64,000 nucleotides of DNA, from NCBI GenBank assembly GCA_022511075.1, contig JAFLSE010000004.1, forward strand, positions 38,187-102,186. Reading direction: 5' to 3'. This document shows, one piece after another, positions 1 through 64,000 of this stretch. How positions within the stretch are numbered: the stretch's first letter is position 1; every line of letters starts with the position of its first letter. A program made the translations under genes and the position numbers. Under the pieces are notes generated by a model. That model was not told the origin of the DNA. It saw nothing but the letters and a program-made list of their open reading frames with translations, and made no database searches. Source of the stretch: Prevotella sp. GTDB taxonomy: Bacteria; Bacteroidota; Bacteroidia; Bacteroidales; Bacteroidaceae.

Positions 1-60
1 ACAAAATCCTGCACACACAATCGATTGTGTGTGCAGGATTTATTGGAATTAATAGATATT

Positions 61-1209
61 TTATTCTTTGACAATTTTCCCTTGCCACAATCTTTGCAGA
101 AATTGCTCCACGGGCCACATCTCTATGCCATTAATCATTCGAGGACGCTCTTCCAAAGAAAGCAGTATGAGCTTAGCCTCTGGGTATTCCTCACCAAAGG
201 CTCGCAGTCCTTTGGTGTCGCCTAAAGAAACGGAAGCCGTCGACTTTATTTCAATGCCTATTTCCGCTTCACCAATAACGGCATCCACCTCGTACCTGTT
301 ATCTGAAGTGTGCCAATAAGTCAGTGTCTTGACAGGCATGCGATATGCCAAATATGCCCGTAGTTCTTGAATGACAAAATGCTCTAAAGCATGACCGTAT
401 ATGTCCGTGCCATGTCGGAGCGGTGTACGACGTAGCAGATGATTGGGAATAGCCACATCGAAATAGTAGAACTTTGGCGAAACCGACACTCGTCGTTTAA
501 TCACCTTTGTATATGCAGGAAGGAAAAAGCCGAGCATGGTTTCTTCAAGAATGGTAAAATATTCCTTAACCGACTTTGCCGACACTCCGCAATCTTGTGC
601 GATATTAGTATAGTTTACGATTTCGGCATTACTCAAAGCCGCAATTTGCAGGAAACGTGTAAAAGATTCCAGCTGGCGCACTATAGACTCCTCCACAATC
701 TCCTGCTGCAAGTAGTCGCCTATGTAGGCTTGAATCCTGCTTGTAGGGTTTTCTACAAGATAATGGCGTGGCAACATTCCATTGTTGAGCGCCCTGTTCA
801 GATTAAACTCTGGTATCTCGGCACTGACCAATGGGAACAAGGTACGGCGCAGGGCACGCCCTCCCAAAAGATTGGCTCCGCTGCGTCGTAGTTTGCGGGC
901 ACTTGAGCCACTAAGAATAAAACGCAAGCCCTTATTCTCTATGAGCCAATGAACCTCGTCAAGCAGAGCCGGAACTTTCTGCACCTCATCTATAATGACA
1001 AGTTCGCCATCGTCCAACATCATACATTCCTCACGCAATTGCGAAGGACGTATCTGCAACATCATGCGCAAGTCGGACTTTAGTAAATCATAGTAACGCG
1101 CGTTAGGAAAAAGGGCTTTCAACAAAGTGCTTTTCCCTGTCTGGCGCGAACCCCACAAAAAAAGACTGTCGTCCCTTGCCTCCTCAAGTTTCAATATACG
1201 CTCTAACAT
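61..1209 (-). CDS. AAA+ ATPase, AAA_14/DUF4143 family, with C-terminal PD-(D/E)xK-like motif
   Basis: Walker A GSRQTGKS, Walker B IIDEVQ, SGSS motif, C-terminal EVDAV...EIKS. Start moved from 1287 to MLERIL at 1209, downstream of the -7 box. Confidence 0.85.
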   Translation of the reverse strand: MLERILKLEEARDDSLFLWGSRQTGKSTLLKALFPNARYYDLLKSDLRMMLQIRPSQLREECMMLDDGELVIIDEVQKVPALLDEVHWLIENKGLRFILSGSSARKLRRSGANLLGGRALRRTLFPLVSAEIPEFNLNRALNNGMLPRHYLVENPTSRIQAYIGDYLQQEIVEESIVRQLESFTRFLQIAALSNAEIVNYTNIAQDCGVSAKSVKEYFTILEETMLGFFLPAYTKVIKRRVSVSPKFYYFDVAIPNHLLRRTPLRHGTDIYGHALEHFVIQELRAYLAYRMPVKTLTYWHTSDNRYEVDAVIGEAEIGIEIKSTASVSLGDTKGLRAFGEEYPEAKLILLSLEERPRMINGIEMWPVEQFLQRLWQGKIVKE

Positions 1210-1228
1210 ATATAATATATTTATGCTG

Positions 1229-1325
1229 CAAAGGTACAAAAGAAAATAGAAACCTGCAAATAAAACGACGAAAATCCGAAGTGACACTTCGGATTTTCAC
1301 TGATTTTCTGAAGTAGCACTTCAGA
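1229..1325 (-). promoter_or_regulatory. Bacteroidetes sigma-A promoter plus twin palindromic operator-like sites
   Basis: Minus-strand TTTG (1260-1257)-N20-TACCTTTG (1236-1229). Palindromes GAAAATCCGAAGT-gac-ACTTCGGATTTTC (1270-1298) and TCTGAAGT-agc-ACTTCAGA (1307-1325). Confidence 0.7.
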
Positions 1326-1379
1326 TTTTTACTATCTTAGACAATTTAGGATATATATCAAAACTTTCAAAAAAGATGC

Positions 1380-2534
1380 TTAAAGCACCTTCTTGTAAAG
1401 TTCGCGAATGTCCTCTATGGTTACATCGCGCGGGTTGCCCGGCGTGCAGACATCGGTAATTGCCTGTTGTGCAAGCGCCTCAATGTCGGTTTCCTTTATG
1501 CCAAGGTCTGTGAGGTGCTGTGGAATGCCAACCTTTATTGCCAATGCCTTCACAGCATCGCAGGCAGCCTGTGCAGCTTCCTCAGCACTCATACCTGTAG
1601 TATCAACACCCATAGTGCGTGCTATAACGCCATACTTCTCTATGCAGCAAGGCTTGTTCCACTCCATTATCGTTGGCAACAGCAATGCGTTGGCAACTCC
1701 GTGAGGAACATCGAACAAACTGCCCATTGGGTGAGCCATACCGTGAACGAGTCCAAGACCAACGTTTGAGAAAGCCTGTGCAGCAATATATTGTGCAAGA
1801 GCCATACCCTCGCGTGCAGCTTCGTTTGAAGGCTCTTCCACGGCTGTTGGCAGATTCTCGGCAATCATCTTTATAGCCTGCAACTCATACATGTCGCTCA
1901 TTACCCAAGCACCACGGGTGATATAGCCCTCGATGGCGTGTGTGAGAGCATCCATACCTGTTGCTGCGGTGAGTCCCTTCGGCAGAGAGTACATCAATTC
2001 TGGGTCTACGATTGCTACGGCAGGAATGTCGTTAGGGTCTACGCACACCATCTTTGCCTGACGATCCTCGTCAATGATAACATAGTTGATAGTTACCTCA
2101 GCACCTGTGCCGGCTGTTGTTGGCAGTGCTATGATAGGCACACTCTTGTGCTTTGTAGGAGCAACACCCTCAAGGCTCACAACATCTGCAAATTCAGGAT
2201 TGTTTGTAACAATACCAATACCCTTTGCTGTGTCCATAGGAGAGCCACCACCGATGGCAATGATGCAGTCGGCACCCGATGCCTTGAAAGCCTCAACACC
2301 CTGCTTAACGTTTGTCACTGTCGGGTTTGGCTTTACTTCGCTGTATATCTCGTATGGGAAGCCTGCCTCATCAAGCACGTCGGTCACCATCTTCACAGTA
2401 CCTACCTTTATCAGTCCCTTATCTGTTGTTACGAGGGCTTTCTTCAATCCCATGCGTTCAATCACTTCCGGCAACTGCTTGCGAGCACCGGCACCGAAAT
2501 ACGAAACTTCGTTCAGAATAAATCTGTTTACCAT
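1380..2534 (-). CDS. fucO: Lactaldehyde reductase (iron-containing alcohol dehydrogenase)
   Basis: MVNRFILNEVSYFG N-terminus, GGGSPMD, PTTAGTGAE, and HAIE/HGMAHP/HG metal ligands typical of FucO. Confidence 0.9.
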   Translation of the reverse strand: MVNRFILNEVSYFGAGARKQLPEVIERMGLKKALVTTDKGLIKVGTVKMVTDVLDEAGFPYEIYSEVKPNPTVTNVKQGVEAFKASGADCIIAIGGGSPMDTAKGIGIVTNNPEFADVVSLEGVAPTKHKSVPIIALPTTAGTGAEVTINYVIIDEDRQAKMVCVDPNDIPAVAIVDPELMYSLPKGLTAATGMDALTHAIEGYITRGAWVMSDMYELQAIKMIAENLPTAVEEPSNEAAREGMALAQYIAAQAFSNVGLGLVHGMAHPMGSLFDVPHGVANALLLPTIMEWNKPCCIEKYGVIARTMGVDTTGMSAEEAAQAACDAVKALAIKVGIPQHLTDLGIKETDIEALAQQAITDVCTPGNPRDVTIEDIRELYKKVL

Positions 2535-2565
2535 TGTGTCTTTAAGTTTTTGGTTAATAATTAAG

Positions 2566-2802
2566 TTATTGCTTTATCTTTTCAAAATACATTTTCTTAG
2601 TAATACCAAGATTACGAAGCGTATTCTGAACAATAAACTCTGGAATTGGGTCGATGTGCGTTTGCAACACTATCGGACGTGTCAATCCTTCCTTTGTCCA
2701 CACTTCATGTCCTCCCTCCGTCCTCACACGATTGCACCCGATTTCAAACAGGAACGTCCTAAAATCCTTTAATGAGATATTACTCAGTTTCTGTCTGTTC
2801 AT
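2566..2802 (-). CDS. hicA: HicA-family toxin (mRNA interferase)
   Basis: 78 aa, basic, GGHE motif with catalytic His, overlaps the upstream gene by ATGA. Confidence 0.75.
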   Translation of the reverse strand: MNRQKLSNISLKDFRTFLFEIGCNRVRTEGGHEVWTKEGLTRPIVLQTHIDPIPEFIVQNTLRNLGITKKMYFEKIKQ

Positions 2803-3158
2803 ACGGCAGGCAAGGATACGTTAAGCAACGTTGAATATTTGAAGAAATCATTGTCGTCTACCATCTTGGCAAAGTTCTTGTTCTTCTTAACAAGATCTTG
2901 AAAACAATTAGTAGACTCTTCCCCTTTCTGTTTCCAGCCATATTTTGTAAGGTCTGCATCCAAAACATTGTTTGACATACCGTAAGTGAAGTATTCATTT
3001 AGGCAAAAATCCAACGAACCTCTTGCCTCAGCCTCGGTCTGCCCATATCCCGACAAATCCAAAGAGGGACAATATGCTATGTAAGAGCCGTCGTTAATAA
3101 AAACATACACTCCGACACATACAGTTATCTTGTCTTTCTGCACTTTTATATTATCCAT
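2799..3158 (-). CDS. hicB: HicB-like antitoxin
   Basis: YIAYCPSLDLSGYGQTEAEA partial RNase H fold motif; coupled to hicA; -7 box TATCTTTG at 3194-3187. Confidence 0.65.
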   Translation of the reverse strand: MDNIKVQKDKITVCVGVYVFINDGSYIAYCPSLDLSGYGQTEAEARGSLDFCLNEYFTYGMSNNVLDADLTKYGWKQKGEESTNCFQDLVKKNKNFAKMVDDNDFFKYSTLLNVSLPAV

Positions 3159-3301
3159 AATTCTATTTCGTTTTGCTTTTTGTTTGCAAAGATAAGCCTT
3201 TTTTTCGTAAACAAGAACCCATATAAATTAATTTATGTTAATAAATTTTGCCCTGCACTAAAAAAGCCTTACCTTTGTTTTAAATTAGATGTAATATATA
3301 T

Positions 3302-4180
3302 ATGCACAAAGCAGGATTTGTAAATATTGTAGGCAATCCCAACGTGGGCAAATCCACACTGATGAACCAGCTTGTGGGCGAACGTATAAGCATAGCCACG
3401 TTCAAGGCGCAGACCACACGCCATAGGATAATGGGCATAGTGAACACCGACGAGATGCAGATAGTGTTCTCCGACACCCCAGGCGTGCTGAAGCCAAACT
3501 ACAAGCTGCAGGAGTCGATGCTGGCATTCTCAGAATCAGCATTAGCAGACGCTGATGTGCTGCTCTATGTCACCGACGTTGTTGAGAACCCAGAGAAGAA
3601 TATGGACTTTCTCGAAAAGGTGCAGAAGATGACGATACCAGTGCTGCTGCTAATCAACAAGATAGACGAGAGCGACCAGAAGAAACTCGGCGACATTGTG
3701 GAAAAATGGCACACACTGCTGCCCACGGCAGAGATACTGCCAATATCGGCAAAGAACAAGTTCGGTGTGGATATACTCCTGAAACGCATAAAGGAACTGC
3801 TGCCCGACAGCCCTCCGTATTTTGATAAGGAGCAGCTTACCGACAAACCTGCACGCTTCTTCGTGAGCGAGATAATACGCGAGAAAATACTGCTCTACTA
3901 CGACAAGGAAATACCATACTCCGTGGAGGTGGGCGTAGAGAGTTTCAAGGAAAACGACAAGCGAATACACATAAACGCAGTGATATATGTGGAGCGCGAA
4001 TCGCAGAAGGGCATCATCATAGGCCATCAGGGAGTGGCACTGAAAAAGGTGAGCACAGAGAGCCGCAAGGCATTGGAAAAGTTCTTCGGAAAGAGCATCT
4101 TCCTTGAGGTGTTCGTGAAGGTAGACAAGGACTGGCGCAGTTCAGAGCGAGAACTCGACAGTTTTGGGTATAATCCGTAA
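3302..4180 (+). CDS. era: GTPase Era
   Basis: [20 protein letters not shown] and KH domain; promoter TTTG (3247)-N19-TACCTTTG (3270). Confidence 0.97.
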
Positions 4181-4227
4181 GTGATTCGGATATAATCCGC
4201 AAAAAGAAAGAAAACAATCAAACAGAA

Positions 4228-5541
4228 ATGGGAAATTTAGTAGCAATCGTGGGGCGACCCAACGTGGGCAAGTCCACACTTTTTAACCGTCTTACAAAGA
4301 CCCGTCATGCCATTGTTAGCGACGAGGCTGGAACAACACGCGACCGCCAATATGGCAAGTGCGAATGGAACGGCAAGGAATTCTCCGTAGTAGACACCGG
4401 CGGCTGGGTAGTAAACTCCGACGATATTTTTGAGGAAGAGATACGCAAGCAAGTGATAATAGCAACCGAAGAGGCTGACCTGATATTGTTCCTTGTGGAC
4501 GTGATGAACGGCGTAACCGACCTTGACTCTGACGTTGCGCAGATTCTGCGACGCACAAAGCGCCCCGTGATTCTCGTGGCAAACAAGACCGACAATAACG
4601 AACAGCAATACTATGCCGCCGAGTTCTATAAATTGGGATTGGGCGAGCCTTTCTGCGTTAGTGCAGCCACAGGAAGCGGCACAGGCGACCTGCTCGACGA
4701 GGTAATGTCGAAACTAAACACCACGGAGAGCGAGGACATAGAAGACGGCACACCACGCATTGCCGTTGTTGGACGACCAAACGCAGGAAAGAGCAGCATT
4801 GTAAACGCTTTCATCGGAGAAGACCGCAACATTGTGACCGAGATTGCAGGCACTACGCGCGACAGCATATATACAAAGTACGACAAGTTCGGCTTCGACT
4901 TCTATCTTGTGGACACGGCAGGAATACGCCGCAAGAACAAGGTGAGCGAGGATTTGGAGTTTTACAGCGTGATGCGTGCCATACGTGCCATAGAGAACTC
5001 TGACGTGTGTATTCTCATGATTGACGCAACACGTGGCATAGAGGCGCAGGATATGAACATCTTCCAATTGATTCAGAAGAACAACAAATCGTTGGTGGTA
5101 GTAGTGAACAAGTGGGATCTTGTGGAAGACAAGAGCCAAGAGGTTATAAAGACATTCGAGAATGCCATTCACAACCGCATGGCACCTTTCGTAGACTTCC
5201 CTATCATCTTTGCATCGGCACTCACGAAGCAACGCATTTTCAAAGTACTGGAAACGGCAAAGCAGGTATATCTCAACCGCACAATGAGGATTGGCACCAA
5301 CAAACTGAACGAGACTATGCTGCCGCTCATAGAGGCATATCCGCCACCATCGGTGAAAGGCAAGTTCATAAAGATAAAGTATTGTTCGCAACTACCCAAC
5401 ACGCAAATACCGTCGTTCGTGTTCTATGCCAACCTGCCACAATACATAAAAGAGCCGTACCGCAGATTCCTTGAGAACAAGATTCGCGACAACTGGACGC
5501 TCACGGGCTGCCCCATAAACATATTCATAAGGCAGAAATAA
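4228..5541 (+). CDS. der: Ribosome biogenesis GTPase Der (EngA)
   Basis: Two tandem G domains ([16 protein letters not shown]) and a C-terminal KH-like domain. Confidence 0.97.
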
Positions 5542-5552
5542 GGGCTGACGGT

Positions 5553-5948
5553 ATGCGCAAGACCATAGGCACACTCGTTGCGACATTGCTGCTTATTGTG
5601 CTTTCGTGCGGCAACAATCCCACGAAGGAACAACTTGCGGCAATGGCGGCACAAGGCTACTACCAGCATCTGCAACAAGGCGACATAGACAACTACCTTG
5701 CCGGCGTGGCAGGCTACGACAGCCTGCCCGAAGGCTACAAGTCGGAACTAAAGGTGAATATGAAGATGTTCCTTGCCCGACAAAAGGCGGAACACGGTGA
5801 TATCACAGCCGTGGAGACAAGCAACGCCAAAGCCGACAGCACACTGAACGTGGTCTATGCCCTTCTGAATATTCAGTTTGCCGACAGCACACGCGAGGAA
5901 ATAAGTGTGCCGATGGTGGAGCGTCAAGGTAGATGGGTAATGAAATAA
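5553..5948 (+). CDS. Small lipoprotein, possibly NTF2-like/DUF4878-like
   Basis: Signal peptide ending VLSC; C-terminal VPMVERQGRWVMK; follows der as in other Bacteroidales. Confidence 0.55.
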   Translation: MRKTIGTLVATLLLIVLSCGNNPTKEQLAAMAAQGYYQHLQQGDIDNYLAGVAGYDSLPEGYKSELKVNMKMFLARQKAEHGDITAVETSNAKADSTLNVVYALLNIQFADSTREEISVPMVERQGRWVMK

Positions 5949-5951
5949 AGT

Positions 5952-6719
5952 CTATTTCAGCCTCTCCATTTCGTGTTTCTTCAATCGCTTCAGCAGGTCG
6001 CTGGCAAAGATAAACTCGGTAAGTTTCTCGTTAGTGCTTGTCATAACCTCGGAGCTCACTCCCTGCCATTCCTTTTCTCCCTGATAGATAAACAAAATGT
6101 TCTCACCAATGCCCATCACCGAGTTCATGTCGTGGGTATTGATGATTGTGGTTATCCCAAACTCGTGTGTTATACTATGCAACAGGGCGTCTATCACAAG
6201 CGATGTCTTAGGGTCGAGTCCTGAGTTTGGCTCGTCGCAGAACAGGTACTTTGGATTGAGTGCTATAGCGCGGGCTATTGCCACGCGCTTCTGCATACCT
6301 CCCGAAATCTCACCGGGATACTTTGCTTCCGCCCCGGTCAGGTTTACTATGTCAAGGCAATACTGCGCACGTTTCACACGGTCGGCAGTATTCATGTCGG
6401 AGAACATATCGAGTGGAAACATTACATTCTCGAGCACCGTGAGCGAGTCGAACAGTGCCGCACTCTGGAATATCATTCCCATCTCCCTGCGCAGCATTAT
6501 CTTCTCCTTCTTCGTCATGGCAACGAAGTTGCGCCCGTCGTAGAGCACATTGCCACTCGTAGGCTCAAGCAAACCTACAAGATTTTTCATCAGCACTGTC
6601 TTTCCCGAACCGCTCTGACCTATTATAAGATTGGTCTTGCCGCTGTCGAATACAATGCTTATATCCTTCAATACCTGTTTGTCGTCGAACGACTTGCAAA
6701 GATTCTGTATCTCTATCAT
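5952..6719 (-). CDS. mlaF: ABC transporter ATP-binding protein, MlaF/Ttg2A type
   Basis: GQSGSGKT, ISGGMQKR, CDEP; start set at MIEIQNL (6719), overlapping the mlaE stop. Confidence 0.85.
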   Translation of the reverse strand: MIEIQNLCKSFDDKQVLKDISIVFDSGKTNLIIGQSGSGKTVLMKNLVGLLEPTSGNVLYDGRNFVAMTKKEKIMLRREMGMIFQSAALFDSLTVLENVMFPLDMFSDMNTADRVKRAQYCLDIVNLTGAEAKYPGEISGGMQKRVAIARAIALNPKYLFCDEPNSGLDPKTSLVIDALLHSITHEFGITTIINTHDMNSVMGIGENILFIYQGEKEWQGVSSEVMTSTNEKLTEFIFASDLLKRLKKHEMERLK

Positions 6720-7462
6720 GACAATAACTGTGTTAGGAATACGTCGGAGCAAAGTATCAGTACGCTGCTGCTAACAACAGCATCGGTACTCGCCTTGCCC
6801 ACATTTACCGAGCCGCCCTCAACGGTGTAACCAAAATATGACGACACACTCGCTATGATGAATGCAAAGAATGTGCTCTTTATGATACTCATCCACACAA
6901 ACCACGTGTTAAACGAGTGCTGCAATCCCAAAGTAAGGTCTTCGGGCGACAACACGTGCCCGATGTATGCCGTGGCGTATGCTCCGAGAATACCAGTAGC
7001 CGAAGAGAATATCACGAGAAACGGCATCAGCGTTATCATGCCCATTATCTTTGGCAGTATAAGGTAGCAAGCCGAGTTGACACCCATAATGTCGAGTGCA
7101 TCTATCTGCTGCGTCACCCTCATCGTACCAATCTCCGATGCGATGTTTGAGCCTACCTTTCCTGCAAGGATAAGACACATTATGCTCGACGAGAACTCAA
7201 GCAGCAATATCTCACGTGTGGTGTAGCCTGTCACCCATCGCGGCATCCACGGACTTTGTATGTTAAGTTTCATCTGTATGCAGATAACCGCTCCTATGAA
7301 AAACGAAATAAGGAGCACAATGCCAATTGAGTTGACACCAAGCTGCGCCATTTCCTTGACATATTCCTTGCCGAACATACGCATTCTCTCAGGGCGCGAG
7401 AAAGTCCTTCCCATAAGTATCAGGTAGCGCCCCAGCGTATTCAACCATCTAAATATCAACAT
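6716..7462 (-). CDS. mlaE: MlaE-family ABC transporter permease
   Basis: GSNIASEIGTMRVTQQIDALDIMG signature. Confidence 0.9.
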   Translation of the reverse strand: MLIFRWLNTLGRYLILMGRTFSRPERMRMFGKEYVKEMAQLGVNSIGIVLLISFFIGAVICIQMKLNIQSPWMPRWVTGYTTREILLLEFSSSIMCLILAGKVGSNIASEIGTMRVTQQIDALDIMGVNSACYLILPKIMGMITLMPFLVIFSSATGILGAYATAYIGHVLSPEDLTLGLQHSFNTWFVWMSIIKSTFFAFIIASVSSYFGYTVEGGSVNVGKASTDAVVSSSVLILCSDVFLTQLLS

Positions 7463-7619
7463 AACATTTTTCCAAAATTATTTGGCAAAGGTACAGCAAA
7501 AAATCGAGTAAGCGAATAAAATACAAGAAAGTTAACCTTTTTTCATATTTACAAAGACGATATTCTTATTTAAAATCATTAATTTTGCAGCCAAAGAAAT
7601 AAAAATGTACATTTAGTTT

Positions 7620-9683
7620 ATGGAAGAAAAGAAATACAAGAGAACCACCGTCACGGCAGCATTGCCATACGCCAACGGTGGCATTCACATTGGACACTTG
7701 GCTGGAGTATATGTACCAGCAGACATATATGTGCGCTATTTGCGACTGAAAAAGCAAGAGGTGATGTTCATTGGCGGAAGCGACGAGCATGGAGTGCCAA
7801 TAACCATAAGGGCGAAGAAGGAGGGCATAACGCCCCAGGATGTGGTTGACCGCTATCACAACATGATAAAAGACTCGTTTGAGCAGTTCGGAATATCCTT
7901 TGATATATACAGCCGCACTACGAGCGACATTCATCATAAATTCGCCGCCGATTTCTTCAGAAAACTCTACGACGACGGCAAGTTGGTGGAGAAGACCACA
8001 AAGCAATATTACGACGAGGAAGCAAAGCAATTCCTTGCAGACCGATATATCACGGGCGAATGTCCTCACTGCCACAGCGAGGGCGCATACGGCGACCAAT
8101 GCGAGAAATGCGGACGCGACCTCGACCCCACGGAACTTATCAATCCGAAATCTACCATAAGCGGCTCAGCTCCCGTGCTTACGGAAACAAAGAACTGGTA
8201 TTTGCCGCTCAACGACTATCAGAAATGGTTGTCGGAGTGGATAATGGAAGGACACAAGGAGTGGCGACCAAATGTATACGGACAGTGCAAGAGCTGGCTC
8301 GACATGGACTTGCAGCCCCGTGCAATGACTCGCGACCTCGACTGGGGCATACCCGTGCCAGTGGAAGGTGCAGAGGGCAAGGTGCTCTATGTATGGTTTG
8401 ATGCCCCAATAGGATATATCAGCAACACAAAGGAACTTTGCGATGCCAATGCAGAGAAATGGGGCAGTTGGGAGAAATGGTGGAAGGACGACAGTTCGCG
8501 CCTCATTCACTTCATAGGCAAGGACAACATCGTGTTCCACTGCATTGTGTTCCCTGCAATGCTCAAGGCTCACGGAGGCTATATCCTGCCCGACAACGTG
8601 CCTTCAAACGAGTTCCTCAATCTTGAGGACGACAAGATTTCAACATCGCGCAACTGGGCTGTATGGTTGCACGAATATCTCGTAGATATGCCTGGCAAGC
8701 AAGATGTTCTGCGCTATGTGCTGACTGCCAATGCCCCACAGACAAAAGACAACAACTTCACTTGGAAAGACTTTCAGGAGCGCAACAACAACGAACTTGT
8801 AGCGATATACGGCAACTTCGTAAACCGCGCCCTGCAACTCACGAAGAAATACTGGAACGGCGTTGTGCCAGAGTGTGGCGAACTTACCGATGTTGACAAG
8901 AAAGCATTGGAAGAATTCAAGAACGTAAAGAAGAACGTGGAGGATTTGCTCGATGTGTTCAAGTTCCGCGAGGCGCAGGCAGAGGCAATGGAACTGGCAC
9001 GCATAGGCAACCGCTACATCACCGAGTGTGAGCCGTGGAAGGTGTGGAAGACCGACCCGAAGCGTGTGGAAACGATACTCTACATATCACTGCAACTCGT
9101 GGCAAACCTTGCGATAGCATTTGAGCCATTCCTGCCGTTCAGCAGTGCAAAGTTGCGCAAACTCATAAACATAACGGAATTTGACTGGAACGAGCTCGGC
9201 TCTACTAATCTCCTGCCGGCAGGACACCAATTGGCAGAGCCTGAACTGCTGTTTGAAAAATTGGAAGACGAGGTAATAGAAAAGCAGCTGCAAAAGCTTG
9301 AGGACACGAAGAAAGCCAACGAGGCAGCAGCTTACAAGGCAGAGCCGATAAAGGAGACAATAGACTTCAGCGACTTTGAGAAACTCGACATACGCGTAGG
9401 GCACGTTAAGCATTGCGAAAAGGTTAAGAAAGCCAACAAACTGCTGAAGTTCACCATTGACGACGGTACGGGTACTGACCGCACCATTGTGAGCGGCATT
9501 GCAAAGTTCTACCAACCAGAGGAACTGATAGGCAAGGACGTGCTTTTCATTGCCAATCTTGCACCACGCAAGATGATGGGCATTGAGAGTCAGGGCATGA
9601 TATTGTCTGCCGAGAATTTCGACGGCAATCTCAGCGTAACTTCCATACTGCGCGAGGTGAAGCCCGGAAGCAGGGTTTGTTAA
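7620..9683 (+). CDS. metG: Methionine--tRNA ligase
   Basis: [11 protein letters not shown], Zn knuckle, KISTS, C-terminal tRNA-binding OB domain. Confidence 0.98.
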
Positions 9684-9700
9684 ACCAAAAACGTGTCGAG

Positions 9701-10417
9701 ATGAACTATGCTTTGATTATAGCAGGGGGTAGCGGAAACCGAATGGGGCAGGACATTCCAAAGCAGTTTATGCATGTGGAAAAATGCCCAATTATAATCC
9801 ATACCCTTATGGCTTTTCAAAAACACCCCGACATAGACGGCATCGCCGTAGTGTGTCTGGAAGGTTGGGAAACAGTCGTAAAGTCATACGCCAACCAATT
9901 CTTGATAAGCAAACTGAAATGGATTTTCCCGGGTGGTGCCACAGGCATGGAATCGATACGTAACGGGATATATGGATTGCGTGACTCTGGAGTAGAAAAA
10001 GATGACTTAGTGTTGATACACGATGCCGTTCGTCCGCTTGTTTCGCAAGACATAATATCAAGCAATATTGCTGTGTGCAAGAAATATGGCAATGCCGTTA
10101 CAGGCATAAAGTGCCGCGAAGCCATATTGGAAAGCGAAGACGGCTTCTCAACCTCCACAAGCATCATGCGCGACAAACTTATACGAACACAAACACCCCA
10201 GACATTCACCTTGGGAGATATCATCACTTCCCACGAAGAAGCTGCTTTGAAAGGCATCAAAGACAGTGTGGCTACATGCACGCTAATGGCAGAACTTGGC
10301 GGTAGGGAAATGCATATTGTGGCAGGCTCAGAGAAGAATATAAAGATAACGACGGTAGAAGACTTGGAAATTCTTAAGGCTTTGATGAATACGAAAAGTG
10401 ACGAATGGCTGAAATAA
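9701..10417 (+). CDS. IspD/TarI-family cytidylyltransferase (CDP-alditol synthase-like)
   Basis: IIAGGSGNRMG..PKQF, IHDAVRP, QTPQTF, NIKITT; start at MNYALII. Confidence 0.8.
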   Translation: MNYALIIAGGSGNRMGQDIPKQFMHVEKCPIIIHTLMAFQKHPDIDGIAVVCLEGWETVVKSYANQFLISKLKWIFPGGATGMESIRNGIYGLRDSGVEKDDLVLIHDAVRPLVSQDIISSNIAVCKKYGNAVTGIKCREAILESEDGFSTSTSIMRDKLIRTQTPQTFTLGDIITSHEEAALKGIKDSVATCTLMAELGGREMHIVAGSEKNIKITTVEDLEILKALMNTKSDEWLK

Positions 10418-11385
10418 AGAATATCCTTGTAACGGGAGCTACGGGCTTAATTGGAAGCGCCCTTGTGAAACGGCTAATGGCAGACGGTGAATACAATGTT
10501 TTTGCTACAGGAAGAAACACAAAACGAGCAAAAATGTTGTTTGCGTGTTATGAGGATAATAGTCGTTTTCGGTTTTTCCGTTATGATGTTCGCGAACAAC
10601 TTTCAGGCAATACTATTTTCCATTATATCGTCCATGCCGCAAGCAATGCAGATCCGCTCCATTTTGCAAACGACCCTGTAGGTGTGATTAAATCAAATAT
10701 TGACGGGGTTACAAATCTACTCGACTATGGAAGAAATCACGGAATGGAAAGGTTTCTTTATGTTTCATCAGGAGAGGTATATGGCTCAAATGCCCGAAAC
10801 AAACACGCGGAACATTCAGAGCAAATAGTATGGACGGAAGAGGACAGCGGCTATGTTGATTCGATGAATGCCAGGTCTTGCTATCCTTCTGCCAAACGCA
10901 CGGCTGAAACGCTGTGCGTATCGTATGCAATTCAGTATGGGATTGATGTTGTGGTTGCGAGGCTTTGCCATACCTACGGAGCGTGTTTCACGGAAAGTGA
11001 CAATCGGGTTTATGCGCAATTTCTGCGTAATGTAATGAGAGGTGAGGACATTGTTCTTAAAAGCAGCGGTGAGCAATATCGTTCATGGATTTATGTGGAT
11101 GACTGTGTTGATGCATTGATGAAGATATTGCATAATGGAGAAAGTTGCAAGGCATACAATGTGGCTAACGAGGAATCTAACGTGACAATACGGAGATTTG
11201 CCGAGATTGTTGCAGAAATGAGTGGCAGGAAGGTCGTTTTTGAAAGCCAAACACCGACCGTCGGAGGCTCTACTATCAAGCAAGCTATATTCGATACTTC
11301 AAGTCTTAAGGCTTTGGGCTGGAAACCGCGATACTCTCTCAGGCAAGGAATTGCCGAATGTCTTCGAGCGTCATGCGCTCATTAA
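10405..11385 (+). CDS. NAD-dependent epimerase/dehydratase (extended SDR)
   Basis: GATGLIG, HAAS, SSGEVYG, YPSAK (YxxxK); overlaps the IspD-like gene by 13 bp. Confidence 0.85.
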   Translation: MAEIKNILVTGATGLIGSALVKRLMADGEYNVFATGRNTKRAKMLFACYEDNSRFRFFRYDVREQLSGNTIFHYIVHAASNADPLHFANDPVGVIKSNIDGVTNLLDYGRNHGMERFLYVSSGEVYGSNARNKHAEHSEQIVWTEEDSGYVDSMNARSCYPSAKRTAETLCVSYAIQYGIDVVVARLCHTYGACFTESDNRVYAQFLRNVMRGEDIVLKSSGEQYRSWIYVDDCVDALMKILHNGESCKAYNVANEESNVTIRRFAEIVAEMSGRKVVFESQTPTVGGSTIKQAIFDTSSLKALGWKPRYSLRQGIAECLRASCAH

Positions 11386-12211
11386 GGTTGAAGTACGCGC
11401 GGTTGTGCTTTTCAATGCGCTGCTCCTTTGGCGGCAGCTGCATGTAATCTCCAAAAAAATGCCTTAGATATATGTCATATTTTTCCGGCATCACCACCTC
11501 TATATCTTCAAACTTATGTATGCATCCCCTGCCCAGCCACTCTTTTGGGAAAATCTCTTTCAATCCGTATGAACCTGTATGCACCGCCACATTATTAGCT
11601 ATTTCATAGTCGTAGCGATGGCTTATGGCATCCATTTTGCGCAAAAGACGGCGGCGAATGGGCATACGAAAAAAGAAGGCAAGAGTTTTTATGGCAAACC
11701 GTCCCCATTCCTTTCTGTCTTTTAGCAACCCAATATATTCGCAGAAGGTGTTACGAGTTGAAACGGCGTTAAGCCTATTAATCAACTTTGTATAGTGCTT
11801 CTTTGTTTGTTCCGCCTTTTTGTTATCATCGTCGGTTGCGTCTATTGGGAAAATATCCACATAAAGCCCTATTACACACGGACGTTCTCGTTCCTCAACT
11901 ATTGTGGTTGTGCTATCCGATATCTTTGCAAAGTATAGCGGATAGTCATCGTTGTTGTATGGAGTTATTATTTCGTACTTCCCAAATTGTTTTTCTTGTG
12001 CAATTTGCAGCAGGCGCTCATAGTCGGGGCGTGGCATCATTACGTCTATGTCATCATCCCAAGGTATCATGCCGTTGTGCCTCACTGCTCCTATAGCCGT
12101 ACCTCCGCAACAGTAATAGCGTAATTTATAGGTTTCGCAAATCTCTATGAATGCTTTAAGAATATCCATTAGTTTGGAGTTCCATTCTTTTTTTATGTTT
12201 TTTATGTCCAT
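11339..12211 (-). CDS. LicD-family phosphotransferase
   Basis: GTAIGAVRHNGMIPWDDDIDV motif; own -7 box TACTTTTG at 12260-12253. Confidence 0.9.
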   Translation of the reverse strand: MDIKNIKKEWNSKLMDILKAFIEICETYKLRYYCCGGTAIGAVRHNGMIPWDDDIDVMMPRPDYERLLQIAQEKQFGKYEIITPYNNDDYPLYFAKISDSTTTIVEERERPCVIGLYVDIFPIDATDDDNKKAEQTKKHYTKLINRLNAVSTRNTFCEYIGLLKDRKEWGRFAIKTLAFFFRMPIRRRLLRKMDAISHRYDYEIANNVAVHTGSYGLKEIFPKEWLGRGCIHKFEDIEVVMPEKYDIYLRHFFGDYMQLPPKEQRIEKHNRAYFNLNERMTLEDIRQFLA

Positions 12212-12296
12212 AATCCCTTTCTATTTTATACGCGTTGATATTGCTTTTGATGCAAAAGTAATAAAAAAACACAAACAAGAGACGTTTTATAATAAT

Positions 12297-12764
12297 TTAT
12301 TTTATCTTTGTTCCCCTTTTATCCTTGAAAAAATCTTGCATCAGCTGTCGGCATTCATCCTCAAGTATGCCGCCAACTACTGTTGCCTTTGGGTGCATGG
12401 CGCGCGGTGCATATGTGTTGAAACCTCGTTTCTCGTCGGCAGCACCATAGACAATACGGGATATTTGCGCCCAGCCAATGGCACCTATGCACATAACACA
12501 AGGCTCCACGGTGACATAAAGTGTGCAGTCGGTAAGATATTTGCCGCCTAACAAGTTAGCAGCCGATGTTATTGCCTGCATCTCCGCATGGGCAGTAACA
12601 TCGCAAAGCGTCTCGGTGAGGTTGTGGGCACGCGCCACTACCCTATCTTTGCATACTATCACAGCACCAATGGGTATCTCGCCTGCTGTCATTGCCGTGT
12701 GTGCCTCGTTGAGAGCCATTCGCATATATCGTTCATCAGCTTTTTGCTGTTCCTCTTGTGTCAT
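12297..12764 (-). CDS. tadA: tRNA-specific adenosine deaminase
   Basis: HAE and EPCVMC zinc-deaminase motifs, LYVTVEP. Confidence 0.85.
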   Translation of the reverse strand: MTQEEQQKADERYMRMALNEAHTAMTAGEIPIGAVIVCKDRVVARAHNLTETLCDVTAHAEMQAITSAANLLGGKYLTDCTLYVTVEPCVMCIGAIGWAQISRIVYGAADEKRGFNTYAPRAMHPKATVVGGILEDECRQLMQDFFKDKRGTKIK

Positions 12765-12872
12765 ACTCGTTTATTTTTTTGCAAAAATAATATATTTTCT
12801 TTGAAAAAAGAAATAATTATTGTACTTTTGTGGAGAAATTAAGGCAGTGCATCGCACCTCAAAACAAAGCTG

Positions 12873-13610
12873 ATGACGGAAGACATTAAGTTGATACGCA
12901 TTGACGAGACCGACTCAACAAACCGTTACCTCGACCAATACAGGGGAGAGGAAGGACGGCTGATGACAGTAGTGACGGTAGAACACCAAACGGCAGGACG
13001 CGGACAGGGCACGCACACTTGGGAAAGCGAAAGGGGAAAGAACCTGCTGTTCACCATAAAAATGCACCCCACGAACCTGCCATTGGCGAGAAAATATGTA
13101 GTGATGCAGGCGGAAGCACTGGCAATAGTGAAGGTGTTGCACCGATACGGCGAGGCATTCAAGATAAAATGGCCCAACGACATATACTGGCACGACAAAA
13201 AGATAAGCGGAACATTGTCGGAGTCGTCTATCAGCGGAAACACAATAAAAAGCGTGATACTCGGCACGGGCATAAACGTAAACCAAGAGATTTTCCGCAG
13301 CGATGCGCCCAACCCCATATCGCTATGCAGCATAACAGGCAGGCAGATAGACAAGGAGGAACTATTGAGGGAAATACTCGACACCTTCGCAGAATATATA
13401 AAAAAGGTGAACGGCGGCGAATATGATGCCATACACGAGGAATATATGCAGCACCTATACCGCAACACTGGCTATCACAAATTCAAGGATGCCGATGGAG
13501 AGTTTACCGCAAGGATAGAGGATGTGATGCACGACGGCAAGATTGCCCTGCGGCGGCAAGACGGCGAGAGGAGCGAATATGACTTTTGCAAGGTTCGCTT
13601 CATCATATAG
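12873..13610 (+). CDS. birA: Biotin--[acetyl-CoA carboxylase] ligase without N-terminal HTH
   Basis: DSTN, QTAGRGQ, KWPNDI, KISGTL, GTGINV. Confidence 0.9.
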
Positions 13611-13668
13611 ACACAAAAAGAACGAAAAAAACAATAGGAATAAACAAACCAAAAACAGTATAAAGACA

Positions 13669-14379
13669 ATGGCAAGATTCAAGAGAATACTGCTTAAACT
13701 AAGCGGTGAGAGCCTTATGGGCAAGCAAAACTACGGCATAGACCCGGAGCGTTTGGAAGACTATGCAGCGCAGATAAAGGAAGTGAGCGAAATGGGTGTG
13801 CAGATTGGTATCGTGATAGGCGGTGGAAACATTTTCCGCGGACTGAGCGGCAGCAAGAAAGGTTTCGACCGCGTGAAGGGTGACCAAATGGGAATGTGCG
13901 CCACGGTTATCAACTCGCTTGCACTGAGCAGCGCACTCGAAGCCGTCGGCGTGAAGACAAAGGTGCTCACAGCCATAAGAATGGAGCCGATAGGCGAATT
14001 CTACACTAAATGGAAGGCAATAGAGGCAATGGAGGAAGGCAAGGTGTGCATATTCTCCGCCGGCACAGGATGCCCTTACTTCACCACCGACACAGGATCT
14101 TCGCTGCGAGGCATAGAGATTGAGGCAGACGTGATGCTGAAAGGCACGCGCGTGGATGGCATATACACCGCCGACCCAGAAAAAGACCCAACGGCAACGA
14201 AGTTCACGGAAATAACATACGACGAGATTTACGCCAAAGGCCTGAAGGTGATGGACCTTACTGCCACTACTATGTGCAAGGAGAACAACTTGCCCATATA
14301 TGTGTTCAACATGGACGTGGTTGGCAATCTTAAGAAAGTGATGGACGGAGAGCCGATAGGCACACTCGTCAAGGCATAG
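13669..14379 (+). CDS. pyrH: UMP kinase
   Basis: [24 protein letters not shown]; start moved to MARFK. Confidence 0.97.
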
Positions 14380-15844
14380 GATTGGGGTGCAGGTTTAGTT
14401 CCTGCGCCTTATTAATCAACAGTTCCATAAGAGGCTCGCGCTCGTTGGCAACCTTACCGTCGAGCACGGCATCCTTAAGCGTCTTTTTCAGTTCGCCGAC
14501 AACAGCCGAGGGTTTCAGATTGAACATCTGCATAATCTCGTCGCCGTTGATTACGGGCTGCAAAAGGCGCTTATAGTCTTTCTCCTTCAGGTCGGCAAGT
14601 TTTTCGCGCACCATTCGGAAGTTTTCCAGAAACCTTTTCTTCCTTCCCTCGTTCTTGCTCGTGATGTCAGCCTCGCATAGCAGCATGAGGTCGTCTATAT
14701 CGTCGCCGGCATCGTTGAGCAGTCGCCTAACGGCACTGTCAGTAACTTCCTCGTCGGCAATCACTATCGGGCGCATGTGCAAGTCCACGAGCTTCTCCAC
14801 ATATTTCATGTTTGCGTCGAGCGGCAGTTTCAGTCTGCGGAAAATGTCTGCCACCATTCGGCTGCCGATATAGTTGTGGTTGTGAAAAGTCCAGCCAGTG
14901 GCAGGTTCCCAGCGCTTGCTCTTGGGTTTACCAATGTCGTGCATCAGCGCAGCCCATCGCAGCCACAGGTTATCGCTGTGCTTGCACACGTTTTCGAGCA
15001 CTTCCAACGTGTGATAGAAATTGTTTTTGTGAGCCTTGCCGTTCTTTGTCTCCACTATGTCGAGTGCAACAAGTTCGGGCAGGATTATGTCAAGCAGTCC
15101 GCAACGTTGCAAGTCGATAAAACCGCGACTTGGATTTGCCGAAAGCATAATCTTGTTGAGTTCATCTTTTATGCGCTCACCGCTTATTATCCTTATGCGC
15201 TCGGCGTTGCGCTCTAATGCATCGAATGTCTCAGGCTCTATGTCGAAGCGCAGCTGTGTGGCAAAACGTATGCAGCGCATCATGCGCAAGGGGTCGTCGC
15301 TGAAGGTTATGTCGGGGTCGAGAGGGGTTGCAATGATGCCGTCCTCCAAGTCATAAAGTCCGTCAAATGGGTCTACAAGTTCGCCAAACCTATCGCTATT
15401 AAGGCATATCGCCATGGCATTTATAGTGAAGTCGCGGCGGTTCTGGTCGTCCTCCAAAGTTCCGTCTTCCACTATCGGCTTGCGCGAGTCGTGACGATAA
15501 CTCTCCTTACGCGCTCCGACAAACTCCACTTCAACCTCCTCATGGCTCGTCTTGTCGAAATATTTCACCTGCGCCGTACCGAAGTTCTTGAACACCGACA
15601 GGTTGGCTTTCTTGCCAAACACATCCTTCAATGCTTGCGCCACGGCTATTCCCGGACGCTCGATGCGTCCGTTGGCAGCAATCACCACATCTATGTCGTT
15701 GCTATGTCGCTCAAGGAATATGTCGCGCACATATCCGCCCACGACGTATGCCTCAACGCCCATACTATCTGCCACCTCGCCTATCTTGCGCAATATGCCA
15801 GTGTCTATTATCCTTGCTAACTCCTCGTCGCTATATAGTTTCAT
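14369..15844 (-). CDS. cca: CCA tRNA nucleotidyltransferase with HD domain
   Basis: [32 protein letters not shown]. Confidence 0.9.
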
Positions 15845-15886
15845 CAGATTTCTTTTTGTGTGCAAAGTTACAATTTTTTATTGTAA

Positions 15887-18160
15887 TTACAGCGGGTCTG
15901 CGTCATAAAACACCTGCAAGGCGTTATAACGCTTGTCCTGCATCATCTGCTGCCGTGCCAACAGCAGGTATTTTCTCACCTCCGTGGCATCGAGCGCATT
16001 CTCCAACTTTATCACTAACTTGCGTATGCAGAGCGATTTAACTCGTGCCACGGCAGGTTTGTCTGGACCGAGCACACGCCCGCCAAACCATTGGCGCAAA
16101 CGACTGCCAAGTTCCGTTGCTGCTGTGTCAACCACGGCTTCGCCCTTGTGTTTCAGATATATGTATATCAGTCGGTAATAAGGTGGATAGTGGAACATCT
16201 GTCTCTCGGTTATCAATGTTTTATATAGGGCTGAATAGTCGTTGCGCACCACCATATCTATCAACGGCAAGTCCTTGTTTCGGGTCTGCATAATCACGAG
16301 TCCGCGCTTGCCCTTGCGCCCTGCCCTGCCAGCCACTTGGCTCATCATCATAAAAGCATGCTCGTAGGCACGGAAGTCGGGATAACTCATCATCGAGTCG
16401 GCATCGAGTATACCCACCACGCTCACCTTGTCGAAGTCGAGCCCCTTACTTATCATCTGCGTGCCTATCAATATGTTTGTCCTACCGGCGGCAAAGTCGG
16501 TTATTATCCTCTCGTATGCATTGCGTGTACGAGTGGTGTCAAGGTCCATTCGTGCCACACGTGCCTCGGGGAATATCTCGCGAATGTAGTCCTCCACCTT
16601 TTCTGTTCCATACCCACGGTTGCGCAGTTCCGTTTCCTCGCAGCAAGGGCATTTTGCAGGTATGGCGTATGTGTAGCCACAGTAGTGGCAGGTAAGTTGG
16701 TTTGTGTTTCTGTGCAATGTTAGACTCACATCGCAGTGCTGGCATTTAGGCACCCAGCCGCATTGCCTGCACTCCATCATCGGGGCAAAGCCTCGGCGGT
16801 TTTGAAACAGAATAGCCTGTTCGCCTCTTTCGAGAGCCTCGCGCACCTTATTTAGTAAAATAGGCGAGAAAGGACCTTGCATCATCTTGCGCCTGTTCAG
16901 GTCTTTTGTGTCAACAACCACTATCTCAGGCAGTTCTATTCCGCTGTATCTCTCACGCAGTTCCACAAGTCCGTACTTTCCCGTCTGTGCGTTGTGGTAT
17001 GTTTCCAGACAAGGTGTCGCCGTGCCGAGCAATGTTTTCGCCCCGTACATTCGTGCTAACATTATGGCGGCACTGCGTGCGTGGTAGCGTGGCGCAGGGT
17101 CTTGTTGCTTGTACGATGTCTCGTGTTCCTCGTCAATAATCACGAGCCCCAGGTTTTGGAACGGCAGCAGCGTGGCAGAACGTGCACCGAGGATAACATC
17201 GTATGGATTGCCCGACAACTGCTTCTGCCAAATCTCCACTCGCTCTGCATCGGAGTATTTCGAGTGGTATATTCCCAATCGGTTGCCGAACACTCGCTGC
17301 AACCGCTGCATTATCTGTACCGTCAATGCTATTTCTGGCAGCAGATATAACACCTGCTTATGGTCGTCTATCGCCTTTTGTATCAGGTGAATGTATATCT
17401 CGGTCTTGCCGCTCGATGTCACTCCGTGGAGCAATGTCACGTCGTGTTTCAGAAAAGAGAACACTATTCCGTTGTATGCGTCCTGCTGTGCTTTGTTCAG
17501 CGGCTTTATGTTCTCCTTGTGCGGCTCACCTGCGTTGTTTAGTCTGCCCACCTCCACCTCGTATGTCTCCAATATGCCGCGTTTCACCAACTGGTTTATG
17601 GTGGCGAGTGTTGCCCCGTTGCGGTTCATCAGTTCCTCGCGTGTTATCTCTTCTGGCTGCTCATCGCAAACCTCGCCTCTTACTGTGTCCCAGTGCGACA
17701 GCGTGAGATAGTCGGTCAGTGCCTGCTGCTGTTTCTGCGCCCTCGCCAACATGTCAAGTGCTATGTGCAGTGCCCTCTCGTTGCGAAACTGTTTTGTAAG
17801 TCTTATGTAAAGTTCCGTCTTCGGTTTATATCCGTCTTCGGCTTTCAGTCCTGTGGGCAGTGCCGCTTTGTAAACCTCGCCTATCGGCGACATATAGTAT
17901 TGCGCTATCCATTGCCACAGCCTGTATTGCCGTTCAAGTATTATGGCATTTTCGTCGAGAACGTCCTCAACATCTTTCACCGCATAGCCATCAGGTTGTT
18001 CGTCGTGTATGCGCGCAACAATACCTATATGGCGCTTGCCCTTGCCAAACGGCACGAGCACCCGAACGCCAAACTTCACCCTCTCCTCAAATACTTTCGG
18101 CACGGAGTAGGTAAACGTGCCTTCAAGCGGCACCGGCAATATGACATCTACGTATCTCAC
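15887..18160 (-). CDS. priA: Primosomal protein N'
   Basis: GVTSSGKT, DEEHE, two Zn knuckles, GTQMISKG. GTG start at 18160, below the -7 box TATCTTTG (18184-18177). Confidence 0.96.
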   Translation of the reverse strand: MRYVDVILPVPLEGTFTYSVPKVFEERVKFGVRVLVPFGKGKRHIGIVARIHDEQPDGYAVKDVEDVLDENAIILERQYRLWQWIAQYYMSPIGEVYKAALPTGLKAEDGYKPKTELYIRLTKQFRNERALHIALDMLARAQKQQQALTDYLTLSHWDTVRGEVCDEQPEEITREELMNRNGATLATINQLVKRGILETYEVEVGRLNNAGEPHKENIKPLNKAQQDAYNGIVFSFLKHDVTLLHGVTSSGKTEIYIHLIQKAIDDHKQVLYLLPEIALTVQIMQRLQRVFGNRLGIYHSKYSDAERVEIWQKQLSGNPYDVILGARSATLLPFQNLGLVIIDEEHETSYKQQDPAPRYHARSAAIMLARMYGAKTLLGTATPCLETYHNAQTGKYGLVELRERYSGIELPEIVVVDTKDLNRRKMMQGPFSPILLNKVREALERGEQAILFQNRRGFAPMMECRQCGWVPKCQHCDVSLTLHRNTNQLTCHYCGYTYAIPAKCPCCEETELRNRGYGTEKVEDYIREIFPEARVARMDLDTTRTRNAYERIITDFAAGRTNILIGTQMISKGLDFDKVSVVGILDADSMMSYPDFRAYEHAFMMMSQVAGRAGRKGKRGLVIMQTRNKDLPLIDMVVRNDYSALYKTLITERQMFHYPPYYRLIYIYLKHKGEAVVDTAATELGSRLRQWFGGRVLGPDKPAVARVKSLCIRKLVIKLENALDATEVRKYLLLARQQMMQDKRYNALQVFYDADPL

Positions 18161-18312
18161 GAAAATAAATCTTGTGCAAAGATAAGAAATAAATCTCATA
18201 TTGACAACAAATAAGGGATTATATTCGTGATTATATTGGGTGGAAGGAAGCAATAATTTAATTCTGATTATTGTGTATTATCGTTCTATAACGAAGTAGT
18301 TATTGACACAAT

Positions 18313-18423
18313 GTAGTATCAGAAGACAGTCATTTTAATATTCTACGACAAACACCTTTTCCACAATTGAACATTGTTACACTCGACGAATTCCTTAAAA
18401 CAAGCCTCATAGAAATGGAATAA
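18313..18423 (+). pseudogene. 3' remnant of a PIN-family toxin gene
   Basis: Translates VVSEDSHFNILRQTPFPQLNIVTLDEFLKTSLIEME*, resembling the C-terminus of Bacteroidales PIN toxins; in-frame TGA at 18304, no start. Confidence 0.7.
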
Positions 18424-18440
18424 TACAATGATAACACACT

Positions 18441-18589
18441 AAGAAATCGCAAACCTATAAAGACACAAATCAGGATTTGCAAAACGCTAACAACAAAAAA
18501 TCCCTACCAGACTTTATCTGATGGGGATTATGATTGTTATCGTTCTATAACAATATTTAGACGATGTTTATTTCACGATGAACTTCTTG
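18441..18589 (+). repeat. Left copy of an imperfect direct repeat of about 150 bp (right copy 20400-20554)
   Basis: Identical blocks 18456-18485 = 20415-20444 (30 nt) and 18568-18589 = 20533-20554 (22 nt); includes a degenerate copy of the terminator. Confidence 0.92.
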
Positions 18590-18638
18590 TCGTCACGAAC
18601 AGCGCATATTATTATGGCTCTCTTTCGCGATTGATGTG

Positions 18639-18815
18639 TGCAAAGGTACTGCAAACCGAGTGCAGAATAATAAAATGAACATTTTAATATTTTTATGCCG
18701 AGGTGCAGCGTATCTTATGCAAAGGTACTGCAAACCGAGTGCAGAATAAATATAAAATGAACATTTTAATATTTTTATGCCGAGGTGCAGCGTATCTTAT
18801 GCAAAGGTACTGCAA
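18639..18815. repeat. Tandem repeat, about 2.2 units of 79-82 bp
   Basis: TGCAAAGGTACTGCAA recurs at 18639, 18718 and 18800, with near-identical intervening sequence. Confidence 0.95.
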
Positions 18816-18989
18816 TTCCTGCCGAAAGCCAAAAATAGGTACTCCGTAACCTGTAAAAATCTGTTAACGAAACGACAATCTCGTCTTAAAATATGTAAAC
18901 CGCCTTTTCTTTGGTGTTCAGCTAAACAACCAACTAAATACTGAACACTAATCACTTATAACTAACTATTCTCGATGCCCATCGCATGC

Positions 18990-19055
18990 CGTTTCGATGG
19001 CTCTTGAAGCCTGCTTCGTTGGCTGTTGAAGCCGCAAGCGTTGGCAGGTGAAACC
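18990..19055. repeat. Degenerate 22-bp tandem repeat (3 units)
   Basis: TGGC at 18998/19020/19042 and TGAA at 19005/19027/19049. Confidence 0.6.
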
Positions 19056-19103
19056 GAGTGCATTGAAAACATGACATATCCCCCAAAGAAGATGTTTTGC
19101 CAC

Positions 19104-19306
19104 TTTGTTACAATATTACATTATTACATTATTACATTAAGCATATTCCAAGTATGCGGAAAGGAGTGTATCCTAATAGTCTATAATAATATATAATATA
19201 TTAATATATTATATATTATTATAGAATTATATTACTTATAATCCGTAAGCAAATAATCACAGAACATCGAAACCTCCTTAATGTAATAATGTAATATTGT
19301 AACAAA
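19104..19306. repeat. Nested inverted repeat around an AT-rich palindrome
   Basis: Perfect 28-bp inverted repeat (19104-19131 / 19279-19306) around a perfect 44-bp palindrome (19181-19224). Confidence 0.95.
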
Positions 19307-19510
19307 ATCAAGTTAAGGGTGGCAAAGTGGTGTTATGACAAAATGGTTTTTCTAAAAACTTAACGGCAGTGATGCAATTGGCTTGTTGGCTGCCTCTGCG
19401 TATGAAAACCACAGTTTTCCTCTAAAGAAAACTTAAATTCTTTATCAGACCGGCTTATAATTACGAAATTTTATCTAAATTTGCACCATAAACACATAAA
19501 ACGATATTTT

Positions 19511-20419
19511 ATGGCAGAAAAGGAACAGTTCGTACGCTTTGACTGGGCAATGAAACGCCTGCTACGCGACAAGGCAAATTATGTAGTCTTGGAAGGGCTC
19601 ATCACGACTTTACTCGGCAAGAGGATAATAATAAAGAAACTGCTGGAGAGCGAGAGCAACCAGGACAGCGAGGATGACAAGCAGAACCGAGTAGACATGC
19701 TGGCGGAGGACGAGACAGGAGCACTATATCTTATCGAGGTGCAGAACGAAACGGAGTTTGCATATTTCCAGCGTATGCTGTTCGGAGCGTCAAAGTTGGT
19801 GACGGAATACATCAACCGCGGTCAGGGCTACGAGAACATACGAAAGGTGTACAGCATCAACATAGTTTATTTCAACCTTGGCCAGGGAAAGGACATAGTG
19901 TATCACGGCAAGACGGAGTTCCGCGGCATGCACGATGGAGACATTTTGCAGCTGTCGCCATTCCAGAAACAGAAGTTTGAGGTCGATGCCGTCAGCGACC
20001 TTTATCCTGAGTACTATATCCTGAAGGCTAACGACTTCAACCGCTGGTCGAAGATGCCTTTGGAACAGTGGATATACGTGTTGAGCACTGGCGATATTCC
20101 CGATGACGCAGATGCCCCTGGCTTGAGCGAAGCACGTGAAAAGCTACGACTTGCAAAAATGACGAAGACGGAGCTTGACTCTTATTACCGGCATCTTGAC
20201 AATGTTGTGATTTTGAGAGATAACATAGAAACAGCAAAGAACGAAGGTTGGCTGGAAGGACGTGCAGAGGGACGTGCGGAAGGCGAGGCTAAAGGGCGCG
20301 CGGAAGGCATTAAAGAAGAACGCTTACGTAGCGCAAAGACTATGAAAGAAGACGGACTCCCTATAGACATTATAGTAAAATACACAGGACTGTCACACAA
20401 GGAAATCACAAACTTATAA
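19511..20419 (+). CDS. Rpn-family recombination-promoting nuclease / putative transposase (PD-(D/E)xK)
   Basis: FVRFDWAMKRLLRDKAN start, RVDMLAED...IEVQ, C-terminal EGRAEG repeats and YTGLS. Confidence 0.9.
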   Translation: MAEKEQFVRFDWAMKRLLRDKANYVVLEGLITTLLGKRIIIKKLLESESNQDSEDDKQNRVDMLAEDETGALYLIEVQNETEFAYFQRMLFGASKLVTEYINRGQGYENIRKVYSINIVYFNLGQGKDIVYHGKTEFRGMHDGDILQLSPFQKQKFEVDAVSDLYPEYYILKANDFNRWSKMPLEQWIYVLSTGDIPDDADAPGLSEAREKLRLAKMTKTELDSYYRHLDNVVILRDNIETAKNEGWLEGRAEGRAEGEAKGRAEGIKEERLRSAKTMKEDGLPIDIIVKYTGLSHKEITNL

Positions 20420-20454
20420 AGACACAAATCAGGATTTGCAAAACACTAACAAAA

Positions 20455-20491
20455 AAGAATCCCCATCAGATAAAATCTGATGGGGATTCTT
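20455..20491. terminator. Bidirectional terminator-like hairpin
   Basis: Perfect 16-bp stem AAGAATCCCCATCAGA / TCTGATGGGGATTCTT between convergent genes. Confidence 0.85.
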
Positions 20492-20532
20492 ACTATTGTG
20501 TATTATCGTTCTATAACGAGATACAAGCGATG

Positions 20533-21843
20533 TTATTTCACGATGAACTTCTTGCCGTTCTTGATAGCGATGCCCTTAAAGTCATTGCTTACACGCTGAC
20601 CTGCGAGGTTGTATATAGCACCGTCTTTATTTGTTTCAGCTGTCACACCCTTAATGCCAGATTCATTGTCACCAAATGCAGGCTCATAAAGGATATTGAT
20701 ATTTAAATCTATGATGTTCCAAATACCTTGAATACCATCCTCTGAATAATTATAAATCAAATCTCCATAAGAAATATCATCTGTGTCAGTAATGGTTGTT
20801 GTTCCATCAGAATTGTCTGTAATCTTAAATGGAATTGTTCTGTATAGATTTACATAACCTTCCTGTTCAGACTCGCCTACACCATAGTTGATAAACGCAC
20901 CAACCAATTCATCACCAGATTTGGTAGAAAATCTATAAGGTCCACCTGTGTACTGGAAGGCATCAACAGAGGCTTTTGATAGGTCGTCTTCGTCAAGAAT
21001 ATATTCTATCCATGCAGGTTCCTCTGCTCCATTAGCACCCTTGATAAAATACGAGTCACTGGTCAACAAAATCTGACAATCACCAGCAACATCTTGTCCT
21101 TCATACCAACTTGCACCTGTAAAAGTACCTTTAGAAATATATTTATTAAAAGTCTCCTGAGGCTCCAAATCAAGTTCCAAAGCAACATAATGGTCTCCAA
21201 ACACCTCAGTATCAGCATTATTAGCATAGAACAATGCTAAAGGATCTGGAATATACAATTCGTCATTCTCTGCAAAATAGTATGCATAGAATGTTTTCTC
21301 ACCAGAACGGCTAACAGTATAGGTTGTGTAGTCAAAGATACCTGGTTCAAGGCTTAAGTCTTCACCTGTAGATGATGTTGCAATTACATCACTGGTAAAT
21401 TTATACACGACAGAACCATATTGTTCATATGGATTATCAGCCGTTTCATCCATAACACCTTCTACATAGCCCAAGTCTGCAAATGGTGCCAAATATGCCT
21501 TTTCACCATCAACAAGGAAACTGGCACCGTCATACATATTGTATTGAAGGGCTCCACCTAATATATCTGCACTATAATAATATGCATATAAAGAATAAGC
21601 AGGAATAAGTTCAACCTCAGCAACAGCTTGAGCTTGAGCAACTTTGGGTGTTTTCAGTTCTGCATCAGGATTAAACACAGTCATTGCTGCAGCTTTTGCC
21701 TCAATGCTTTTGAAAGCTCCAAGAGGTGCAATGTAAGTTTTCCTTTCTTTAGCAAATCTTGCCTTCTTAACCTGAGAGCGGTTCACAGCCGAAGCACCGA
21801 GAGTTACCAGTGCAATAGCGGCTACAAGTAAAATTCTTTTCAT
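20533..21843 (-). CDS. Secreted acidic protein of unknown function with Prevotella-type C-terminal (T9SS-like) sorting tail
   Basis: Signal peptide; C-terminus GIKGV...IYNLAGQRV...IKNGKKFIVK. Confidence 0.7.
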   Translation of the reverse strand: MKRILLVAAIALVTLGASAVNRSQVKKARFAKERKTYIAPLGAFKSIEAKAAAMTVFNPDAELKTPKVAQAQAVAEVELIPAYSLYAYYYSADILGGALQYNMYDGASFLVDGEKAYLAPFADLGYVEGVMDETADNPYEQYGSVVYKFTSDVIATSSTGEDLSLEPGIFDYTTYTVSRSGEKTFYAYYFAENDELYIPDPLALFYANNADTEVFGDHYVALELDLEPQETFNKYISKGTFTGASWYEGQDVAGDCQILLTSDSYFIKGANGAEEPAWIEYILDEDDLSKASVDAFQYTGGPYRFSTKSGDELVGAFINYGVGESEQEGYVNLYRTIPFKITDNSDGTTTITDTDDISYGDLIYNYSEDGIQGIWNIIDLNINILYEPAFGDNESGIKGVTAETNKDGAIYNLAGQRVSNDFKGIAIKNGKKFIVK

Positions 21844-21894
21844 AATTGTTACTGTTTTGTTGTTAAAATATTGAGTTAATTATAAATGATTCTA

Positions 21895-23286
21895 TTAATC
21901 CGTTATTTTCTTTAGTCTCAGTCTGATAGTGTTTCCTCCACCTGCTGGCACCAGTTCCGCTACAGTTGGGCGGAAATAGTCGTTCGGCTTAATGGCGTAA
22001 GAGCCATAGAGGGTCTTGGCAAACTGGTCACACAGGCTCTTCAGTTCAGTAGTACCAAATAATGACTCCATATCTGTGGTAATGTTTGTTTCAGAAGCTG
22101 CAGATATCTGCATCTGCCCGAATCCTGTCTTTCCAAAATACATGTATACGTATGGAGTGTATGTAGGTCTTCCTCCCATTCCTCTGGGAGCACCATGAAC
22201 ATAAGCTACAAGTCCAGGACATTTCTTTTGGCTGCCGTCAGAAAGAGTCTCTGTCTTGATGCCGATTGCAAGACTGTCCAAGCCAAATTCGCTGTTGGCT
22301 TTCAACACCTCTGCCTCCATCTTGGCATAGAGTTCTTTCTGTTCCGCCGTAAATGCATCAGGGTCTAACCCCCAATTTGAAGAACACTCCAAAATGTAGT
22401 TGTCCCAGCAAGGAATTACTTGAGTGTTTCCGTCTTCAGAGAGCAACTTGCTCTTTTCAGCATCAATGGTAAACTCTTGGAAAGTATTATCGCCAAAACT
22501 ATTCTCTCTTTCAAGACGGAAGCCTTGCGGAGTGAACACGCATGCCAGCGACTTGACGCTCAATGGGTCATTTACACGTTCACAGAAGTTAAAGCGTCCA
22601 TTGCGCAAATCAACGAAATATAGGGTATCGGCAGCTTCGTTAACAACGTAATAGGAATTGACGTTACCGCAAGTAATACTCTTCTTCATCGTCTCAGTGT
22701 CAGCAATGTAATCCTGCCACGGACGGTCGCAAGGCACAAAGCGTGTCTGTGCAGAATGACGCTCGCCACGGAAAATGATATCCTCATCGTTGAGTGCTTT
22801 CAGTACCAAGTTGTGGTCACCATTCATACCCTCGCCGTCATTTATCAATCTACTTGGGGCACTTGTCGGGTCAACAGGGTCTTCAAACACTGTGAGAACA
22901 TCATTCCAAGTGTTGAACGACAAAACGGGACCTTCCTCAGCCAGCATCTCGTATGTACTGTTAGCTTCGGTGTACTTATTGGCATTGCCATTACGCAAAT
23001 ATTGGTGATTACTTGCCAACGTTACGCGACCGCTGTCATAGAACTTTCCAAAGAGGTTAAAGCCTGGACCGTTCCATTCGTCAGTACCAGCCACGAAGTA
23101 CTGGATAACCCAGCCGTACTGTCCCTCGACACTTTGCTCCACCAATCGTTGCTGTATTTTCTCATTGGTATGAGTAACGCGCAACGATGCACTATCCTCG
23201 AAAAAATCCTCCTGCTCAAACGTACATGAAACTGTAGTGGCTGCCAAGGCGATGAGCAATGTACGGGAAATAGTTTTATATATCAT
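21895..23286 (-). CDS. DUF4302-family lipoprotein
   Basis: Lipobox TVSC followed by EDFFEDSASLRV; usual position after the Zn metallohydrolase. Confidence 0.7.
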   Translation of the reverse strand: MIYKTISRTLLIALAATTVSCTFEQEDFFEDSASLRVTHTNEKIQQRLVEQSVEGQYGWVIQYFVAGTDEWNGPGFNLFGKFYDSGRVTLASNHQYLRNGNANKYTEANSTYEMLAEEGPVLSFNTWNDVLTVFEDPVDPTSAPSRLINDGEGMNGDHNLVLKALNDEDIIFRGERHSAQTRFVPCDRPWQDYIADTETMKKSITCGNVNSYYVVNEAADTLYFVDLRNGRFNFCERVNDPLSVKSLACVFTPQGFRLERENSFGDNTFQEFTIDAEKSKLLSEDGNTQVIPCWDNYILECSSNWGLDPDAFTAEQKELYAKMEAEVLKANSEFGLDSLAIGIKTETLSDGSQKKCPGLVAYVHGAPRGMGGRPTYTPYVYMYFGKTGFGQMQISAASETNITTDMESLFGTTELKSLCDQFAKTLYGSYAIKPNDYFRPTVAELVPAGGGNTIRLRLKKITD

Positions 23287-23306
23287 AGTCTTGTATTCCT
23301 TTCTGT

Positions 23307-24542
23307 TTATTGATAATCATATATGGTAACATTCTCACGCACAAAGTCGTTCACCTTGTCTTGGCGCTCACGCACCTCGCGGCGAATCTGGTAGAGATAA
23401 AGCCCCCAGTTATCAGTGTACCATTTTGTGGCAATGTCTATCTTCTTCAATATAGCGTTAATACCACCATTATTTTCAGAATAGTCTATTTCTACCCATT
23501 TATCGAGGAAATCGCGGAAAGAGGTAAATTTAGCCTCCTCCACAAAATTGAGGGCAACTTCCGATTGTTGTTTTGCATCAGCTTGATGGAAACTCGGCAC
23601 AAAGCGACCTGTATCTTCATACTTACCAGTTTCCTCGTTTCGCGCTTGCTCTTTGTATATGGTAAATTTGTTCCATATCTTTCCAGGCTCGTCAAGCCCC
23701 TTTATCTCCAAAGAGTCGATGAGTGTGTAAATACGTTCCTTGTCTCCATCCTTCACACCACCATTTACACATGCGTCGATGATGGTTGTCATCCAGCGGT
23801 AGTCTGTATCAGTAATGGTGCAAGAGAGAGTCTCCACAAAATCCTCATAGCTGGCAGACGAACCATACTGAGTGAGATAACCGAGGCGATGGCTCTCCAC
23901 AGAGTCACGCTCCTGCCATGAACGTGGGTCGTATGTACCAGGCGTAACCTGTCCGTATGTCACAGGATAGGATTTAGTCTGGTGCATGATGTGCGAAAAC
24001 TCATGATGCATAGTATGGAACTGGTCTTTGTTCAACAAGTCCATATCTGCAGGAGTATATTGGTTGTCCTCTTTCCACATCTTCATATTGTTCACGTTGA
24101 TAAGAGTGATTTTTACACCAGCGGATGCATATCCCAAAGTCTCAGTACCCGTGGTAGGAGAATAGGCAGCAGAGCCAATATAGTGGAAGATGCGCGGTCC
24201 GTACTGTTTCATAAAGTCCTCGCCTCCATACTTGGTGTATACATCATAGAACAAATACTTTATGAAGTGTGTAAGCAACTGTGCCTTATTGTAGTCTGCC
24301 GGTGCCAGCTGGAACGACATATTCGAGGCAGGATAGTTTAGTTTATACTGAATCTCTGTGTTGTAAGGCACCACGAAATTATCGTAGAGCCACTGGTCGA
24401 ACGGTGCGGTGGCGGCATCTTTGTCTACCGCTCCCATATTGGTGTCGAAGATTGACTCAGTAAAGTCATCGTCGTTGCCGCACGATGCAACAGCCAAGCC
24501 GATGGCCGCTGCCATAAATATGTTGAATATTCTTTTCATCAT
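23307..24542 (-). CDS. Substrate-import-associated zinc metallopeptidase lipoprotein
   Basis: Lipobox VASC, HHEFSH zincin motif, EDFVE. Confidence 0.8.
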   Translation of the reverse strand: MMKRIFNIFMAAAIGLAVASCGNDDDFTESIFDTNMGAVDKDAATAPFDQWLYDNFVVPYNTEIQYKLNYPASNMSFQLAPADYNKAQLLTHFIKYLFYDVYTKYGGEDFMKQYGPRIFHYIGSAAYSPTTGTETLGYASAGVKITLINVNNMKMWKEDNQYTPADMDLLNKDQFHTMHHEFSHIMHQTKSYPVTYGQVTPGTYDPRSWQERDSVESHRLGYLTQYGSSASYEDFVETLSCTITDTDYRWMTTIIDACVNGGVKDGDKERIYTLIDSLEIKGLDEPGKIWNKFTIYKEQARNEETGKYEDTGRFVPSFHQADAKQQSEVALNFVEEAKFTSFRDFLDKWVEIDYSENNGGINAILKKIDIATKWYTDNWGLYLYQIRREVRERQDKVNDFVRENVTIYDYQ

Positions 24543-24552
24543 CTATACCTCC

Positions 24553-26289
24553 TTATTTGGTTTGAAGCTGTTCGTAATCTCCCTTGTTAGGTGCCGACAC
24601 TTGGTGTCCGCCTCCTGTCTGCATACCTAAAGAACCGTGGTCGCGGTTAGCAGGATAGCCAGCCTCTATGACATTGTTTGGCAACTGCAGTACACGGCGT
24701 GGATCGTCCCATTTGAGGCAGTCGGTATGTATTGCATCCTCCTGCGGACCGCGATAGTGGTGGTAAACGGTGATACCGTAGCGCTTGATGTCGAACCAGC
24801 GCATACCTTCGAACATTGTTTCCACACGACGGAAGTGCAGTATACAGTCAAGTACGCTGAGATCGTCGCCCTCCAAAATCTTCTCAAATCCCATTTCCTG
24901 TGGATGCAGATCGCTCACAAACTCGTTATTAGCGTTAGTACGCTTGTACTTGTTTTGTATGCCGCTAAGTGTAAGCGGACTTGTCACGAGATGTGACGAT
25001 GTCCAGAAACCCAAGTCCTGAATAGCACCGTCACGGTCGCCCTTGTACAGCTTAGCCTCGGCACGGCAGAGCAAAGTCTCTTCTGCTGTAAACGGCTGAT
25101 AAAGCATGTGTACATAACCAATACCAGCAATTTTGTCAGTATATTCAAAATACTCATAAACGCGGAAGAGCCATACACCATACTCCTGTCCGCCAAAAAT
25201 GAAGAGGTTACCATCGTATGCTGGCAGATAACCAGACCAGTTGGGACCACCACCCGAAATGAGGATTTTGAGAGTGGAAGGAACCGTCCATGTCTCGCCG
25301 TTATAAGTGAACGTCGTGCCGTCGTTGATAGCATATCGGCAAGCCGAAAGCATACGGTCTTGCAGCGAATATGTTGACTGTATAAGGAAATTGCAAGGTG
25401 CTGTCTCATCATTATAGTCGTTGAGACGTGAATCCATTGTGTTCTGGTTTATAGCACCCCACTTGCGCAACATAGACGACGGGTTGGAACCCAACGCCTC
25501 TGTGGCATACTGGATACACTTGTCGTAATTGCGCTTGAAAAGATAGAAGCGAGCCGCAAACGCATTAGCAGCATTGTGGTTGAAGTGATAGGCAGGCACC
25601 TTGTATTTCGAGTCGTCAATAAGGTTAATGCCTTCCAAGAGGTCTTTTTCTATAAGGTCGTAGGTTTCCTTCACATTATGCAGGAACTCAGAAGTACTAT
25701 AGTCAACCTGCACGGTAGTCTCAGGAATCGTTACATAAGGAATACCCTTGTCCTCAAGACTCCTCACATCGTCTTTATAAGCCTCAGCAAAAACATTTAC
25801 AAGCACAAAATGCAGATAGGCACGCAACACGTGAGCCTCGCCCCATGAGTGAGCCAAATCAAGGTCGTGTGCCGGGTCGGCACTCATCTCTTCCATGGCA
25901 GCTATGGCATGGTTACAAACCGAGATACCAGCATAGTAAGCCTCCCACACTTGATATGGTGTATCATCGGCATTTATTGAATAATTGTTTATGTCCGCCC
26001 AGCGATATGCCTCATCGTGAAATTTCTCGTAGGCATCATTGTGCGTTGCAGGCACTACCACGTTGTCGTCTACATAGTTGTCGCCCGAAAGTTCGCAAAT
26101 AACGGCAGGTGTAGACACCGGGTACGCCGATGTAAGAAGCGAGCGCACTTTCTCGGGGCTGTCTATTTCGGTACGATTGTCGGGCACTTCGTCCAACTTG
26201 TCCGTACAAGCTATAAAGGCTAATGAGCAACAACCGGCAAATAAGCTGAATGCAATGCTGTATATTTTGTTATGCTTCATAATATTCAT
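24553..26289 (-). CDS. RagB/SusD-family outer membrane lipoprotein
   Basis: Lipobox FIAC, GEAHVLRAY, EETLLCRAEA, RRVETMFEGMRWFDIKR. Confidence 0.92.
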   Translation of the reverse strand: MNIMKHNKIYSIAFSLFAGCCSLAFIACTDKLDEVPDNRTEIDSPEKVRSLLTSAYPVSTPAVICELSGDNYVDDNVVVPATHNDAYEKFHDEAYRWADINNYSINADDTPYQVWEAYYAGISVCNHAIAAMEEMSADPAHDLDLAHSWGEAHVLRAYLHFVLVNVFAEAYKDDVRSLEDKGIPYVTIPETTVQVDYSTSEFLHNVKETYDLIEKDLLEGINLIDDSKYKVPAYHFNHNAANAFAARFYLFKRNYDKCIQYATEALGSNPSSMLRKWGAINQNTMDSRLNDYNDETAPCNFLIQSTYSLQDRMLSACRYAINDGTTFTYNGETWTVPSTLKILISGGGPNWSGYLPAYDGNLFIFGGQEYGVWLFRVYEYFEYTDKIAGIGYVHMLYQPFTAEETLLCRAEAKLYKGDRDGAIQDLGFWTSSHLVTSPLTLSGIQNKYKRTNANNEFVSDLHPQEMGFEKILEGDDLSVLDCILHFRRVETMFEGMRWFDIKRYGITVYHHYRGPQEDAIHTDCLKWDDPRRVLQLPNNVIEAGYPANRDHGSLGMQTGGGHQVSAPNKGDYEQLQTK

Positions 26290-26315
26290 TCTTTTTTGTT
26301 TTTGTATTCAAACTA

Positions 26316-29300
26316 TTAAAACGACAGGCGCAAAGTTGCGGTAAACTGCTTGGAAATTGGCGAAGCCACACCACCGGAGTTGATAAACTCTGGGTCCTGT
26401 CCGTTGAGCTTCTTGTCTGCATATAACAGACAGAGGTTTGTAGCAGCCAATTTTAGCGACACGTTGCTCAAGAAACCTGTGCGAGCCACAAGCTCTTGCG
26501 GCATGGTATAGGTAAGCGCAAGCTCTTTGAGGCGCACGAAATTGCCGTTGGCAATACGTGCCGTAGAATAGTTGTAGGCGTTGTATGCCGTAGAAAGCGA
26601 CGTTGAGCCAAAGCGGTCGAGCTGGTTGAGCGAAGCAATCACAGGCACATTTGTAATAAGTTCATCACCAGGAATCATCCAACGGTTCTTAAACTCGCGC
26701 GGCAGAGCCGACAAGTCAGAATAAGATGAACGGAACACTGGGTCGAGACGTACTACGTTACCACCCGAATATGTAATGAACACATCGAGATTCAGCTTAC
26801 CAATCTTGTTGATAGTATATTGAAATGAGTTGTTGAACGAACCATACCATGTTGGATCTGTAGGACCTTCGTACACAAGGAAATCTGACAGATTCTCTGT
26901 TTCCTGGAAGTTTACATCACCCACGGTCTCTTCGCCACTTTCATTGATTACCATTGGCAAACCCTCGCTGTTAAGTCCGGCAAACTGATAGCTGAAAAGC
27001 GCACGCACAGGATAGCCCTCCACACCATAACCGGCACCAGTAACCAAGTCTACAGCACGACCGTCAGTCTTCAGGTTGGTAATTTCGTTCTTAGACTTTG
27101 AGAATATGAAATCGCTCGTCCAACGGAAAGTTGGATTAGTGATATTAACTGTAGAGAGACCAAGTTCGACACCACTCGACTTCATATCAGCCACGTTGGC
27201 ATACTTTGAGATTGTACCACCAGCACCCTGAGTGAATGCCTGGCCAATAAGGTCGAAGTTATTACGCCAGTACACATCAGCGGTAAGTGCTATACGGTTG
27301 TCTAAAAAGCCCAAATCAACACCAAAGTTCCACTCATGCTTCTTCTCGTATGTAAGCTCGGTGTTAGCTATTTGGTAGATGTAAATCTCAGACTCTGCAG
27401 CAGATGTCGTAGGACGCCACTTGTTTTGTGTCATATAGATGGCTGTGGCGTTAGTAACCCATGAAGGACCTGTATCTGCCGTGAGCGAATAGCTGCCACG
27501 GAACTTCAATTGCGACAGCCAGTTGGCAACCCCTTCCATAAAAGGCTCGCTGCCCATATCATAGCTTGCAGAAACGTTCCATGTAGGAAGCCAACGAGAA
27601 GAATTAGCCTTGCCCAAACGGTTTGAGCCTTCATAGCGCATTGTACCGTTGATGGTGTAACGCTGCTTGTAGCTGTATACAGCCTGTCCATAGAAAGCAA
27701 GGGTGTTAGTCTGCGTAAAGCTCTCGCTAAAATATTCTGTATTCTCCTCGTTCATCTGCTTCAGCCAGAGATAAGGAGTATAAGTAATACCACCATTGTT
27801 GTATTGATAACCCCATCCTGTCCACATATTTGCCGTACGACGTACAGTAGAAAGTTCCGTACCTGCCATAAGGTTCACAACGTGAATATCTTTATATACA
27901 TCGCGATACTCTGCTATGGCACGATAGTAGTTTGAACGCATCACGTCATCATACTGATACTTGATACCACCCACTGGCAACACTGTTTCCGGCAATGCCA
28001 AATCGTTGTCAGGGTCTGTATAGAGCAAAGAGTTTGAGTCGCGAATCGTAGAGTTGTCATCGGTAGCGTCCACACCCGCACGATAGGCATTAGCCTGATT
28101 TGCATCGTCCATAACATTATGAACACGGCGTGTACGCGACATACGTGTAGAGATAAGACCAGTAATAGAAACTGTCTTTATAGGCTTGTATTCCAATTCA
28201 CCACGGAACATAAGCTCGTTCACATCGATGTCGTTATAGTTATAGTTCAACTCATCGAAGATGTTGAAAGCTGTATAGAAACGCGTATAACTAATGTTAG
28301 GGTCAAGACAGCGGCTGGTGTTCATCGCGTAGCTGAACGGGTTGATATCGAAGTCGCGCTTAACCTCACCTGTAACAACATCGGTTGTCTGATTGAGCGA
28401 ACCAGGAGCCTCTTGGTCGCGGTGACTACCCTGTGCTGCCAATTTTACTGTCAGGTTTTTCAAAATGTCATAAGACGTATTGGCATTGAAAGTGTAGCGG
28501 TTAACCTTATTTCGGTTTACGAAATAACCTGGGTCGTTCATGAGCGACATAGAGAGATATGTCTGCGACTTTTCCGTACCGTTGGAAATACTTACTGAAT
28601 GGTTTTGCGTAACGGAATTGGAGAAGAGCAGGTCAAACCAGTCTGTGTTACGGAACTCGGCAGCCTGCAAATAGGCATTGCGTGCAGCCTCCGTGTTTTC
28701 CAATCCATACTGTCCTGTGGTAGGATCGTATTTGCGCAGCTGCTGGAACATATATCCATATACACCTGAATTTTGTGCATTTGCCAAATTCTCAAGCTGC
28801 AACCATCCTTTATCTGCCATTTCCTTGTATACACCCATCATTTCCTGAGAGTTCATGATGTTGAAGTCGCGATAACTTGGCTTCATACGTGTTGAGAATT
28901 CTCCTGTATAGCTAACCACAGCGCGTCCCTTAGCACCGCGCTTTGTAGTGATTACAATCACACCCGCCATCGCGCGCGCACCATATATAGATGTGGCAGA
29001 GCCGTCCTTCAGAATAGTGAACGACTCAATGTCATCCGAGTTGAGACCTGCAACCGCACTGGAAATCAAGGTCTTTGCATCGCCCGAAGATAATTCGTCT
29101 GCCGAAACATCTACATTATCTTCATAAATAACACCGTCGATAACCCAAAGAGGCTTTGAGTTACCGTATATTGAGGTTGCACCACGCACACGGATTTTCG
29201 GAGAAGCACCGAAAGTACCGCTAACGTTAGTTACCTGCACACCAGCTACACGCCCTTCGAGCGAACGGCTCACGTCTGCCATACCTGAAAGCTTTGCCTT

Positions 29301-29672
29301 GTCGGCATCAATCTTTGACGAGGCACCCGTAAACATGCGCTTGTCTTGTTTAACAATACCTGTAACTACGACATCATCTATAACACGCGCATCAGTCTGC
29401 AAAGTCACTTTCATGCCGTCTTTTGCAGTAACGACTTGTGTCACCATTCCGATATAACTGATTTGCAACTTCTTGCCCTTAGGCACTGTAATGGTAAACT
29501 TACCATCGATGTCGGTTTTCGTTCCTGTTTTGGAGCCTTGAACCATTACCGTGGCACCAATACATGGATCGCCGGTGTCTTCATACACCGTACCGGTAAC
29601 TTTGGTCTGCGCTATCATTGTCCCCACGCAGAGGAACAGGCCAACCAAAAGCATTGTGAATTTTTGTCTCAT
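26316..29672 (-). CDS. SusC/RagA-family TonB-dependent transporter
   Basis: IRVRG, PLWVIDG, LKDGSATSIYGARAMAGVIVITTK, C-terminal F; start moved to MRQKF (29672). Confidence 0.95.
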   Translation of the reverse strand: MRQKFTMLLVGLFLCVGTMIAQTKVTGTVYEDTGDPCIGATVMVQGSKTGTKTDIDGKFTITVPKGKKLQISYIGMVTQVVTAKDGMKVTLQTDARVIDDVVVTGIVKQDKRMFTGASSKIDADKAKLSGMADVSRSLEGRVAGVQVTNVSGTFGASPKIRVRGATSIYGNSKPLWVIDGVIYEDNVDVSADELSSGDAKTLISSAVAGLNSDDIESFTILKDGSATSIYGARAMAGVIVITTKRGAKGRAVVSYTGEFSTRMKPSYRDFNIMNSQEMMGVYKEMADKGWLQLENLANAQNSGVYGYMFQQLRKYDPTTGQYGLENTEAARNAYLQAAEFRNTDWFDLLFSNSVTQNHSVSISNGTEKSQTYLSMSLMNDPGYFVNRNKVNRYTFNANTSYDILKNLTVKLAAQGSHRDQEAPGSLNQTTDVVTGEVKRDFDINPFSYAMNTSRCLDPNISYTRFYTAFNIFDELNYNYNDIDVNELMFRGELEYKPIKTVSITGLISTRMSRTRRVHNVMDDANQANAYRAGVDATDDNSTIRDSNSLLYTDPDNDLALPETVLPVGGIKYQYDDVMRSNYYRAIAEYRDVYKDIHVVNLMAGTELSTVRRTANMWTGWGYQYNNGGITYTPYLWLKQMNEENTEYFSESFTQTNTLAFYGQAVYSYKQRYTINGTMRYEGSNRLGKANSSRWLPTWNVSASYDMGSEPFMEGVANWLSQLKFRGSYSLTADTGPSWVTNATAIYMTQNKWRPTTSAAESEIYIYQIANTELTYEKKHEWNFGVDLGFLDNRIALTADVYWRNNFDLIGQAFTQGAGGTISKYANVADMKSSGVELGLSTVNITNPTFRWTSDFIFSKSKNEITNLKTDGRAVDLVTGAGYGVEGYPVRALFSYQFAGLNSEGLPMVINESGEETVGDVNFQETENLSDFLVYEGPTDPTWYGSFNNSFQYTINKIGKLNLDVFITYSGGNVVRLDPVFRSSYSDLSALPREFKNRWMIPGDELITNVPVIASLNQLDRFGSTSLSTAYNAYNYSTARIANGNFVRLKELALTYTMPQELVARTGFLSNVSLKLAATNLCLLYADKKLNGQDPEFINSGGVASPISKQFTATLRLSF

Positions 29673-30027
29673 TTTCTCTATATTGTTTTTTATTCTTGTT
29701 ATCCTTTTCATGCGCCACAATACGAGACACATCAAAATAGAAGATATTCGGGTGCAAAATTAATAATAATTTTTCTTACCACAAATTATTTTTAGCAAAA
29801 AAACACATTTTATGGCTTATTTTTTACATATTCCCATCTATTCACCTTGTTTTTCAATAAAAACAATTTAAAAAGACAAAAATTGCCATCAGAATGTAAG
29901 CACTCGGCGTTCTTGTTAATTTATGCAAAAGAAACAGTCATTGTTAAAAGTTTTTGGACTGCTTTTATTTTTTTTTAGTAACTTTGCAGACTGAAATATA
30001 CACATATATAATAAAACATAAGAATAT

Positions 30028-32577
30028 ATGAACAAGTTATACCTATCAATCGCCATCATGTTTGCAAGTATCTGCACTGCGATGGCTGTGCCAGCGAAAA
30101 AAGGTTCTATCCGTATGCAACAACCCGACGGTAGTTATGTTACAATCTGTCTACACGGCGATGAGTATCTTCATTTCAACACTACCGACGACGGATATTC
30201 CGTGGTGAAGGATAGCCGCGGTTATTACGTTTATGCAGCATTGGAAGACGGCAAGCTTGTACCAACAGCACAAGTAGCTCACGAAGTAGATGCCAGAACA
30301 GCAGAAGAAAAGGCTTATTTGCAAGAACTCAAGAAATATATGGCACCGAAAATGACACGCCCCGCTGCAGAAGAGAAGCAGGCAGAAGAAATACGCAGGG
30401 CAAAAGCCCAAGCAAAGGCTGCACGATATGACTACAACAACTTCAAAGGACTCATAATATTAGTGCAATTTAACGATAAGTCTTTCTCGCGTACAGACTA
30501 CAAGGATATCATTACAGACATGGTTAACAAAGAAGACTATACCGGATATGCTAATCAGAGTTTTACTGGAAGTGTGCGTGACTATTTCAGCGATAATTCA
30601 AATGGAAAATTCCAGCCTCACTTCGACGTAGCAGGTCCTTATACTGTTAACTATAGCCAGTATGCCGGAGGAAATCAGTATATGTCAATTATAAACGCAG
30701 CCCTGAATGCTGCCGATGCAGACGTTAACTTCAAGGATTATGACGGTGATAACAATGGCGTAGTAGACATGGTATATTTCATCGTAGCGGGCAATGGAGC
30801 TAATTACGTAGGCAATGACGAAAGGCTATGGTGGCCGCATCGCTCCATCATATGGCCTAGTATTTACAAAGACGGGGTTAGGCTTTCTGATTATGCAAGT
30901 TCTGTTGAACTTTCTGGACATATAAACTATCCGTCAACAATAAAGATAGATGGTATCGGCACTATTTGCCACGAGTTCAGTCACGTGTTGGGACTACCTG
31001 ATTTATATGATACAGACTATGAGGGAAGTGGTGGTGAGAGTCACGATCCAGACGATTGGTCGGTGATGGCTGGTGGAAGCTACAGTAACGATGGTCGCAC
31101 CCCCGTGGGCTATTCGCTCTACGAGCGCTATCTCGCTGGCTTTATTGATGAAATTCCTACCATTACTGAGGAAGGTAGCTATACATTGGATCCACTCTAC
31201 AATAGTAAAACCGGATATCGCCTTGACACACCTGTCAACAACGAGTTTTTCCTATTTGAAAATCGCCAAAAGACCATGTTTAAGTGGGATGCCTTTTTGC
31301 CTGGCAGCGGTATGTTGGTGCACCGTGTAGACCTTACAAATCAGACGGTATGGAATAACAACACTATAAACTGTAATCCTGCACACAATTATTATGAGGT
31401 AGTACGTGCCGATGGATGGAAAGGCGGAAACAATCCTTCCGATGTCTTTCCTGGAACAAAAAACGTAAGGGAGTTGACAAACGGCTCTTCGCCAGCTTCA
31501 TTAAAAACATGGGACGGACATGAAAACATTTTTGGCTTGACGAACATTAAAGCAAGTAATGGCGTGATATCATTTGACGTTAACAAAGATGTTCTCAAAA
31601 GTATCATTCTGCCAGAGAGTGCCGTAGTGGGTGTAGGTATGACATACCAGTTGGAGGCAACACGTATTCCAGACTATGCACCATATACATTTAAGTGGGA
31701 GTCATCAAACTCTGATATAGCTACCGTAAACGATGAAGGATTAGTTACAGGAGTGGCACAAGGCACAGCAACAATAACATTGACAGCCAACGAAACACTG
31801 ACAGCAACCTGCCAAGTCAAGGTAGAGCAGCTTGAAGTTGCAGACGGCATAGGCTCTTTCAAGAACCTGAAGGAAGGTGATGAGAAAATGCTTATTCTCA
31901 ACAACGCCCAAGTGTTGTTTGCAAATGAGAAAAACGTCTATCTGCGCGATGCATCGGGAGTGCTGGTGCTCGACGGAACAGAAATATCGGCAAGCCAGAA
32001 CGACATTCTTAATGGCTCAGTATATGGAAAGTTCGCAGTTGTAGACAAGATTCCATACCTACAAGCAGTGAAAGGATATACAAACAACATGGGAGTGACT
32101 GCCGTGGCAGGAAGCGAAGCCACGGCACGCGAAGTGAACATCGACAACATTGCCGACACCGACTATGCTGATCTTATAACGCTTAAAGGTGGAAGGTTTG
32201 AACGCATTGACGGAACATTATATTTGGTGACAGAGCACAAAAGTGTTCGTGTTTACAACAGATTTAATGTACGCATAACATGGCCGTTAGGCTATGTTGG
32301 CAAGTATTACGATGTGACAGGTATTATGCTCACATACAAGGAAAACGATGAACTTGTTGATGAACTTGCGATAATGCGTAATCCTATAGAAGGTGCTCCT
32401 ATTGCTGATGCAATAGACAGCATAATAACAAATGCAAATGCCGAAGTTACTGTATACACAATAGACGGCAGACTTTTAACAAAGACTACAGTTAATGAAC
32501 TTGGCAACCTTATGCTGAAGCATGGTATTTATGTAGTGAAGAGCGGCAACAAAGTTTGGAAGATTGCAAGGAAATAG
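30028..32577 (+). CDS. M6-family (immune inhibitor A-like) metalloprotease with Ig-like domain and T9SS-like tail
   Basis: QPDG...LHGDE propeptide, HEFSHVLGLPDLY, WSVMAGGSY, Big_2-like WESSNSDIATV, C-terminal VYTIDG..GIYVVK. Confidence 0.88.
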   Translation: MNKLYLSIAIMFASICTAMAVPAKKGSIRMQQPDGSYVTICLHGDEYLHFNTTDDGYSVVKDSRGYYVYAALEDGKLVPTAQVAHEVDARTAEEKAYLQELKKYMAPKMTRPAAEEKQAEEIRRAKAQAKAARYDYNNFKGLIILVQFNDKSFSRTDYKDIITDMVNKEDYTGYANQSFTGSVRDYFSDNSNGKFQPHFDVAGPYTVNYSQYAGGNQYMSIINAALNAADADVNFKDYDGDNNGVVDMVYFIVAGNGANYVGNDERLWWPHRSIIWPSIYKDGVRLSDYASSVELSGHINYPSTIKIDGIGTICHEFSHVLGLPDLYDTDYEGSGGESHDPDDWSVMAGGSYSNDGRTPVGYSLYERYLAGFIDEIPTITEEGSYTLDPLYNSKTGYRLDTPVNNEFFLFENRQKTMFKWDAFLPGSGMLVHRVDLTNQTVWNNNTINCNPAHNYYEVVRADGWKGGNNPSDVFPGTKNVRELTNGSSPASLKTWDGHENIFGLTNIKASNGVISFDVNKDVLKSIILPESAVVGVGMTYQLEATRIPDYAPYTFKWESSNSDIATVNDEGLVTGVAQGTATITLTANETLTATCQVKVEQLEVADGIGSFKNLKEGDEKMLILNNAQVLFANEKNVYLRDASGVLVLDGTEISASQNDILNGSVYGKFAVVDKIPYLQAVKGYTNNMGVTAVAGSEATAREVNIDNIADTDYADLITLKGGRFERIDGTLYLVTEHKSVRVYNRFNVRITWPLGYVGKYYDVTGIMLTYKENDELVDELAIMRNPIEGAPIADAIDSIITNANAEVTVYTIDGRLLTKTTVNELGNLMLKHGIYVVKSGNKVWKIARK

Positions 32578-32598
32578 TATAGCATAACGGAAAAACAA

Positions 32599-32919
32599 AT
32601 GACGCAGGAAGAGAAAGTTGAAATACAAGGAAGGATTGTTGACGTGCTGCGCACGGTGTACGACCCTGAAATACCGGTGAACATATATGAACTGGGACTT
32701 ATATACCGCATAGACGTGAGCGACGAGGGCGATGCAGAGGTGGATATGACATTCACCGCTCCGTCGTGTCCTGCGGCAGACTTCATTTTGGAAGATGTCA
32801 GGCAGAAAGTAGACAGCGTGAAAGGAGTACGCAACGCAAACATAAACCTTGTGTTTGAGCCTGCATGGGACCAAAGCATGATGAGCGAGGAAGCACGAGT
32901 GGAATTGGGATTTGAATGA
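32599..32919 (+). CDS. DUF59/SufT-like Fe-S cluster assembly protein
   Basis: LRTVYDPEIPVNIYELGLIY, TAPSCP, FEPAW. Confidence 0.85.
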   Translation: MTQEEKVEIQGRIVDVLRTVYDPEIPVNIYELGLIYRIDVSDEGDAEVDMTFTAPSCPAADFILEDVRQKVDSVKGVRNANINLVFEPAWDQSMMSEEARVELGFE

Positions 32920-33683
32920 ACAAGTCGGTATTTTTCATAAGCGACGCGCATCTCGGCTCGTGGGGAATAGAACACGGACGCATGCAGGAGCGGCGGTTGG
33001 TGCGTTTCCTTGACAACATAAAGAACAGAGCGGCGGCTGTATATCTGCTCGGTGATATGTTTGACTTTTGGTACGAATGGAAATATGCTGTGCCGAAAGG
33101 ATATACCCGCTTTCTCGGAAAGTTGTCGGAACTGACGGACATGGGTGTGGAAGTACACTACTTCACAGGCAATCACGACATATGGATGTATGGGTATCTT
33201 GAAGAGGAGTGCGGAGTAATATTACACCGCAAGCCCATAACCACGGAGATTTACGACAAAGTGTTTTTCATTGCTCACGGTGACGGACTTGGCGACCCAG
33301 ACAAAAAATTCAAGCTGATAAGAAAGGTTTTCCACAACAGGCTATGCCAACGGTTGTTCTCCACGTTGCACCCACGATGGTCGATGTGGTTTGGACTGAC
33401 ATGGGCAAAGCACAGCCGACTGAAACGTGCAGACGGCAAAGAACCGCCATACTGCGGAGAGGACAAGGAGCATCTTGTGCTTTTCACAAAAGAGTATATG
33501 AAAAGCCACCCTAACGTTGACTATTTCCTATTTGGACACAGGCACATAGAACTCGACCTCATGCTGTCGAAGAAAGTGCGCATGATGATTCTCGGCGACT
33601 GGGTAAGTCAGTTCACCTATGCAATGTTCGACGGCGAGCACCTCGTGCTCAGCGAATATGAAGAAGGAGTTTCAGAATTTTAA
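32916..33683 (+). CDS. lpxH: UDP-2,3-diacylglucosamine diphosphatase
   Basis: SDAHLG, GDMFD, GNHD, HGD, GHRH, LGDW metallophosphoesterase motifs. Confidence 0.9.
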   Translation: MNKSVFFISDAHLGSWGIEHGRMQERRLVRFLDNIKNRAAAVYLLGDMFDFWYEWKYAVPKGYTRFLGKLSELTDMGVEVHYFTGNHDIWMYGYLEEECGVILHRKPITTEIYDKVFFIAHGDGLGDPDKKFKLIRKVFHNRLCQRLFSTLHPRWSMWFGLTWAKHSRLKRADGKEPPYCGEDKEHLVLFTKEYMKSHPNVDYFLFGHRHIELDLMLSKKVRMMILGDWVSQFTYAMFDGEHLVLSEYEEGVSEF

Positions 33684-33695
33684 TACAACACAATA

Positions 33696-35642
33696 ATGTC
33701 ATATATCAAAAGATTCTTTATAATATTGTTGGCAGTCTTGGCTCTTCCACTTGTAGCCGTGGCAAAGATATGGCTGCCGCAAATGTTCCAGAACGGCATG
33801 GTATTGCAGCGCAACCAAACTGTAAACGTGTGGGGAACTGCCGAGAAGGGCGAAAGCATTATTATAAAATTCTGCGGAAAGAACTACACGACTGTTGCCA
33901 ATGGCAATGGTCAATGGAGCATACAACTGCCAAAAATGAAGGCTGGCGGTCCATACGAAATGACACTCTCTTCGTCTGCCGATGATTCTGTTATTACGAT
34001 TTCAGATGTTATGGTGGGCGATGTGTGGCTGTGTTCAGGACAGAGCAACATCGACGTAACGATAGAACGTGTATATCCGCAGTATCGTGAGGAGATTGAC
34101 AACTATAAGAACGACAATATAAGGCTTTTCCGTGTCTACACCGACTATTCCACAACGCCACGGCAAGATGTTAAGCCATCGCAGTGGCGCAGGTTGTCAA
34201 AGCAAGATGCATGGCAGTTTTCTGCCGTGGGCTATTTTCTTGCAAGGAAGATGTACGAAAAGACAGGTGTGCCACAAGGCATAATATGTAACAGCCTCGG
34301 CGGAAGCCCTATACAAGCGTGGATTCCGCTCGACTCTGTAAGGCAGATACCGCGTGACTACTACGACAACTATTTCCTTTATACCGACAGCCAATATGTG
34401 GCAGCGCAGTCTGTTGCCAACCAGAGAGCCAACGACGTATGGTTTGAACAACTCAACCAAACCGACCCTGGTGTAAAAGAAAACTGGACATCCCCATTAT
34501 ACAACGATGCGCAATGGACAGAATATGACCAATATGACAACGCATGGGCAAAAAGCGGCGGCAACAACGTCATCGGCACAATATACATGCGCCAGCACAT
34601 AACGATAGACAAGGAACACGCCGGCAAGAAAGCACAGCTGCTGCTCGGCACGCTGTTCGACATGGACTACACATTCGTGAACGGACAACAGGTTGGTGTT
34701 ACATATTATCAATATCCGCCACGCCGATATGAGATTCCCGAAGGTCTGTTGCGTGAAGGCGACAACGTGATAACTGTGCGCTTCGTGAATAAGTACGGTA
34801 TGGCACATTTCATAAAGGATAAACCATACAAGCTGGTGTTTGCTGACAACTATGAGATAGCACTCGGCAGACAGTGGAAAAGCAGGATTGGACGCATAAT
34901 GCCTCCTATGCTTGGTGGAAAACTTGACACACAAAACCAGGCATCAGTGCTTCACAACGGAATGCTAATGCCCATAGCCCCATACAGCATACTGGGAGTG
35001 GTGTGGTATCAGGGCGAATCGAACACCAACGACCCTTCAACATACGGCACTATGCTCAGAATGCTGAAGAACAACTGGCGCAGCAGGTTCACAAATCCTG
35101 AATTGCCGTTTGCAGTGGTACAGCTTGCCAACTTCATGGAGCCGTCGGCACAACCGCAAAACAGCAGCTGGGCGGCACTGCGTGAGCAGCAACGCCGTGA
35201 ATGCAATGCCGACAACAACGCCGAACTTGTGGTGGGCATAGACCTCGGCGAGGCAGTGGACATACATCCTTTGCTTAAGAAAGAGGTTGCAGAACGTTGT
35301 GCCCTTGCATTGGAAAACATGGCTTGGAGCAAGCACAACACACTCTTTCCACAGGTAACAAGCAGCAAGGTGCAGAACGGACAGGTGACAATAACCATGA
35401 ACCAAGCATTGCAGGAGGGAGAACTATATGAGTTTGAACTTGCCGCAAGCGATGGCAAATATCACAATGCCAAAGCCACGGCAAAGGGAAACATCATAAC
35501 GATAGCGTGCGAAAACGTTCCGACACCAGTATCAGTGCGTTACGCATGGAAAGACAATCCCGACAAAGCCAACTGCCGTGGACTTAAAAACAACCTGCCT
35601 GCAAGTCCGTTCGAGATTGATACCTTGATTGCAAATCAATAA
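33696..35642 (+). CDS. Sialate O-acetylesterase-family (SGNH/SASA) carbohydrate esterase, secreted
   Basis: GDVWLCSGQSN, WYQGESN, DIHP; signal peptide. Confidence 0.85.
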   Translation: MSYIKRFFIILLAVLALPLVAVAKIWLPQMFQNGMVLQRNQTVNVWGTAEKGESIIIKFCGKNYTTVANGNGQWSIQLPKMKAGGPYEMTLSSSADDSVITISDVMVGDVWLCSGQSNIDVTIERVYPQYREEIDNYKNDNIRLFRVYTDYSTTPRQDVKPSQWRRLSKQDAWQFSAVGYFLARKMYEKTGVPQGIICNSLGGSPIQAWIPLDSVRQIPRDYYDNYFLYTDSQYVAAQSVANQRANDVWFEQLNQTDPGVKENWTSPLYNDAQWTEYDQYDNAWAKSGGNNVIGTIYMRQHITIDKEHAGKKAQLLLGTLFDMDYTFVNGQQVGVTYYQYPPRRYEIPEGLLREGDNVITVRFVNKYGMAHFIKDKPYKLVFADNYEIALGRQWKSRIGRIMPPMLGGKLDTQNQASVLHNGMLMPIAPYSILGVVWYQGESNTNDPSTYGTMLRMLKNNWRSRFTNPELPFAVVQLANFMEPSAQPQNSSWAALREQQRRECNADNNAELVVGIDLGEAVDIHPLLKKEVAERCALALENMAWSKHNTLFPQVTSSKVQNGQVTITMNQALQEGELYEFELAASDGKYHNAKATAKGNIITIACENVPTPVSVRYAWKDNPDKANCRGLKNNLPASPFEIDTLIANQ

Positions 35643-35651
35643 AGCAAGGGG

Positions 35652-36905
35652 TTAGTACCTGCTGCCTGCAACCTTTGCAATCCATTCTGCCATGTCCTTC
35701 AGCACAACAGGACTGATAGTCTCTTCTATGTTGGCATATTCGTCAACAAGACCCGTAGTGCAGGACTGGAACATATGATTGAGACCGGGATATTCCCTTA
35801 CCACGTTCATCTCGTTATGGGAAAGGCAACGGCGTATTCCTGAAAGATTCAGTGAAGAAACCACCTGCACGTCGTTAGAGCCATTGAGCGCCATGACCGG
35901 GCATTTCGAGGCACTGATGTCGGCGCATGGCTCGTAGTCAATGAAGAAATTAAGCCATCGGGCATTCATCATGGCGGCGTTCGCTCGGTACTGCTCCACG
36001 GACACTATGCGTGCCGACTGCCCCATAAGCTCCGCCATTCTGTTGACTTGGGCAGTGAGTGCCGTATCGCCTTTAACTCCTATTCCTGCGAGACTTATCA
36101 CAAAATCAGCCTTGTCTTCTGCCGCGAGCATAAAGGCAATGGAAGCTCCCTCGCTGTGCCCCAAGACACCGATATTACTGAACTTGCCCTGCTGCATGAG
36201 AAACTCAACGCCCGCCTTTGCATCTTCCGCCTTGTCGCGCGTGGTGATGCCATTCGCATCACCCGTTGAACTGGCAAAGCCACGGTCGTCGTAACGTAGT
36301 GTGGCTATTCCGTGCCTCGCAAAATAGTCGGCAATGACAAGAAATGGCTTGTGGTCGAACAATTCCTCGTCCCTATTCTGCTGTCCGCTTCCAGTCACCA
36401 ACAGCACTACCGGCACTTTCCTGCCGTCCTCATATCCCACAGGATAGGCGAGCGTTCCTGCAAGCATGGCGTTTGCATCTGCGTTTACGAACTTCACTTC
36501 CTCGGTCTTGTAAGGGAATGGCGCAACAGGTGTCTGCGGTCTGTTCCTTTCCTTCATTCCTGCCTCAAGCTGTAACGGCAGATTCATGCCGCCTTGCGTA
36601 AAAGTTCCCTTGATAACATTTCCCAACAACTTGCCGGCATATGTCATGCCTATAATCGGCGCGCTGACATTCAGGGAGTCTTCAGAAAGGTGGTTTACCA
36701 CAGCCGTAATGCCTTTCGCTCCTTGGTCAGGACTGTCCAACGTACATACGTCGTTCCCGTTATTGTCCTGCGACAAGTGAAACACTGTGGTCAGTTTCTG
36801 CGGTCCTACCTCAAGCACTCCCGACCAAGTGCCGCTTATCTTCTGCGCACAGCAAGGCAATGCTGCCAACATCATAATGGCAATGATTATTCCCTTAATC
36901 TTCAT
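35652..36905 (-). CDS. Secreted alpha/beta hydrolase
   Basis: Signal peptide, GSGQQNRDEE, GHSEG nucleophile elbow, LNHMFQ. Confidence 0.8.
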   Translation of the reverse strand: MKIKGIIIAIMMLAALPCCAQKISGTWSGVLEVGPQKLTTVFHLSQDNNGNDVCTLDSPDQGAKGITAVVNHLSEDSLNVSAPIIGMTYAGKLLGNVIKGTFTQGGMNLPLQLEAGMKERNRPQTPVAPFPYKTEEVKFVNADANAMLAGTLAYPVGYEDGRKVPVVLLVTGSGQQNRDEELFDHKPFLVIADYFARHGIATLRYDDRGFASSTGDANGITTRDKAEDAKAGVEFLMQQGKFSNIGVLGHSEGASIAFMLAAEDKADFVISLAGIGVKGDTALTAQVNRMAELMGQSARIVSVEQYRANAAMMNARWLNFFIDYEPCADISASKCPVMALNGSNDVQVVSSLNLSGIRRCLSHNEMNVVREYPGLNHMFQSCTTGLVDEYANIEETISPVVLKDMAEWIAKVAGSRY

Positions 36906-36997
36906 TTTCCGTAGTTTTTTAAGTTACTTCGCTTCGTTGTTATTCTCTTGCAAAGATACCACTATTTTGTTAATAAAGCAAATATTTTGCGGAAATA

Positions 36998-39070
36998 TTA
37001 TTGCGCAAAAGGCAGCGACAAAGCCATTCCTGCCATTACCCAAGTGCCTGGCTGTGGAATATTGCCAAAGTCAACGTATGTCTTGTTGAGAAGATTGTTT
37101 GCCTCTACATATATATTATATGTGTTGGCGTTCCAACCGAGACGTGCGTCAATGATTCCGTATGGCTTATAGTCGTGGACAATGCCGCTGGTGTCGGTAT
37201 AGCTGCCCGTTCGTTCTTGGAAACGATAGTTAAGCGACATATCCAATTGTCGCCACAAGTGCAATTGCAGATTACACACAAGTTTATGGCGCAGATATTC
37301 CAACGTTGACTGGCTCTGAATACCGTCTGTCTCTACCTTGTCCTGGTCAATGTAACTATAAGCGACATCTAATTTCTTCAGGATACGTTGCAAGGGCATA
37401 AGTTCCTGAAAGTTCAACGCCAAGGAAGCCTCCACACCAATAGCATTTATCTTAGTGAAGTTCACCGACTCCCACGGAGCATCGGCATCATCGGTGCGTA
37501 TTATCCAGTCTATCATATTCCTGCAATGATTGCGGTAAACATTAACACTTCCGTTAATGGCACGGGAGGAATATTTAACCCCTGCCTCGAAAGCCGAAAG
37601 TTCCTCTGGCTTAAGATATTTGTCTGCCTTATGACCGCCAACTGAATAGTAGAGTTCCGTAACGGAAGGCATTCGCAGCGAGGTGTTATAACTGGCATAG
37701 AGTTTAACATTATCGCCTATGCGCCAACTTGCATCAACGCCTGGATAGACTCGCATGGAAGCCTCGTTCCAAGAGTTCTTCACCGCAACGATACCTGCCG
37801 AAAGAGTGAAATGCCTTAACAACACGTTGTGCTCAAACACAAAACTGATGTTGGTGCGGTTTAGTCCATATTCATATTGGCGTTCAGTGCCGTGGATATT
37901 CCTCGGTCTCGACAAAGGTTCACCGAGATTGCTGCTCACCAAATCTTCGTTGCGCAGTTCTGCACCGAGTGCCGTGCGCCCCAGAGTCCAGTCGAAATAG
38001 GTGTTGAGATTCACACCATATACATCCGTGCGGTGATAGTTGAAAGGATAGGTATCGGGAGCATCGCGAAACAATTCAAACCTGTCGTTGGTATGATTCC
38101 AGTAAATTGACGGTTTCAAATGGAAACGCCCATGCTTGCTCTCGGCGTATATGGCTGTATAGGTTTTCAGGATATTCTCGTACTGGTCGTCCCAACTTGC
38201 CCCGTAGAAAGTGTTAGAGCCAAATCCTTTTGTACTAAGTCCTGCGTGCCAGCCAACGTTCACATCATCGTCTGCGTAACTGCCCTGCCAGAACACCTTG
38301 CCGCCATTGTAGTCAGCATTCAGACCGCCAGACTTGTTGCGACTGTAGCCGTCGCTGCGGATATAGCCTGCCGAAAGGCTGTTGGCAAGAGCCTTTGAGC
38401 CGCAGGCAATACGTGCACCCACGTTGAGATAGCCGTATGAGCCACCCTCCAAGTGGGCATCCACTCCTGCCCCACCCTGCTTTGTAACGATGTTTATCGC
38501 ACCAAGCAACGACGACGTGCCATAGACTCTTCCGGCAGGACCTTCGAGCACTTCAATGCGCTCAATATCACTGATGTCAACGGGAAGTTCAAAGACATTG
38601 TGTCCCGTCTGCGGGTCGCAGATGTTAATGCCATTCAGCAGTATCGTCACTTGCTCGTAGTTGCCGCCACGTAGTCCGATGTCCGTTTGCGCCCCAATAG
38701 GTCCGCGCTGCCGCACGTCCACGCCCACGGCGTATTTCAGCAAGTCGTTAACACTTTGCACAGGAGCCTGCTGAATGTCGGCACGCTCCAGCACAGTTAC
38801 CATTCTCGCAGCCTGACTTCTTGTCAGTGGCGCCCTCGAGCCTGTCACGGCGACTTCCTCGAGCATCATCTCCCTTGCTGTGGAAACGGCTACGGAGTCG
38901 GTCACCACGGGATTCGTGCTGACACTCTCCGCCGAGGCGTGTGTAAGCGTTGCCACTGACAACACACTGCACACCACCTCACGCCCCAAGCAACTGAAGA
39001 GCGAGTATCCCTTGTTTCCGAAACGTCGGAAAACGAATACTTGGCGCATGTTGAATGCTGGTCTGTACAT
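36998..39070 (-). CDS. TonB-dependent receptor (BtuB-like single-component type)
   Basis: EEVAVTG TonB box, plug with RIEVLEGP..YG..GAINIVT. The supplied ORF reads through the tRNA, so start was set at MYRPAF (39070). Confidence 0.88.
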   Translation of the reverse strand: MYRPAFNMRQVFVFRRFGNKGYSLFSCLGREVVCSVLSVATLTHASAESVSTNPVVTDSVAVSTAREMMLEEVAVTGSRAPLTRSQAARMVTVLERADIQQAPVQSVNDLLKYAVGVDVRQRGPIGAQTDIGLRGGNYEQVTILLNGINICDPQTGHNVFELPVDISDIERIEVLEGPAGRVYGTSSLLGAINIVTKQGGAGVDAHLEGGSYGYLNVGARIACGSKALANSLSAGYIRSDGYSRNKSGGLNADYNGGKVFWQGSYADDDVNVGWHAGLSTKGFGSNTFYGASWDDQYENILKTYTAIYAESKHGRFHLKPSIYWNHTNDRFELFRDAPDTYPFNYHRTDVYGVNLNTYFDWTLGRTALGAELRNEDLVSSNLGEPLSRPRNIHGTERQYEYGLNRTNISFVFEHNVLLRHFTLSAGIVAVKNSWNEASMRVYPGVDASWRIGDNVKLYASYNTSLRMPSVTELYYSVGGHKADKYLKPEELSAFEAGVKYSSRAINGSVNVYRNHCRNMIDWIIRTDDADAPWESVNFTKINAIGVEASLALNFQELMPLQRILKKLDVAYSYIDQDKVETDGIQSQSTLEYLRHKLVCNLQLHLWRQLDMSLNYRFQERTGSYTDTSGIVHDYKPYGIIDARLGWNANTYNIYVEANNLLNKTYVDFGNIPQPGTWVMAGMALSLPFAQ

Positions 39071-39103
39071 TTTGTTTACCTTAATAAGAAAATAAATATA
39101 ACG

Positions 39104-39129
39104 AAAATGGACTCCACAAAGGAAGTCCA
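39104..39129 (-). terminator. Terminator-like hairpin downstream of tRNA-Lys
   Basis: Minus strand TGGACTTCC-TTTGT-GGAGTCCA-TTTT. Confidence 0.55.
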
Positions 39130-39141
39130 CGCATTTTCTTG

Positions 39142-39214
39142 TGATCCGCTTGGGGCTCGAACCCAAGACCCCAACATTAAAAGTGTTGTGCTCTACCTGC
39201 TGAGCTAGCGGATC
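39142..39214 (-). tRNA. tRNA-Lys(UUU), CCA not encoded
   Basis: GATCCGC/GCGGATC acceptor stem, TAGCTCAG D arm, CAACA-CT-TTT-AA-TGTTG anticodon arm, GGTTCGAG T loop; -7 box TACCTTTG at 39250-39243. Confidence 0.97.
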
Positions 39215-39362
39215 TACCGGTTGTCTTTTTTCAAAGCGAGTGCAAAGGTACGGTGTTTTTTTCAAATATCCAAATTATTTGGCGTTTTTTTTCCTTTTGC
39301 CTAATATTTAGCCCATTTTACCACAAAACTCTCTATAGGCATATTCATTGGGGTACACTTGC

Positions 39363-40439
39363 CTACTCGTTCTCATGCTCCTTTGTAACATATCGCTGAT
39401 AATAAAGCATTATCAGGGTTGTGAGCGGCAGGGCAATGATTAGTCCGATAAAGCCAAGGAGTGCGCCCCACACGGAGAGGGAAAGGAGAAGGATGGCAGG
39501 ATTGAGCCCCATTGCCTTGCCCATGATGCGCGGAGTGAGCACCATATCGGTGATGAGCTGCACAATGAGGAACACACCCATTGCCGAGCCGAAGATGAGC
39601 CAAAAGCTCTGCCCTGTGTCAACTGCCTTGAGCAGGGAGAGGAAAAGGATTGGCACGAGCGCAAGGGAATGGACATAGGGCACAAGGCTCATGACACCTA
39701 TCATGATTCCCATGCCTATTGCCATTGGGAAACCAATTAGGGTAAAACCTATGCAGAAAAGTATGCCTATACACAAAGCCACGAGACTCTGACCGCGGAC
39801 ATAACTGTTGAGATAGCCCGACATATCGTGCATCAACGAGCGAACAAAGCGGCGGTTTTTCTTTGGGAAAATCTTTACGAAACCTTCGGCAAGCACCTCG
39901 TAGTCGAGGAGAATGAAGAAGGTATATATGAGGGTGATGAACGAGGCTATGATGCTGATGATGATGTGGGTGGTGCGGCTGAGCATGGAAAAGACCTGTG
40001 GCATCACCTTTTGCACAGCCTCGGAGAAGTCCTTGCTATGGAGCATCTTGTCTATCTGGTAGCTGTGTCCTATAAACCAATCCTCGATGGCGTTGGGAAT
40101 GGAACTGATGTGCGTGGTCTTCTGAACATATGCGGCAACCAACTGCGTGAGTTTGTCGAACTGGTCAACCATCGGGGGGATTATGAGATAGAGACCTCCC
40201 CAAATGACAGCCACAACGGTGACGAACGTGGCTATAATAGAAAGTGCTCGCGACTTGAGACGAAGTTTGTATTGGAAAAACGTAACCAGCGGATAGAGCA
40301 GATAGGCAAGCAACCACGCCACAAAGAACGGCAGAAGCACCGAACTGAGATAGTTCATAGTGAAAAGAATGATTGCCACAAGCAATGCGGCAAGCAACCA
40401 GCGCACAAAGCGGTCGAAAGTGATTACCTTGTCTATCAT
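39363..40439 (-). CDS. AI-2E (UPF0118/PerM) family membrane transporter
   Basis: LPFFVAWLLAYLLYP, YVRGQ, LTPRIMGKAMGLNP, GALLGFIGLIIALP; start moved to MIDKV. Confidence 0.88.
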   Translation of the reverse strand: MIDKVITFDRFVRWLLAALLVAIILFTMNYLSSVLLPFFVAWLLAYLLYPLVTFFQYKLRLKSRALSIIATFVTVVAVIWGGLYLIIPPMVDQFDKLTQLVAAYVQKTTHISSIPNAIEDWFIGHSYQIDKMLHSKDFSEAVQKVMPQVFSMLSRTTHIIISIIASFITLIYTFFILLDYEVLAEGFVKIFPKKNRRFVRSLMHDMSGYLNSYVRGQSLVALCIGILFCIGFTLIGFPMAIGMGIMIGVMSLVPYVHSLALVPILFLSLLKAVDTGQSFWLIFGSAMGVFLIVQLITDMVLTPRIMGKAMGLNPAILLLSLSVWGALLGFIGLIIALPLTTLIMLYYQRYVTKEHENE

Positions 40440-40464
40440 AGTATTTTCCCTGGCTTTTATGTGG

Positions 40465-41037
40465 TTATTTATCAACTTTATTATAGCAGTCACGGCATAG
40501 AGGCTCATATTCTCCTGTCTCACCGAGCATGACGCGACGCTCGTCGTCAACGATGCGATGGCTGACGTATGCCAACTTGCCGCAGCGCACGCAGATGGCA
40601 TGCACCTTTGTAACATCGTCGGCAATAGCACACAGGGCAGGCATAGGACCGAAAGGCACACCCTTGAAGTCCATATCAAGCCCGGCAACGATTACCCTCA
40701 CGCCACGATTGGCAAGCGTATTGCATACGTCGACGATGCCGCTGTCGAAGAACTGCGCCTCGTCGATGCCCACCACGTCGATGCCGTCTGCCAAGAGAAG
40801 TATCTGTGCCGATGAGTCTACCGGCGTAGAGTGTATAACGTGCCTGTCGTGACTCACCACGTCGCAATCGGAATAGCGAGTGTCGATGGCAGGTTTGAAT
40901 ATTTCCACCCTTTGACGCGCAAACTCTGCACGCCGCATACGGCGTATCAGTTCCTCGGTCTTGCCAGAAAACATCGAACCGCACACCACCTCCACCCTAC
41001 CGGGCTGTCTTGCCTCACCTATGGATTTGTCATTCAT
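40465..41037 (-). CDS. tdk: Thymidine kinase
   Basis: [25 protein letters not shown], Zn-binding C..C / C..C; start at MNDKS. Confidence 0.95.
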
Positions 41038-41131
41038 TTGAGTGCAAAAGTACAAAAATGTTTTAAAAAAACACAAACTTTCGACTGTTTTTTTTGATGT
41101 TAAGGATTTTATAACTACATTTGCCGACGAT

Positions 41132-41830
41132 ATGGGTACGTTATACATAGTCCCCACTCCCGTGGGCAATATGGAGGACACTACGATGCGCGCCATCCGC
41201 ATTCTGAAGGAGGCGGACATGATACTGGCAGAGGACACACGCACCTCTGGCATATTCCTTAAACACTTCGGAATACAGAACCATCTCATGTCGCACCACA
41301 AGTTCAACGAACACGGAACTTCGGCAGGCATCGTGCAGCGGCTGAAAGCAGGGCAGACAATAGCTCTGATAAGCGATGCCGGCACGCCAGGAATAAGCGA
41401 CCCGGGGTTCTTCCTCGTGCGTGAGGCAGTGAAAGAGGGCATCGACGTGCAGACACTGCCGGGGGCAACGGCATTCGTGCCGGCACTGGTATCGAGCGGA
41501 CTGCCGTGCGACCGTTTCTGCTTTGAGGGTTTCCTGCCACAGAAAAAAGGCAGACAGACACGACTGTTGGCACTCTGCGAGGAGCAACGTACAATGATAT
41601 TCTACGAGTCGCCCCACAGGCTGCTGAAGACATTGCAGCAGTTTGCGGAGTTTTTCGGCAAGGAGAGGCAAGTGTGCGTGTGCAGGGAGATATCCAAGAT
41701 TCACGAAGAATGCGTGCGCGGTTCATTGGAAGAGGTCATAGCGCATTTCACGGAAACAGCTCCACGCGGTGAGATAGTAATAGTGGTGGAAGGCTGCGAC
41801 AATAAGAAGAACAAGAAAGAACAAAATTAA
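41132..41830 (+). CDS. rsmI: 16S rRNA (cytidine1402-2'-O)-methyltransferase
   Basis: [33 protein letters not shown]; start at MGTLY. Confidence 0.95.
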
Positions 41831-41834
41831 CAAT

Positions 41835-42695
41835 ATGAAGATTATGAAAAAACTCACAGCTATTTTAGGAATAGGTTTGGCGCTTGCATTGGGCGCATGT
41901 CAAGGAAACCAAAAGGCAGACACCGTGCCAGTGGAGCAGCGCGACTCGCTCAACCGCATCATAGAGCAGAAGGAGAACGAACTGAACGACATGCTGGCTA
42001 CGATAAACGAAATTGAAGAAGGGCTGCGTGAGATTAGTGCCGCAGAAAACCGCGTGAGCGTTGCCCGTCAAGGCGAAGGTGCCAATCAAAAGGCACGCAT
42101 ACGTGAGAACATGGAGTTCATAAGCGCAACAATGAATCAAAACCGTGAGCTTGTGAAGAAATTGCAGAAACAACTGCGCGAGAGTTCCGTGAAGAGCGAC
42201 CAACTGCGAAAGACAATAGAGAACCTTACTGCACAACTTGAGGAAAAGGAGCAGCAAATACAGCAACTCCGCGCCGAACTGGAAGAGAAAAACATTCAGA
42301 TAGAAGAACAGACAGAGCGTATAAAGGGACTGAGCAACAGTGTTTCGTCGCTCGTGGAGGAGACAAACCAAAAGCAGCAGACAATAAACACGCAGGACAA
42401 GCAACTGAATACGGCATGGTATGTATTCGGTACGAAGAAGGAACTGAAAGACCAGTCGATACTGCAAGACGGTAATGTTTTGCGTGCAAATTTCAACAAG
42501 GAGTATTTCACGAAGATTGACATACGCATAGACAAGGAGATAAAACTATACTCCAAATCAGCAAAGTTGCTCACATCGCATCCTTCAAGCAGCTACACCC
42601 TGACACAGGACGCAAACAAGCAGTACGTTCTGCGCATCACTAATCCGCAGACATTCTGGAGCACAAGCAAGTATCTCGTGGTACTCGTGAAATAA
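41835..42695 (+). CDS. Coiled-coil lipoprotein, possibly Cbp1-family adhesin
   Basis: Lipobox LGAC, long heptad region, NTAWYVFGTKKELK; family name is recalled and uncertain. Confidence 0.55.
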   Translation: MKIMKKLTAILGIGLALALGACQGNQKADTVPVEQRDSLNRIIEQKENELNDMLATINEIEEGLREISAAENRVSVARQGEGANQKARIRENMEFISATMNQNRELVKKLQKQLRESSVKSDQLRKTIENLTAQLEEKEQQIQQLRAELEEKNIQIEEQTERIKGLSNSVSSLVEETNQKQQTINTQDKQLNTAWYVFGTKKELKDQSILQDGNVLRANFNKEYFTKIDIRIDKEIKLYSKSAKLLTSHPSSSYTLTQDANKQYVLRITNPQTFWSTSKYLVVLVK

Positions 42696-42723
42696 GCACA
42701 CCCCCACTCCACCGCACACAACA

Positions 42724-43317
42724 ATGGAAAAGAAGATAATGTATGTACACGGCTTCCGGTCGTCGGGCAGTTCGGGTACGGTGGTGATGCTGCGCAGCAT
42801 TCTCTATGAGTCAGGCATAAAGGTAATTGCGCCAGACATTCCTGTTTCGCCATTGGCTGCCGAAAAGATGCTGCACGAAATGGCGGAACGAGAACAGCCA
42901 TCACTGATAATCGGCACATCCATGGGGGCTATGTACACAGAGTTGTTACACGGTTTTCCAAGAATACTCGTAAACCCGTCGTTCCACATGTCGCGCACTA
43001 TGGTGCTAAAAGGCTGGGTAGGCAAGAAGCACAAGTATCTGAACAAGCGTGCCGACGGCGCTACGGAGCTGAAGATTGACAACACCATAATTGAGGAATT
43101 CAAGCAGGTAGAAACACGGCTCTTCAGTGACACATCGGAGATGGAGCGCGAATTGGTGTACGGACTGTTTGGCAAGAATGACAACACCGTGAACTATCAG
43201 GATTTGTTCATTGAGCATTATGGAAGGGGGCATTTCATATTGTTTGAAGGAGAGCACCAACTCAACGGCAACGTACTGAAAAAAGAGGTGCTGCCACTCA
43301 TAGAGCAATTAGTATAA
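42724..43317 (+). CDS. YqiA/YcfP-family esterase
   Basis: YVHGFRSS, GTSMG, ILVNP, GEH. Confidence 0.8.
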   Translation: MEKKIMYVHGFRSSGSSGTVVMLRSILYESGIKVIAPDIPVSPLAAEKMLHEMAEREQPSLIIGTSMGAMYTELLHGFPRILVNPSFHMSRTMVLKGWVGKKHKYLNKRADGATELKIDNTIIEEFKQVETRLFSDTSEMERELVYGLFGKNDNTVNYQDLFIEHYGRGHFILFEGEHQLNGNVLKKEVLPLIEQLV

Positions 43318-43347
43318 AACGTAATACATATTTTTTATTATACTATT

Positions 43348-43908
43348 ATGAAGAAAATCTTTGGAATGCTGCTGTTGGCAGTGATTACATTCTCCATCTG
43401 CGGTTGCATGAAGAAGCAGGAGCAACGCACAGATGCAGAAGCCACCAAGAGCGAAGCAACGGAACAAGAGGAACTGGCAGAGGAAGCCGACTATATGTAT
43501 ATCGACCTCACGATGAACGATATAAACGGAAACAGTCGCAAACTGAGCGATTTCTGCGGAAAAGGCAACTATGTACTCATCGACTTCTGGGCAAGCTGGT
43601 GCGGACCTTGCATCGGCGAAATGCCGAACATAATAGAAAACTACAACAAGTACCACTCTAAGGGCTTTGACATTGTTGGTATATCATTTGACAAGAACAA
43701 GGAAGCATGGGTAAGCGCAGTTGCTGAACTTGGACTGGAGTGGCATCAACTCAGTGATTTGGCTGGCTGGAGCAGCATAGGTGCATCGACATACGGCATA
43801 ACGAGCATTCCCGCAAACATACTCGTTGACGGCGAAGGGCGGATTGTTGCCGGCAATCTGCGTGGCGCAGCATTAGGTGAGAAGTTGCAGGAGATATACG
43901 GACAATAA
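43348..43908 (+). CDS. TlpA-family thioredoxin-like lipoprotein
   Basis: DFWASWCGPC, SIP..ILVD. Confidence 0.88.
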   Translation: MKKIFGMLLLAVITFSICGCMKKQEQRTDAEATKSEATEQEELAEEADYMYIDLTMNDINGNSRKLSDFCGKGNYVLIDFWASWCGPCIGEMPNIIENYNKYHSKGFDIVGISFDKNKEAWVSAVAELGLEWHQLSDLAGWSSIGASTYGITSIPANILVDGEGRIVAGNLRGAALGEKLQEIYGQ

Positions 43909-43932
43909 CGACACCGAAAAAAGAAAAGTAAT

Positions 43933-44412
43933 ATGGAGAAGATAGCGAGTTTCACGATAGACCACGACCGTCTGCTGCGCGGCATTTACGTATCGCGCAA
44001 GGACAAGGTTGGCAACGACACAGTAACGACATTCGACATAAGGATGAAAGAGCCTAACAGGGAGCCTGCCTTGCATCCTGGTGCACTGCACACCATAGAG
44101 CATCTTGCGGCAACATACCTGCGCAACGATAAAGAGTGGAAAGACAGGATTGTGTATTGGGGTCCTATGGGCTGTCTTACGGGCAACTACCTATTGATGC
44201 GTGGCGACCTCGAAAGCAGCGACATAGTGGAACTGATGCAAAGGGCATTCCGTTTCGTAGCAGAGTTTGAAGGCGATATTCCTGGAGCAGCACCACGCGA
44301 CTGCGGCAACTGGCTGCTGCACGACCTGCCGATGGCACGCTACGAAGCACACAAGTATCTCACAGAAGTATTAGAGTGCATAAAGCAGGAGAATCTTGAA
44401 TATCCGAAATAA
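43933..44412 (+). CDS. luxS: S-ribosylhomocysteine lyase
   Basis: SFTIDH, HTIEH, PMGCLTG, CGN. Confidence 0.95.
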   Translation: MEKIASFTIDHDRLLRGIYVSRKDKVGNDTVTTFDIRMKEPNREPALHPGALHTIEHLAATYLRNDKEWKDRIVYWGPMGCLTGNYLLMRGDLESSDIVELMQRAFRFVAEFEGDIPGAAPRDCGNWLLHDLPMARYEAHKYLTEVLECIKQENLEYPK

Positions 44413-44416
44413 TGAC

Positions 44417-44503
44417 AATTCCAAAAAAGTTACGACTTTTTAGGAATCAATTCCAAAAATATCATAACTTTTTTGGAATTTAGTAGAATTTTCCATATCT
44501 TTG
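44417..44503 (+). promoter_or_regulatory. Twin palindromes and sigma-A promoter of the second AAA ATPase gene
   Basis: ATTCCAAAAAAGT-tacg-ACTTTTTAGGAAT (44418-44447); AATTCCAAAAA-N10-TTTTTGGAATT (44449-44480); TTTG (44472)-N20-TATCTTTG (44496). Confidence 0.7.
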
Positions 44504-44523
44504 CACCAGAAAAGGTATGGTTT

Positions 44524-45651
44524 ATGATACATAGGACTATAGAAAACAACATACGCACCCTTCTTGGGGGACAAAAGGCAATAATACTCATAGGGGCAAG
44601 GCAAGTGGGAAAATCTACATTGCTCAACCAAATGCTTGGAAACACCAGTGATGTAATGTGGCTGAACGGAGATGACACGGACGTGCAAGACTTATTCAGT
44701 GAAATGACATCAACCCGAATGCGTGCATTATTAGGCAATAACAAAACACTAGTAATAGACGAGGCACAACGTATTCCTGACATCGGACTGCGCATAAAAA
44801 TCATAGCCGACCAGATAAAAGACGTGCAGGTAATCGCCACAGGAAGCAGTTCATTTGAATTGACATCGAAACTTAACGAGCCGCTTACTGGTAGAAAGCG
44901 TGAGTTTAAAATGTTTCCACTTACATTTGCAGAAATGGTTAGCCATACAAGTTTCCTTGACGAAATACGCATGCTGCCTCACAGAATGGTCTACGGTTAT
45001 TATCCAGAGGTTGTATGCAATACAGGAGACGAGCAAGCCACGCTGAAAGAACTAACAGACAGCTACTTGTATAAAGACATAATGTCGCTCGACGGCATAA
45101 ACAAGCCCGACCGCCTCGTACGATTGTTAAAGGCACTTGCATTGCAGATAGGCAGCCAAGTGTCATACAACGAAATAGGTAGTTTGATAGGAATTGATGC
45201 AAAGACGGTGGAGCGTTATATTGAAATTCTTGAAAAGTCGTTCATCGTGTTTCGCCTCGGCAGCTTTTCACGCAACCTGCGCAACGAACTGAAAATAAGT
45301 CGTAAGATATATTTTTGGGATCTTGGTGTGCGCAATGCCGTAATTGGCAACCTTGCACAGATAGAAAACCGCACAGACACGGGAGAGTTGTGGGAAAACT
45401 TTGTCATTGCCGAGCGCCTGAAAAGGAATACCTATAAAGGCAGTTTCGCCCAATCGTGGTTTTGGCGCACGCGACAGCAGCAGGAAATTGACTACGTTGA
45501 GGAGGAAAACGGAAAGATTTCCGCTTTTGAGTTTAAGTGGAATGAGCGCAAGGCAAACGTAAAATGTCCGACAGCATTCAAGGAAACATACTCCGACTCC
45601 ACCTTCAATGTTATCACTCCCAAAAACATTGAGACATTCCTGCTTGATTAA
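44524..45651 (+). CDS. AAA+ ATPase, AAA_14/DUF4143 family (second copy, divergent)
   Basis: GARQVGKS, IDEAQR, TGSSS, C-terminal EIDY...EFKW; start at MIHRTIE. Confidence 0.88.
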   Translation: MIHRTIENNIRTLLGGQKAIILIGARQVGKSTLLNQMLGNTSDVMWLNGDDTDVQDLFSEMTSTRMRALLGNNKTLVIDEAQRIPDIGLRIKIIADQIKDVQVIATGSSSFELTSKLNEPLTGRKREFKMFPLTFAEMVSHTSFLDEIRMLPHRMVYGYYPEVVCNTGDEQATLKELTDSYLYKDIMSLDGINKPDRLVRLLKALALQIGSQVSYNEIGSLIGIDAKTVERYIEILEKSFIVFRLGSFSRNLRNELKISRKIYFWDLGVRNAVIGNLAQIENRTDTGELWENFVIAERLKRNTYKGSFAQSWFWRTRQQQEIDYVEEENGKISAFEFKWNERKANVKCPTAFKETYSDSTFNVITPKNIETFLLD

Positions 45652-45753
45652 GCCGATAGCCTAATGCTACTGCAATATACTCGTTGCAAACGATACACAT
45701 CGTTTTCACTTACCCAATAATACAACTTTCGCTGTGTCTTGTTATCCGCTCTA

Positions 45754-46590
45754 TTACTCTACCCACCTTACAATTCTTATACTCACCTCATAGAGCAGAT
45801 AAAGTGGTATGGCTACGAGTACCAGCGTCATTATGTCGGGCGGCGTTATCACTGCTGCGACAAGCAATATAGCAATAAATGCATGTTTGCGATATTGCGA
45901 CAGCATATCACAAGTGACAAACCCCATCTTACCGACAAAGAAAGCTATCACTGGCAACTGAAATACAACGTCCATAAGCAAAGTAAGCGATGTGAAAGTA
46001 GATACGTATGAATCGAGCGTTATAGTGCTTACCACTTTTGCCGACACGCTGTAAGTACCGAGAAAACGAAACGAAATAGGGAACAGCACGAAATAGGACA
46101 TCAATACGCCGGCAATAAACAGCAGGTATATCGTGCCTGCCACCTGCACAGAATAACGCCGTTCATTGTCATAAAGTGCAGGAGAAATAAACCTGAATAA
46201 CTCAAAAAGGATATATGGTGACGCACCGAGTAATCCAAGGCTCACTGCAGTAGTTATATGCGTCATAAACTGACTTGACAAATCCGTGGCTATCAGGTCT
46301 ACGTGATACGGCTCAAAGCGGAAGTCTATCCCCACAGCTTGCATCGCCTCCTCTATCCAGCGATATGTACAAAAATCCCATTCGCTCGGTGCGAGCAGTA
46401 ATCGCCAAGTGATGTCCTTTAGACAAAACACCACTATGGCAATAGCTCCAGCAACAGCAAGAATACGGAAGAGCATTTGGCGGAACACCTCCAAGTGTCC
46501 GCCAAAGGTAAGGAGTCCACTTTCTTCAACGTCATTGATGTCACTTAGTTTCTTTGTGCTCTGCTTCTTCTTTTTCCCCTTCCTCGCCAT
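45754..46590 (-). CDS. tatC: Twin-arginine translocase subunit TatC
   Basis: [36 protein letters not shown]; probable start MARKG (46590), exact start uncertain. Confidence 0.92.
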
Positions 46591-46789
46591 TTGTTTCCTC
46601 TTCCTTTTCTTCCTCTTTTTCTTCGTCCTCTTCCAAAGGCTCATGCATTCCTTTCTTGAAACTCTGCACTCCCTGCCCAAGTCCTTTCATCATCTCGGGC
46701 AGTTTCTTTCCACCAAAGAGCAGCAGGGCAAGACCGCCTACAAGCAGCAGTTCCGTCGTTCCGATGAATAATACTAATTGTGATACCAT
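46541..46789 (-). CDS. tatA: Twin-arginine translocase subunit TatA/E
   Basis: GTTELLL...[26 protein letters not shown] plus acidic tail. Confidence 0.92.
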
Positions 46790-46793
46790 ACGC

Positions 46794-47072
46794 CTACTGA
46801 ATTACCAAGAAAATTTCGCAAGTATCGAAGTTTATCTCCCAGTTGCCGTTCTCATCAGATTCCCATTGGTATTTCTCTGCCATTCTGTCCCACCAGTTTT
46901 GGAACTTCGTGCCAGTCTCGCCCAAGTCCTTAACCAATTTCTCATACAGCTCGGCATTGTCTGCCGTGAGAATTTTTGCCAGTTCATTCAGTCCGTTGCG
47001 ACGTTCAAAAAGCGTCTGAATCTCAATACGCTCCTCGGGTGTCACCTGCCCTACAAGTTTTTTCATTACCAT
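46794..47072 (-). CDS. CXXX-repeat peptide modification system small protein
   Basis: 92 aa, translationally coupled to the maturase (ATGGTAA overlap); [22 protein letters not shown] matches my recollection of the family. Confidence 0.7.
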
Positions 47073-48025
47073 TCGTCTCTTTTATCAAAAGGGTCTAAAT
47101 AATCTATTTCCTTAATATCTTCCTGCTCTGGCAGGAATGTGCCGTACTTGCGTATATTGTTCAGCAATTCACGGCTTGCGTTGCGCTCAATATGTGCCAT
47201 AACGCATTGCTCATAGCTCGGCGTGTTTACTTCCAATGTCAGTTTACGGTTTAGCCAAACGCAGCGTTTGCAATGGTATGCATCACAATGGCGACAAATA
47301 GGAGCATACTCCAACTTATAGAGTTGCTTGTTCTTAATATCAAGCCCATTTTCCAAATCGCCGACACTATCAGCCTCGTTTTCATAATAGAATGCAGCAC
47401 ATACATAGAACTTACCGTTAGGAGCAAGTGTTATATTTGTATCTCCTGCTCCGCAGTTGTTCATCTCTTCCAACATCATGCGGTCTGTTAATAGATTCAA
47501 CTGTGGCGATTTACCCTCAACATACATTTTTTCTATATGTCCAGACAAACTTTGGAGTACTTTCTTATAAGTCTCAAAATCTGCTTCAGAGAAAGAATCG
47601 ACATCTGTTATAACCACGTTCAGACGAGCAACCTTAGCCAAAGCACATTTTAGGGAAAGATAACGGTCAAACAAGTCTGCTTTTGTGGTACGCAGTACAT
47701 AAGCTTTGTCTACTTCAAAAGTGAAATAATCTAATCCTATCCAATCGTGGAAAATTACGACATCAGCCTCGTCTACAAGACTTTTATCCTCACATAACGA
47801 CGAAATGATGTTGCTATGATCTATCGTTTCTATAACTTCCTTATACTCTAATGGAAGATCATAATCTGGATAGACAAATTGAATCATCAGGTTTTCCGTC
47901 ATGGCATATCGGATTCCCAGTTTCAATACATCAATAGGAATCAGCTTGCTTTCTCGTCTGTCGTTGTCATAATGACAATACGACGTACTCGTATCATCCA
48001 ACAGTATAATAAGGTATTGCATCAT
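47066..48025 (-). CDS. CXXX-repeat peptide maturase partner: degenerate radical SAM domain with SPASM Cys set
   Basis: No CxxxCxxC (only TSTSYCHY); retains NCGAG..C and CRHCDAYHCKRC...C. Confidence 0.75.
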   Translation of the reverse strand: MMQYLIILLDDTSTSYCHYDNDRRESKLIPIDVLKLGIRYAMTENLMIQFVYPDYDLPLEYKEVIETIDHSNIISSLCEDKSLVDEADVVIFHDWIGLDYFTFEVDKAYVLRTTKADLFDRYLSLKCALAKVARLNVVITDVDSFSEADFETYKKVLQSLSGHIEKMYVEGKSPQLNLLTDRMMLEEMNNCGAGDTNITLAPNGKFYVCAAFYYENEADSVGDLENGLDIKNKQLYKLEYAPICRHCDAYHCKRCVWLNRKLTLEVNTPSYEQCVMAHIERNASRELLNNIRKYGTFLPEQEDIKEIDYLDPFDKRDEW

Positions 48026-48029
48026 AGTC

Positions 48030-49265
48030 TTAGCAGATTTCTTGTTTTACTTCCCGTTTGTTCTTCTCAAAATCCTCACCCATACCTTCAAGTTCTATCT
48101 TGCGGTATAGCTTATTCCAGTAGTAGTTGTTTGCACGAACACGGGCTTTGTGCATCTTGCATATAGCTGTGCTGCGTTGATAAATTGTATTGGTATCAGC
48201 AGCATCATAGTTTTCTCCTTGACACCATGCGCACCCGCTGGCCACTTCACAATTAATACATTCTTGTTTGGACTGGCTCAAACGATCAAGCACAAGAAAT
48301 GGGCGCAGCTTGTTTTTGTCAATACCTTCATCCACATTGCCAATTATACAAGCCTTTTTTTCACGAAGTGAATATTGAGCAAACCGTGTGCAGGGATAGA
48401 AGATGCCATTTGCATCAACAGCAAGCATCTTTCCTGCGCCACACCAGTTCTGATTGTCTAATCGGTGGTCAAGCGGCTTTCCTATATTTTCAGAAAAGAA
48501 TGAACAAGCATAATCTGCATACCAGCCTCCATCGATAATTGCATCGGCAAGTTGCATCAGTTGGTTCTCAAACAGTCTGTCATCTCCATTCTCCCACACA
48601 TCCTCAAACACTACATTGATGTTCACTTCGTGTATGCCGAGCGAGTAGAGGTGCAACACACTTTCTTTGATATAGGGGATGTCAGCACTGCTTATCGTTA
48701 CCTTTGTTCCCGAATTAGGGAATTGTGCCTGCCATAATGGGATATTGCGCACTACATCATGATAAGATCCGCGCTCCTCCGTATCATTGTCATCTCGGAA
48801 TTTGTAAATACGGTTTAAATTGTGCTTCTTTTCCGTTCCATCAATGGTTATGCCAATACTTACATGTTCTCCATTTTTTTTTATAAAATTTTGCACCTTG
48901 TCAGTATGGTAGTTGATGCCATTGGTTGCAAATGAGAATCTGTAAGAATTAAACCAATGGTGATTTCTGCGATACATCTCAGTTTTAAGGTAGTCGCAAA
49001 TCCTGTCTATGAGATCGATTTCAAGAAACGGTTCTCCGCCAATAAAATCCCACACAACGGCTTCCTCACAAAAATCTTCCTTATGGTCAAGGATATAATC
49101 TATTGCTTGTTTTGCTACTTTCCAGGACATTCGCTCTTTTGCGTTTTTTCCAACAAGGTAGCAGTACTTGCAGGCAAGCTGGCAATCTTTTGTGACAATG
49201 AATGTTACATTCTTTGCCGTACCAGCATGCCATTCTGCGTTTGCTTTCTTTATTAAGTCTTTCAT
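48030..49265 (-). CDS. Radical SAM/SPASM peptide maturase, CXXX-repeat target family
   Basis: CQLACKYC, FIGGEP, SPASM WCGAG..YPC..CINCEVASGCAWC..C; start moved to MKDLIKK (49265). Confidence 0.93.
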   Translation of the reverse strand: MKDLIKKANAEWHAGTAKNVTFIVTKDCQLACKYCYLVGKNAKERMSWKVAKQAIDYILDHKEDFCEEAVVWDFIGGEPFLEIDLIDRICDYLKTEMYRRNHHWFNSYRFSFATNGINYHTDKVQNFIKKNGEHVSIGITIDGTEKKHNLNRIYKFRDDNDTEERGSYHDVVRNIPLWQAQFPNSGTKVTISSADIPYIKESVLHLYSLGIHEVNINVVFEDVWENGDDRLFENQLMQLADAIIDGGWYADYACSFFSENIGKPLDHRLDNQNWCGAGKMLAVDANGIFYPCTRFAQYSLREKKACIIGNVDEGIDKNKLRPFLVLDRLSQSKQECINCEVASGCAWCQGENYDAADTNTIYQRSTAICKMHKARVRANNYYWNKLYRKIELEGMGEDFEKNKREVKQEIC

Positions 49266-49285
49266 AAAAATTAGTACAATTAAAG

Positions 49286-49320
49286 AACAGCCCTGCGCTG
49301 CATGATGCACTAGGGCTGTT
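49286..49320 (-). terminator. Stem-loop between the precursor and maturase genes
   Basis: AACAGCCCT / AGGGCTGTT 9-bp arms with inner TGCA/TGCA pairing. Confidence 0.6.
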
Positions 49321-49335
49321 TAAACCTCAAAAGGG

Positions 49336-49611
49336 TTATTTACTAGAACCAGTACACCATTTTGTACAAGCACCTCCACAAGTGACGGTACAAGTACCAG
49401 TACACCATTTGGTACAGCAACCTCCACAAGTAGTAGTGCAACTACCACTACAAGTTCTACAGCCGGAGTTTGGGGCGTTTTCCATTGCGTTTACTACATT
49501 AGGTACACTCGACAGCACAATAGCCCCCAAAATAGGCAACGCACCTTTTGCTGCCTTCTTGAAAAACTCTCTTCTTGATTGGAGTTCTTCGTTCTTTTTG
49601 TTTTTCTTCAT
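49336..49611 (-). CDS. Cys-Xaa-Xaa-Xaa repeat radical-SAM target precursor peptide with Tat signal
   Basis: SRREFFK twin-arginine motif, hydrophobic h-region, VNA cleavage-like site, then 11 Cys mostly at i+4 spacing. Confidence 0.9.
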   Translation of the reverse strand: MKKNKKNEELQSRREFFKKAAKGALPILGAIVLSSVPNVVNAMENAPNSGCRTCSGSCTTTCGGCCTKWCTGTCTVTCGGACTKWCTGSSK

Positions 49612-49677
49612 AACGTTAGAAATTTAAAAAGTGCCTATGAACTCCCTAATTCAGCGTTAATATTAATAAGGTATGGG

Positions 49678-50022
49678 AAATAAAAAAGACGTGGGAGTTA
49701 ATTTCTCCGCGCCTATCCCTGATCTCAGGCCTTCGCATTGCCCCTTTCCAAGGATAAGCAACGCAAGCCAGCCCACGCCGAGTGATATTATATAAAACCA
49801 AAATACATCTACAGCAAAATAGCCATAGTTGCCATTGGGATATAATACACCCACGCGGACGCTTCAGTTGCATTACACCTGTGGAAAGTTTCTAAGTTGC
49901 GAAGTTAGAGATCACAGATAGTAACGTCCGAAAACGTCCTTCCGAGACCAGCCCTACAAACGGCTTGGTGGTCTCATTCCCTCGATGTCTTGACCCGCCA
50001 TCCCTCGAAGGCTGGCTTAGTC
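49678..50022 (-). promoter_or_regulatory. Putative structured 5' leader of the CXXX operon ending in a terminator-like hairpin
   Basis: Several complementary segments and GGCGCGGAG-AAATTAA-CTCCCACGTC-TTTTTT; function inferred. Confidence 0.5.
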
Positions 50023-50027
50023 GGCTA

Positions 50028-50058
50028 CAAAATTAGCAATAATTGTCAAAACAACAAA
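50028..50058 (-). promoter_or_regulatory. Sigma-A promoter for the CXXX operon
   Basis: Minus strand TTTG (50058-50055)-N19-TAATTTTG (50035-50028). Confidence 0.65.
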
Positions 50059-50198
50059 AGGAATGACAAGAAAAATGAAAAGACCGACAAATATTAACGG
50101 TTTTTAACAGTTTATAAACAGTAACTATGGCTCAGTATTCATTACATCTGCATTTGGATTGTATAAATGGTAAATCATAACTTTTTCAGACAGTTTTC

Positions 50199-50876
50199 TT
50201 GCTGTTTCAGAAATTATTGCTAAATTTGCATACGCGAATAAAGAATGTTCCAGAGAGTATCAGATATTTCAATTATCCTATCCAGGCTTTAGAGGAGGCT
50301 ATCGTGAATTCGCTCTATCATAGAGACTACCAGCAATATGAGCCAGTGGAAATATCTATAGAACCTGACGGCATCCATATTCTCAGTTTTCCTGGTCCAG
50401 ACCGTTCTATCTCAAAGGCTGCAATTGAGGCAGGAAATATGCTGTGCTCCCGTCGTTATCGTAATCGTAGATTAGGTGACTTCCTTAAAGAATTAGACTT
50501 GACAGAAGGACGCTCCACCGGTATTCCAACCATTCAGGAGGAACTACAAAAGAACGGTTCTCCCCGTGCAACCATAGAAACAAATGATGAACGTACATTT
50601 ATCAATGTGTTTATCCCAATTCACGAAGAATGTGGTGATACCGTAGTTCTGAATGTCTCAGAAAATGTCCCAGAAAACATTTCTGCGTCTAAGGTAAGGC
50701 AAAATGATATATTGAGAATCGTACGATTATCTCCTAAAATCACAACAGAAGAAATGGCGCAGATGCTCCATGTCTCACGAAAAACGATATCAAGAGACCT
50801 TAAGCAACTTCGTGCAGACAAAAAAATCAGAAGAGAGGGAGATGACAAAGGAGGGACTTGGGTTGTGATTGAGTAA
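50199..50876 (+). pseudogene. 5'-truncated ATP-binding protein / regulator (HATPase_c_4-type region plus C-terminal HTH)
   Basis: YP..ALEEAIVNSLYHRDY, YRNRRLGDFLKELDLTEGRSTGIPTI, HTH ITTEEMAQML..SRKTISRDL. The usual N-terminal AlbA_2 half is absent and a -7 box (TAAATTTG, 50221) lies inside the predicted start region. Confidence 0.65.
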
Positions 50877-50882
50877 GTTTAA

Positions 50883-50984
50883 ATGATAGCCCTTGACCAG
50901 GTACAGCTCACCATTGCAACGAGTGACGAAGAGGATGCAGAAAACATTGATTTACAATATATTGAAAGCAATTTACCATTCTGA
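50883..50984 (+). other. 33-aa ORF ending in acidic tail + LPF; possible 3' remnant of a VirE/primase-helicase-type gene
   Basis: MIALDQVQLTIATSDEEDAENIDLQYIESNLPF*; origin inferred. Confidence 0.35.
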
Positions 50985-50993
50985 TTGTGATGC

Positions 50994-51103
50994 AAGTGTG
51001 AAGGATGTAAAGGATGTTTTTGCAACTTTTTCTATATAATCCCTTTACCCCCCTATGGTAAAGGAATTCCTATACAAAAGTATATATATTATCCTTCACA
51101 CTT
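50994..51103. repeat. Nested inverted repeat
   Basis: Perfect 13-bp arms AAGTGTGAAGGAT / ATCCTTCACACTT; inner CCTTTACC / GGTAAAGG (51042-51064). Confidence 0.85.
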
Positions 51104-51248
51104 AATACGGCAAACGCCTTTAAACACAAAGTTAATACACTGAAAACCACGTGTTTATCGGTCAAGTGATTGCAGTCTCGATTGATAGAGGAGATACGAC
51201 TTGAATAGCAAATATTTTGTGGAAAGAATAACAGTTGCCGTTAGGGAT

Positions 51249-51341
51249 TAACGGCTACTGATATTAGGTGCTAACGACAACTGTCGTTAGGTGTTAATAG
51301 CAACTGCCGATAGACACTAATGACAACTGCCGTTGAAGCAC
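51249..51341. repeat. Degenerate 23-bp tandem repeat (4 units)
   Basis: Units start at 51249, 51272, 51295 and 51318; CTAACGACA-ac-TGTCGTTAG hairpin at 51271-51290. Confidence 0.65.
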
Positions 51342-51375
51342 CAAAATGGTTTGGAGCACATAGGGATATATAAAC

Positions 51376-51406
51376 AAAAAAGGATGCGCCTGTTATTGGC
51401 ACATCC
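51376..51406 (-). terminator. Intrinsic terminator of the ribosomal protein operon
   Basis: Minus strand GGATGTGCC-AATAACA-GGCGCATCC-TTTTTT, 35 bp past the rplQ stop. Confidence 0.85.
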
Positions 51407-51440
51407 CCTTTCTATAAATATTAGTAATCTGTCCTAACAC

Positions 51441-51965
51441 TTATTCAGCCTTTGCCTCTTCTGCGGCAGCCTCTGCAACTGGTGCCTCCTCTATGGGAGC
51501 CTCTGTTACAGGAGCTTCTGCTGTTGCAGGTGCTTCAGCAGCCTCTGCTTTTGAAGAACGACGTGAACGGCGAGTCTTCTTCTTTATCTCGGTCTTCGCC
51601 ATACGCTCGTCGAAGTCAACAAGCTCGATGAAGCAGATAGGAGCAGCGTCACCCTTACGCACACCAAGCTTGATGATGCGTGTGTAGCCACCTGGACGGT
51701 CGCCTACCTTCTCGGCAACAGGACCAAAGAGTTCCTTGATGGCATACTTGTTCTGCAAATAGCTGAAGACAACACGACGTGAGTTAGTTGTATCTTCCTT
51801 GCAGCGTGTAATCAGCGGCTCTACGTACTTCTTCAAAGCCTTAGCCTTGGCAACGGTCGTAGTGATTCTTTTGTGCATGATCAGCGATATCGCCATGTTT
51901 GCCAGCATAGCGGCGCGATGGTCTGCAGTACGACCAAGATGGTTGAATTTTTTGTTATGTCTCAT
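51441..51965 (-). CDS. rplQ: 50S ribosomal protein L17
   Basis: [21 protein letters not shown]. Confidence 0.98.
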
Positions 51966-52006
51966 TTTCTTAATTTCTTTTTACGGACTCTTGCACGGAA
52001 CGTTTT

Positions 52007-52999
52007 TTATTCCTTGTCCAATTTATACTTAGAAATGTCTGTTCCAAACGAAAGATTCAGACTCTCGAGCAAATCATCAAGCTCAGTGAGCGATTTCTTA
52101 CCAAAGTTGCGGAACTTCAAGAGGTCTGTCTTGTTGTACTGAACAAGGTCACCAAGCGTATCCACGTCGGCAGCCTTGAGGCAGTTGAGGGCACGGACAC
52201 TGAGGTTCATGTCCACGAGACGTGTCTTGAGCAACTGGCGCATGTGCAGAACTTCCTCGTCGAACTCCTCGTTGCTGTCAATCTCTGTATTCTCGAGAGT
52301 AATCTTCTCGTCAGAGAACAGCATGAAGTGATAAATGAGGATTTTGGCAGCTTCCTTGAGTGCGTCCTTTGGTTGAATGGAACCATCCGTAGTAACCTCG
52401 AGCACGAGTTTGTCGTAGTCGGTCTTCTGCTCGACACGATAAGGCTCTACCGAGTATTTTACGTTACGGATTGGGGTGTAAATAGAATCGATTGCGATAA
52501 CATTAACATCGGTGCAGAACTCACGGTTCTCGTCTGCCGGCACATAGCCGCGACCCTTGTTAATAGTTAGGTCAATCTGCATTGAAGCTTTTGAATCGAG
52601 ATGACAAATCACCAAATCAGGGTTTAACACTTCAAATCCAGTTAGATACTTGCCGATATCGCCAGCCTTAAACTCGGTAGTATTCTCGACCGTGATACTG
52701 ACTTTTTCGTTCTCGAATTCTTCTACTACTTGCTTGAACCTCACTTGCTTGAGGTTCAAGATAATGTTGGTTACATCTTCCTTTACGCCAGACACTGATG
52801 AGAACTCATGCTCAACACCTGCAATGCGTATGGTGTTGATGGCATAGCCCTCGAGCGATGAAAGAAGAATGCGGCGCAGGGCATTGCCTATAGTAACACC
52901 AAAGCCCGGCTCCAGCGGACGAAATTCGAACTTGCCGAACTTGTCGGTGGATTCCAACATTACGACTTTATCAGGTTTTTGAAATGCTAATATTGCCAT
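52007..52999 (-). CDS. rpoA: RNA polymerase alpha subunit
   Basis: [30 protein letters not shown]. Confidence 0.99.
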
Positions 53000-53010
53000 T
53001 AATTTAATGA

Positions 53011-53616
53011 TTATTTAGAGTACAACTCAACGATTAACTGCTCCTTAATATTCTCTGGGATATCGGCACGCTCCGGCTTGTGCAGGAACTTACCGCTCTT
53101 TGTCTGCTCGTCCCACTCTATCCAAGGATACTTGCTGTGGTTGAAGCCTGCGAGCGCAGCAGCGATAACCTCCAAGCTCTTGGACCTCTCGCGCACTGCG
53201 ATAATCTGACCGGGCTTAACAGCGTATGAAGGAATACCCACAACCTTTCCGTCAACAGTGATGTGCTTGTGACCCACAAGCTGACGAGCGGCTGCACGTG
53301 TGGGAGCGATGCCCATACGGAACACAACATTGTCGAGACGACTCTCAAGATTCTGCAAAAGCACCTCACCAGTAATACCGTCAGCCTTTGCAGCCTTCTC
53401 AAACATGTTGCGGAACTGGCGCTCCAGCACGCCGTATGTATACTTGGCTTTCTGCTTCTCTGCCAACATGACACCATACTCCGACATCTTGCGACGACGG
53501 TTATTGCCATGCTGTCCAGGAGGGAAGTTTCTTCTGGACAAAACTTTGTCTGCGCCGAAGATGGGTTCTCCAAAACGGCGCGCAATTTTTGATTTCGGAC
53601 CTATATATTTTGCCAT
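53011..53616 (-). CDS. rpsD: 30S ribosomal protein S4
   Basis: [22 protein letters not shown]. Confidence 0.99.
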
Positions 53617-53658
53617 AATTATAAAGTTACTTTATTGTTCTTTGTGAATACTCCGTTA

Positions 53659-54048
53659 TTATACACGACGACGCTTTGGAGGACGGCAGCCATTGTGTGG
53701 CAGTGGCGTAACGTCTACAATCTCTATTACCTCGATGCCTGCACCGTGGATTGCACGGATTGCGCTCTCACGACCGTTGCCCGGACCCTTTACGTAAGCC
53801 TTAACCTTGCGGAGACCGAGGTCGAAAGCTACCTTTGCACAATCCTCTGCTGCCATCTGCGCTGCATAAGGAGTATTCTTCTTTGAACCGCGGAAGCCCA
53901 TCTTACCAGCTGAAGACCAAGAAATGGTCTGACCCTCGCTGTTGGCCAACATCACGATTACGTTGTTAAACGAACTATGCACGTGAAGCTGTCCGATAGC
54001 GTCAACCTTCACGTTTCTTTTCTTTGAAGCGACTGTTTTCTTTGCCAT
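53659..54048 (-). CDS. rpsK: 30S ribosomal protein S11
   Basis: [25 protein letters not shown]. Confidence 0.99.
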
Positions 54049-54084
54049 GACTTTTAAATCCTAATACGTTAATGATTTAATTTT

Positions 54085-54465
54085 TTACTTTGTGGCCTTC
54101 TTCTTGTTAGCAACAGTCTTCTTCTTTCCCTTACGGGTACGTGCATTGTTCTTGGTGCTCTGACCACGAACAGGAAGACCATTACGATGACGGATTCCAC
54201 GATAGCATCCAATATCCATGAGACGCTTGATATTCAACTGGATCTCTGAACGGAGATCACCTTCTACCTTGAATTCAGCGCCGATGATTTCACGGATCTT
54301 GGCAGCCTGGTCGTCACTCCACTCTTTGACCTTCAGGTCGCGGCTGACACCTGCCTTATCCAATATCTTTGCTGAACTACTTCGACCAATACCATAAATG
54401 TAGGTCAATGCGATTTCGCCACGCTTCTCTTGGGGCAAATCTACTCCAACAATTCTTATTGCCAT
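54085..54465 (-). CDS. rpsM: 30S ribosomal protein S13
   Basis: [26 protein letters not shown]. Confidence 0.99.
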
Positions 54466-54511
54466 TGATTAATTAAATTAATAAAACTTGATTATTAAAT
54501 CTTTTTACTCA

Positions 54512-54628
54512 TTAACCCTGACGCATCTTGTACTTAGGGTTTTTCTTGTTGATTACGAACAGGCGACCCTTGCGGCGTACAATCTTGCAGTCGGGGGTAC
54601 GCTTCTTCAGTGATGTTCTTGTTTTCAT
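54512..54628 (-). CDS. rpmJ: 50S ribosomal protein L36 (not in the ORF track)
   Basis: Hand translation [38 protein letters not shown]. Confidence 0.97.
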
Positions 54629-54641
54629 ATAATGTAAATGA

Positions 54642-54860
54642 TTATTTGTATCTAAATACAATTCTGCCTTTTGTCAGGTCGTATGGACTCATCTCCACCT
54701 TTACCTTGTCGCCGGGCAATATCTTGATATAGTGCATTCTCATCTTGCCGGAAATGTGTGCTATGATAGGCACACCATTCTCCAGTTCCACACGAAACAT
54801 CGCGTTCGACAATGACTCGACGATTGTTCCGTCCTGCTCTATAGCGTCTTGCTTTGCCAT
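54642..54860 (-). CDS. infA: Translation initiation factor IF-1
   Basis: [18 protein letters not shown]. Confidence 0.99.
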
Positions 54861-54864
54861 ATAA

Positions 54865-55665
54865 TTAATATTGTTTTCTTTCTATTTGTTCTATCTCTTC
54901 AAACGTTGACAAAATGTCTGCCTTTCCGTTTCTCACCGCAATGGTGTGCTCGAAGTGTGCTGCCGGGCGGTTGTCGCGCGTTCGGATTGTCCACCTGTCA
55001 GGCATCAGCCCTATGGAAGCATCACCCATCGTTATCATCGGCTCTATTGCCAGACACATTCCCGGCTTAAGCAGCATACCATCACCATACTTACCGTAAT
55101 TTGGTACTTGCGGGTCTTCGTGCATCTTCTTTCCTATGCCGTGACCTGTCAGTTCTCTTACCACTCCATATCCCTTGCCTTCGCAATAAGTCTGGACTGC
55201 GTGACCTATGTCACCGAGATGCCTGCCAGCCTGCGCTGCCTCTATTCCTTTATACAGCGACTCCTTCGTTGTCTTGAGCAGCGTCTTTATCTCGTCGCTC
55301 ACCTCGCCGACGCAGAACGTATAGGCAGAGTCGCCGCAAAAACCGTCGAGAAGTATACCGCAATCCACTGATATAATATCTCCGTTTCTCAATACCGTAT
55401 TTTCATTCGGTATGCCGTGCACTACGGCAGAGTTAACGGATGTGCATATACTTGCAGGAAACGGCTTTCCATATGGGTTGGGAAATCCCTTGAATATCGG
55501 AACACCACCATTGTCGCGTATAAACGCCTCCGCAATGTCATCCAATTGCTTGGTAGTTATTCCCTCCCTTATGTTTTTCGCCAATTCGGCAAGCGCCTTG
55601 CCAACAAGTTGGCTCGCTTGCCTCATTGACTCTATCTCGTCTTCCGTTTTCAGAAATACTTCCAT
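54865..55665 (-). CDS. map: Methionine aminopeptidase type I
   Basis: SVN..VVHGIP, GHGIG..MHEDP, AIEPM, HFEHT. Confidence 0.97.
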
Positions 55666-55686
55666 TCCTCTGTGAGAGGGGTGTCA

Positions 55687-57033
55687 TTAATATGCAACCA
55701 TGCCACCACGACCGTGTATACGACCAGAGTTGAGCAAGCCGTCATAATGACGCATCAACAGGTGACTCTCTATCTGCTGGAGTGTGTCAAGCACAACACC
55801 AATGAGAATCAACAGAGATGTTCCTCCAAAGAATTGCGAGAACGCATCCTGCACACTCAACAAACCTGCCAGTGAAGGCATAATGGCAATGAAAGCGATG
55901 AGCAACGAACCAGGAAGAGTGATGCGAGACATTACTGTGTCGATATACTCTGCCGTGTCCTTGCCTGGCTTAACACCAGGAATGAAACCGTTGTTGCGCT
56001 TCATATCCTCAGCCATCTGCGTTGGGTTTAGAGTGATTGCAGTATAGAAATATGTAAAGGCAATAATGAGGAGTGCAAAAATGATATTGTACAACCAGCT
56101 GTGGTGGTTCATCAGCGATGTCATAACCCAACTTGTACGGGCAGCCTCAGAAGAGAACTGCACGATAGTCAACGGAATGAACATAATTGCCTGAGCAAAG
56201 ATGATAGGCATTACGTTGGCTGCGAACAACTTGAGAGGGATATACTGACGTGCACCGCCATATTGCTTATTGCCCACAAGACGCTTTGCATACTGTACAG
56301 GAACTCTGCGAGTGCCCTGCACCAAAAGAATTGCTAAACAAACAACCGCATAAAGGATTATAATCTCCACGAGGAACATTACAAGTCCACCACCAGTGAT
56401 AGCAGTGAAACGAGAACCAACCTCCTGAATGAACGCCTGTGGCAGACGGGCAATAATACCGAGCATGATGATAAGCGAGATACCATTACCTATACCCTTA
56501 TCTGTAATGCGCTCACCCAACCAAAGGATGAACATGCTTCCTGCTGCAAGAATCACGGAAGCAGACAACATGAACAAAGGCCAAGAGATGCCCGAAGCGA
56601 GGGCACCTGCTGCCTGCATTCTGAGATTTATAAGGTAACTCGGTGCCTGAAAGAACAAGATTCCCACTGTGAGCCAACGAGTATACATCGAAATCTTTTT
56701 GCGTCCGCTTTCACCTTCGCGCTGCAACTTTTGGAAATAAGGTACAGCGACAGCGAGAAGCTGCATAACGATAGAAGCTGAGATGTAAGGCATGATTCCA
56801 AGTGCAAAGATAGATGCATTAGAAAATGCTCCACCAGAGAACATGTCGAGGAGTGACATCAAACCACCCTGTGTCTGCTGCTGAAGTTTATCCAACGCGG
56901 CTGGATTGATACCTGGAAGTACCACAAACGAGCCAAAACGATAGATTGCCGCAAAAAGGATAGTGATGAGAATGCGCATGCGCAGGTCTTCCACCTTCCA
57001 AATGTTCTTCAGTGTCTCAATTAACTTCTTCAT
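55687..57033 (-). CDS. secY: Preprotein translocase SecY
   Basis: SIFALGIMPYISASI, GIGNGISLII, FIPGVKPG, GGTSLLI. Confidence 0.99.
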   Translation of the reverse strand: MKKLIETLKNIWKVEDLRMRILITILFAAIYRFGSFVVLPGINPAALDKLQQQTQGGLMSLLDMFSGGAFSNASIFALGIMPYISASIVMQLLAVAVPYFQKLQREGESGRKKISMYTRWLTVGILFFQAPSYLINLRMQAAGALASGISWPLFMLSASVILAAGSMFILWLGERITDKGIGNGISLIIMLGIIARLPQAFIQEVGSRFTAITGGGLVMFLVEIIILYAVVCLAILLVQGTRRVPVQYAKRLVGNKQYGGARQYIPLKLFAANVMPIIFAQAIMFIPLTIVQFSSEAARTSWVMTSLMNHHSWLYNIIFALLIIAFTYFYTAITLNPTQMAEDMKRNNGFIPGVKPGKDTAEYIDTVMSRITLPGSLLIAFIAIMPSLAGLLSVQDAFSQFFGGTSLLILIGVVLDTLQQIESHLLMRHYDGLLNSGRIHGRGGMVAY

Positions 57034-57038
57034 TATTC

Positions 57039-57485
57039 TTAAATTATAGTTGCTGTTCCACCTACGGCCTTGATAGCCTCTTCTGCTGACTTAGAGAATG
57101 CGTTTGCCTCTACAGTCAATTTTGCCTTTAACTCTCCGTTACCAAGAATCTTGACAAGTTCCTTGCCGTTTGTGAGACCAGCTGCAACCAACTCTGCTAT
57201 GCCGATCTTCTCCAAGTTCTTTCTCTCAGCCATCTTCTGGAGAGTAGAAAGGTTAACGGCGAAGTACTCCTTGTGGTTGATGTTCTTGAAACCAGCCTTT
57301 GGTACACGGCGTTGCAATGGCATCTGACCACCTTCAAAACCAATCTTCTTCTTATAACCGGAACGTGCCTTAGCACCTTTGTGACCACGTGTAGAAGTGC
57401 CACCGAGGCCAGAGCCTGGTCCACGGCCGATTCTGCGGCGAGAATGTGTGGAGCCTTCCTGTGGGGTTAATGTATGTAGTTTCAT
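57039..57485 (-). CDS. rplO: 50S ribosomal protein L15
   Basis: RGHKGAKARSG, FEGGQMPL. Confidence 0.99.
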   Translation of the reverse strand: MKLHTLTPQEGSTHSRRRIGRGPGSGLGGTSTRGHKGAKARSGYKKKIGFEGGQMPLQRRVPKAGFKNINHKEYFAVNLSTLQKMAERKNLEKIGIAELVAAGLTNGKELVKILGNGELKAKLTVEANAFSKSAEEAIKAVGGTATII

Positions 57486-57514
57486 AATTGAAATCCGATT
57501 TTAAACGTTAATTA

Positions 57515-57691
57515 TTAGTCGATAACACGTACAAGGTGATGCACTGTCTGGATCATACCGCGAATAGAAGGAGTATCCTCCTTTTCAACTACCTGGGAAA
57601 TCTTGCGAAGTCCAAGAGCCTCAAGGGTGGCCTTCTGGTTTTTAGGTGCACCAATCTTACTTTTAATCTGCTGGATCTTAATCGTTGCCAT
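57515..57691 (-). CDS. rpmD: 50S ribosomal protein L30 (not in the ORF track)
   Basis: Hand translation MATIKIQQIKSKIGAPKNQKATLEALGLRK...HLVRVID*. Confidence 0.96.
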   Translation of the reverse strand: MATIKIQQIKSKIGAPKNQKATLEALGLRKISQVVEKEDTPSIRGMIQTVHHLVRVID

Positions 57692-57705
57692 AGTAAAACC
57701 TCCTT

Positions 57706-58218
57706 TTATCCTCTAAATACTTTTTCCATACTTACTCCGCGCATGCCTGCAATAGTGTAAGCGTCGCGCATCTTGCTCAATGCAAGGATTGTTGCCTTTA
57801 CCAAGTTGTGAGGATTGGAAGAACCCTTTGACTTGGCAAGCACGTCCTTCACACCAGCACTCTCAAGTACGGCACGCATAGCACCACCGGCTACAAGACC
57901 GGTACCGGCTGCTGCAGGCATCATGAATACCCTTGCACCACCGAAATGAGCCTCCATGTCGTGAGGGATAGTGCCCTTGAGCACAGGAACCTTAACGAGA
58001 TTCTTCTTGGCAGCCTCAACACCCTTGGCGATGGCAGCGGTAACTTCGCCAGCCTTACCAAGACCCCAGCCGATAATGCCGTTGCCGTCGCCGACAACCA
58101 CGATGGCTGCGAATGTGAAGGTGCGACCTCCCTTTGTTACCTTGGTAACACGGTTGATGGCAACCAATCTATCTTTCAATTCAATGTCGCTATTTATCTT
58201 AACTTTGTTCATTGCCAT
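57706..58218 (-). CDS. rpsE: 30S ribosomal protein S5
   Basis: [18 protein letters not shown]. Confidence 0.99.
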
Positions 58219-58224
58219 AATCGT

Positions 58225-58569
58225 TTAGAAATTAAGTCCACCTTTACGAGCAGCGTCTGCCAATGACTTCACACGACCGTGATAGAGGTAGCCGTTACGG
58301 TCGAACACTACAGATGTAACGCCAGCCTCCTGTGCCTTCTTGGCAACAAGTTCGCCAACCTTTGCAGCCTGCTCAATCTTTGGCATTGCCTCCATTCCGA
58401 GTGAAGATGCAGATGCAAGTGTCCTGCCCTCATCATCGTTGATAACCTGAGCGTAAATCTGCTTGTTGCTACGGAAAACACTCAGGCGAGGACGCTCTGC
58501 TGTTCCATATACGCTCTTACGAATTCTATACTTTATCTTTATTCGTCTTTCTACTTTCTTTGTTGTCAT
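58225..58569 (-). CDS. rplR: 50S ribosomal protein L18
   Basis: [23 protein letters not shown]. Confidence 0.99.
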
Positions 58570-58587
58570 AATCGTAAACCTTTAATG

Positions 58588-59154
58588 TTATTTAGCTGAT
58601 GCTGACTTACCCGACTTCCTGCGGATAACCTCGCCTTGGAACAAGATACCCTTGCCCTTATATGGCTCAGGCTTGCGGAAAGAACGAATTTTAGCGCAAA
58701 CAAGACCTATGAGTTGCTTATCGCAAGACTCCAAAATCACGATAGGGTTCTGGTTGCGCTCAGACTTTGTCTCAACCTTGATTTCGTTTGGAAGTTGGAT
58801 GAAAATGGGGTGTGTATATCCGAGTGAGAATTCGATGAGGTTGCCTTGGTTTGACACACGGTAACCAACACCTACAAGCTCAAGCACCTTCTTGTAGCCC
58901 TCACTCACACCTACAACCATATTATTAACCAACGAGCGATACAAACCGTGGAAGGCCTGCTTTTGCTTGTAGTTAACAGGGCTGTTCTCATCTATTTCAA
59001 ACACAATGTGTCCGTCTTCAATCTTAACTATGATTGATGGGTCAACCTTCTGTGAAAGCTCACCTTTCGGACCTTTTACGCTAACAACGTTATCTGTGTA
59101 GTTAACAGTTACGCCTGAAGGAATAACGATTGGTAACTTACCTATTCTTGACAT
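58588..59154 (-). CDS. rplF: 50S ribosomal protein L6
   Basis: MSRIGKLPI, PEPYKGKGI. Confidence 0.99.
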   Translation of the reverse strand: MSRIGKLPIVIPSGVTVNYTDNVVSVKGPKGELSQKVDPSIIVKIEDGHIVFEIDENSPVNYKQKQAFHGLYRSLVNNMVVGVSEGYKKVLELVGVGYRVSNQGNLIEFSLGYTHPIFIQLPNEIKVETKSERNQNPIVILESCDKQLIGLVCAKIRSFRKPEPYKGKGILFQGEVIRRKSGKSASAK

Positions 59155-59172
59155 ATTCTATACCCTCCAAAA

Positions 59173-59568
59173 TTAATATACATAGCAAAGAACCTCGCCG
59201 CCAATCTTAAGAGCGGAAGCCTCCTTGTCTGTCATTACACCTTTGGATGTAGATAAAATAGCGATACCTAATCCGTTAATAACTCTCGGCATGTCCTTAT
59301 ATCCGGTGTACATACGCAAACCGGGCTTAGACACTCTCTTAAGGCACTGTATTGCACTTGCCTTTGTAACAGGGTCGTACTTCAAGGCAACCTTGATAGA
59401 GCCCTGAGGACCATCATCTATGAACTTGTAGTTCAAGATGTAACCCTTCTCGAAGAGGATCTTTGTAATTTCCTTCTTCAAGTTTGAAGCTGGTACTTCA
59501 ACAACACGGTGGTTAGCCATGATTGCGTTTCTCAACCTCGTCAGAAAATCTGCTATTGGATCTGTCAT
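59173..59568 (-). CDS. rpsH: 30S ribosomal protein S8
   Basis: DPIADFLTR, SKPGLR, STSKG. Confidence 0.99.
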   Translation of the reverse strand: MTDPIADFLTRLRNAIMANHRVVEVPASNLKKEITKILFEKGYILNYKFIDDGPQGSIKVALKYDPVTKASAIQCLKRVSKPGLRMYTGYKDMPRVINGLGIAILSTSKGVMTDKEASALKIGGEVLCYVY

Positions 59569-59639
59569 TTTAAATAAATTTTAATTAATCGGGACTACCC
59601 CGACAATATTAAATAAGTATATTCGCTTCTTGCATCTCA

Positions 59640-59942
59640 TTACCAGCTTGCCTTCTTAACACCCGGTATCAAGCCGCTTGATGCCATCTCGCGGAACTGG
59701 ATACGGGAAAGACCAAACTGGCGCATGTATCCTTTCGGACGTCCGGTAATCTTGCAGCGGTTGTGAAGACGTATCGGGTTTGCATTCTTAGGAATGGACT
59801 GCAACTTGCGGGCAGCCTCGTATGCTTCTGCCGGGTCGTCAGTCTTTGCGATAATCTTCTTCAGTGCAGCGCGCTTTTCTGCATAGCGAGCCACAAGTTT
59901 TGCACGCTTTACCTCGCGAGCCTTCATTGATTCCTTTGCCAT
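59640..59942 (-). CDS. rpsN: 30S ribosomal protein S14 (long, Zn-independent form)
   Basis: [24 protein letters not shown]. Confidence 0.98.
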
Positions 59943-59948
59943 GTCTCC

Positions 59949-60503
59949 TTAATCGTTTTTAGCGTTCTTAAATGGCAGACCGAATGCCTTCAGAAGTGCG
60001 AATCCCTCTTCGTCAGTCTTTGCGCTTGTAACGAAAGTGATGTTCATACCCTGAATGCGGTCTACTGAATCGATATTGATTTCCGGGAAAATAATCTGCT
60101 CCTGTACACCAAGAGTGTAGTTTCCACGTCCGTCAAACTTGCTCTCAATACCCTTGAAGTCACGGATACGCGGCAATGCCACGCGAACGAGCCTTTCAAG
60201 GAACTCGTACATGCGCTCACGACGCAAAGTTACCATAACGCCGATAGGCATCTTCTTACGAAGCTTGAAGTTTGAGATATCCTTCTTTGAATATGTTGCC
60301 ACAGCCTTCTGACCTGTAATGGCAGAAATCTCATTGATTGCAACCTCAATAATCTTCTTGTCCTGCGTAGCGTCGCCAAGTCCCTGGTTGATGACAATCT
60401 TCTTCAACACGGGAATCTGCATCTTTGAGCTGTAATTGAACTGCTTCTCCAATGCAGGAGCAATCTGCTCAATATAAGTTTTTTTAAGTTGTGCTGTATT
60501 CAT
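59949..60503 (-). CDS. rplE: 50S ribosomal protein L5
   Basis: KIVINQG, FKLRK.MPIG, DGRGNY. Confidence 0.99.
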
Positions 60504-60835
60504 TACTTAATTTCCTCCCCTGACTTTTTAGCGATACGTACTTTCTTACCGTCATCATTCTTCTTGATAGCCACACGTGTAGGCTTGCCGCTCTTTGGGT
60601 CTATCAAGCTAAGGTTGGAAATGTGTATAGGAGCCTCCTCCTTCACAAAACCACCCTGAGGATGCTTGGCGCTCGGCTTTGTGCTCTTGGTGACAATGTT
60701 CACACCCTCAACGATAGCACGCTGCTTGTCAACGAAAACTTTCTGCACCTTGCCAGTCTTGCCCTTATCATTGCCGGTAAGTACAACGACTGTATCGTTT
60801 TTCTTTATTTTCAACTTCATAACGTCTTGTATCAT
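60503..60835 (-). CDS. rplX: 50S ribosomal protein L24
   Basis: [18 protein letters not shown]; start could be 60820. Confidence 0.98.
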
Positions 60836-60841
60836 TTAATA

Positions 60842-61207
60842 TTAAAGAACCTCGGGTGCCAAGGATACGACCTTCATATTAACGGCACGGAGCTCACGAG
60901 CCACAGGACCGAAAATACGGCTGCCGCGAATTTCACCAGCGTTGTTCAACAATACACAAGCATTGTCGTCAAAACGGATATATGAGCCGTCGGCACGACG
61001 AATCTCCTTCTTTGTGCGAACAACCAAAGCCTTAGATACTGCACCTTTTTTCAAATCACTTGATGGAATGACGTTCTTGACAGCAACGACAATAACGTCA
61101 CCCACACTGGCATAACGACGGCGCGTACCACCCAACACACGAATGCAGAGAGCCTCGCGCGCACCGCTGTTATCACATACTGTAAGTCTTGATTCAGTCT
61201 GTATCAT
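60842..61207 (-). CDS. rplN: 50S ribosomal protein L14
   Basis: DNSGAR, FDDNA, LAPEVL. Confidence 0.99.
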
Positions 61208-61209
61208 AA

Positions 61210-61476
61210 TTACTTAGCCTTTTCTACTATTTGTACTAACCTCCATCTCTTTGTCTTACTCAAAGGACGAGTCTCCATTATAAGCACAGTATCACCAATG
61301 TTTGCCTCGTTCTTCTCGTCGTGGGCGTGATACTTCTTTGTCTTCTGGACAAACTTGCCATAGATAGGGTGCTTCTCCTTGAACTTAGACGCAATAACAA
61401 TGGTTTTATCCATCTTGTTGCTCGTAACGACACCCTGTCTTACTTTTCTTAAATTTCTTTTTTCCATCTGGACCAT
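61210..61476 (-). CDS. rpsQ: 30S ribosomal protein S17
   Basis: [23 protein letters not shown]. Confidence 0.99.
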
Positions 61477-61478
61477 TA

Positions 61479-61673
61479 TTATTTGTTAAGTTCTCTTTGA
61501 CGAAGTTCTGTCTTCATGCGAGCGATGTCACGACGTGTAGCCTTAATCTCTGATGGATTTGCCAGCGGCGAGATAGAATGATTAAACTTCATCTGGTCAT
61601 ATTTAGCAACCGTAGCTGCTATCTTCTCAACCAACTCATTGGTCTCAAGTGCCTTTATTTCCTCAGTCTTCAT
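61479..61673 (-). CDS. rpmC: 50S ribosomal protein L29
   Basis: [11 protein letters not shown]; operon position. Confidence 0.97.
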
Positions 61674-61675
61674 AA

Positions 61676-62104
61676 TTAAGCATTTTTATCGTAATCACGT
61701 CTAACAACAAACTTTGTCTTCACAGGAAGTTTCTGCGCTGCAAGGCGGAGAGCCTCCTTTGCGATGTCGAAAGGAACACCCTCAACTTCAAAAAGGATAC
61801 GTCCAGGAGTAACAGGCGCAACCCAGCCGGCAACATCTCCCTTACCTTTACCCATACGTACGTCAGCAGGCTTACGGGTGATTGGTTTATCCGGGAAAAT
61901 ACGAATCCACACCTGTCCCTCACGCTGCATGTAACGGTTCACAGCCACACGGGCAGCCTCAATCTGACGACTATCAATCCATTTTGGCTCGAGCGTCTTT
62001 ATACCAAAAGACCCGAAAGCCAATTGTGTGCCTCTGTGAGCGTTGCCCTTATTGCCACGTCCGTCCTGAGGCCTTCTATATCTTACTCTCTTAGGTTGTA
62101 ACAT
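61676..62104 (-). CDS. rplP: 50S ribosomal protein L16
   Basis: MLQPKR, RMGKGKG. Confidence 0.99.
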
Positions 62105-62130
62105 GATAGCTTCTTAATTTAATCTGTTAA

Positions 62131-62853
62131 TTACTTCTTCTTATTACGGAACTTTCTGCCACCATTGCCACCACCATTAGAGCGGCCGTTGCTCTTGTCC
62201 TGTGAGAAGTTAGGTGCCAAGTCGCGCTTGCCGTAAATCTCGCCACGGCAAATCCACACCTTGATACCGAGCAAGCCCACTTTCGTAAGAGCCTCAGCTT
62301 GGCAAAAATCAATGTCTGCACGAAGTGTATGCAGAGGAGTACGACCCTCCTTATACATTTCCTTACGAGCCATCTCGGCTCCGTTCAGACGTCCTGTAAT
62401 TTGAACCTTGATGCCTTCGGCACCAGCACGCATAGTGTTCTGGATAGCCATCTTGATGGCACGACGGTAGGAAATCTTTCCTTCCACCTGACGGGCGATG
62501 TTCTGACCAACGATAGTTGCATCAAGGTCAGGCTTCTTCACCTCGAAGATGTTGATTTGGATATCCTTGTCGTAGAGTTTCTTCAACTCTTCCTTCAGCT
62601 TGTCTACGTCTTGACCACCTTTACCAATGACGATGCCCGGACGAGCGGTACAAATAGTAATGGTGACCAGCTTCAATGTACGCTCAATGACAATCTTTGA
62701 AACGCTTGCCTTCTCCAAACGCTTGTTGAGATACTTGCGGATTTTCATATCCTCCACAATGTTGTCTCCGAAATTCTTGCCACCAAACCAATTTGAGTCC
62801 CAACCTCTAACGATGCCGAGGCGGTTGCTTATCGGATTAACTTTCTGTCCCAT
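62131..62853 (-). CDS. rpsC: 30S ribosomal protein S3
   Basis: [27 protein letters not shown]. Confidence 0.99.
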
Positions 62854-62861
62854 TCTACTAT

Positions 62862-63263
62862 TTATTTATCATTGTTTTTTGTGTCAACATACAGAGTGAC
62901 GTGGTTGGAACGCTTACGAATCCTGTAGCCACGACCCTGTGGTGCCGGTCTCATACGCTTCATTGTAACACCCTCGTCAACGAAAACGCGAGTGATGAAC
63001 AACTCACCATCTTCAGCCTTGCGGTCATTCTTCTGCTCCCAGTTGTTGATGGCTGAGAGAAGCAGCTTCTCTACATCAACAGAAGCAGCCTTCTTCGAGA
63101 ACCTGAGCACGCCGAGTGCACGATTCACCTCCATGCCACGTATCATGTCTACAACGTAGCGCATCTTGCGTGGTGAAGAAGGGCAGCCCTTGAGCTTTGC
63201 AAAATACTGTGTTTTAAGTGCAGCCTTTCTTTCTTCTGCCTTAATATGTTTTCTTGCTCCCAT
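62862..63263 (-). CDS. rplV: 50S ribosomal protein L22
   Basis: [20 protein letters not shown]. Confidence 0.99.
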
Positions 63264-63295
63264 TTATTATTATTCTTTAATTTCTGGTGAACCTG

Positions 63296-63562
63296 TTATT
63301 TCTTGTTACCTGCATGGCCTCCGAAACGACGTGTCGGAGAGAACTCTCCGAGCTTGTGTCCCACCATGTTCTCGGTAATGTAAACAGGGATAAATTTATT
63401 TCCGTTATGAACTGCAACAGTGTGTCCCACGAAGTCCGGGGAAATCATTGAAGCCCTGGCCCAAGTCTTAACGACATTCTTCTTGCCACTCTCATTCATT
63501 GCAAGAATCTTCTTCTCGAGTGACACGTTGATATATGGACCTTTTTTTAATGAACGACTCAT
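63296..63562 (-). CDS. rpsS: 30S ribosomal protein S19
   Basis: [16 protein letters not shown]. Confidence 0.99.
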
Positions 63563-63579
63563 AATTTACGATGTTTAAA

Positions 63580-64000
63580 TTACTTCTTGTTTGCTCTTTC
63601 AATAATATACTTATTTGAATGCTTCTTAGGTGCGCGTGTCTTGAGACCCTTAGCATAGAGACCCTTGCGTGAGCGTGGGTGACCTCCTGATTGACGGCCT
63701 TCACCACCACCCATTGGGTGATCGTGCGGGTTCATAACAACACCACGGTTGTGAGGACGACGACCCAACCAACGAGAGCGGCCGGCCTTACCCGACTTCT
63801 CAAGTGCGTGGTCAGAGTTACCTACACTACCTATCGTTGCCTTACAAGCACTCAAAATCTGACGTGTCTCACCTGAAGGGAGCTTGATTACACAATAGCT
63901 ACCCTCACGAGATGTCAACTGAGCGAAATTACCAGCCGAACGAACAAGCAAAGCACCCTGTCCCGGACGCAACTCAATGTTGTGTATCACGGTACCTACA
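63580..64000 (-). CDS. rplB: 50S ribosomal protein L2, C-terminal part (runs off the window)
   Basis: [23 protein letters not shown]. Confidence 0.99.

Follow-up and report, generated by a model that had tools for sequence, protein, structure and literature searches.

The DUF4143 locus and its half-site array

The DNA analyzed here, called the window below, is a stretch of 64,000 nt from Prevotella sp. (GCA_022511075.1, contig JAFLSE010000004.1, positions 38,187 to 102,186 of the forward strand). Close to its beginning, an AAA_14/DUF4143 gene (gene 1) follows a fucO-like gene, and the 170-nt spacer between the fucO-like stop (1380) and the ATG at 1209 holds two palindromes. The features of this locus and of a second DUF4143 gene in the window (gene 2) are as follows.

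3-42, minus strand: perfect hairpin with a 19-bp stem (AAAATCCTGCACACACAAT cg ATTGTGTGTGCAGGATTT), directly 3' of the gene 1 stop; probable terminator of the module
61-1209, minus strand: gene 1, AAA_14/DUF4143 ATPase-wHTH-nuclease gene, 382 aa (Pfam and PADLOC match, alignment and structure model)
1229-1236, minus strand: -7 element TAccTTTG, 20 nt after the -33 TTTG (read from the sequence)
1257-1260, minus strand: -33 element TTTG of the DUF4143 promoter, 7 nt past H4 (likewise read from the sequence)
1268-1282, minus strand: half-site H4, ACTTCGGATTTTCGT, promoter-proximal; head-to-head with H3, dyad centre 1284
1286-1300, plus strand: half-site H3, ACTTCGGATTTTCAC, tail-to-tail with H2
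1300-1314, minus strand: half-site H2, ACTTCAGAAAATCAG, head-to-head with H1, dyad centre 1316
1318-1332, plus strand: half-site H1, ACTTCAGATTTTTAC, distal, least conserved among orthologues (position weight matrix scan and footprint)
1380-2534, minus strand: Fe-alcohol dehydrogenase gene (fucO-like), upstream of and outside the module
44416-44480, plus strand: gene 2 array, four half-sites of the ATTCCAAAAAAGTTA type with a period of 32
44524-45651, plus strand: gene 2, second AAA_14/DUF4143 gene, 375 aa, 23% identical to gene 1

The ATG at 1209 is the true start of gene 1, as the N-terminus MLERILKLEE is common to orthologues. The protein carries a Walker A motif (GKST, residues 25-28) and a Walker B motif (DE, 74-75), its two Pfam domains score above the gathering thresholds (PF13173, 71.1 bits; PF13635, 110.9 bits), and it matches the PADLOC HMMs of PDC-S01 (E 9.4e-53), a single-gene system whose neighbours differ among loci. 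A search by sequence found no solved structure of the protein. An AF2 model, computed for the monomer without DNA (pLDDT 92, pTM 0.92), consists of an AAA+ core, a winged HTH (helices 200-207 and 211-223, beta wing around 227-249) and a C-terminal strand-rich domain with D309...E320-x-K322. D309 does not vary among 80 sequences, in which conservation of E320 and K322 reaches at least 90%, and the model has strands at 307-312 and 317-321, placing the predicted PD-(D/E)xK catalytic residues on a beta-strand core. Foldseek neighbours of the model are AAA+-winged-helix proteins, including RuvB, RFC, Orc1/Cdc6 on origin DNA and STAND NTPases. DUF4143 is listed among the PD-(D/E)xK superfamily folds (PMC3424549), and PDC-S01 (COG1373) is described as ranking fourth by frequency among the defence candidates of prokaryotes and first among single loci of rumen genomes, an extremely abundant, unvalidated candidate for which the published work covers abundance and domains only (PMC12988326, PMC13356809). 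Both proteins of the window match the PDC-S01 HMMs, and the PDC-S01 papers that we found mention neither upstream arrays nor DNA-sequence specificity; nor did we find a description of upstream arrays in the literature on DUF4143, PDC-S01, COG1373 or AAA_14.

The two palindromes, TCCGAAGTgacACTTCGGA at 1275-1293 and TCTGAAGTagcACTTCAGA at 1307-1325, lie 32 bp apart. The core TCYGAAGT-N3-ACTTCRGA matches exactly twice in the 64-kb window, at these two positions, where 0.04 matches are expected by chance, and none of 100 shuffles of the window contained two or more. In a repeat search the pair emerged as a 27-nt direct repeat with a spacing of 32 bp. Together, the match count set against expectation and shuffles and the repeat structure exclude a chance origin of the pair. 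The dyad centres at 1284 and 1316, the shared core and the adjacent -33/-7 promoter, all described in the original prediction, were confirmed. The proximal palindrome (1270-1298) is a perfect 14+14 and the distal one an 8+8. In a whole-genome search, the exact half-site ACTTCRGATTTTC and both full dyads were present at their own loci only.

When scanned with a position weight matrix derived from the upstream sequences of 92 homologous loci, the twin palindromes resolved into four 15-bp half-sites of alternating orientation, with the consensus ACTTCRGATTTTC. Their heads (ACTTC) face each other over a 3-nt spacer at 1316 and at 1284, and their tails (GATTTTC) abut between H2 and H3. Over the 92 homologous loci, which carry 1 to 8 half-sites per array, successive half-sites are 18 bp apart head to head in 89 of 91 junctions and 13 or 14 bp apart tail to tail; the unit recurs every 31 bp in 29 cases and every 32 bp in 62, values that bracket three helical turns (31.5 bp). 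A footprint made from the upstream regions of 19 orthologues, which share 76-82% protein identity and lie in unrelated contexts, gave the consensus ...TACTTC.GATTTTc...GAAt.T..GaAGTa..ACTTCAGATTTTCTgc..ttTTtcTTGc...TA.cTTTGC, in which nothing but the half-sites, the -33 box and the -7 box is conserved; the N3 spacers and the spacer between the two boxes vary freely. H4 is nearly invariant, and the promoter-facing H4 and H2 are the best conserved half-sites. The element is therefore a chain of alternating half-sites and not two equal perfect palindromes.

Promoters and transcription starts were assigned solely by consensus. A -33/-7 promoter consensus for Bacteroidetes was reportedly described by Bayley and colleagues in 2000, and the arrangement TTTG-20 nt-TAccTTTG read at 1260-1229 fits this type; in orthologues the -33 region is conserved as ttTTtcTTGc. 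On this reading, transcription of gene 1 would start near 1223, and the array would span about -46 to -110. Relative to the -7 box, the array takes discrete registers. Its edge falls at -46 in about 20 loci, including the Prevotella locus (1268-1332), and near -25 in a second subclade; in a third subclade the array begins within -4 to +3 of the predicted transcription start. The half-site array stands in fixed register with the promoter of the DUF4143 gene, and the three registers are new in the present analysis. A further candidate promoter, TTTG-19-TAAATTGT at about 1345-1375 on the upstream side of the array, was dropped, being unconserved in orthologues.

Gene 2 encodes a protein with both Pfam domains above the gathering thresholds (PF13173, 104.2 bits; PF13635, 144.1 bits) and a PDC-S01 match of E 9.9e-164. 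Its array is made of 32-nt palindromic units at 44416-44447 and 44448-44479 with the word ATTCCAAAAA...TTTTTGGAAT, which bears out the claim that the second DUF4143 gene has the same 32-bp geometry with another sequence. The -33 TTTG (44472-44475) lies inside the last half-site, and the -7 box is at 44496-44503. The same layout occurs in the gene 2 clade, with ATTCC/AATCC-type words and a period of 32-33 bp.

Association of the array with DUF4143 genes

Six same-genus orthologues of the fucO-like gene (69-78% DNA identity) have other downstream neighbours, and none carries the sites; four of the six possess a clear GC-rich terminator hairpin of their own that is unrelated to the array. Homologues of gene 1 were drawn from family genomes and 80 species genomes (sources include Prevotella, Sodaliphilus, Muribaculaceae, Paludibacteraceae and Prolixibacteraceae), with gene starts set by alignment; these relatives are non-independent samples. 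The best direct-repeat offset (at least 13 of 16 matches) was 31 or 32 in 50 of 75 homologue upstream regions, compared with 3 downstream regions and 0 shuffled sequences among the controls. Among 70 homologous loci, the upstream flank was similar in 6 pairs only and the downstream flank in 2, none of which involves the Prevotella locus. The gene itself is patchy, occurring in 17 of 200 family genomes and in none of 10 same-genus genomes; few of its homologues come from phage records (4) and many from plasmids (268). The array travels with the DUF4143 gene into genomic contexts that are almost always different. As the sites track the DUF4143 gene across contexts and are missing at the fucO orthologues, the moving unit comprises the array, promoter, ORF and terminator.

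We also noticed a 376-aa DUF4143 paralogue whose 170-nt upstream region is identical, letter for letter, in six genomes of four genera (L152-L157); it suggests that the paralogue spread horizontally very recently, with a mobile element as the probable carrier.

The palindromes could also be nothing but RNA or DNA hairpins, either a fucO terminator or insulator placed before the DUF4143 promoter or, in some clades, leader attenuators. At the Prevotella locus, the proximal palindrome forms a 14-bp stem (H3 and H4) followed by the U-rich CGUCGUUUUAUUU and is terminator-like on both strands, and no other fucO terminator is visible in the spacer. However, fucO orthologues use unrelated hairpins, the sites follow the DUF4143 gene into contexts that have nothing to do with fucO, and half-sites of the same orientation resemble each other more than those of opposite orientation (0.86 versus 0.75; 22 of 29 loci). 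Moreover, the invariant H4 has a partner, H3, that drifts without compensation, and many paralogues have purely direct repeats; hairpins would also leave unexplained why there are two copies of one word at exactly 31-32 bp. Across relatives it is the sequence that is conserved, not the pairing, even though stem and U-tract are present at the Prevotella locus. These data render a role as hairpins only unlikely, although the H3/H4 hairpin may well double as the fucO terminator at the Prevotella locus. They also speak against the outcome that would have undone the original prediction, namely, hairpins serving solely as that terminator.

The layout extends to other DUF4143 genes, although its period is not universal. 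The Prevotella genome contains 16 DUF4143 matches, and inspection by eye together with an unbiased whole-genome scan (17-of-20 direct repeats, offsets 20-60) revealed 2-4 repeats with a period of 32-33 bp just upstream of 13 of them, the word differing each time. Conversely, 13 of the 18 non-trivial repeat loci found genome-wide at offsets 32-33 sit upstream of DUF4143 genes. At many paralogues the repeats are purely direct and incapable of forming hairpins. In an order-wide sample with one locus per family, a period of 31-33 bp was present in 7 of 27 loci; several others had about 22 or 44 bp, and many were without a clear repeat. The enrichment of the geometry upstream of family members that had been foreseen is thus seen at both levels, among the paralogues and among the homologue upstream regions, and the word likewise behaves as foreseen, differing between protein clades and being the same within a locus.

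Other repeats were also observed. In the same genome, direct repeats TTCGTGGGAACTTCTCAAA and ATTTTACCCCCACTTTTGTC with 31-33-bp spacing occur at C64:71708-71768 and C81:8493-8546 with no adjoining DUF4143 gene. A REP-like multi-copy element with a 22-bp period and TCTTGCAGCG..CGCTGCAAGA palindromes lies at C1:91691-91755, C119:36241-36306, C130:44690-44732 and C24:32568-32633, and one copy of it is located between two DUF4143 genes on C1. Further 22-bp-period arrays of 4-6 copies have their own words, for example TATGTTCAAGTGTCAAAGAACC (C13:27859-27981, C1:149519-149618 and C119:55446-55548). An abundant heptamer-like satellite (TTAGTGA / TTCAGTG / TTAGTGT; contigs C3, C69, C71, C75, C77, C78, C100, C103 and C104), often at contig ends, yields 21- and 35-bp periodic matches, and similar heptamer-like runs flank the hairpins downstream of fucO in relatives (L041).

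Orphan arrays and turnover of the ORF

A scan of metagenome contigs for pairs of exact strong half-sites with the correct spacing yielded 69 arrays, 63 of them with room downstream. The cognate gene follows in 28 of the 63, at a distance of 58-94 nt and with 65-88% identity, whereas 35 intact arrays have no DUF4143 gene downstream (L187-L253 set; L254, L255 and L258). The 35 orphans reduce to roughly 20 lineages, owing to near-identical contigs, and represent array-keeping events only, the kind that this search can find; whether arrays are spared when the gene is lost lies beyond its reach. This count, like the half-site geometry, is new in the present analysis. Twin sites were also present in 7 of 401 family genomes, where 2 of the 7 arrays are orphans (G049 and G134); the sole homologue found in these two genomes is more distant and interrupted by a stop. 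No match to the twin site was obtained in viral contigs, where phage-borne decoy arrays were sought.

Four kinds of orphan were distinguished. In the first, array and promoter run into what is left of the C-terminal part of the gene (L243, L249, L201 and G318); in the second, the array and half of the -7 box are joined to a terminator (L189, L207, L226 and L234); and in the third, array and promoter stand before unrelated genes, e.g., those for a DnaB-like helicase or a 455-aa hydrolase-like protein. The fourth kind is a second array downstream of an intact gene. This second array, seen in L207 (1740-1830 and 3500-3600) and L223, is diverged and accompanied by a partial promoter; the resulting direct repeats are 88% identical over 60 nt in L207, and the two arrays of L223 are 3546 nt apart. 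Direct repeats that bracket a module would offer a possible route to loss of the ORF by recombination.

The orphan arrays show frequent and recent loss of the DUF4143 ORF, the pattern to be expected if a defence or selfish gene carries a cost, and suggest that its gain and loss are fast. Since they persist without the gene, conservation of an array does not strictly require the gene in cis. A single in-frame stop (TGA, TAA or TAG) was seen in three homologues of gene 1 (L021, L022 and L034, from G134, G178 and G049, respectively), which would be a further sign of frequent inactivation in the DUF4143 family.

An alternative reading of these observations is that the arrays are recombination or mobility sites used in gain and loss of the cassette, rather than transcriptional operators. 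It draws on the second arrays downstream of the gene at L207 and L223, on the solo arrays from which the ORF is cleanly missing (the second kind above), and on the patchiness and ever-changing contexts of the gene. Yet most loci have an array on one side only, as does the Prevotella one, whose genome holds no second copy, the module has no associated recombinase, and the deletion end-points are heterogeneous, some leaving C-terminal gene remnants. Around either module of the window, we found no flanking direct repeats, target duplication or second array of the sort that transposon ends would display. Furthermore, the precise register with the -33 and -7 boxes points to transcription. We thus regard mobility sites as an improbable explanation and operators as the preferred one.

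A probable self-regulatory operator of PDC-S01

Repeated, dyad-bearing sites in fixed register with the promoter of a candidate regulator's own gene are what an operator would look like. On the sequence evidence, the arrays are probably bound by the encoded PDC-S01 protein, which would regulate itself; this is the reading that we favour, with some reserve. The strongest argument is one of exclusion: the word is private to each locus and common to all half-sites of that locus, and DUF4143 is the sole constant neighbour, which together point to the gene's own product as the binder. Another regulator of the host, either a global factor or one of fucose metabolism, has in its favour that the sites adjoin fucO, but 13 paralogues in one genome have 13 words, each unique to its locus, and across 70 contexts only the DUF4143 gene stays constant, so that we give this option very little credence. 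The autoregulation through paralog-specific operators about three helical turns apart that had been put forward in the original prediction is in turn supported, all the computational tests suggested with it having turned out favourably.

Two residues of the protein vary with the half-site head. Residues 210 (S) and 212 (K) lie at the N-terminus of the predicted recognition helix (211-223, AF2 model). Half-site position 5 is C in 41 loci that have K212 and in 3 that have N212, and it is T in 25 loci where residue 212 is P, V, S or T, with no cross cases. In clade 1, D210 pairs with C at half-site position 4 (ACTCC or ATTCC); N212 pairs with ACTGC and H210/T212 with ACTCTC. The pairing of D-x-K with TCC (A[AT]TCC) recurs in the distant gene 2 clade, at 23% identity. 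Contacts of Lys to guanine and of Asp to cytosine are chemically ordinary. These covarying characters represent about 4-5 independent changes on the tree, and phylogenetically independent pairs for K212 and position 5 gave a non-significant p of about 0.5, with too few events. In a partial Mantel test, the whole HTH correlated weakly with operator distance (r 0.16, reached by 9 of 2000 permutations), no more strongly than the rest of the protein did. A position-by-position comparison of the HTH over 15 aligned paralogues of the Prevotella genome was of no use, the region being too divergent.

We propose the array as the cis-regulatory element of a module made up of array, promoter, ATPase-wHTH-nuclease ORF and terminator. 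The winged HTH, through recognition helix 211-223, would read the variable head of the half-site (ACTTC), and conserved parts of the protein, perhaps K238/R239 in the wing, would contact the A/T-rich tail (GATTTTC). Protomers placed every 31-32 bp on one face of the helix would interact, with the AAA+ domains possibly adding nucleotide dependence, and assembly on the array would then set the activity of the adjacent promoter. The identity of the binder, its oligomerization and the sign of regulation are all drawn from sequence features. Repression that holds down a potentially toxic nuclease is the favoured direction, because the promoters come close to the consensus, a nuclease is what the gene encodes, and the -33 box or the start lies under the array in two subclades. 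At the Prevotella locus, the array stops at about -46 and thus short of the -33 box, on its upstream side; a classical repressor would not sit there, and the sign is uncertain at this locus. A published hint that members of the DUF4143 family are regulated comes from Thermus thermophilus, whose DUF4143 gene TT_P0211 is up 6.6-fold when plasmid DNA and Argonaute are both present (PMC4406477).

A bolder version of this mechanism, which we consider doubtful, would make DUF4143/PDC-S01 proteins sequence-programmable binders with a code relating residues 210/212 to positions 4/5. The array would then be a parking platform for an inactive oligomer, whose release or titration by infection or foreign DNA would couple derepression with nuclease activation, and orphan arrays would be footprints of turnover or extra docking sites.

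The array recalls several known systems. In restriction-modification systems with controller (C) proteins, an HTH protein encoded by the unit binds tandem palindromic operators (C-boxes) cooperatively at system-specific sites and restrains the nuclease. Tandem palindromic, system-specific operators at the promoter of a nuclease-encoding unit are found here as well, with binding predicted; unlike C proteins, however, the DUF4143 HTH is part of an ATPase-nuclease and has no methyltransferase partner, and unlike C-boxes, the array consists of 15-bp half-sites chained at a period of 31-32 bp. NrdR boxes, two palindromes of roughly 16 bp about 31-32 bp apart, bind a repressor that changes its oligomeric state with the nucleotide it carries. 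They match the array in geometry, with palindromes three turns apart in a promoter, but NrdR combines a Zn-ribbon with an ATP-cone and uses one word per regulon, whereas the DUF4143 protein combines AAA+, wHTH and PD-(D/E)xK domains and each gene has a private word. The array is a member of neither the C-box nor the NrdR family.

Two further likenesses concern replication. As in archaeal Orc1/Cdc6 (PDB 2qby and 2v1u), which reads dyad-containing DNA, an AAA+ domain, a lid and a winged helix are present, and Foldseek matches to these proteins had E about 1.5e-5 with low TM-scores of about 0.28; in contrast to Orc1/Cdc6, origin features are absent, the protein has a nuclease domain at its C-terminus, and the sites are at the protein's own promoter. 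Plasmid iterons are phased, element-specific repeats beside the gene of a Rep initiator and serve in autoregulation. Phased, element-specific repeats likewise adjoin the gene of the presumed binder here, but the modules are chromosomal and single-gene, lack replication features and have alternating half-sites; the Prevotella locus lies in the chromosome between fucO and an unrelated gene, and its protein is an ATPase-nuclease, not a Rep.

PDC-S01 is reported to be among the most abundant defence candidates of bacteria and archaea, and the array offers a first concrete handle on how it works. From the array one would predict that the central winged helix binds DNA in a sequence-specific manner, with the residues and bases that would set the specificity, that the protein assembles cooperatively at three-turn spacing, and that the nuclease is under tight self-control.

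Follow-up and report, generated by a model that had tools for sequence, protein, structure and literature searches.

The CXXX repeat peptide modification system of NCBIfam is defined computationally only. It is widespread and named in databases, where public records already use CXXX-repeat names for the proteins described here, and bench study is apparently absent: a literature search found no paper on its chemistry, its product or a link to Tat. The preliminary description of this DNA had likewise taken the CXXX-repeat families to be known from bioinformatics, and had known of no chemically characterised product of this Bacteroidales type. Among studied enzymes, PapB (freyrasin, a ranthipeptide), CteB (SCIFF) and CcpM share the radical SAM core and SPASM cysteines of the maturase described here, and their substrates, too, are Cys-rich repeats. 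QhpD, a radical SAM/SPASM enzyme, cross-links the Cys residues of a small polypeptide, QhpC, in the cytoplasm before transfer to the periplasm. QhpC carries a cleavable leader, is processed by a dedicated peptidase, leaves through an ABC-type exporter and becomes an enzyme subunit. Bufferins are periplasmic copper-binding RiPPs that are modified by MNIO enzymes and carry Sec signal peptides; their N-terminal export signal does the work of a dedicated exporter, Cys residues are modified in the cytoplasm, and the product is kept in the periplasm (PMC11626156). Finally, classical Tat substrates served by signal-binding chaperones of the TorD, DmsD and NapD types mature in the cytoplasm before Tat export, with a small accessory protein encoded adjacent.

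In the window (the whole 64,000-nt stretch that was analysed), open reading frames place six co-oriented genes on the minus strand (45754-49611): a precursor, a radical SAM/SPASM enzyme, a partner maturase, a 92-aa protein, tatA and tatC. Their spacing, from 5' to 3', is 70 nt, 4 nt, a 7-nt overlap, 4 nt and a ~50-nt overlap. Upstream lies a Bacteroidota-type promoter motif, TTTG-N19-TAATTTTG (50028-50058, minus strand), identified by a pattern match and of putative function. A sigma-70 scan gave nothing informative. The motif starts at 50058, the end coordinate of the operon in the preliminary description, and the notion of six tightly coupled genes behind one promoter is borne out. So is the claim that the operon lacks an ABC exporter, a leader peptidase and an immunity gene: no candidate for any of them was found within ~3 kb.

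The carrier is a Bacteroidales bacterium of gut or rumen. The distribution of the cluster is patchy (10 of 401 genomes in an order-wide sample; absent from a genus-mate), and GC content is lower at the locus. Some related operons hold inserted genes for secreted thioredoxin-like and DnaJ-type zinc-finger proteins.

Families were assigned by comparing NCBIfam profile scores with their cut-offs, and Pfam, used as a second source, concurs for the radical SAM enzyme, TatA and TatC. Five of the six genes score above their family cut-off. The three modification proteins do so by far (TIGR04115, TIGR04119 and TIGR04116), while the precursor falls slightly under the cut-off of TIGR04117 (47.1 versus 50 bits), with a Cys-Xaa3 repeat that is plainly visible. 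The gene families of the operon are hence those of the NCBIfam system. We consider it probable that, where a RiPP pathway usually has a leader, a peptidase and an ABC exporter, this CXXX-repeat maturation operon uses a twin-arginine signal together with TatA and TatC of its own. The locus differs from that of QhpC in that no dehydrogenase genes are found here. The likeness to bufferins is one of analogy only, as these are exported by Sec instead of Tat, are modified by an MNIO/DUF2063 pair instead of radical SAM/SPASM enzymes, and have no private translocase; neither MNIO (DUF692) nor DUF2063 families occur among the six proteins or in the flanks.

The radical SAM/SPASM peptide maturase (48030-49265, minus strand; 411 aa from ATG, in a frame open to 49310) scores 623.6 bits against TIGR04115 (cut-off 350). 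Its CxxxCxxC motif, CQLACKYC, occupies residues 28-35, with ~27 residues upstream. Among solved structures, CteB (5WGG, E 4.8e-21) comes closest, in an alignment that starts at CteB residue 97; the N-terminal, leader-binding RRE domain of CteB is missing. A match to the QhpD model TIGR03906 was also obtained (5.5e-27). An equivalog relationship with PapB or CteB is ruled out because the scores lie under both cut-offs (PapB, 188 bits versus 340, E 2.6e-55; SCIFF maturase, 95.6 bits versus 425), and the enzymes are homologous only. PapB, CteB and CcpM also differ from the present system in lacking the extra partner and the 92-aa protein, and in relying on a leader, a peptidase and an ABC exporter instead of a Tat signal.

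The partner, annotated 'CXXX repeat peptide maturase' (47066-48025, minus strand; 319 aa; TIGR04119, 254.6 bits, cut-off 150), reads DDTSTSYCH where CxxxCxxC is expected. The motif was not found anywhere in its family, and 62 of 75 homologues have a single Cys in their first 40 residues. Its earlier description as a degenerate radical SAM enzyme, devoid of the cysteines of the SAM cluster, is therefore upheld. An AlphaFold model (pLDDT 82) has its best fold matches in CteB, anSME, SuiB and PqqE. In locus L027, from the same order, and in Anaerococcus, both maturases are fused into one protein, which argues that they act as a unit.

The 92-aa modification system protein (46794-47072, minus strand; TIGR04116, 103.6 bits, cut-off 50) is 65-95% identical across loci and belongs to a family with 7328 database clusters. 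Its predicted layout is a strand, a helical hairpin and two strands (AlphaFold pLDDT 91). A fold search of the PDB with this model (best E 0.44) returned no known leader-binding or Tat-chaperone fold, TorD, DmsD and NapD included, and a chaperone role is for this reason only a guess.

The precursor (49336-49611, minus strand; 91 aa) is made of a twin-arginine signal (SRREFFKKAAKGALPILG...VNA) and a 49-aa core with 11 Cys and 8 CxxxC steps. In agreement with the preliminary description (SRREFFK, an h-region and VNA), the signal reads directly as SRREFFKK, an h-region (AAKGALPILGAIVLSSVP) and VNA; a Tat substrate is recognised by just these elements, namely the twin-arginine motif (S/T-R-R-x-F-L-K), a hydrophobic h-region and an A-x-A site. 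The signal alone falls just under the cut-off of the Tat profile TIGR01409 (14.6 versus 16.7 bits), and the N-terminal part of TIGR04117 aligns with it. The RR pair is present in 146 of 148 distinct precursor paralogues. Conservation in a 145-row alignment extends around it (F98 F96 K88 .. A77 A77 K72 .. L88 P94), and identity between loci is 58% for signals versus 31% for cores. The signals are thus conserved well beyond the Tat consensus. For this reason, and because the radical SAM enzyme lacks the leader-binding domain of CteB and no other leader is seen, a second role of the Tat signal, as RiPP leader for the maturase, is plausible. In a bufferin, the sole signal-peptide RiPP studied, the signal is dispensable for modification (PMC11626156).

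Cores are built on a strict i/i+4 pattern: of 2462 Cys-Cys spacings, 88.4% are exactly 4. Cys makes up about 20% of the core, and its neighbours are small. The X positions hold S/K/T, G and S/G/T, and an Asp/Glu acceptor of the CX3D/E type, as in PapB substrates, is missing. By homology to PapB, CteB and QhpD, thioether cross-links from Cys sulfur to carbon are the most likely modification, at about even odds; the type of cross-link may differ from that of PapB because the acceptor is missing. Each locus has multiple hypervariable paralogues. The largest reach 341-416 aa with up to 69 Cys, some are fused to large domains, and ~21 of 146 are lipoproteins; a surface-export signal is present in 17 of these.

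Such protein-sized precursors lend themselves to another interpretation, in which the Cys-repeat polypeptide is a Tat-exported protein loaded with a cofactor or metal (e.g., Fe-S, Cu, Zn or polysulfide), and the radical SAM/SPASM pair and the 92-aa protein insert the cofactor or alter Cys without cross-linking. Tat, which classically transports cofactor-loaded proteins, would then be used because loading occurs in the cytoplasm. The density and regularity of the Cys residues, the lack of an acidic acceptor and the thioredoxin-like and zinc-finger proteins of some operons fit this idea, and SPASM relatives such as anSME do act on Cys without cross-linking. We nevertheless regard it as unlikely. 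The closest characterised relatives (PapB, CcpM, the SCIFF maturase and QhpD, together with CteB by structure) all form thioether cross-links, the CxxxC ladder differs from known Fe-S motifs, and relatives that do not use Tat have short, bacteriocin-like precursors and an ABC exporter.

In those relatives, L027 and a cluster on the Anaerococcus plasmid pAPRE01, the precursors lack RR, tatAC is absent and an ABC exporter lies next to the cluster, joined in L027 by an S8 peptidase. The combination of a non-signal leader, a dedicated protease and ABC export is absent from the window and was seen only in non-RR relatives. Among 80 loci of close relatives (L043-L122), a single one has an ABC-exporter homologue within 10 kb (~3 kb away), and none has an S8 peptidase within that distance. 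In the loci examined, mutual exclusion of the RR signal and the ABC exporter is supported.

The ABC-type members of the family, Firmicute ones included, resemble loci for bacteriocins, in that they combine a short leader peptide with an ABC exporter, an S8 peptidase and LytTR regulators. One may then ask if the present product is an ordinary antimicrobial RiPP, exported by Tat and later released, with immunity that is intrinsic or encoded elsewhere. Hypervariable paralogues would suit a bacteriocin, and the patchy distribution and lower GC are consistent with horizontal transfer. This interpretation is, however, very unlikely in our view: neither an immunity gene nor an outer-membrane release function was found at the locus, and the leader RNA described below is common to surface-protein operons. 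Furthermore, paralogues that are lipid-anchored or fused to large domains are expected to stay on the cell for that very reason. Lipoprotein variants, and others that are hundreds of residues long, speak against a diffusible bacteriocin of the classical kind, and an envelope-associated role, be it thiol-, metal- or redox-related or structural, appears more probable than one as a diffusible antibiotic.

TatA (46541-46789, minus strand; 82 aa, with an acidic tail) and TatC (45754-46590, minus strand; 278 aa from MARKG, in a frame open to 46680) exceed the cut-offs of both sources (score/cut-off in bits: TIGR01411 55.9/53.9 and PF02416 48.4/21 for TatA; TIGR00945 144.5/132.7 and PF00902 186.5/25.1 for TatC). 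Another tatAC pair lies on a different contig of the same genome (C79:7107-8034), beside genes for a 4Fe-4S membrane protein and an RR-lipoprotein, that is, near ordinary Tat substrates. The operon pair is thus a second copy, in addition to a housekeeping locus. In 65 of 71 evaluable close relatives, belonging to several families, tatA-tatC directly follow the 92-aa gene (median gap 20 nt), and linkage is also found in 6 of 10 order-level loci. With a second genomic copy and conserved linkage, both grounds on which the preliminary description would have given up a Tat connection through these genes disappear. Its term 'dedicated', on the other hand, overstates the case: nine RR-type loci (3 of 9 at the order level and 6 of the 71 close relatives) have no linked tatAC, and such genomes, among those checked, depend on a single Tat, so a private copy is not essential.

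Genomes with the cluster and no linked tatAC have one TatC each, among those checked, and so does a same-genus genome without the cluster. Two TatC genes are present in five of six order-sample genomes with linked tatAC; G073 has the linked copy only. In the whole sample, two TatC matches occur in just 19 of 401 genomes, among them the five with the cluster plus tatAC. In a TatC tree, 58 of 70 operon-linked copies form one clade (SH-aLRT 95) that contains none of 40 unlinked copies. The operon's TatC falls in a clade made up of operon-linked copies only, and the unlinked TatC of the genome pairs with that of the genus-mate. The linked/unlinked label changes 4 times on the tree versus 33 in shuffles. 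Not every linked TatC belongs to the main clade, and supported branches force at least two origins. These data support the view that operon-linked TatC is a separate lineage. TatA tails show no clear difference between linked and unlinked copies. That tatAC is a hitch-hiking duplicate without functional meaning, and that the peptide leaves through Sec or is not exported, would agree with the TatA tails and with the loci that lack linkage, but is hardly credible in view of the conserved linkage, the separate and recurrent TatC lineage, the near-universal RR, the coupled or overlapping gene starts and the mutual exclusion with ABC exporters.

Under the Tat-linked maturation that we favour, the 91-aa precursor would be synthesised in the cytoplasm, and its Cys-every-fourth core would be modified there by the TIGR04115 enzyme, the catalytically degenerate paralogue and the 92-aa protein. 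Export would proceed through Tat, mainly, as comparative genomics suggests, through the TatAC of the operon. Our proposal is that Tat is used because modification would leave the peptide rigid and ill-suited to Sec; bulky macrocyclic peptides are poor Sec substrates (PMC11626156). Signal peptidase I would then cut after VNA and release a ~49-aa product into the periplasm, while paralogues that bear a lipobox together with an acidic lipoprotein export signal would yield products that are lipid-anchored and probably surface-exposed. A more elaborate scenario, rather improbable in its entirety, is that the extended signal (RRxFFKKAAK..LPILG) acts first as RiPP leader for a complex of the two maturases and the 92-aa protein, and is then recognised by a private, co-evolved TatC. 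Products would take the form of polycysteine rods laddered by thioethers, and would bind metals or sulfur species in the periplasm or, for lipobox/export-signal paralogues, on the surface. This scenario further makes the operon part of a regulon, whose accessory surface-protein operons would have in common a ~270-nt antitermination leader RNA, with a NusG paralogue as its possible reader.

Transcription would run from the TTTG/TAnnTTTG promoter through a 5' leader of ~400 nt (49612-50020, minus strand) with a conserved structured core (49666-49943). The 3' end of the core consists of a GGCGTGGG...CCCACGTC stem and a T-run. Because the leader ends in this terminator-like stem, read-through is probably regulated. 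An Rfam search of the leader gave no match. The predicted structure is retained in relatives, with 95.2% of cells paired versus 36-50% in slid controls, and 11 pairs changed on both sides versus 5.9 ± 1.4 in shuffles. The leader is kept upstream of the precursors in 53 of 89 related loci, and about 12 copies of this RNA are found in the same genome, where they precede unrelated accessory genes.

All six open reading frames of the operon were found, head to tail on the minus strand: the precursor (49336-49611, 91 aa), a radical SAM/SPASM enzyme (48030-49265, 411 aa from its ATG, with the frame open to 49310), a second maturase (47066-48025, 319 aa), a small protein (46794-47072, 92 aa), tatA (46541-46789, 82 aa) and tatC (45754-46590 from MARKG, with the frame open to 46680). 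The spacings are, in order, 70 nt, 4 nt, a 7-nt overlap, 4 nt and an overlap of about 50 nt, and such short gaps and overlaps bear out the tight coupling proposed in the preliminary description. The tatA/tatC overlap (46541-46590, minus strand) is a single purine-rich stretch of the GAA/AAG type that encodes, in two frames, an acidic TatA tail and a Lys-rich TatC N-terminus. We infer the tatC start at 46590, and a start further upstream is conceivable.

A candidate Bacteroidota-type promoter motif, TTTG-N19-TAATTTTG, was located by pattern matching at 50058-50028 (minus strand), with a non-coding leader of about 400 nt downstream. A scan for sigma-70 promoters and terminators, which is ill-suited to Bacteroidota, gave counts at the level of shuffled sequences. 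The flanks hold a convergent gene for a DUF4143 AAA ATPase, LuxS, a thioredoxin-like lipoprotein, a truncated RecG-C/HTH gene, rplQ and rpoA; as had been noted, no ABC exporter, leader peptidase or immunity candidate was found among the operon genes or these flanks. The thioredoxin-like (TlpA/AhpC-type) lipoprotein and LuxS lie on the opposite strand at 43348-44412 (plus), 1.3-2.4 kb beyond tatC and separated from it by the DUF4143 ATPase, and no evidence of an operon link was seen for them in the window. The GC content of the operon is 0.38-0.44, compared with 0.45-0.56 further upstream. Comparison with a genome of the same genus that lacks the cluster (henceforth, the genus-mate) did not yield an insertion site: only the rpoA/rplQ and luxS flanks matched and, as they are 120 kb apart, there is no empty site.

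When the six proteins were searched with profiles, TatA, TatC and the three modification proteins scored above their cut-offs, while the precursor reached 47.1 against a TIGR04117 cut-off of 50; taken by itself, its signal aligns to the N-terminal part of the model. By these profiles the three modification proteins are assigned to the NCBIfam 'CXXX repeat' system, far over cut-off: TIGR04115 for the radical SAM enzyme (623.6, cut-off 350), TIGR04119 for the second maturase (254.6, cut-off 150) and TIGR04116 for the 92-aa protein (103.6, cut-off 50). The radical SAM enzyme has a CQLACKYC motif and the SPASM cysteines. Its best characterised relatives in profile searches (PapB, CcpM, the SCIFF maturase and QhpD) are thioether-forming enzymes, and it scores 188 bits against the PapB profile, under the cut-off of 340. 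Among solved structures, CteB (5WGG) is the nearest match, with an E of 4.8e-21. The alignment starts at CteB residue 97, and hence the radical SAM enzyme lacks an equivalent of the leader-binding domain at the N-terminus of CteB.

The second maturase had been described as a degenerate radical SAM/SPASM protein, and this view held. LLDDTSTSYCH occupies the position of CxxxCxxC, and in 62 of 75 distinct homologues the first 40 residues contain just one Cys. The predicted structure (pLDDT 82) combines a partial TIM barrel with a SPASM domain, and its best matches are CteB (E 2.7e-8), anSME, SuiB and PqqE. On these grounds, the protein is a pseudo-radical-SAM/SPASM protein. Direct BLASTP of the two maturases aligned the SPASM segment only (E 5e-5), so that their relationship required the fold comparison. 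In two relatives discussed below, one from the same order and one from Anaerococcus, both maturases are fused into one enzyme, which argues that they act together.

No other component is as well conserved as the 92-aa protein (65-95% identity), which has 7328 database clusters at 90% identity. Its AlphaFold model (pLDDT 91) consists of a strand, a long helical hairpin and two strands. A Foldseek search against the PDB returned generic helical hairpins only, with a best E of 0.44, and neither a PqqD-like RRE nor a NapD/TorD-like Tat chaperone was supported. Among the matches listed, the search for distant homologues to align gave near-identical proteins only. In three loci from other genomes (L047:12522-13271, L086:12790-13365 and L092:12167-13137), genes inserted between the second maturase and the 92-aa gene encode secreted proteins that, as read by eye from the sequence, include a thioredoxin-like one (WCPPS) and others with DnaJ-type CxxCxGxG zinc-finger repeats.

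In the window and 89 related loci together, we counted 148 distinct ORFs that resemble precursors, many loci having two to five of them, and 146 bear the twin-arginine (RR) pair. Conservation of this Tat-type signal extends well past the Tat consensus (R 100%, R 100%, any residue, F 98%, F 96%, K 88%, K 59%, A 77%, A 77%, K 72% and, further on, L 88%, P 94%, I 72%, L 65%, G 70%). The signal of the window precursor, taken alone, scores 14.6 bits against the generic Tat-signal model TIGR01409 (cut-off 16.7). Identity between loci is 58% for signals versus 31% for cores. The cores are 20% Cys, and successive cysteines (n = 2462 spacings) are exactly 4 residues apart in 88.4% of cases and 3 apart in 6.4%. 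The three X positions of CXXX favour S/K/T, then G (39%), then S/G/T (69%), with no enrichment of Asp or Glu.

Precursor-like ORFs range from 80 to 416 aa and from 2 to 69 Cys, including forms fused to a larger domain. The window precursor is of the signal-peptidase-I type (VNA followed by MENAPNSGC). Of the 146 precursors with RR, about 21 are lipoproteins, and 17 of these, from 16 loci, have acidic residues after the +1 Cys (for example CSKDD, CKKDD, CEIDEE and CSKEDD). Such contexts agree with the signal for lipoprotein export in Bacteroidota, C-X-K-(D/E)2-X or SDDDD, by which lipoproteins become surface-exposed (PMC5080379). Lipoprotein precursors with K/S-(D/E)2-3 after the +1 Cys, a minority of the RR-signal precursors, occur, among others, in loci L022, L023, L025, L057, L058, L062, L087, L106, L108, L109, L117 and L119; that of L023 is a large one (341 aa, 69 Cys), and those of L108 (240 aa) and L117 (416 aa) are fused to non-repeat domains.

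The translocase genes of the operon are not the housekeeping copy. Another tatA-tatC lies on a separate contig (C79:7107-8034) of the genome, which is 98% complete at 2.86 Mb, and is followed by genes for a 503-aa membrane protein of the 4Fe-4S type and a lipoprotein with an RR signal, with a second RR protein nearby (C79:4998-8034). Judging from these surroundings, classical Tat substrates are apparently very few in this genome. Among 401 genomes of Bacteroidales, TIGR04115 exceeded its cut-off in 10, and did not in the genus-mate. Six of the 10 have tatA-tatC directly after the 92-aa gene; two TatC genes were found in five of these six, and one in each of the four unlinked genomes and in the genus-mate. 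TatC is present in 328 genomes of the sample with two matches in only 19, five of which are the genomes with cluster plus tatAC.

A scan of species-representative genomes gave 576 loci with relatives, and linkage was judged on the best 80 (radical SAM enzyme 75-82% identical), nearly all from gut or rumen Bacteroidales. In 65 of these 80, tatA-tatC lies right after the 92-aa gene with a median gap of 20 nt; six have no linked pair despite at least 1.5 kb of room, and nine were not judgeable. Linkage is thus conserved in 65 of 71 evaluable close relatives and, at order level, in six of 10 genomes. In a tree of 70 linked and 40 unlinked TatC copies, 58 of the linked copies fall into a single clade (SH-aLRT 95) that contains no unlinked copy. 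The linked TatC of the window falls within a 40-member all-linked clade (support 97), and the unlinked TatC of the genome forms a pair with the genus-mate copy (support 97). On the tree, the linked/unlinked label needs 4 changes, versus 33 in shuffles, and supported branches force at least two origins. The translocase is therefore inherited along with the operon, and its recruitment probably happened more than once.

A private tatAC is not obligatory, however: it is missing from nine loci of the RR type, six among the 71 close relatives and three among the nine at order level, and those genomes that were checked still hold one Tat. Hence, the dedicated TatA/TatC of the preliminary description stands as a co-inherited second copy with its own TatC clade, and falls as a fixed part of the system. 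The tail and charge of TatA showed no clear difference as a mark of linked copies in a comparison with only seven unlinked TatAs. Three close relatives (L061, L107 and L109) come from bins labelled Clostridium, Clostridia or Lachnospiraceae, and their operons are 77-79% identical to those of Bacteroidales. The linked TatCs of L061 and L107 nest among Prevotellaceae copies and L109 has no linked TatC; mis-binning is more likely than transfer.

Relatives with a non-RR precursor were also detected. One, L027 (6076-11588), from the same order, combines a fused radical SAM-partner enzyme and the small protein with an ABC exporter (PF00664 and PF00005), a LytTR regulator and an S8 peptidase, and tatAC is absent. 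The other lies on plasmid pAPRE01 of Anaerococcus prevotii (NC_013164.1:44-4287), and comprises a 56-aa precursor with four cysteines in CxxxC arrangement, an ABC transporter, a fused maturase of 728 aa and, as a remnant of the small protein, a stretch of 41 aa. The fused enzymes of both loci are about 720 aa long. In contrast, an ABC-exporter homologue occurs within 10 kb in only one of the 80 close-relative loci, and an L027-type peptidase near none of them. Thus, one enzyme set is found in two export formats that exclude each other, either a leader with an ABC exporter or a Tat signal usually accompanied by tatAC. This contrast, albeit indirect, is the strongest support for a RiPP-like product exported by Tat, as put forward in the preliminary description, and the ABC-type and Tat-type versions offer a ready-made experimental comparison.

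A tentative scheme is that the precursor is modified in the cytoplasm before export, leaves through the private Tat of the operon and is cleaved after VNA. Homology suggests that the modification may be thioether chemistry; the lack of an acidic acceptor and the PapB score under cut-off leave room for another one. The signal may plausibly double as the element by which the maturase recognises its substrate, since it is the sole conserved non-core segment of the precursors and the radical SAM enzyme is devoid of an RRE domain. In bufferins, however, modification is independent of the Sec signal (PMC11626156).

The lipoprotein, surface-signal and protein-sized variants, together with the genes for secreted thioredoxin-like and DnaJ-type zinc-finger proteins that some operons have acquired as insertions, point to a product that may reside in the envelope rather than act as a diffusible antibiotic. 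Precursors of RiPPs usually depend on a leader of their own, together with a protease and an ABC exporter. A large Tat-signal family, usually with its own TatAC, would represent a third export logic for modified peptides, and also a natural case of a second Tat system linked to its substrate. RiPPs with a Sec signal, the bufferins, were described as a first in 2024 (PMC11626156). The gene families are already catalogued and their names appear on public records, and we found no publication on the product or the Tat coupling of the CXXX system in the open-access literature. Bacteroidales of the gut and rumen, among them Prevotella, Segatella copri, Xylanibacter and Muribaculaceae, are rich in members of the family. 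Given this abundance and the number of clusters of the 92-aa protein, the product could be a common envelope component of major commensals.

The leader ahead of the precursor has a structured core (49666-49943, minus strand) without an Rfam match at E <= 1. Conserved versions of it precede the precursors in 53 of 89 loci, and its alignment supports a multi-helix structure ending in a GGCGTGGG/CCCACGTC stem and a T-run: 95.2% of cells are paired, versus 36-50% for slid partners, and 11 pairs changed on both sides, versus 5.9 ± 1.4 in shuffles (0 of 500 reach the observed number). A leader profile matched the genome in about 12 places, with copies on other contigs at C24:56677-56938 and 24377-24651, C66:6832-7109, C60:26204-26443, C141:67513-67780, C87:308-593, C64:72231-72460, C61:49197-49462, C97:66974-67174, C52:178-288 and C79:3240-3448. 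Each copy lies 50-200 nt upstream of unrelated accessory genes, which encode two BspA-type LRR proteins, several lipoproteins, Tubulin_2, SPFH, a tyrosine integrase and a NusG/KOW paralogue. With these copies, the leader is a regulatory module that the operon shares with other genes; that the NusG paralogue acts in leader antitermination is a guess. In two Muribaculaceae-type loci, a second leader copy is found about 5 kb downstream of the operon tatC (L075:18537-18785 and L077:18530-18776).
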